24,000 nucleotides of DNA. It comes from Nitrososphaerota archaeon. GTDB lineage: Archaea; Thermoproteota; Nitrososphaeria_A; Caldarchaeales; Calditenuaceae. The notes below the pieces were generated by a model, which was not told where the DNA came from, searched no databases, and saw only the letters and a list, made by a program, of their open reading frames with translations. Made by a program: the position numbers and the translations under genes. Below, in pieces: positions 1 to 24,000 of this stretch (position 1 is the first letter of the stretch; each line of letters starts with the position of its first letter). Location: assembly GCA_041641295.1 (NCBI GenBank), contig JBEPYO010000001.1, positions 879,777 through 903,776 of the forward strand, in the 5' to 3' direction.

Positions 1-874
1 AGTTGGCGAGCGGGCTCGAGGAGGGTGGGACCTCCCCCATAGGCCGCCTCACACTCTGGGCCTCACGGTCCATAAACCAGACGTTCCTAGAGCCGAGCTC
101 GTCGAGATAGGCAAGGAGGCCGCCTGGACAGTATATCCTCAGCCTCTCGGACCAGATTGGCGCGTCGCCCATCAGAGAAATGCTTGCCACACAGCCGTCA
201 AACCTGGCCGTGATTGCTGCCATAAGTTCTGCGCCCCACCCCTCCTTCGAGGATAAGGTTGCGTAGACCTCGCGGGGTAGCCCGCCCAATATCCAGAGCA
301 CCATGTCTATGATGTGGCTTCCAGAGTCCATGAGGAAGCCCCCGCCGGCGAGCTTCGGGTCAGCCCTCCAAGTCCCCTTCGACAGCCTTGTCCAGTCCTG
401 GGAGAGCTGGTGCTCTATGTATACGGGCCTGCCGAGACCCTCGGGCGAGGCCATCCGCTTGATGTATCCGAATAGACCGTCTGTCCGCCTCTGATACCCT
501 ACAGCCACTACGCGGCCCGACTCCTCAGCAGCCCTCACCACTTCCCGCGCATCCTCCACGCTTGAGACCATGGGCTTCTCGACGAGGACGTGGAGGCCTC
601 TCTTCAGGGCCGCGAGTATCTGCTCCTTGTGGTAGGCGTGGGGCGTGAGTATTAGGACGCCGTCGAGGGCTTCGCGGTCAAGCATCTCGATGTAGTCTGA
701 GTATTCCTTCGCGCCTCCGAGGTGGGGTGCGGCTCCCTTCAGCCTAGCGATAGCTTCCCTGTTCGTGTCGCAGAGGGCGACGACCTCAGCGCCCAGCTCT
801 CCGGTGAGGGACCTAGCGTGGAAGCCGGCTATGCCTCCGCAGCCTATGAAGGCGAGCCTCAGCCTCTCACTCAT
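1..874 (-). CDS. Gfo/Idh/MocA-family NAD(P)-dependent oxidoreductase; C-terminus runs off the left edge
   Basis: Not in the ORF track because it is truncated by the window. My minus-strand translation from the ATG at 874-872 reads MSERLRLAFIGCGGIAGFHARSL...ILTPHAYHKEQILAALKRGLHVLVEKPM...GYQRR... This shows an N-terminal GxGxxG Rossmann motif and the EKP motif typical of the family. The frame stays open to position 2. Confidence 0.8.
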   Translation of the reverse strand, partial: MSERLRLAFIGCGGIAGFHARSLTGELGAEVVALCDTNREAIARLKGAAPHLGGAKEYSDYIEMLDREALDGVLILTPHAYHKEQILAALKRGLHVLVEKPMVSSVEDAREVVRAAEESGRVVAVGYQRRTDGLFGYIKRMASPEGLGRPVYIEHQLSQDWTRLSKGTWRADPKLAGGGFLMDSGSHIIDMVLWILGGLPREVYATLSSKEGWGAELMAAITARFDGCVASISLMGDAPIWSERLRIYCPGGLLAYLDELGSRNVWFMDREAQSVRRPMGEVPPSSSPLAN

Positions 875-966
875 TGAACCTTCCCTTGGCATTTGTCGCA
901 GACCCTCTTACCCTTAACCATTACCAGCTTCTCAGTCTTCCTGCCGCAGAGCTGGCACCTGGGCAT
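871..966 (-). CDS. 31-aa C4 zinc-ribbon micro-protein
   Basis: My translation, below the ORF-track size cutoff: MPRCQLCGRKTEKLVMVKGKRVCDKCQGKVQ*. It has two CxxC pairs. Its TGA stop (873-871) overlaps the ATG (874-872) of the downstream oxidoreductase as ATGA, which suggests translational coupling. Confidence 0.4.
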   Translation of the reverse strand: MPRCQLCGRKTEKLVMVKGKRVCDKCQGKVQ

Positions 967-1009
967 CCCCTCCCCAACACCCCCAAACCCCCCAAAGGCC
1001 TAGCAGGGC

Positions 1010-1840
1010 TTAACCCTTTCTCCAGCCCATGCGGGCGGCCAAGGCCAGCTTACCCACCTGCTCCAGCGAGAGCTCAGCCGGGAACCCTACAAGAAGCCTC
1101 ACACCGCTAGAGGCCAAGCCCGCAATCCTCTCAGCCGCCTCCCCGACACTCCCCACAATCGAGACCCTACAAGCCTCCCGCAGACCCGGAGACCCACCCC
1201 CCAAAGCCCCTACAAGCCTCTTCCTCCGCCGCGCATAGGAGACCAAGACCCTCTCAGCCTCCCCAGATACACCGTCGCCTATGTAGAATGGCGCATAGAC
1301 CGCTACGCCCCTCGGCGATGAGTCGGCGAATCTGCGGGCCTCCTCCTCCACACCCTCGTCAAGTAGGAGGAACGCCGTGCAGCCTAGGCTTCTGCAGATT
1401 CGTCTAGAGACGTTCTCGACATTCTCGGTCCCAAGCAGCATCAGCCTCCCATTCAACACCTCTCCCGCCGCACTACACGCAGACCAGAGGAGCCTGCCAG
1501 GCCTGATGGAGGCCTCCTCGGCGCTCAGGTAGGCTGGGTTCCCCGCAACGATACAGAGCCCCATCGAGTCGCGCCTAGAAAGTATCTCGAGGTAGCGCGG
1601 CAAGAGGCTGCTGAAGTCGCCACGCCTCACCGGGACCGTCGGAACAATAACAGGCCCCCCTACATCCTCGGAGAACCTTGCAGCGGCCTCGACGTCTGCG
1701 GGGTGGAGGTCGTCAACCACCCTCTCAGAGTCCAATACTATAACATCGAAGCCGGTACTAGACGCCGTCTCGACTATGCGGATAAGCTCTTTCCTCTTAG
1801 CCTCGCGGCTTTGACCTAGCATGCTGGGCTTCAGAGCCAA
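1010..1840 (-). CDS. Putative luciferase-like (LLM) / F420-dependent TIM-barrel oxidoreductase family protein
   Basis: 276-aa ORF. The C-terminal stretch IVGSVGEAAERIAGLASSGVRLLVGFP resembles the LLM-family C-terminus, and overall spacing looks LLM-like. The track start is a TTG, and an in-frame ATG (MLGQSRE) lies at 1823. The family assignment is tentative. Confidence 0.45.
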   Translation of the reverse strand: MALKPSMLGQSREAKRKELIRIVETASSTGFDVIVLDSERVVDDLHPADVEAAARFSEDVGGPVIVPTVPVRRGDFSSLLPRYLEILSRRDSMGLCIVAGNPAYLSAEEASIRPGRLLWSACSAAGEVLNGRLMLLGTENVENVSRRICRSLGCTAFLLLDEGVEEEARRFADSSPRGVAVYAPFYIGDGVSGEAERVLVSYARRRKRLVGALGGGSPGLREACRVSIVGSVGEAAERIAGLASSGVRLLVGFPAELSLEQVGKLALAARMGWRKG

Positions 1841-2124
1841 GCCCAGCTGGAACTAGACCACCACTCATGCCTTACCGGTACGTGGCCCCGCACGAGCTTT
1901 TAAGGATTACCGGCCCCGCCCCGCAGCTATCAGCCGCAGACACGCGGCCCACAGCATCCACAGCCCCGACCTCCTCTACCCGCGGCGAATTTTAAGGGCA
2001 TATAGTCATTGATTGTTGGCGCACCTGCTTTTTTAAACCTATCACAATCTTCAGAAGCCGATCACCGGGAAAAAGGGATAGTTGGGGGCTTTGGTCTCTG
2101 GACGGGTCTTGGCGGCCTAGGCGT

Positions 2125-2508
2125 CTAGCCCTTGTACGCTATCGCGTCTATCTCTACAAGAAGCCCCTCGGCAACCATCTTGACTGCGACGGTGGTCCTG
2201 GCTGGCGGCTCCTCTGGGAAGAATTCTCTGTAGACCTCGTTCATGGCCGCGAAGTCCTCCGGCCTCGCGAGGTAGACATTCACCTTCACTACGTCTTTAA
2301 GACTTGCACCCGCGGCCGAGAGTATCTCCCTAATGTTCTCCAAAACCCTCCTCGTCTGCGCCTTCACGTCTCCACCAACCAACTTACCGGTCGCAGGGTC
2401 TATTGCCACCTGTCCTGCCACGAAGATCCATCCACCCGCCTTTATCGCCTGTGAGTAGGGCCCGACTGGGCGGGGTGCTTTCTCGGTGAAGATAACCTCT
2501 CGAGCCAT
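2125..2508 (-). CDS. ridA: RidA/YjgF/TdcF-family reactive-intermediate deaminase
   Basis: 127 aa. [34 protein letters not shown]...[22 protein letters not shown] matches the family along its whole length. Confidence 0.9.
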
Positions 2509-2545
2509 AGCGTATCGGCGATAGTAATTTGTGGGGTGTAATAAA

Positions 2546-3898
2546 CTAACTGCCGCGCCTCTCCTCCTCTACAATCCTGTAGAGGAATTCTGCTATGAGT
2601 GGTGCTAGGCCCAAGTATTCCTCTGCGCTCTTCGGTAAAATCTCGGAGGGCCTGAGTCCCTGCCTCTCCAATAGGGCCTTAACCCGCTCCAAGTAGTCGG
2701 CGCCGCCCACCCCGAGGGCCCTAAGCTCGTCAAGCAGGTCTACACCCCTCAGCCTAGCCCTTATCTGGATGGCCTCGGCGAGGATCTCAGGGTGCCTCTC
2801 CAAGTCCCTCCTAGCCTCATCCCTGTCAACCTCCATTCGCTCGAGGAAGGCTGAGAGGTTCTTGGCTCCGATTAGGAGGTGGGCTAGGGCTACCCCGTAG
2901 TTTCTCTTGATTGTCGAGTCGGAGAGGTCCCGCTGGAGTCTTGAGACTAGGAGTCTGGAGGCGAGGAATGAGAGCATGTTCGAGGCAATCTCTAGGTTTC
3001 CCTCAGCGTTCTCGAGTTCGACTGGGTTGCTCTTCTGCGGCATGGTGGATGAGCCTACGCCGCGCGGCCTCGGGTAGACTATGCCGAGCATTGTCAGGAG
3101 CCAGAGGTCTCTGCAGAGGTCGACGAGGACCATTGAGGCGACTGAGAGCTCGTAGAGGAGGCGTGAGACGTCGTCGTGTGGAATTACCTGCTTCGTCGCG
3201 AGCCAGTGGACGAGGCCCAGCGACTCGACCAGCCTCCTCGAGGCCTCCAGCGCGTCGCTTCCGAAGACCTCTACGAGGCCCGCATAAGTGCCCACGGCTC
3301 CTGAGACCTTCCCCGGCAGCCGCATCTCACTAACCCTCCTGAGACATGTTAAGAGCCTATAGGCGTGGACTGCCAACTCCTTTCCCAGAGTTGTCGGGAC
3401 TGCTGGGCGTCCATGGGTCCGCGCAACAATCGCGGTGAACCTCTCCCTATACGCGGTCTCTACTATGCTTCGCAGAAGCCTCTCTAGGGCTGGGATGATT
3501 GCTGCTGAGATTGCGTCTCTCAGCGCCAGTGAGTGGGCCAGATTATTCACGTCCTCAGAGGTGAGGCCGATGTGTACTAGGTGGCCGACCTCCCTGAGGC
3601 CCTCCCGCTCAAGCCTCTCCCTCAGAAACCGGACCACAGCCTCCACGTCATGCCTCGTCTCAGCCTCAATCGCCTTCACAGCCTCGACGCCGCCCTCATC
3701 GAACCGGGAGACTATCTCGTCGAGCTTGGCTGAGAGCCTCCCTAGCAGGTGGGGTGCAACGCGTTCCGCGACCAGCTTCAGATACTCTGACTCGACCCTG
3801 AGCCTATACTTCATCAGGGCCTCCTCAGAGAAGTATGACTGGAGCTCGGAGACCAGCGCCCTATAGCGCCCGTCGACAGGCGATATCGCCCCTCTCAC
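2546..3898 (-). CDS. purB: Adenylosuccinate lyase
   Basis: 450 aa. N-terminal SPVDGRYR, the fumarate-lyase signature [16 protein letters not shown], and a typical PurB length. Confidence 0.92.
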
Positions 3899-3982
3899 AC
3901 AGTCTAGCTGCAGGATGGAGGCTTAATCCCTTTCCACCTCTCCTCGGGAAGAGTAGATTAAGCCGGCTTAACCACTAATCCC

Positions 3983-4555
3983 GTGCTAACCCCCCTCGAG
4001 AAGGCCCTCCTGGAGGGTGAGCTGGGAGGACAGTCGAGGTGGAGGGCTGGGTATCTCGTAGCAGAGGATTCTGGGGAGGATGGCTCGATAATGCTCACCC
4101 TCTCTGAGGATGTTGGGGAGGGCTTTGCGGGGGTTCACAGGGTCAGGTGTTATCTCGGCAGGTTCCCCCTCAGGGCCGGCACAGTGGGTGGAGCCGTAGT
4201 CAGGCAGCACAGGGGCCCAGACACCCTCAGCCTGATACTGTTCGAGGTCAACAGGGCCCTAGTTGATGGGGGCGCACTAGTCCTCTCGGCAGAGGTCGAC
4301 AACCCTGAGCGGCTGCTTGTTAAGCACGGGTTTGCCCTCATCTCGGAGCACAGACCGGGTGGCGGCGGCTTCTCGGTAACCTTCTCGAGGAAGGCATGGA
4401 GAAAATATCTAGGCGACGCATGCCCGAGATGTGGCAGCACCCACATACTCCCACTAATCCCGCCCGACGCAAACGTCAGGAAGATCTGGACACTATACTG
4501 CTCCTCCTGCTCCTATAACTGGAGCGTCGAGGAGCCGATAACCGAGTGGATTTAG
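3983..4555 (+). CDS. Hypothetical protein with C-terminal C4 zinc ribbon; possibly a degenerate class-I methyltransferase-like fold
   Basis: 190 aa with a GTG start. The C-terminus reads CPRCGSTH...YCSSCSYNW (CxxC...CxxC). The middle stretch RALVDGGALVLSAEVDNPERLLVKHGFALIS resembles the post-motif-I region of SAM methyltransferases, but no intact GxGxG motif is present. Confidence 0.45.
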   Translation: MLTPLEKALLEGELGGQSRWRAGYLVAEDSGEDGSIMLTLSEDVGEGFAGVHRVRCYLGRFPLRAGTVGGAVVRQHRGPDTLSLILFEVNRALVDGGALVLSAEVDNPERLLVKHGFALISEHRPGGGGFSVTFSRKAWRKYLGDACPRCGSTHILPLIPPDANVRKIWTLYCSSCSYNWSVEEPITEWI

Positions 4556-5105
4556 CCGGAAGATATAGAAGGCCTTCCGACTGGTCTCCGAGGGCTATGC
4601 ATCTGCCTCTGTGGTGGAGTAGGGCGACGTAGGCGCAGGTCGCTGCGTCAACCATGTCTAGGCTCAGGGAGTGGGGCAGCTTGAGTCCAAGCCTCCTCAG
4701 CCCAGATGTGATGGACACCGCTCTCCTCTGGCCGCGCCTCCAGATGCCGAGAACCCTCTGAGCACCGCTCGGAAAAGTCTCAATCACCTCGAATCCCATC
4801 TCTCTGAGGAGCGCTGCAAGCCTCACACCCCTCTCCGCCAAAAGCCTCATAGACGGGAGGGAGACCGGGAAGATCCCAATACCCAGCCTCCTAACCTCCC
4901 TGTCGCAGAGCCTGTAGCCGCGGCCCCAAGCCCCTGAAGGATAGGATAGTGGTGCATCGATAGCCACGCAGGCAGGCGCGCTGGCCCGGGCCAATCCAGC
5001 TATCTCCTCGTCAAGCCAAGCCTCGTAAAAAACCGCCACTAGGCGCGCCGATAAAATGCAGATGGAGGAGGCCCTGCGCGGTGATGCGGTCAGGTCTATG
5101 CCCAT
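4476..5105 (-). CDS. DUF429-family protein (predicted RNase H-like fold)
   Basis: The pattern MGIDLTASPRR...AIDAPLSYP...RLCDRE...IETFPSGA...DMVDAATCAYVA matches the DUF429 pattern as I remember it. I prefer the ATG at 5105 over the track start at 5135. The low-complexity C-terminal tail overlaps the convergent gene. Confidence 0.65.
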   Translation of the reverse strand: MGIDLTASPRRASSICILSARLVAVFYEAWLDEEIAGLARASAPACVAIDAPLSYPSGAWGRGYRLCDREVRRLGIGIFPVSLPSMRLLAERGVRLAALLREMGFEVIETFPSGAQRVLGIWRRGQRRAVSITSGLRRLGLKLPHSLSLDMVDAATCAYVALLHHRGRCIALGDQSEGLLYLPAKSTRLSAPRRSSYRSRRSSIVSRSS

Positions 5106-5197
5106 GAACCGTCTAGGCGTCAAAACCCGCCACACTAGCTTGTCTGGGAAGTTAAACCCTCTCCACGGCCTCTAGCGGCGCGGAGGCATGACTAGTG

Positions 5198-5986
5198 CTA
5201 CAGCTTCCTCAGCACTCTCTCGAGCCACTCGGCCGTAGCGGATATGGCCTTCCACTCCACCTCAGGGCCCGTAAACGTGTGGTCCCCATCCTCAACCACA
5301 AACTTCTCCCGAGGCTCACCGGCCCTATTGTATAGCATGTCCGCGTGGCTCGGAGGGACGACGCTGTCCCTACCACCATGGACTATGAGCAGAGGCCTTG
5401 GAGAGATCTTGGAGACTGCCTCTGATATGCTGTAGGACAGGAGGTCTCGGATGAACCTCATGCTCATCCTATACCCCGATGGCAGGTCTATGTATTCGCC
5501 GGAGGCCGCACCACCCTTTAAGAGGGTCTTCGCGTACTCTGCCAGTGCTAGGAAGTCTGCGGGAGCGCTCCACGTGCAGACAAACCTAATCCTAGGGTCG
5601 CGTGAGGCCCTGACTAGGGAGACCGCGCCACCCATACTCAAGCCCAGCACCCCAATCCTCCCAGCGTCAACGTCAGGCCTCCCTGAGACATAGTCCAGCA
5701 CACTGCCTAGGTCCTCAACCTCGCTTGTAAAAGTCGCCTCACTAAACTCTCCCTCACTCTCGCCCGAGCCATAGAAGTCGAACCGCACCACGAGAAGACC
5801 CCTCCTACAGAACTCCCGGGCAGCCCTCACAAATAGGCGGTGAGCCTCAATCCTATTCCCAGTAAATCCATGGCACATAATGAGGCTGGGGGCTGGGGAA
5901 TGGTTGGGAACGTGGAACATGCAGGCGAGCCTACCCCGAGGCCCCCCCACCCAAACAAACTCCTCCCGCACAACCCAGAGCTGCAC
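5198..5986 (-). CDS. Alpha/beta-fold serine hydrolase
   Basis: 262 aa. HGFTGN oxyanion region, nucleophile elbow GLSMGG, and late D and H residues (HGGRDSVV, GDHTF). GTG start. A TTATATA box lies about 26-32 nt upstream on the minus strand, consistent with a leaderless transcript. Confidence 0.85.
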   Translation of the reverse strand: MQLWVVREEFVWVGGPRGRLACMFHVPNHSPAPSLIMCHGFTGNRIEAHRLFVRAAREFCRRGLLVVRFDFYGSGESEGEFSEATFTSEVEDLGSVLDYVSGRPDVDAGRIGVLGLSMGGAVSLVRASRDPRIRFVCTWSAPADFLALAEYAKTLLKGGAASGEYIDLPSGYRMSMRFIRDLLSYSISEAVSKISPRPLLIVHGGRDSVVPPSHADMLYNRAGEPREKFVVEDGDHTFTGPEVEWKAISATAEWLERVLRKL

Positions 5987-6063
5987 ACCTCAATACAAAT
6001 AGGTTATATACGCTAGGACAGAGATGCCCATCCACCTGACCACCCAGCTGTACCGACGGAGAG

Positions 6064-6095
6064 TGGGGCCGGCCGGATTTGAACCGGCGACCTCC
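6064..6095 (-). pseudogene. Orphan tRNA 3' half (variable loop, T arm, 3' acceptor strand, discriminator A)
   Basis: The minus strand reads GGAGGTC GCCGG TTCAAAT CCGGC CGGCCCC A. It is identical at 31 of 32 positions to the 3' end of tRNA-Val at 23509-23540. It matches the tRNA-Pro 3' end (8209-8240) at 28 of 32, differing only by compensatory T-stem changes. No matching 5' half (GGGGCCG plus D arm) lies adjacent. Confidence 0.7.
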
Positions 6096-6103
6096 ACATC
6101 TTT

Positions 6104-6179
6104 GAGTTCTCCATTAAAATATCCATATTCAGTGTCTTTAGCCTTCTGTTGTAGCCTCTATTAATGCTTCGGAGAACTC
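6104..6179. repeat. Perfect 9-bp inverted repeat (GAGTTCTCC / GGAGAACTC) enclosing a 58-nt AT-rich loop
   Basis: Read directly: 6104-6112 gagttctcc and 6171-6179 ggagaactc. On the minus strand the helix ends 8 nt before the tRNA 3' fragment. Confidence 0.7.
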
Positions 6180-6206
6180 GCTTCGTTATATCGGGTCTTA
6201 ACCGAT

Positions 6207-6327
6207 GGTCTTTAATAGGCTCAGACTATGATTACTACATAGGCTGAGCTATTGTGTTGTGGTATTTTCGCTCTGGTGCCTATTCCTTTATATCTATGGG
6301 TTTGTTTGTTGGTCTTAGATAGGCTCA
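6207..6327. repeat. Two 17-nt direct repeats (ggtctttaataggctca / ggtcttagataggctca)
   Basis: 6207-6223 and 6311-6327 are identical at 15 of 17 positions. A third copy of the core ataggctga lies at 6239-6247. All sit in the AT-rich segment next to the tRNA fragment. Confidence 0.6.
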
Positions 6328-6329
6328 TC

Positions 6330-7090
6330 GGGAGCCCCGCAGCCTGATGGATCGATGAGTCGGGTGGGCCGACGAGACACCATCTCCAGAGGCGGTGGAG
6401 GTGGTGTGGAGTGTGCGTCAGGCTGTAGTAGTAGAGGCGCCCGCTGGTGACGTGTGATGTTAGTTCCACGTCTACAGAAGGCGCTGGGCTCCGCCGCTAG
6501 GCTGAGGCCGCGCGCCCAATAGAAAGACGCGGCTATAGGCCTAGACAGAAAGATTAGACGACCATAACCACATACTCTTCCCCCAATTCTCACCCTAGCA
6601 TGGGTGACCACCCCACCGTCTTTTTTGGACGGGGTGGCGGGGGGAGGGGTTGGCTGGGCTAGGGGCCTTGGGGCGGTTCGCTTGGACCGACCACGCGCCA
6701 GGGCGGCTCGCTTGGGCTGACGGACGCGTGGAGAGGGACGAGGAATACCGACGACTCCTAAGGGATTGCTGGATGGTTTCAGATGTTACGGTTGATTCTA
6801 AAGGAAGATGGTCTAGGAATTAGGCCCCGATAGGAGGTCCCCTATCTCCGCCGGAGGGGTGTGCTCTCCGGCGGGAGGGGGTGTTATTCCTCCTGTCGGG
6901 GAGTCCCGTCTTTCTGGCGGCCTGGGCCTCCCGGGAAGGCCATGTCTCAGGACATGGCTTTTAGGGTTCCCCAGCACCTTGGGGGTGGGTTGGTGGCTGG
7001 GGATAATAGGGAGCAATATGCTCCCTCCACAAACCCCACGGCCCCTCCTGGTCCCGGGAGGAAGGCCGCCATGGATGGGACGGGGGAGGA
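6330..7090. ncRNA. Candidate structured RNA or structured leader of unknown class; strand unresolved
   Basis: About 750 nt of GC-rich sequence with no convincing ORF, whereas other intergenic spacers in this window are AT-rich. Stems I traced by hand:
- 6322-6330 with 6353-6361.
- 6507-6512 with 6528-6533.
- 6829-6834 with 6841-6846.
- 6846-6855 with 6867-6877.
- 6937-6946 with 6951-6960 (10 bp, 4-nt loop).
- 6969-6975 with 6996-7002.
- 7009-7015 with 7019-7025.
- 7040-7048 with 7057-7067.
A T6 tract at 6621-6626 sits in a hairpin loop. Confidence 0.3.
6671..6730. repeat. Tandem imperfect ~30-nt repeat, two units
   Basis: The units are gggcggttcgcttggaccgac... (6671) and gggcggctcgcttgggctgac... 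(6701). The first 21 nt match at 18 of 21 positions, and both are followed by acgcg after a 1-nt offset. Confidence 0.6.
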
Positions 7091-7094
7091 TAGG

Positions 7095-8159
7095 ATGGAG
7101 AAGACTAGGCGAAGACTAACACCGGAGAAGAGGGCTAGACTCTTAGATGCGTTGAGGAGGGGTGTGGAGAAGGGGTACGGCTACGTTGATGTTTGGAGGG
7201 AGCTGAAGAAAAGCGGGATAGATGTTTCTAGGAAAGCCGTTGAGTACTGGTATTACAAGTGTTTTCCAGAGAGGGTTAGAAGAAGGGGAGAATACCTCCC
7301 AAGAGAACTGAGAATAAGATTGTATGAAGAAGTCAGAGAGCTGAGAAGAAAAGGCCTAGGATACCGGAGAATAAGGAAGAATATCAAAGAACTTTACGGA
7401 GTTACGCTGAACAATGCTGTAATTAGTCATTGGTGTCGTGGAATTCACACACCATACAACGGTGCAAGGATACCCACAATAGACCATCTAGAACCATCCC
7501 CAGAGCTCGCCTATGTTATAGGTGTGGTTGCCGGTGATGGGTGGGTGGTAAAAATAAGCACAAGGAGTGGAGGATATAGGATTGGTGTCAAGGCGAAGGA
7601 CAGAGAGTTCATTGAGGAGTTCGCGAGATGCTTGGGGAAAGTCCTCGGAAGAGAGCCGCCGAAGCCAATAACTGTAGAGGGTGGGAAGCTTGAAGTACGC
7701 GTCCAATCGAAGACACTATATCAGCTTTTACAGAAACCCTTTGACATTGGGATGATAAGACCACTCGCAGAATACTCCGAAGACTGTATACGAAGTTTTC
7801 TGAGAGGATTCTTCGATAGTGAGGGTTCTGTGGATAAAAATAAGGGAGAGATTTGTTGCTATAATACTGATATCAGGCTTCTCGAATACGTCCAGAAACT
7901 ACTAAGGGCTCTAGGCATTGAGACAACGGGGCCGAGAATCAAAGCGAGAAAGGGGTCAATCTATAAAATATGCTATAAAATATGGGAGAGAACAACTGTG
8001 AAGAGAAAGGACGTATATTGCATTGAAGTCAGGGCAAAGGATAGACTAAAATTCTATAGACTGGTAGGGTTCACTATAAAGCGAAAGCAACAAAACCTAG
8101 AAGAACACCTTAAGAAACGCGGACTTCTGGTGACAAGCCACCAACCAACCCTCCCCTAA
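7095..8159 (+). CDS. Double-motif LAGLIDADG homing endonuclease with N-terminal tandem helix-turn-helix region
   Basis: - Motif 1 is LAYVIGVVAGDGWV (nt 7506-7544).
- Motif 2 is LRGFFDSEGSV (nt 7800-7832).
- Both keep the acidic residue (D, E) used for catalysis.
- The N-terminal ~130 aa has two similar HTH-like repeats: LTPEKRARLLDALRRG...VSRKAVEYWYYK and LPRELRIRLYEEVRELRRKG...LNNAVISHWCRG.
- I place the start at ATG 7095 (MEKTRRRL), preceded by ggagga at 7086-7091, where composition switches to AT-rich. ATG 7071 is an alternative.
- The track start at 6861 lies in GC-rich hairpin sequence. Confidence 0.85.
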   Translation: MEKTRRRLTPEKRARLLDALRRGVEKGYGYVDVWRELKKSGIDVSRKAVEYWYYKCFPERVRRRGEYLPRELRIRLYEEVRELRRKGLGYRRIRKNIKELYGVTLNNAVISHWCRGIHTPYNGARIPTIDHLEPSPELAYVIGVVAGDGWVVKISTRSGGYRIGVKAKDREFIEEFARCLGKVLGREPPKPITVEGGKLEVRVQSKTLYQLLQKPFDIGMIRPLAEYSEDCIRSFLRGFFDSEGSVDKNKGEICCYNTDIRLLEYVQKLLRALGIETTGPRIKARKGSIYKICYKIWERTTVKRKDVYCIEVRAKDRLKFYRLVGFTIKRKQQNLEEHLKKRGLLVTSHQPTLP

Positions 8160-8203
8160 TCCCTTCCCCCCACTTAATGCCCTCAGACTCATTTGCTCAT
8201 TTG

Positions 8204-8208
8204 AAAAA
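8204..8208 (-). terminator. T5 tract immediately 3' of tRNA-Pro
   Basis: The plus strand reads aaaaa at 8204-8208, so the minus strand reads CCCCA-TTTTT. Oligo-T tracts act as archaeal terminators. Confidence 0.5.
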
Positions 8209-8317
8209 TGGGGCCGGTGGGATTTGAACCCACGACCTCCTTCCCCAACTTGGGGGTGAAGCCCCAAGTTGACCGGGCCCGAGCCGGGCATCTTAGACCA
8301 TGCTCGACCACGGCCCC
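8209..8317 (-). tRNA. tRNA-Pro(CGG) with a 33-nt insertion (probable non-canonical intron) in the 3' strand of the anticodon stem
   Basis: - The minus strand reads GGGGCCG TG GTCG AGCATGGTCTA AGAT G CCCGG CTCGGGC CCGG[TCAACTTGGGGCTTCACCCCCAAGTTGGGGAAG]G AGGTC GTGGG TTCAAAT CCCAC CGGCCCC A.
- Removing the bracketed 33 nt restores a perfect CCCGG/CCGGG anticodon stem.
- The loop CTCGGGC has G37, as expected for tRNA-Pro.
- The insertion forms a 10-bp hairpin.
- A TTTATTTTTT box ends about 24 nt upstream of G1. Confidence 0.7.
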
Positions 8318-8374
8318 CCTACCGCTCCAAGCAGCCGCGCAAAAAATAAACGTAATCCGGTCTGGGAGGGGATG

Positions 8375-8605
8375 TTAGACGACTATAGCGGTTTCGGTCC
8401 TCTCAACGCCGTCGATCGTGTGTATCTGGGATAGGACCGTGTCTGTCAGCTTCTTCAAGTCCTCAGCCTCTACTAGGACCAGTACGTCGTATCTGCCGGT
8501 TATCATGCACGCGAGTTTACAGCCCGAGATCTTTCCAACCTGCTCGACAACATTCTTCGCCTTACCCGCCCTAGCCCTAATGAAGACGTATGCTTGGACC
8601 GCCAC
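8375..8605 (-). CDS. Stand-alone Lrp/AsnC ligand-binding (RAM) domain protein, no HTH
   Basis: 76 aa. AYVFIRARAGKAKNVVEQVGKISGCKLACMITGRYDVLVLVEAEDLKKLTDTVLSQIHTIDGVERTETAIVV shows the beta-alpha-beta-beta-alpha-beta RAM pattern, with G-x-YD and the V-x-x-T-x-T tail. GTG start. Confidence 0.8.
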   Translation of the reverse strand: MAVQAYVFIRARAGKAKNVVEQVGKISGCKLACMITGRYDVLVLVEAEDLKKLTDTVLSQIHTIDGVERTETAIVV

Positions 8606-8640
8606 GAAGTATCCACTGCCCTAAACGCTTATATCCTTTC

Positions 8641-8668
8641 CTCCCCCACAAACCCTTCACAGGACCAC
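8641..8668 (-). promoter_or_regulatory. ORB-like element on the left flank of the AT-rich tract
   Basis: The minus strand reads GTGGTCCTGTGAAGGGTTTGTGGGGGAG (TCCTGTGAA plus a G-string). Nearby on the minus strand, CCTCCACAGTTCA (8681-8693) is a mini-ORB-like CTCCACAG. Three TGTGAA half-sites lie at 8699-8720. Confidence 0.4.
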
Positions 8669-8935
8669 GCAGAATCTGTGAACTGTGGAGGGCTTCTCTG
8701 TGAAACTGTGAAGTGTGAAATAGGACTCTGAGAATCTCTGAAACAGACCCATAGATGGTTCATGTATTACCATTGTATGAATGATTGCAGTTTCTGCGTA
8801 TCTCTCAGGGATGCCTGATTGTTGCAGAAAATGAGCATTTCTGAGCCATTACAGTCGTGTCATAGGGCCCTTAACGATCCATAACTTTACCCGGTGAATA
8901 TGGGTGGTGAAGGGTGGACGCCAACACTCCACACG

Positions 8936-8956
8936 CTCCACTGGAAAAGGAGGGGT
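8936..8956 (+). promoter_or_regulatory. Origin recognition box (ORB)-like element
   Basis: CTCCACTGGAAAAGGAGGGGT is a dyad-like TCCA-N3-GGAAA followed by a G-string ending GGGGT. From memory this closely resembles the Aeropyrum/Sulfolobus ORB consensus (CTCCACAGGAAACGGAGGGGT-like). Confidence 0.6.
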
Positions 8957-8968
8957 TCAACAGACCTA

Positions 8969-8989
8969 ACCCCCATTCACAGTGAAAAG
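8969..8989 (-). promoter_or_regulatory. ORB-like element, inverted relative to 8936-8956
   Basis: The minus strand reads CTTTTCACTGTGAATGGGGGT, with a perfect dyad TTCAC-N-GTGAA plus a G-string. Its G-string faces that of the 8936 box across a 12-nt spacer. Confidence 0.45.
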
Positions 8990-9096
8990 CCGCGAAAAAC
9001 AGCTCTTCGAACAGGATAGGCAGATTTCGGACCTGAGGCCAAAGGCCTACGACCGGCACCTCAAAGAGGTGGAATAGCCAAACTCGCTTTAACACG

Positions 9097-9121
9097 CCCA
9101 CCCCACCAGTTCTAATGGAAA
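9097..9121 (-). promoter_or_regulatory. ORB-like element adjacent to the cdc6-proximal AT-rich tract
   Basis: The minus strand reads TTTCCATTAGAACTGGTGGGGTGGG (TCCA-N3-GAA followed by a G-string). Confidence 0.35.
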
Positions 9122-9238
9122 TTAACTAAAATCAACACAAACGGAGGAGGGAAAAAGAAATTAGATAAATAATTCCTCTTATCCTAGAAATTTCTCTCAT
9201 GGCTACCGATAACACTGCTGGCTAGCCCTTCAATTGTT

Positions 9239-10510
9239 GTGGACGACTTTCAGTTGAAAGAGAGGGGTGACCCCCTCAGCGACCTGCTGGCGCGGGTCTC
9301 AGCCTCGTCGCGGATATTCAAGGATAGGGAGGTCTTGCGGGCCGACTATATTCCTGGCAACCTGCCGCATAGGTGGGAGCATATCAAGAGGCTGGGTGAG
9401 ATCGTCTCAACAGGTCTCAAGATGCATAGGCCGAGCAACGTCTTCATATACGGCAAGACTGGGACAGGTAAGACAGCTGTCGTCAAGCACGTCTTCAAGA
9501 GGTTCTCCGCGGAGGCTGAGAGGCTCGGCATTCCACTCCGCTTCGTCTACATCAACTGCAGGATTGCGGGGACTGAGTACAGAGTCTTGGCCGAACTCTG
9601 CGAATCCCTCGGCGTACAAGTACCATTCACGGGCCTCTCAAAGAGCGAGGTCTTCAACAGGTTCAGGAGAGCCCACACCTCATCACAGAACCTCCTGATA
9701 GTATGTCTGGACGAGATTGACGTCTTGGTTAAGGGGTTTGGGGACGCCCTGCTATACGAGCTGACTAGGATAAATGAGGGGATTGAGGGGAGCAAGCTCT
9801 CCCTCATCGGAGTGTCGAACGACCTCATGTTTAAGGAGATGCTGGACCCGAGGGTTTTGAGCAGTCTGAGTGAGGAGGAGATCGTCTTCCACCCCTACAC
9901 CGCTGTAGAGCTCGTCGATATTCTGAGCGAGAGAGCTAGACTTGCCTTTCACGAAGGAGCCGTCCCCCAGTCGACCATAAACCTCTGCGCAGCCCTTGCA
10001 GCTGCTGAGCACGGTGACGCTAGGAGGGCGCTCGACCTCTTGAGGGTGGCTGGTGAGATTGCTGAGAGGAATATGGCTGAGAGGGTTGAGGAGCAGCATG
10101 TGCGCATGGCGCTTGGCGTGATTGAGCAGGGCCGCGTCTTCGAGGCCTTGACGACTCTCCCTCTCCACGGCAGGATCGTCCTCCTCGCAGTCTATCACGC
10201 GACTCTCCGCTCACCAAGCAAAATAACCTCAGGCCTGGTCTACCAGCACTACCGCTCGCTCTGTAGCCAGCTGGGCCTCGAGCCTCTCACGGACAGGAGG
10301 ATCAGCACCCTAATCTCGGAGCTAGACATGCTCGGGGTCCTCTCGAGCAACGTCATAAGCTATGGGAGGTATGGGAGGACTAGGAAGATTTCCTTGAAGA
10401 TTCCGGTGGACGAGGTTAGGCAGGCGCTGGAGCGAGACGAGTTCCTATCCCACCTCTTGGACCAGGAAGTGGCTCAGGCGGGTAGCGTGGAGAGTGAGCG
10501 AGGTAGCTAG
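9239..10510 (+). CDS. cdc6: Orc1/Cdc6 replication initiator (AAA+ ATPase with winged-helix C-terminus)
   Basis: 423 aa. IFKDREVLRADYIPGNLPHRWEHIKRL lead-in, Walker A GKTGTGKTAV, Walker B VCLDEID, sensor region GDARRALDLLR. GTG start. Confidence 0.93.
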   Translation: MDDFQLKERGDPLSDLLARVSASSRIFKDREVLRADYIPGNLPHRWEHIKRLGEIVSTGLKMHRPSNVFIYGKTGTGKTAVVKHVFKRFSAEAERLGIPLRFVYINCRIAGTEYRVLAELCESLGVQVPFTGLSKSEVFNRFRRAHTSSQNLLIVCLDEIDVLVKGFGDALLYELTRINEGIEGSKLSLIGVSNDLMFKEMLDPRVLSSLSEEEIVFHPYTAVELVDILSERARLAFHEGAVPQSTINLCAALAAAEHGDARRALDLLRVAGEIAERNMAERVEEQHVRMALGVIEQGRVFEALTTLPLHGRIVLLAVYHATLRSPSKITSGLVYQHYRSLCSQLGLEPLTDRRISTLISELDMLGVLSSNVISYGRYGRTRKISLKIPVDEVRQALERDEFLSHLLDQEVAQAGSVESERGS

Positions 10511-11930
10511 GAGGCTTGCGGTCAAGGCGATTGAGCGGGGCTACCAGCTCTCAGCCGAGGCCCTGGAAAGACTGCTCAAGGATGAGAATCCTCTAGGCCT
10601 CCTCGACGAGCTTCTCGCTTGGCTTGAGGGTAGGCGCACCAGCCAAGTAATAATAGACAGGCCCACGCTCGAGTTATTTCTGGCGGGCAGGGTTGCTCGG
10701 GCCGGGGCCCCAGAGGAGGAGCAGCCCCTAGAGATTGTCCTCGAGTCCCCCACCTATGAGGACTTGGCGATAGAGGGTGTGGCTGAGGAGCAGCGAATCT
10801 ACCTGCTCTCTAGGTTCCAGTCCATTCGACGGGTCTTCGAAGAGCGGGGCCTAAGCCTCAGGCCCGCCAAGGAGCTGATGAGAGAAGGGGGCGAAGGCTA
10901 TGTCGTGGGAATGGTCTTGAGCATCGTGCGCCGAGACACACACTTTCTAGTCGAGATGGAGGACCCCGTCGATACTTGGAGCCTGATAGCCCCCACACGA
11001 GACAGGGCCCTGGCGGCGAAGATGGAGTACATTCTGCCGGACATGGTCGTCGTCTTCCGTGCGAGGTCTAGGAGGGGTCCATTGGTGGCCAGCGACGTCT
11101 ATCTACCCGACACAGCGGGGAAGAAGCAGGCTTGGAGAGGCCCCGACAAGAACATCTGTATAATCTCGGACCTTCACATAGGCAGTGAGAGACACGCGGC
11201 AGAGAGGCTCAAAAGCTTCCTCGACTGGATCTGCGGCCCCGAGAACGAGGCCGAGAAGACAACACTCCTCATAATCAATGGAGACTTGGTCGACGGGGTG
11301 TATGTGTATCCTGGGCAGGAGTCCGAACTCAGCCTGAAGTCGTATGCCGAGCAGTTCGCTGCAGCGGCCAGAACCCTCTCAAGAATCCCGGAGCACGTCA
11401 AGATCATCTACGTGCCGGGAAACCATGAGCCTTGCAGGAGGGCCCTCCCCCAGCCTCCTGTCCAAGCAAGGTATCGACAGCTGCTCGGGGGTGGTGGTAG
11501 GATAGTCTATGCAGGCAATCCCGCGTGGATTAGGGTCGGAGGCCTAAAGATACTCGCGTTCCATGGCCAGACTCTCGACGACGTGATACAGGCCGGGACA
11601 CTCTTCAGCTACTCGACACTCCGTGAAAGGTCTAGCGAGATGATGGAGCTACTCCTCAAGGCCAGACACCTGGCACCCACACTGGGCCTCTCAACACCCA
11701 TACTCCCCACGAGGACCGACTATCTCGCAATACCCGAGCAGCCCGACATCCTCTGCCTAGGACACACCCACGTAGCGGCCTACACAACCTACAAGGGAAC
11801 ACAGCTGGTAAACAGCGGCTCATGGCAGGAGCAGACAAAGCTCCAAGAGAGCATAGGCCTTGAACCAACTGTCGGAACAGTGGTCCTGCTAAACCTCAAA
11901 TCACTGTCAATACGCTTCCTATCCTTCTAG
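10494..11930 (+). CDS. DNA polymerase D (Pol II) small subunit DP1, calcineurin-like phosphodiesterase/exonuclease
   Basis: 478 aa. The PDE motifs occur in order: ISDLHIGS, INGDLVDG, VPGNHEP, FHGQ, RHLAP, LGHTH. An OB-like middle region is also present. The gene overlaps the cdc6 stop by 17 nt. GTG start. Confidence 0.85.
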   Translation: MSEVARRLAVKAIERGYQLSAEALERLLKDENPLGLLDELLAWLEGRRTSQVIIDRPTLELFLAGRVARAGAPEEEQPLEIVLESPTYEDLAIEGVAEEQRIYLLSRFQSIRRVFEERGLSLRPAKELMREGGEGYVVGMVLSIVRRDTHFLVEMEDPVDTWSLIAPTRDRALAAKMEYILPDMVVVFRARSRRGPLVASDVYLPDTAGKKQAWRGPDKNICIISDLHIGSERHAAERLKSFLDWICGPENEAEKTTLLIINGDLVDGVYVYPGQESELSLKSYAEQFAAAARTLSRIPEHVKIIYVPGNHEPCRRALPQPPVQARYRQLLGGGGRIVYAGNPAWIRVGGLKILAFHGQTLDDVIQAGTLFSYSTLRERSSEMMELLLKARHLAPTLGLSTPILPTRTDYLAIPEQPDILCLGHTHVAAYTTYKGTQLVNSGSWQEQTKLQESIGLEPTVGTVVLLNLKSLSIRFLSF

Positions 11931-12040
11931 CTGGATCGGCAGGTAGGGACTGGTGTTTTTCTGCATTTGCTATATCAATTTTTCCACCCATTAAAGCCGG
12001 GTAGGATTATTTATAGAGGTCTGGCTGTTCTGAAGGCGGT

Positions 12041-13924
12041 TTGGAGGCCTCTGGAGGGAGATTTAAGCGGGAAATAGGCTGGTTCAGCGCCTTCTCCATG
12101 GGCTTCGGCGACGTAGGGGCCGACGTATTCATAGCCCTAGGGGTTGTGATGCTCTACGCAGGTGGGGCTGCTTTCATAGCCTTCGCGGTCACGGCCATAG
12201 CCTATGTAGCCATCAGCCTCTCATACGCTGAGCTGGCGCCGGCCTACCCCTACGCGGGAGGCGTACAGGTGTACTCCCTCAGGGCCTGGGATACTTTTGG
12301 AAGCTTCATCGCAGGCTGGGCAATACTACTTGACTACGTGCTATGCCTCTCACTCTTCGCCACGGCCGCAGCCGGATACTTCAAGTTCCTAATCCCCCAG
12401 GTTAAGGATTTAGCCCTGCAGCTGGGGCCCATAACCATTGGAAGCCTCGGCACTATAGCCGCTGCGATAGTCCTCCTCCTAATCGCGCTAAACTATTTTG
12501 GCATCAAGTATTCGGCCGGGGTGGTTGCAGGGATAGTCGCGTTCGGACTTATCATCCAATCACTCGTGATCATTCTGGGATTCTTGACGGTCTTCGACCC
12601 GGCTAGATTCTCCTCCCAGCTCTTCGTGGTCGGAAACCCCGAGCCCCAAGAGGAGGTATTCTACCCTCCGGGCCTCAGCTTCTCTGAGAGCAACTTCCTA
12701 TACGGTCTGACGATAGCCATGGCATCATACATTGGCGTAGAGTCGATAGCCCAGGCGGCTGAGGAGACGCGGAGGCCGCACCGCTGGATACCTAGGGCTA
12801 CGATGCTCTGCGCAGTCATGGTTCCGCTCTTCGTCTTATTGTTCAGCTCAATCGCGTTGGGTGCCACAGACTGGCGGAATATCGCCGCCGCGATCGAGAA
12901 CCCCATAGCAACCCTAGTGAGCATGTATCAGGTATTCGGCGCGGAGTTAGCCATGCTGGTCTCGTTCACGGCGATAATCCTCACTACCGCCTCCTCGAAT
13001 ACCGGGCTTATAGGGGTCACGCGGCTGGCCGCGAGCATGGGGAAACTCGGGCTCCTACCCCAATGGCTCTACGTAATCCACAGGCGATATGGGACGCCTA
13101 CGCGAGCTATAATCTTCTTCGGCATCATAGGCCTCCTACTAACCCTCCCCGGCGACATACCCTTCCTAGCTAGCCTCTACAACTTCGGCGCCTCCCTCAG
13201 CTACATCATGCTCCTCCTCTCACTGATCATCCTCAGAAACAAAGAGCCACTCGTCTACAGGCCGTGGAAATTGAAACCAACCCTTCGACTAAAGCGCGGA
13301 GATAGGGTCTACGAGATACCCCTCCTCAGCCTCATAGGCCTCATAATAGTCTCAGCAATATTCGCCCTATTCCTCCTCCTACACAGCATAGGACGCATCC
13401 TAGGCGTCGTATGGATGGCCGTCGGTGTAGCGGGCTTCTACATCTATAGAAAGCATTTTCTGAAGCGGCCTGTGAGGAGTGTTGAGGAGCAGGCCCTCGC
13501 AGTCCCCGCCGGCTACCTAATGCGTCTAACAGTTCTAGTGAGGCCGAGGGAAGATCCGAAAACGGTGGAAGAGACTCTACGCCGCTCGCTCGACAAGCGG
13601 TTCTCGCTAAAACTGCTCTCGGTAGTAGACCCGGAAGTAGAGGATGATGTGGAAGAGACGAGGCTTGAGGCTGAGAGGAACTTGGAGGAGGCCCGCAGGA
13701 TGCTTGCATCTAGCGGCTTTGAGGTCGAGCACGAGGTGAGGGTGGGTAGCTACGACGAGATAGTGGATTGGGAGGTTGAGAAGGGTGGCTCCGACTTCAT
13801 AGTCCTGCTGGTCAGGAGGTTTGAGAAGGCCGTGTTAGAGAAAGAGTCCATGCTAGACTCGAAGGTACACTCAGTCCTAGTGAGGCATCCTGCTAGAGTA
13901 ATGTTGCTGAGAAAGCCAACCTAG
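12041..13924 (+). CDS. APC-superfamily amino-acid permease with C-terminal universal-stress-protein (Usp)-like domain
   Basis: 627 aa. About 12 hydrophobic segments with APC-like motifs (FSMGFGDVGADVF, GVESIAQAAEETRRP). A cytoplasmic tail of about 130 aa shows the Usp pattern (LTVLVRPRED...GSDFIVLLVRR). TTG start about 27 nt after a TTATTTATAG box. Confidence 0.85.
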   Translation: MEASGGRFKREIGWFSAFSMGFGDVGADVFIALGVVMLYAGGAAFIAFAVTAIAYVAISLSYAELAPAYPYAGGVQVYSLRAWDTFGSFIAGWAILLDYVLCLSLFATAAAGYFKFLIPQVKDLALQLGPITIGSLGTIAAAIVLLLIALNYFGIKYSAGVVAGIVAFGLIIQSLVIILGFLTVFDPARFSSQLFVVGNPEPQEEVFYPPGLSFSESNFLYGLTIAMASYIGVESIAQAAEETRRPHRWIPRATMLCAVMVPLFVLLFSSIALGATDWRNIAAAIENPIATLVSMYQVFGAELAMLVSFTAIILTTASSNTGLIGVTRLAASMGKLGLLPQWLYVIHRRYGTPTRAIIFFGIIGLLLTLPGDIPFLASLYNFGASLSYIMLLLSLIILRNKEPLVYRPWKLKPTLRLKRGDRVYEIPLLSLIGLIIVSAIFALFLLLHSIGRILGVVWMAVGVAGFYIYRKHFLKRPVRSVEEQALAVPAGYLMRLTVLVRPREDPKTVEETLRRSLDKRFSLKLLSVVDPEVEDDVEETRLEAERNLEEARRMLASSGFEVEHEVRVGSYDEIVDWEVEKGGSDFIVLLVRRFEKAVLEKESMLDSKVHSVLVRHPARVMLLRKPT

Positions 13925-13931
13925 CACACAC

Positions 13932-14228
13932 TTACTCCCAAGTCTCCACGCCGTTCTTCTTATGCGTGTGCAGTATAACAGATGTCACAGAGCTCTTAAC
14001 ACCCTCCACACCGGACAGCACCTTGGATATGAACTCTCTCAACTCCTCAACACTCGAAACAGCAACCACCACTATAGCGTCATACTCGCCCGTCACCTCA
14101 TAGACGTCCAGAGTCTGAGGAAGCTTGGCAAGCCTCTCACAAACACTCTCAAGCTTCCCCGCCTCGACGAAGAGGTGAAGCACCGCCTTAACACTAGCAG
14201 ACAACTCCATTAACTCGGGCACTCTCAA
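13932..14228 (-). CDS. Stand-alone Lrp/AsnC ligand-binding (RAM) domain protein
   Basis: 98 aa. VKAVLHLFVEAGKLESVCERLAKLPQTLDVYEVTGEYDAIVVVAVSSVEELREFISKVLSGVEGVKSSVTSVIL fits the RAM pattern. An alternative start is the ATG at 14210 (MELSAS). Confidence 0.7.
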   Translation of the reverse strand: MRVPELMELSASVKAVLHLFVEAGKLESVCERLAKLPQTLDVYEVTGEYDAIVVVAVSSVEELREFISKVLSGVEGVKSSVTSVILHTHKKNGVETWE

Positions 14229-14254
14229 GCTCCCTAATTAATTTGGACCCTTAT

Positions 14255-14361
14255 ATGGGGCCGGTGGGACTTGAACCCACGGCTTCCGGGTTTCTTCTGT
14301 GCCAGCTACGCTTGTTGATGGGATCTGGAGCCCGGCGCCCTACCTTGCTAGGCCACGGCCC
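14255..14361 (-). tRNA. tRNA-Trp(CCA) with a 33-nt intron in the anticodon loop
   Basis: The minus strand reads GGGGCCG TG GCCT AGCAAGGTA GGGC G CCGGG CTCCAG[ATCCCATCAACAAGCGTAGCTGGCACAGAAGAA]A CCCGG AAGCC GTGGG TTCAAGT CCCAC CGGCCCC A. The intron sits at or near the canonical 37/38 position. The intron CTGG can pair with CCAG of the anticodon region. Confidence 0.85.
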
Positions 14362-14476
14362 CTTCCGCCTCTCTGAGAGGTGGAAAACTACAATTAATCC
14401 TTTTCCCGTTTGATCGCTTGGCGGGAAACGTTAAAGCATGGTCTTGAAGTATTTTACCCGTCTGGTGTGATGCTCT

Positions 14477-15361
14477 GTGAAGCTGGCCAGGTTTAGGATT
14501 GGAGAGCTCACGACCTACGGGTTTGTTGAGGGGGACTACGTGGTTTCTAGAGAGGAGTTGGAGGAGGCTGTGGGCCTCGCACTACCACCCTACTTCTCGG
14601 ACTTTGTTGAGAGGCTTGTCGTCGAGCAGGATTTTCGAAAACTGGTGCTGGAGGCCGCTGGGAAGGTTCCGCGCGTCTTGAAGCTCAGCCAAGTCAAACT
14701 CCTCGCACCAACCGATAATAAGCCGAAGATAATCTGCATCGGGCTCAACTATAAGGACCATGCTGAGGAGTCGAAGGCCGAGGTGCCCGAAGAGCCTATA
14801 ATATTCATGAAACCCCACACGGCCCTGACTGGGCCATACGACCCTGTCGAGTATCCCTCAATCGTCACGCAGCTCGACTATGAGGCAGAGCTTGCTGTGG
14901 TTATTGGGAGGAGGTGTCGGGGCGTGAAGCCGGGCGAGGCACCAGACTTTATCTGCGGCTACGCTGCCTTCAACGACATATCTGCCAGGAACCTCCAGTT
15001 CAAGGACAAGCAGTGGACCCGCGGAAAATCATTCGACACATTCGCGCCCATGGGCCCGTGGATAGTCACGCGCGACGAGATACCTGACCCTCAGAACCTT
15101 AGGATAATGTCCCGCGTCAACGGGGAGACGAGGCAGGACTCGAATACGAGGAACATGATCTTCGGAGTCTACTATCTGGTCTCGTTCATAAGCATGGTTA
15201 TGACGCTTGAGCCGGGCGATGTCATAGCGACGGGGACTCCTGCAGGCGTCGGGATATTTGCCAAGCCGGAGCCGAAGCTACTCAAGATTAATGACGTGGT
15301 CGAGGTGGAGGTTGAAGGCATAGGAGTGTTAAGAAACACAATTGTTAAGGGCCGTGTATGA
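14477..15361 (+). CDS. Fumarylacetoacetate hydrolase (FAH) family protein (2-keto-4-pentenoate hydratase / oxaloacetate decarboxylase type)
   Basis: 294 aa. KIICIGLNYKDHAEE, DYEAELAVVIG, FNDISARN, KSFDTFAPMGPW and GDVIATGTPAGVG are all hallmark FAH C-terminal-domain motifs. Confidence 0.9.
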   Translation: MKLARFRIGELTTYGFVEGDYVVSREELEEAVGLALPPYFSDFVERLVVEQDFRKLVLEAAGKVPRVLKLSQVKLLAPTDNKPKIICIGLNYKDHAEESKAEVPEEPIIFMKPHTALTGPYDPVEYPSIVTQLDYEAELAVVIGRRCRGVKPGEAPDFICGYAAFNDISARNLQFKDKQWTRGKSFDTFAPMGPWIVTRDEIPDPQNLRIMSRVNGETRQDSNTRNMIFGVYYLVSFISMVMTLEPGDVIATGTPAGVGIFAKPEPKLLKINDVVEVEVEGIGVLRNTIVKGRV

Positions 15362-15377
15362 GCCTGTTTTAGCTTCG

Positions 15378-15425
15378 TGCATCAAGATTTATGCTATTGA
15401 GGCATAAAGCATCTTTTTTGATGCA
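15378..15425 (+). terminator. Nested imperfect palindrome containing a T6 tract, between the FAH and malic-enzyme genes
   Basis: TGCATCAAga TTTATGC tattgag GCATAAA gcatcTTTTTTGATGCA. The outer arms are 15378-15385 and 15418-15425, the inner arms are TTTATGC/GCATAAA, and the T6 tract is at 15414-15419. It could be a terminator, an operator, or both. Confidence 0.4.
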
Positions 15426-15502
15426 ACAACACAAGAGTAAGCGGAAAACAAATATGAGAAGCCTTATTATCTCTTAAGCATCATCTAGGGTGTGGTGGGT
15501 TA

Positions 15503-16828
15503 TTGGATCAGGTAAAGCTTGGGGAGCTGGCTGTAAAGTATTCGAGGCTTTATGGAGGTAAGATAGAGGTTCATCCAAAGGTCCCGGTCAGGGGGCTTCA
15601 GGACTTCTCGATCTGGTATACACCAGGTGTTGCTGAGGTTTGCAAGGCTATTGTGAAGAACAGAGACGAGGCCTTCAGCCTGACCAATAGGTGGAACACG
15701 ATAGCGGTGCTGACCAATGGGACGCGTGTTCTGGGTCTAGGTAACATTGGACCAGAGGCGGGCCTGCCGGTGATGGAGGGAAAGGCGCTGATCTTCAAGT
15801 ATCTCGGCGGAGTCGATGCGATCCCCTTGGCCGTGAGGGCTGAGTCTCCGGAGCAGTTCATACAGGTTGCGAAGGCGTTGGAGCCGTCCTTCGGAGGCCT
15901 AAACCTCGAGGACATCCAATCACCCGACTGCTTCTACATACTTGAGAGACTCATGTCGGATCTGGAGATTCCGGTCTGGCACGACGATCAGTTAGGAACG
16001 GCCGCTGCGACGCTTGCAGCTCTCATCAACGCTCTCAAACTTACGGGCCGCTCACCTAGAGAGTGCAGGGTGGTCCTACTAGGTGCTGGTGCTGCGAACA
16101 TAGCTACGGCCGTCCTCCTCGAGAAGTACTGCTTCGACCCTGGTAAGATGATCCTAATCGATAGGAATGGGATACTCCACTCTGAGAGGGAGGATATGGA
16201 CTCGCTGATGCTGAAGAATCGCTGGAAGTATGAGATAGCCCTCAAGACGAATAGGGATAAGGTGAAGGGTGGGCTGAGGGAGGCTCTGGTGGGAGCTGAC
16301 GTGCTCATAGCTGCGTCAACCCCGGGGCCGGGAGTTGTTAAGCCCGAGGATGTGGAGTTGATGGAGAAGGACGCGATAGTCTTTGCCCTCGCAAACCCTG
16401 TGCCCGAGATATGGCCTTGGGAGGCCAAGAGGGCTGGAGCCGCCATAGTCGCTACTGGGAGAAGCGACCTCCCAAACCAGGTGAACAACAGCCTGATATT
16501 CCCCTCAGTCTTCCGAGGAGCCCTCGACTGCAGTGCCCGCCGAATCTCCTATGAAGCGATGATCCGGGGGGCGGAGGAGCTTGCGCGATGTGCAGAAGAG
16601 AAGGGTCTCTCACCCGACTACATTATACCGACTATGGAGGAGTGGACGGTCTATCCGAGGGTGGCGGCCGCTGTCGCGCAAACCCTGTCGAGACAGGGGC
16701 TTGCCCGTCGAAAGATTAGCTATGAGGAGGAGCTTGAGCGGGCGAGTGAGATAATATCGAGGTCTAGGCGGATTCTCAGCGCGCTGGTCGATTCGAGGAT
16801 TGTGGAGGTTCCGGCCTCCGAGGGTTAG
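15503..16828 (+). CDS. NAD(P)-dependent malic enzyme (oxaloacetate-decarboxylating malate dehydrogenase), short archaeal/bacterial type
   Basis: 441 aa. GKIEVHPK, YTPGVAEVCKAI, VLGLGNIGPEAGLPVMEGKALIFK, DDQLGTAAATLAAL and GAGAANIA (NAD-binding). Confidence 0.9.
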   Translation: MDQVKLGELAVKYSRLYGGKIEVHPKVPVRGLQDFSIWYTPGVAEVCKAIVKNRDEAFSLTNRWNTIAVLTNGTRVLGLGNIGPEAGLPVMEGKALIFKYLGGVDAIPLAVRAESPEQFIQVAKALEPSFGGLNLEDIQSPDCFYILERLMSDLEIPVWHDDQLGTAAATLAALINALKLTGRSPRECRVVLLGAGAANIATAVLLEKYCFDPGKMILIDRNGILHSEREDMDSLMLKNRWKYEIALKTNRDKVKGGLREALVGADVLIAASTPGPGVVKPEDVELMEKDAIVFALANPVPEIWPWEAKRAGAAIVATGRSDLPNQVNNSLIFPSVFRGALDCSARRISYEAMIRGAEELARCAEEKGLSPDYIIPTMEEWTVYPRVAAAVAQTLSRQGLARRKISYEEELERASEIISRSRRILSALVDSRIVEVPASEG

Positions 16829-16855
16829 TCGGGGGAGACTGGTTAAGGAGATATA

Positions 16856-17302
16856 TTGTGGCTTCGTGATGAATGGCTGGTGGCTAGGGTTAGTCTTAGC
16901 AGGCTTGAGGCAGTCTACCTCGTCGAGCTCCATAAAATGGCTGATGGGGGGCGTACTGGGACTAGCGCTCTTGCTGCTAGGTTTGGTGTAAGGGAGGCGA
17001 GTGTGGTGGATGTGGTTAAGAGGCTTGAGGAGAAGGGACTGGTTGTGAGGGAGCCGTGGAGGTCGATATCTCTGACTAGGCGGGGAGAGTCTCTAGCCGA
17101 GCAGCTCATACACAACCACCGCGTCATAGAGACATATTTCCACAGGGTCCTCAACCTCCCAGCCCAGCTCGCATGTAGCGAGGCCCAGAAACTCGACAGC
17201 ATCTTGAGTTGGAGGACAATAGCCTCGATGTGCCGCGCCCTAAACCACCCAAAAACATGCATACACGGCGAAGAGATAAAACACTATAAGCGGTGTAGGT
17301 AG
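16856..17302 (+). CDS. DtxR/MntR/IdeR-family metal-dependent transcriptional regulator
   Basis: The stretch LEAVYLVELHKMADGGRTGTSALAARFGVREASVVDVVKRLEEKGLVVREPWRSISLTRRGESLAEQLIHNHRVIETYF is a winged HTH plus the HxxxE dimerisation/metal helix. The start is uncertain: TTG at 16856 or GTG at 16880. Confidence 0.8.
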   Translation: MWLRDEWLVARVSLSRLEAVYLVELHKMADGGRTGTSALAARFGVREASVVDVVKRLEEKGLVVREPWRSISLTRRGESLAEQLIHNHRVIETYFHRVLNLPAQLACSEAQKLDSILSWRTIASMCRALNHPKTCIHGEEIKHYKRCR

Positions 17303-17308
17303 AGCCGA

Positions 17309-18361
17309 CTATTGTACCACCTTTCTGAGGCGGCGAGGCCTGTCAGGGTCAAGCCCCTTCTCCAGCGCAGTATAATAGGCGAGGAGCTGGAATGGGACAA
17401 CCTCGACCGCCGTCGCAAACACATGGGCTATCTTCGGAAGAGAAAGGTCGGCACCCAGCCCCCCACCCTCATGAGAGAGCATCAAGGTCTGTGAATCCGC
17501 CGACACAGCCTCGGCGGCCACCTTCTCGAAGACCTCCAAATAGTCGCCGGGCTCCGGCGGTGCTATGAATATGCAGGCGGCATCGCTGTCGAGTAGGGAG
17601 ATGGGGCCGTGCCTGAACTCGCCTATTGAGTAGGCCTCCGCATGTATTCCGCAGGTCTCCTTAAGTTTGAGCGATGCCTCGAGGGCCGCTATGTAGGAGG
17701 GGCCGTAGCCGAGGATAAAAGCGTGCCTAACATTCGCCAGCCTCTTGGCCTGCCTCTGCATAAGCCCTTCGGAGCGGTCTATTGTCTGTTCTAGGAGGAT
17801 GGGAAGCATGGTCAAGTCCTCCCTAACCGAGCCCGTCCTCCCCGCTCCATGCTTGGCAGAGGCTAGGCCGAGGGCGAGGGAATAGACCGCCGCCAGCTGG
17901 GCCATGAAGCTCTTAGTTGCCGGAACAGCCCTCTCCACCCCACACCTAGCCTCTACAACGTAGCGGGCCAGAGACCCAAGCGTGCTAGCCGGAACACTCG
18001 TCAAAGCTAGAACGTCAACATTCTTCGACGAGGCGAGCCTAGCGGCTCTAACCGTATCCACGGACTCGCCTGACTGCGAGATGGCAACTAGGAGGTGATC
18101 CCTCTGGAGAAAGTTGTGGATGTGCTCCGAATACTCTGAGGCCTGGACCGAGTAGGCCTCAATTCCTGCGAGCCTCGAGGCGGCGTAGCTGAGGCAGAGG
18201 CCTGCGTGATGTGAAGAACCACTACTGCATGTTACGAGACACCTATACCTTGAACTTATCTCGCCCCAGAGACCATCTATCGCGCTGAGAGCCTCAAGTG
18301 TCTCACGAAAGACAGCAGGCCCCTCGCGGATCTCTCGTATCATGTGGTGGCTGGCCGTCAA
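17309..18361 (-). CDS. Double-SIS-domain sugar-phosphate isomerase/deaminase (GlmS isomerase-domain-like; GlmD/FrlB-type), no glutaminase domain
   Basis: 350 aa. VAISQSGESVDTV resembles the GlmS ISQSGETADT motif. There is a second SIS half (FILGYGPSYIAALEASLKLKETCGIHAEAYSIGEFRHGP) and the C-terminal DPDRPRRLRKVV(Q) resembles the GlmS C-terminus. Confidence 0.8.
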   Translation of the reverse strand: MTASHHMIREIREGPAVFRETLEALSAIDGLWGEISSRYRCLVTCSSGSSHHAGLCLSYAASRLAGIEAYSVQASEYSEHIHNFLQRDHLLVAISQSGESVDTVRAARLASSKNVDVLALTSVPASTLGSLARYVVEARCGVERAVPATKSFMAQLAAVYSLALGLASAKHGAGRTGSVREDLTMLPILLEQTIDRSEGLMQRQAKRLANVRHAFILGYGPSYIAALEASLKLKETCGIHAEAYSIGEFRHGPISLLDSDAACIFIAPPEPGDYLEVFEKVAAEAVSADSQTLMLSHEGGGLGADLSLPKIAHVFATAVEVVPFQLLAYYTALEKGLDPDRPRRLRKVVQ

Positions 18362-18408
18362 CCCCTCCTCACTACCAGCGCCTCACCCTGCCCTTAAAGG
18401 GTTGTTGG

Positions 18409-19533
18409 TCATCGCCGCGTCTTCCGGAACTTCTCGAGGTCCTCCTCTCTAATCGATATGCCGAGTCCGGGCCTTGTGGGAGGCTCGAACTCCCCATTAG
18501 AGTGTTTAATCGCATCTCCAGCCAACGCCTCCCTGAGCGGATTAGGCCTGAGGTGGAACTCGATGATTGGCGAGTCGATTGTGAGGGCCGTGTGAAGGCT
18601 TGCGACGAATCCTATCCCACCCGCCGAGTAGTGGGGTATCAGCGGGAGACCATAGCTCCTCGCGAGAACACCTATCCTCAACATCTCCGTTATCCCACCA
18701 TTCCAGGCCGCGTCAGCTTGGACAATATCGACGGCATATCTCGAGATAAGCTCCCTGAACTCGTGTATCGTGAAGGCGGTCTCGTAGCCTGCTATCGGCA
18801 CGTCCAGCTGCGCCGCTAGCCTCGCACTTAGCTCGGGATAATCAGTGGATATCGGCTCCTCGAAGAAAAGTATACCCAGCTTCTCCAATCCCCTCCCCAT
18901 CCTCAAGGCCTGGTTGAAGTCGTAGACATTGTTGGCGTCCACCGCGATCCCCAGCCCCTCGCCGAATCTTTCCCTCAGAGCTGAGAGGCGTTTAAGGTCT
19001 TCCTCGATGCTGAGGCCACCCACCTTAATCTTGACGGTCTTGAAGCCGCTTCTAACATATCCCTCAACCTCCTCAATAAGCCTTGGAATATCCTTGTCAG
19101 GCCTGTAGTATCCTCCCGTTATGTATCCCTTCATCTTTCTAGAGTTACCGCCGAGAAGCCTGTGAATCGGCGCCCCGAACTCCTTCCCCGCCAAGTCCCA
19201 GAGGGCTATGTCAACCCCACTCATCGCCGAGACCACTATCCCCCTCCTCCCAAGCCTGAAGGTGGCCTTGTACATCTTGTCCCAGAGATACCAGATGTTC
19301 GTCGACTCCTCACCCCTAACTATCCGGCTCAAAACACTGTTGACAGTAACCGCCACACTCTCGGGAGAGCCATAGCCTATCGCCTCGCCGAAACCCACAC
19401 CCCCATCAGAGGTCTCAACGCGTACGAGGCAAACCTCCATCGGATGCTCAGCACCACCGACGACCGCCAGAGCATCCCTCTCATAAAACTCCGTAAACTC
19501 CAAAACCTCACAACCCACACTAGCGATCTTCAA
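18409..19533 (-). CDS. Enolase-superfamily enzyme, mandelate racemase / muconate lactonizing enzyme (MR/MLE) family; possibly a sugar-acid dehydratase
   Basis: 374 aa. KIKVGG, the metal ligands in context (AVDAN, FFEEP, QADAAW), and a C-terminal HYSAG. Substrate cannot be assigned from sequence alone. Confidence 0.88.
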   Translation of the reverse strand: MKIASVGCEVLEFTEFYERDALAVVGGAEHPMEVCLVRVETSDGGVGFGEAIGYGSPESVAVTVNSVLSRIVRGEESTNIWYLWDKMYKATFRLGRRGIVVSAMSGVDIALWDLAGKEFGAPIHRLLGGNSRKMKGYITGGYYRPDKDIPRLIEEVEGYVRSGFKTVKIKVGGLSIEEDLKRLSALRERFGEGLGIAVDANNVYDFNQALRMGRGLEKLGILFFEEPISTDYPELSARLAAQLDVPIAGYETAFTIHEFRELISRYAVDIVQADAAWNGGITEMLRIGVLARSYGLPLIPHYSAGGIGFVASLHTALTIDSPIIEFHLRPNPLREALAGDAIKHSNGEFEPPTRPGLGISIREEDLEKFRKTRR

Positions 19534-19753
19534 GACAAAGAGAGAGGTAGCACAGAGAAATTAAACATTTTCACAATCGAGTGTAACAAGCTGGTGTGTG
19601 CTTAATCCGCGTAATCAGAAGGGGTAAGAAACTTCAACATATTCTACCAGATGATAAGAACAAGAGGTGGCAGCTAGCCATGCTTAGCCAGACACTATCG
19701 GCGGTACTTAGGAAAGGCTTAAATAGGTTAAACCTCCTCCTAATGCGATAAAC

Positions 19754-20422
19754 ATGAAGTTATCAACAGCCTCAAGCCTGCTCGTAGCCTTATTACTCCT
19801 ATTCGCCCTCACTACAGCATCTGTCCAAGCCGCAACATCTAGCATAGACCTGATAGGCAGGTGGAGCACCCCCAAAGCGCTCACTTTCAAAATTGTGGCG
19901 AAGGGTGGTGTACCACAGTCAACCATCGATGCAGCAGTAAATGTCATAACTAGCACGCTAAGCGGATACCAGCAAGTAGGTGATGGGAGATTCGGCTATT
20001 TGGGTGTGAAAGGTGCTTTGGATGCAGTCGGTGGTGGCATTTCAGTAGGTGATATTGTTACAGGCAAAACACAAGCCGACATCATCGTGGAGCTCAAAAA
20101 CGGCGCTGGCTCTGTCTTGGGTCAAGCCTTCCTAAAAAGGGATAGGGTCAACTCCTTCGTAATAGTGGGCTGCACAGTGAGGATGAGTGGAAACTTGGTT
20201 TTCGGCAGCCCGCAAGAGGTTGATTTCTTCAAAACAGTCCTAAGACATGAGCTGATACACTGCCTAGGCCTCGGCCACGCGAATGATTCCAATGACCTCA
20301 TGTACGGAACCCTCAACGCCTATCCTAAGCTCATCTCAGAATGCTTGGATGTGGAAGCTCTGAAGGCGCTTTATGTCGGCGGAGTAAGTTCCCCCCAGAC
20401 GATAAATTCTAGCTGTCCGTAG
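19754..20422 (+). CDS. Secreted matrixin-like (M10-type) metzincin zinc metalloprotease
   Basis: The N-terminus MKLSTASSLLVALLLLFALTTASVQA looks like a signal peptide. The zinc site HELIHCLGLGH (HExxHxxGxxH) is followed by a Met-turn LMY, closely resembling the MMP HExGHxLGLxHS...ALMYP signature. A TATA-like cttaaatagg lies about 30 nt upstream. Confidence 0.8.
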   Translation: MKLSTASSLLVALLLLFALTTASVQAATSSIDLIGRWSTPKALTFKIVAKGGVPQSTIDAAVNVITSTLSGYQQVGDGRFGYLGVKGALDAVGGGISVGDIVTGKTQADIIVELKNGAGSVLGQAFLKRDRVNSFVIVGCTVRMSGNLVFGSPQEVDFFKTVLRHELIHCLGLGHANDSNDLMYGTLNAYPKLISECLDVEALKALYVGGVSSPQTINSSCP

Positions 20423-20523
20423 GTATCGGCTCGCTTAGCCCTGTCTCCATATTAATGATGTTTGAGCAACCCATTTTTAGGTACCCTAGTGTAGTTTAAT
20501 ACAATAACTGACATCATAATACC

Positions 20524-20949
20524 ATGACTGACAATATATCAGCTAGTGAAATGGAAAGAGCTGTACGTAAAGTGAAAGATTCGTTCAACCGTGGCGACCT
20601 GAGTGTGATAGATGAAATCTATGACAAGGAGTTTGTCTATCATGGTAGTGGTGAGACGGCTCATTTGACGAGAGATGGGTGGACACAATTTGTCCGTGGA
20701 ATGTTGACAGCTTTTCCAGACATGCATATACAACTGGATGAGTTCTTCACCTCGGGTGATAGGCTATGCTATCGTATAACAATATCTGGAACACATAAAG
20801 GTGAGCTGTTAGGGCTGCCTCCTACAAACAGGAAGGTATCTATAAGGGCTATTGGCATCATGAAGTTTAGAGATGGGAAGATTATAGAACAGTGGGACGT
20901 CGCAGATGATCTGGGGATGCTACGCCAAGTCGGCGCAATACAAGACTAG
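20524..20949 (+). CDS. SnoaL-like / NTF2-fold protein (predicted ester cyclase family)
   Basis: 141 aa. The run FVRGMLTAFPDMHIQLDEFFTSGDRLCYRITISGTHKGELLGLPPTNRKVSIRAIGIMKFRDGKIIEQWDVAD is typical of the SnoaL-like ester-cyclase family. The gene is AT-rich; a hand count of line 20581-20640 gave about 43% G+C. Confidence 0.8.
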   Translation: MTDNISASEMERAVRKVKDSFNRGDLSVIDEIYDKEFVYHGSGETAHLTRDGWTQFVRGMLTAFPDMHIQLDEFFTSGDRLCYRITISGTHKGELLGLPPTNRKVSIRAIGIMKFRDGKIIEQWDVADDLGMLRQVGAIQD

Positions 20950-21263
20950 CTCCCACCAATTATTCCGTCCAGCCGAATCTATCTTGACAAGCTATCCGCC
21001 GCACAGATCCAAAGAAGGCTGCTGAGAGAACCTACCAGCTGGCCCTGACAGTAGCGGAGACAGAATAATTCGCCCCACGCGGCGATATACAGTCGAGATA
21101 GAAGGTTTTACGACATGTAAATACTCTTGGAAGATTTGTGGCTCCTCAAACACCAGCTATCGACATAAAACCCTACAAGCCCTGCTATCCCCCCGCCAGC
21201 CAGCAGGTCCGAGTTATCCAAAAATACCCCCAACCCCCACCAATCTACGCGGGAGACAGGGAC

Positions 21264-21338
21264 GCTCCGGTAGTATAGCCCGGTCAAGTATGCGGGCCTC
21301 TCGAGCCCGAGACCCGGGTTCAAATCCCGGCCGGAGCA
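21264..21338 (+). tRNA. tRNA-Glu(CTC), no intron
   Basis: GCTCCGG TA GTAT AGCCCGGTCAA GTAT G CGGGC CTCTCGA GCCCG AGAC CCGGG TTCAAAT CCCGG CCGGAGC A forms a clean 75-nt cloverleaf with the 4-nt variable loop usual for tRNA-Glu. Confidence 0.9.
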
Positions 21339-21428
21339 TACCTCCTGATTCTCATCGTTTGGCGATTTTTGCATTGCTTACGGTCTATTGGACAATACTT
21401 AACTAGGAGGCTGTAGCTTGGTTGGGAT

Positions 21429-22310
21429 ATGTGTAGGATGGTTGCGCTGAGTTTTCGCAGCGAGGCATCCGGGATTGCACTGGATGTTCTCGGACATCTC
21501 GTGGAGGCTTCGCGGAGCGATCCTTATCTACGGGAGATTGCCGGTGATGGCAGGCACTGTCACGGCTACGGATACGTTGCTGCTCTCAGGAGGAGGGGCC
21601 TCTGGAGAGTTGTGTATGAGAGGTTTGACGCTGAGCCCTCCCTGAGCGGCGAGGAGGCATGCGAAGCTAACCTCGAGGCGCTAGGCGACTGTGTTAAGCG
21701 GCTCTCACACATGATTGGCAACGTGGAGGAGGCGATGGTGATGGTTCACTCTAGGAGGACGCGGGGCGAGCCACGTGGAGTGCCGGCAGCACACCCCTTC
21801 AGAGAGGAGCTAATAATAACGGCTGAGGGAGGCCCCGAACTAGCCGAGCTCTACCTCTCACACAACGGAGGCGTCAAGAAGGAAGTTCTGGCAGCACACC
21901 TAGGCATCGAAAACTACAGGCTCTACACAGACTCACACCTCTATCTCAAATACTTGGCAAAACACCTCGAGGGCGCCAGATACGAGGAGACACCTCAACT
22001 AATCGCCCGGATAGTCTCAGAGTCCAAACCACTCACAAAATCCGCACTAGACCTCTGCATACTACTATACTCGCCAACCAAAGGCCCCATGCTTGCCGCA
22101 GCATCATACGTTGCAGAGAAGAATGACGAAAAACGCTGGCGATACTACGAGCCCGTACTCATAGAGTCCAAGGGCATCACAGGATATGTCTCAAGCACAG
22201 TAAGAGACCTAATGAGAGACAGAGAGCCCGCGACGAGGTTCATGGATGGCAGAGACGGCTTCGTCGCCGTCCTGAACCCAAACATGTTGCAGATAATAGA
22301 TTTGCAGTAG
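21429..22310 (+). CDS. Class-II (Ntn-type) glutamine amidotransferase-like protein, stand-alone (YafJ-like)
   Basis: The N-terminal MC (MCRMVAL) gives Cys as the mature N-terminal nucleophile. HGYGY, HSRRTRG...AHPF, LSHNGGV and TDSH occur in the order seen in GATase class II domains. No synthase domain is attached. Confidence 0.6.
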   Translation: MCRMVALSFRSEASGIALDVLGHLVEASRSDPYLREIAGDGRHCHGYGYVAALRRRGLWRVVYERFDAEPSLSGEEACEANLEALGDCVKRLSHMIGNVEEAMVMVHSRRTRGEPRGVPAAHPFREELIITAEGGPELAELYLSHNGGVKKEVLAAHLGIENYRLYTDSHLYLKYLAKHLEGARYEETPQLIARIVSESKPLTKSALDLCILLYSPTKGPMLAAASYVAEKNDEKRWRYYEPVLIESKGITGYVSSTVRDLMRDREPATRFMDGRDGFVAVLNPNMLQIIDLQ

Positions 22311-22376
22311 GCATTTTTGGGTTTTGTGTGGGGGAATATTTAGGTAGCGGCTATTTTGTTGGCTTGGTAAAGGCGG

Positions 22377-23504
22377 GTGGTGTTGTCGAGGGGTCTTCGC
22401 GTTGTTTTGATGTTGGGTGTCGTAAGCCTTCTCGGCGATTTTGTCTATGAGGGTGGGCGGTCTGTATTGCCCGATTATATGAGGCAGCTGGGGATGAGTG
22501 CCCTCTTGGTTGGGAGCGTTTTGGGGTTTGCCGAGCTTGCGGGCTGGCTGGCAAGGCCGCTGGGAGGCCTAGTCGCCGATAGGACGGGGAGGTTCAGCGC
22601 CATAGTCAGGGTGGGGTATGCGGGTGTGATCGTTGTGCCATTGATGGCATTCGCCCGCGACTGGCTGGTACTCGCGCTCTTAGTCTTTGCTGAGCGCATG
22701 CTTCGGGGATTGAGGGTGCCTGCGAGGGATGCTATGCTGGCTAGGATGAGGGGGAGTGTGGGTCTTGGGACTGCGTTCGGGCTTCACGAGCTCCTCGACC
22801 AGTTTGGCGCCACTGCGGGGCCGCTGCTCGCGGCGTTAGTTCTAGTCCTCTACAGGGATACGGGGCTCGCCCTCCTATCCCTGCTCATCCCATACCTCTT
22901 CCTGCTAATCGCCCTTCTAAGAGTCCCAGAATATTCTGAGCCGCCCCAAAAGCTGTCCCACGCTAAGCCGACCAGGCAGGTATACCTCTTCTCACTTGTT
23001 GTGGGGCTGAACGCGGCAGGCCTCCTCCCCCTACCCATAATCCTGTACCTCGTCTCGCTCAGCGTGGATCAGGGCTCTTGGCTGGTCCCATTAACCTATA
23101 CCCTCGCAATGATTGTTGACGCCGTCGCGGCAATGGTGCTGGGAAGAATCTTTGACAGGGCTGGACCCCGGGTCTTGGCCTCCATACTGGTCCTTGCCGT
23201 GACACCATGCCTTTTTGTCGGGGGGAGGATTGACCTTCTGCTGCTGGCTGCGGGGCTGGTTGGGGTTGTAGTCGGAGCGCAGGAGTCGGTCTTCAGGGCG
23301 ATGGTGGCGCGCCTCGCGGTAGCGGGCGGTATAGGCGGCTCCTACGCGGTCTACGGCCTCGCAATAGGCGCGGGGAGCGCCGCAGCAGGCTTCACGTATG
23401 GATTGATGGTGGACTTGGGCCTCGGCCTCCCCTACCTCCTCGCATATTCCATAGCCGCAGAGGCCCTAGCACTCATAATATTCGCCAAGGCGATAAGCTC
23501 GTAA
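22377..23504 (+). CDS. Major facilitator superfamily (MFS) transporter
   Basis: 375 aa and highly hydrophobic, with about 10-12 predicted helices. An MFS-like loop motif GGLVADRTGR lies between helices 2 and 3. GTG start about 30 nt after gaatatttagg. Confidence 0.8.
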   Translation: MVLSRGLRVVLMLGVVSLLGDFVYEGGRSVLPDYMRQLGMSALLVGSVLGFAELAGWLARPLGGLVADRTGRFSAIVRVGYAGVIVVPLMAFARDWLVLALLVFAERMLRGLRVPARDAMLARMRGSVGLGTAFGLHELLDQFGATAGPLLAALVLVLYRDTGLALLSLLIPYLFLLIALLRVPEYSEPPQKLSHAKPTRQVYLFSLVVGLNAAGLLPLPIILYLVSLSVDQGSWLVPLTYTLAMIVDAVAAMVLGRIFDRAGPRVLASILVLAVTPCLFVGGRIDLLLLAAGLVGVVVGAQESVFRAMVARLAVAGGIGGSYAVYGLAIGAGSAAAGFTYGLMVDLGLGLPYLLAYSIAAEALALIIFAKAISS

Positions 23505-23508
23505 TCTC

Positions 23509-23581
23509 TGGGGCCGGCCGGATTCGAACCGGCGACCTCCGCCGTGTAAGGGCGGCGTCATGGCCGCTAGACCACGGCCCC
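23509..23581 (-). tRNA. tRNA-Val(TAC), no intron
   Basis: The minus strand reads GGGGCCG TG GTCT AGCGGCCA TGAC G CCGCC CTTACAC GGCGG AGGTC GCCGG TTCGAAT CCGGC CGGCCCC A. Confidence 0.9.
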
Positions 23582-23607
23582 TATCTATGCCAGTCTCCCG
23601 CGGCGAA

Positions 23608-24000
23608 TTAATTAATCTCTTCTCGAGGGTCTTCCTTCTTTCTCAGTTTTCCGAGCCTGCTTGGCTTTATGGTGATTTTTGCGTCTGGGTAGATTATGGT
23701 TAGTTCCTTTCCTTGGTGTATCCGGTCTAGGGCTATTGCGAGGGCGGCTATCTCGCTGTGTGGCTGGTTAGTGACTGCGACGTTGATGTCTGCGAGCTCG
23801 TAGACCTCGATGGGCACCTTGGAGGAGCCGACAACCAGTACGATGCCCCGAGTGGCGTAGGCCTCTCGAAGCTCCTCTTCCACATCCTGGATGCCGATTC
23901 CGTACATTGTGAGGTGGGCTATGTATTCGCCCTGAGCCTTCCTCTCTGCTAGGAATTTTCTCCAGTCTGGTGTGTAGCTGGCCTTGAAGCCTCCTCCCCA
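23608..24000 (-). CDS. trm56: tRNA (cytidine56-2'-O)-methyltransferase aTrm56 (SPOUT); N-terminus runs off the right edge
   Basis: The track ORF starts at an internal Met. The frame stays open upstream to the window edge, reading WGGFKASYTPDWRKFLAERKAQGEYIAHLTMYGIG... The stretch HLTMYG...VVGSSKVPIEVYELADINVAVTNQPHSEIAALAIALDRI matches my recollection of the Pyrococcus aTrm56 sequence (HLTMYG...[32 protein letters not shown]). Confidence 0.8.
   Translation of the reverse strand, partial: WGGGFKASYTPDWRKFLAERKAQGEYIAHLTMYGIGIQDVEEELREAYATRGIVLVVGSSKVPIEVYELADINVAVTNQPHSEIAALAIALDRIHQGKELTIIYPDAKITIKPSRLGKLRKKEDPREEIN

Follow-up and report, generated by a model that had tools for sequence, protein, structure and literature searches.

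The window, by which we mean the whole 24-kb stretch of DNA that was analysed, comes from a hot-spring archaeon of the Nitrososphaerota and contains a tRNA-Pro(CGG) gene disrupted by a LAGLIDADG cassette of ~2.2 kb (Table 1). The insertion is flanked on the left by an AsnC-type small regulator gene, which is syntenic in loci L022, L034 and L083-L090, and on the right by an alpha/beta hydrolase gene, which directly adjoins the tRNA at the empty-site loci L083-L086.

Table 1. Features of the disrupted tRNA-Pro(CGG) locus (window coordinates)
Feature	Position	Strand	Basis or assignment
tRNA-Pro(CGG) 5' exon, tRNA positions 1-42, native to the locus	8273..8317	-	Rfam tRNA match
33-nt insert at tRNA position 42/43, left end of the inserted DNA	8240..8272	-	Putative relaxed BHB intron
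Replacement tRNA 3' half, positions 43-73, T-stem GTGGG/CCCAC, endonuclease-proximal	8209..8239	-	
T-rich spacer, tRNA 3' end to endonuclease stop codon	8160..8208		
Free-standing double-motif LAGLIDADG homing endonuclease gene with N-terminal HTH-like extension (longest ORF)	6861..8159	+	
Distal arm of the insertion, non-coding, ~0.76 kb	6096..6860		
Orphan tRNA 3' half, positions 42-73, T-stem GCCGG/CCGGC	6064..6095	-	Displaced original tRNA-Pro(CGG) 3' half
Alpha/beta hydrolase gene, native right flank of the insertion	5198..5986	-	Pfam
AsnC-type small regulator gene, native left flank	8375..8605	-	Pfam

A tRNA was detected with Rfam at 8317-8209 on the minus strand (44.9 bits against a gathering score of 29), with an insertion of ~33 nt located 3' of the anticodon stem. 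ARAGORN, run on the window, missed this tRNA with its insert; when 8272-8240 were deleted, the resulting 76-nt sequence was called as tRNA-Pro(cgg) with a cloverleaf, as excision of a BHB intron should leave. A TTTTT tract follows directly 3' of the gene, and the tRNA-Pro(CGG) ending in a T5 tract that had been proposed in a preliminary description of this DNA is thus supported by both programs and by the tract itself. The insert folds into a hairpin of 10-11 bp. Application of the BHB rule by hand gave 3-nt bulges (GGU and AGG), a central helix of three Watson-Crick pairs and a G.A pair, an inner helix of 10 bp and no outer helix, that is, a relaxed motif, and the insert is regarded as a putative relaxed BHB intron. 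Every other tRNA-Pro examined (L022, L034, L053 and L083-L086) lacks an insert at 42/43.

The endonuclease gene is intact and is the only gene in the insertion. Its product matches Pfam LAGLIDADG_3 (E = 1.2e-21; 77.2 bits versus a cut-off of 22.5) and contains two LAGLIDADG motifs, LAYVIGVVAGDG and FLRGFFDSEG; residues G225/D226/G227 (GDG) and D319/E321/G322 (DSEG) are invariant across 28 homologues. The start was placed at 6942 (405 aa) or 6993 (388 aa) by the gene callers, and the region conserved across homologues starts near 7095. The GC content of the open reading frame is 0.41-0.49 versus 0.57-0.62 in the flanks, so that Pfam, the invariant acidic residues and base composition all agree with the AT-richer, double-motif gene with catalytic acidic residues described before. 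The open reading frame is antisense to the tRNA and lies 49 nt past its 3' end. According to the ORF list and Pfam, the 33-nt insert holds no ORF and the endonuclease lacks intein flanks; the gene is free-standing, outside any intron or intein and between host genes. Among solved structures the best match is I-DmoI (E = 3.7e-6), which has the same monomeric double-motif LAGLIDADG fold. The similarity is weak, and I-DmoI is intron-encoded, whereas the window gene stands free, runs antisense to its host gene and encodes an additional N-terminal region of ~130 aa that is partly HTH-like.

Within the distal arm, blastn and alignment showed that 6335-6860 is common to the cassettes of L003 and L004 and that the AT-rich part, 6096-6334, is unique to the window. 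The arm carries two 21-nt repeats (6671-6691 and 6701-6721), and its small ORFs gave no Pfam match. At its far end lies the orphan tRNA 3' half (GGAGGTCGCCGGTTCAAATCCGGCCGGCCCCA, minus strand), which agrees with the tRNA-Pro 3' end in 28 of 32 nt, the other four falling in compensatory T-stem pairs (GCCGG/CCGGC versus GTGGG/CCCAC), and which differs from the 3' end of the tRNA-Val at 23581-23509 by one T-loop base. Its homology to tRNA ends at position 42, the position of the insert. All three relations had been pointed out beforehand and hold, as does every checkable detail of that first observation.

L022 has an intronless tRNA-Pro(CGG) whose 3' half is identical to the orphan and whose 5' part is matched by the 5' exon of the window at 45/45 positions. 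Joined together, 5' exon and orphan form a 76-nt tRNA-Pro(cgg) that is recognized by ARAGORN and equals the L022 gene at 76/76 nt. The AsnC gene and the flank upstream of the 5' exon align with the empty-site locus L083, and the flank downstream of the orphan aligns with the flank behind the intact tRNA there. Identity with the L022 gene marks the orphan as the original 3' half of tRNA-Pro(CGG), now displaced, and corrects an origin from tRNA-Val.

The orphan might instead belong to a functional split tRNA, being transcribed and trans-spliced to a distant 5' half as in Nanoarchaeum or Caldivirga, which calls for a 5' half with a trailer complementary to GGAGAACTCAAAGATGT. A TATA-like ATATTTTAAT is present ~20 nt upstream of the orphan, its leader contains a helix of 9 bp (GAGTTCTCC/GGAGAACTC, with a 58-nt loop), and the clade is rich in disrupted tRNAs (PMC3293823). 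However, the leader pairs only with itself, and neither a complementary trailer nor a second tRNA-Pro 5' part occurs in the 24-kb window, which already contains a complete tRNA-Pro(CGG). In addition, L022 has the orphan sequence as the exact 3' half of an undivided tRNA, and orphans elsewhere (L006, L009 and L014) are visibly decaying. A split tRNA is very improbable on these grounds. Of the two helices that the preliminary description placed before the two 3' halves, both exist; the one in the insert (10-11 bp) stands, but the one in the orphan leader was not seen at other orphans and its region has a folding z-score of only -1.9, and it is therefore taken as unproven or due to chance.

Hydrolase-tRNA junctions lacking the 2.1 kb, which had been suggested as a check, were found at L083-L086 in four related MAGs (Cdc6 87% identical), where DUF429, the hydrolase, a 76-nt uninterrupted tRNA-Pro, AsnC and Cdc6 are found with no endonuclease. 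The alignment of the window with L083 runs on the left side through the tRNA except for a 33-nt gap, and on the right side from GGAGGTC of the orphan into the hydrolase gene. The syntenic site is thus polymorphic for presence and absence, filled in the window, L001 and L089 and empty in L083-L086. Because the tRNA is uninterrupted in L083-L086 and the L022 tRNA equals the 5' part plus the orphan, these alignments show that about 2,178 bp (8272 to about 6096) was inserted at 42/43 into a once-contiguous tRNA-Pro(CGG) gene and the orphan displaced. No empty allele from the same species was found. At the nearest empty sites the gene is tRNA-Pro(TGG), with a 3' half identical to the replacement half of the window, and the native half can therefore be told only from the more distant L022.

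The 2.18-kb insertion is bounded on both sides at 42/43, and the closest solved relative, I-DmoI, is intron-encoded, as would suit the remnant of a very large 42/43 intron that once held the endonuclease gene, comparable to crenarchaeal rRNA introns, with the internal 3' half as a later duplication. This origin, also listed in the preliminary description, is contradicted by the distal junction, where GATG before the orphan cannot pair with GCCC of the 5' exon strand under the BHB pairing rule, so that no BHB is formed with the 5' part, and by the terminator-like T5 tract after the first tRNA copy. The endonuclease gene is, moreover, antisense to the tRNA, and other family members have it outside the tRNA, beginning immediately past the discriminator base. 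We consider such a giant intron extremely improbable.

A total of 231 homologues of the window endonuclease were found, and the family is multi-copy per genome in Nitrososphaerota. A convergent tRNA 3' end lies just past the endonuclease stop (between 60 nt ahead of the end of the endonuclease match and 450 nt beyond it) in 44 of 80 family loci, where 1.1 were expected (Poisson P ~4e-53), at a median distance of 76 nt; the proposal to look for homologues beside tRNA 3' ends was thereby answered in the affirmative. The endonucleases group by genome rather than by tRNA. At least 11 paralogues occur in one MAG, each next to a different tRNA and with 67-87% identity to its nearest neighbour, and in eight of these a conserved cassette of ~1 kb starts exactly past the tRNA discriminator base, the point at which spacers related to that of the window also begin in other cassettes. 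Between the window cassette and those of L006 and L002, nucleotide homology extends through the spacer into the replacement half and ends at 8238-8240. Short-form paralogue cassettes have the tRNA 3' end itself as their limit, not 42/43, and leave no orphan; the site of the break may therefore vary by clade, or orphans may arise as by-products. Beyond the N-terminal end of the endonuclease, orphan 3' halves were found at L004 (Ala), L006 (Val), L009 (Thr), L014 (Thr) and L064, and five of the six orphans, the one in the window included, start at tRNA position 41-44. At L048, and in degenerate form at L005 and L013, the endonuclease is directly adjoined by a tRNA 3' fragment that lacks a neighbouring 5' part. 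Terminal inverted repeats are not conserved. Numerous copies are frameshifted or truncated, as expected in the life cycle of a homing endonuclease. The composite genome of Caldiarchaeum subterraneum (BA000048.1) encodes family members, one of which is convergent with and overlaps tRNA-Gly(TCC).

The direct repeats of a tRNA 3' portion that bracket foreign, AT-richer DNA also recall integrated elements of the SSV or pNOB8 kind, which are known to target archaeal tRNA genes (PMC3293823) and which share with the window the integration at a tRNA 3' part, the direct repeat of the tRNA end and a reconstituted tRNA. A decayed element of this kind would have entered the tRNA 3' part by site-specific recombination, duplicating its attachment site, and would since have shed the integrase and most cargo, the endonuclease being what is left. 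Against this, neither ORFs nor Pfam matches resembling an integrase or tyrosine recombinase (SSV or pNOB8 type), or a fragment of one, exist in 6064-8317, in line with the absence reported earlier, and related cassettes have no integrase either. The repeats are identical at 28/32 positions and not throughout, the left junction holds an extra 33-nt insert, and the insertion measures only 2.2 kb. Across the 80 loci the cassettes are only 1-3 kb long with the endonuclease as their sole conserved gene, and viral contigs yielded only two distant relatives of the family. A decayed integrase element, the second reading of the preliminary description, accordingly gained no positive support and is quite improbable.

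The best explanation, and in our judgement the probable one, is a free-standing homing endonuclease cassette that targets tRNA genes and brought a replacement 3' half, with the original half displaced; this earlier proposed reading is favoured by the empty sites, the reconstituted tRNA-Pro(CGG) and the linkage of the family to tRNAs. Under this model, the endonuclease family would target tRNA genes and introduce a double-strand break in their 3' part, and a tRNA-endonuclease locus would act as the donor from which break repair would copy the cassette. On the left, repair would rely on tRNA homology; on the right, the ends would be joined with little or no homology, so that the 3' remainder of the recipient would stay as the orphan. 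Since the acceptor strand CGGCCCC is identical in the replacement half, this half with the 33-nt insert could restore a working tRNA, provided that the archaeal splicing endonuclease excises the insert as a relaxed BHB intron. Alternatively the gene could be dead, as tRNA-Pro(CGG) may be dispensable if tRNA-Pro(UGG) reads CCG. In the new allele the presumed target site is interrupted or altered by the insert and by the four T-stem changes, which would break the recognition site and protect this allele from re-cleavage, although the term 'cleavage-resistant' is pure inference.

The same arrangement could result from passive recombination or gene conversion between tRNA-Pro paralogues with long identical stretches, one of which already had an endonuclease downstream; the endonuclease would then be a bystander, possibly inactive, and not the cutter. 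The acceptor GGGGCCG/CGGCCCC is common to three minus-strand tRNAs of the window, tRNA-Pro(TGG) of L034 and L083 has a 3' half identical to the proximal one, and at the AsnC locus of L034 a decayed endonuclease gene comes after tRNA-Pro(TGG). The end of the L001 contig is at 8238, at most 2 nt from the exon/intron boundary, which suggests that the 31-nt half is repeated in that sample. Passive recombination leaves unaccounted for, however, the fixed distance and orientation of the 44/80 abutments to tRNA 3' ends, the paralogues beside many different tRNAs in one genome, and the recurrence of orphans with the same boundary at different tRNAs, and we regard it as unlikely.

Against the homing endonuclease model, the tRNA-Val of the window has the same right half-site (GAGGTCGCCGG) and yet has not been invaded, and the model does not explain how a cassette could pass between tRNAs of different acceptor stems without damage.

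Free-standing homing endonucleases are familiar from T4-like phages and cyanophages, with intronless homing, SegB in the T4 tRNA region and F-CphI in collaborative homing with a psbA intron. Their genes lie between genes, their target is the conserved neighbour gene of endonuclease-less genomes, and they spread by break repair and co-conversion of the flanks, while the host allele escapes cleavage because its sequence differs or because an intron occupies the cut site. Unlike the window, these are bacterial-virus systems with mostly GIY-YIG or HNH enzymes, and we know of none that duplicates an exon half, uses a protein-spliced archaeal intron or has expanded over many cellular tRNA genes. In fungal mitochondria, for example at Allomyces atp6 with ORF360, an endonuclease brings along a substitute for the 3' end of its host gene and the resident 3' end persists downstream as a pseudo-fragment; those cases differ from the window in that they concern protein-coding organelle genes and have an in-frame fusion at the junction and not an RNA intron.

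The preliminary description knew of no well-described archaeal example, and a close precedent exists in Caldiarchaeum subterraneum, where a homing endonuclease was not recognised (Sugahara et al. 2012, PLoS One, PMC3293823). At its tRNA-Thr(GGU), a 1,868-bp insertion of atypical composition lies between a tRNA fragment and a complete tRNA and comprises a duplicated part of the tRNA and, at the boundary of the fragment, a new non-canonical intron (PMC3293823). It consists of a multi-copy non-coding 'a' region and one ORF 'b', with ~7 copies, of which a second adjoins another tRNA-Thr; SVMProt classed ORF 'b' as a DNA-binding/recombination protein, and a pNOB8-like integrase model was proposed (PMC3293823). 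The window likewise combines a tRNA fragment (orphan from 42) with a new putative intron at the fragment boundary (42/43). The two differ in that Caldiarchaeum duplicates the 5' part, with the element upstream, whereas the window duplicates the 3' half. It is likely but unproven that ORF 'b' is a member of the LAGLIDADG family of the window.

These results bear on the question of how tRNA introns at non-canonical positions, tRNA fragments and split tRNAs arose in archaea. To our knowledge, the only population-level case study is that of Caldiarchaeum from 2012, in which an integrase was invoked. With the present locus and its ~80 relatives a definite candidate comes into view, namely a family of LAGLIDADG endonucleases whose genes are joined to tRNA 3' ends, and this linkage suggests one route to archaeal tRNA fragments and odd introns. 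As a broader and only tentative proposal, which we hold to be less probable than not, this large Nitrososphaerota (Aigarchaeota/Thaumarchaeota) family may be a tRNA-gene-targeting mobile element that spreads within genomes from tRNA to tRNA and that, through the double-strand breaks it makes and their imprecise repair, is a source of non-canonical introns, fragments and possibly split tRNAs, in which case non-canonical protein-spliced introns would be junction scars that happen to be spliceable. If so, the window would be a fresh example in which intron, replacement exon and displaced exon are all still visible. Should the enzyme cut tRNA genes, it would provide a mechanism for intron gain and tRNA fragmentation, an unusual spread of a homing endonuclease over paralogous targets within a cellular genome, and a set of thermostable endonucleases with tRNA-gene specificities.

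Using the neighbouring Cdc6 protein as a synteny anchor, we found four NCBI MAGs with an 87%-identical Cdc6 whose gene order equals that of the window: DUF7388, a RidA-type (Ribonuc_L-PSP) protein, a lyase, DUF429, a hydrolase, a tRNA, AsnC and Cdc6. The preliminary description had proposed looking in related genomes for hydrolase-tRNA junctions that lack its 2.1 kb of atypical DNA, and these four MAGs provide them, with the hydrolase-tRNA-AsnC order uninterrupted. Their hydrolase-AsnC gap is about 170 bp and contains one uninterrupted 76-nt tRNA-Pro; the endonuclease is absent from this gap in all four. In pairwise alignment with the empty site, the window matches on the left through the whole tRNA save for a 33-nt gap, and on the right from the GGAGGTC of the orphan tRNA 3' half into the hydrolase gene. 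The syntenic locus L022 (Cdc6 79%) carries an intronless tRNA-Pro(CGG), the first 45 nt of which are the 5' exon of the window and the last 31 nt the orphan. The L022 and empty-site comparisons show that a contiguous tRNA-Pro(CGG) received an insertion of about 2,178 bp at position 42/43, by which its original 3' half, now the orphan, was displaced. The inserted DNA opens with the 33-nt 'intron', followed by a replacement 3' half. The empty-site relatives and a further related locus, L034, have a tRNA-Pro(TGG) at the locus whose 3' half is identical to the replacement half. A locus that, like the one in L034, joins a tRNA-Pro(TGG) to an endonuclease gene is the probable source of the replacement half. 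The native status of the orphan over the replacement half rests on L022. An exact-pattern search for a same-species empty allele (anticodon loop, orphan and flank) gave 0 matches in metagenome contigs. The AT-rich AsnC-cdc6/orc1 spacer, with its three short repeats, may be a replication origin, in which case the invaded tRNA gene would lie beside it.

Coordinates of the features discussed, as positions in the window
Feature	Position	Strand	Remarks
Orphan tRNA 3' half	6095-6064	-	Sequence GGAGGTCGCCGGTTCAAATCCGGCCGGCCCCA
TATA-like sequence	6113-6122	-	ATATTTTAAT, about 20 nt upstream of the orphan
CCACCCC...GGGGTGG hairpin	~6600-6642		Upstream of the endonuclease
Repeated motif of ~21 nt	6671-6691, 6701-6721		GGGCGGYTCGCTTGGRCYGAC; two copies, 30 nt apart
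LAGLIDADG endonuclease ORF	6861-8159	+	Intact; Pfam LAGLIDADG_3, E = 1.2e-21
16-nt inverted repeat	6983-6998 / 8136-8151		15/16 complementary
tRNA-Pro(CGG)	8317-8209	-	Rfam 44.9 bits; ~33-nt insertion past the anticodon stem
5' exon	8317-8273	-	
33-nt insert ('intron')	8272-8240	-	
Replacement 3' half	8239-8209	-	
AsnC-cdc6/orc1 spacer	8606-9238		AT-rich, 630 bp
12-nt repeats in the spacer	8671-8742		Three copies (AGAATCTGTGAA), 30-nt spacing
Putative tRNA-Trp(CCA)	14256-14362	-	Detected by Rfam only; 37-nt intron

Rfam detects four tRNAs in the window and no other family. The tRNA-Pro(CGG) is detected by Rfam but missed when ARAGORN is used by itself; the gene is followed by TTTTT, as had been described, and removal of the insert yields a 76-nt tRNA. 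The insert itself forms a 10-11 bp hairpin. Under the bulge-helix-bulge rule it has 3-nt bulges GGU and AGG, the central helix consists of three Watson-Crick pairs and a G.A, the outer helix is absent, and the whole is predicted to be a relaxed motif. Relaxed motifs of this kind are reported to be cut by broad-specificity (αβ)2 and ε2 splicing endonucleases (PMC5829648), and the insert is here treated as a putative spliceable intron. Its donor was sought with the exact pattern CACCCCCAAGTTGGGGAAGGAGGTC, which gave 0 matches in metagenome contigs; since even the source contig was not matched, that collection lacks this organism. No similar sequence occurs in any related locus compared. The locus was also assembled independently in Logan (L001), and that assembly stops at window position 8238, at most 2 nt from the boundary between replacement half and intron (8239/8240), which suggests that in that sample the 31-nt half occurs repeatedly or the site is heterogeneous.

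The third minus-strand tRNA looks like tRNA-Trp(CCA), judged from its anticodon loop, and has both the GGGGCCG/CGGCCCC acceptor stem and the GTGGG T-stem of the replacement half. Because this acceptor stem is common to the Pro, Val and Trp tRNAs of the window, their 3' halves are interchangeable. Of its 32 positions the orphan shares 28 with the tRNA-Pro 3' end, all four mismatches being compensatory T-stem changes, and 31 with the tRNA-Val 3' end, from which a single T-loop base sets it apart. No matching tRNA 5' part was found for it anywhere in the 24-kb window. The preliminary description had made these same three statements, and they hold. Derivation from tRNA-Val was rejected, as the orphan equals the L022 tRNA-Pro(CGG) exactly, both at the T-loop base and over its whole 31-32 nt. 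The TATA-like sequence upstream of the orphan might permit its transcription. No conserved orphan-leader helix was found at L004, L006 or L009, three related loci with orphans of their own.

Between the two 3' halves, the endonuclease ORF keeps both catalytic acidic residues and has a GC content of 0.41-0.49 versus about 0.6, and examination of ORFs and Pfam matches found no integrase between the tRNA 3' copies; the AT-richer LAGLIDADG gene without integrase that had been read from the sequence is thus confirmed. Its best solved-structure match, a weak one, is I-DmoI. A hidden gene in 6096-6860 was discounted, the ORFs there being without Pfam match. The inverted repeat flanks the endonuclease core within G-rich N- and C-terminal coding tails; a transposon with terminal inverted repeats was rejected, comparable repeats being at background in 9 of 10 related cassettes, and the repeat is probably compositional. 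The ~21-nt motif upstream of the gene recurs in six copies in L004 (3430-3707) and in several in the related locus L003, and could be an operator for the HTH-like N-terminus or a counterpart of the repeated 'a' region of Caldiarchaeum. The upstream hairpin is also kept in L003 and L004; alignment A2 shows an invariant stem and a 16-nt loop whose sequence in the window is not that of the L003/L004 pair.

We infer a homing mechanism in which the endonuclease would cut the tRNA gene in its 3' part and the break would be repaired from a tRNA-endonuclease donor. At the left break end, repair would draw on tRNA homology; joining at the right end would need little of it, and what is left of the recipient's 3' part would persist as an orphan that begins at the break. 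The presumed recognition site centred on 42/43 (CTCGGGCCCGG and GAGGTCGCCGG on its two sides) would no longer be intact in the invaded allele, with its insert and changed T-stem, and this allele would then be immune. The 2.18-kb insertion might instead be read as a giant intron; the distal junction and the 5' exon cannot combine into a bulge-helix-bulge, and the first tRNA copy is followed by a T5 tract, both of which argue against this reading.

L004 (tRNA-Ala), L006 (tRNA-Val, decayed), L009 and L014 (both tRNA-Thr) and L064 also have orphans, on the same strand as the tRNA and past the N-terminal end of the endonuclease. With the window included, orphan homology begins at tRNA position 41-44 in five of six; in L014 the homology also takes in the 3' end of a canonical intron. 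Four cases (window, L004, L006, L009) have two T-stems that can still be read and that differ from each other; in these, position 50 is T or A in the endonuclease-proximal T-stem and C in the orphan. In the tRNA-Val(CAC) of L006, the 22-nt 'intron' repeats tRNA positions 37-53 as a partial tandem duplication (15/17 nt; ACGGCGGTGGTCGTAGG versus ACGGCGGAGGTCGTGGG), so that at least one of the introns next to these cassettes has the look of a junction scar. This whole tRNA gene occurs twice in L006 (5136-5229 and 5363-5456) across a run of N, probably a scaffolding artefact. A tRNA 3' fragment directly beside the endonuclease, with no adjoining 5' part, is found in L048 and, degenerate, in L005 and L013. 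The L048 piece (25 nt, at about 520-545) is separated by an ordinary ABC sugar-transporter operon from an intact tRNA with the same 3' end, 3.1 kb off at 3632-3704, and is a scattered tRNA fragment.

Homologues of the endonuclease number in the hundreds in Nitrososphaerota, with several per genome. Several gene-called homologues carry, in alignment, C-terminal tails such as MGPAGFEPATSAV, which are tRNA 3' ends translated in reverse complement. It had also been proposed to record whether homologues sit beside tRNA 3' ends, and we scanned 80 genomic loci with a strict T-arm search, in convergent orientation, over a zone that begins 60 nt short of the end of the endonuclease match and extends 450 nt beyond it. 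A tRNA 3' end was present in 44 of the 80, compared with 1.1 expected from T-arm density elsewhere in the same loci (P ~4e-53), at a median distance of 76 nt; the association of the family with tRNA genes is strongly supported statistically. The partner tRNAs are Pro, Val, Ile, Met, Thr, Ser, Asp, Asn, Lys, Arg, Glu, Ala and Leu, and the endonucleases cluster by genome, not by tRNA. The Caldarchaeales MAG PSS.bin.6 holds at least 11 paralogues, 67-87% identical to the nearest neighbour and each with a different tRNA (L022, L025, L031, L049, L052, L053, L061, L065, L067, L069 and L070). Eight aligned loci of this MAG have a conserved cassette of about 1 kb. Its first base follows the tRNA discriminator base directly (ATATTAGTTATTATTTTGAG...), and its other end lies about 75-100 nt upstream of the ORF; in such short-form cassettes the boundary coincides with the tRNA 3' end, and no orphan is left. 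The set of paralogues looks like the outcome of spread from tRNA gene to tRNA gene within one genome. Many endonuclease copies are frameshifted or truncated. A viral or plasmid vector was considered and set aside, IMG/VR holding just two distant relatives (28-29% identical). The family behaves like a tRNA-gene-targeted selfish element with the endonuclease as its sole conserved gene. About half of the endonuclease-linked tRNAs have introns; the fraction tracks lineage (1/11 in one MAG, 4/4 in two Geocrenenecus MAGs), and we do not claim enrichment.

In Caldiarchaeum subterraneum, a 1,868-bp insertion separates a 5' fragment of tRNA-Thr from a complete copy of the gene; it includes a new intron at the fragment boundary, the repeated 'a' region and an ORF, 'b', that is itself multi-copy (Sugahara et al. 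2012, PMC3293823). ORF 'b' was assigned to DNA binding or recombination, and a pNOB8-like integrase model was proposed (PMC3293823). At least two members of the endonuclease family are found in the composite C. subterraneum genome BA000048.1 (1,680,938 bp), and ORF 'b' is therefore probably a LAGLIDADG endonuclease. One member (L093 3501-4539; range 184507-192490), annotated 'conserved hypothetical protein', runs convergently with a tRNA-Gly(TCC) and shares 19 nt with its 3' end. A full-text literature search returned no paper that ties free-standing LAGLIDADG genes to archaeal tRNA genes. Functional analogues are the free-standing endonucleases of phages, with intronless and collaborative homing (SegB, T4 tRNA region), and the endonuclease insertions of fungal mitochondria that supply the host gene with a replacement 3' end. 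With the present locus, the gain of introns and fragments by archaeal tRNA genes becomes a question that can be put to the test.
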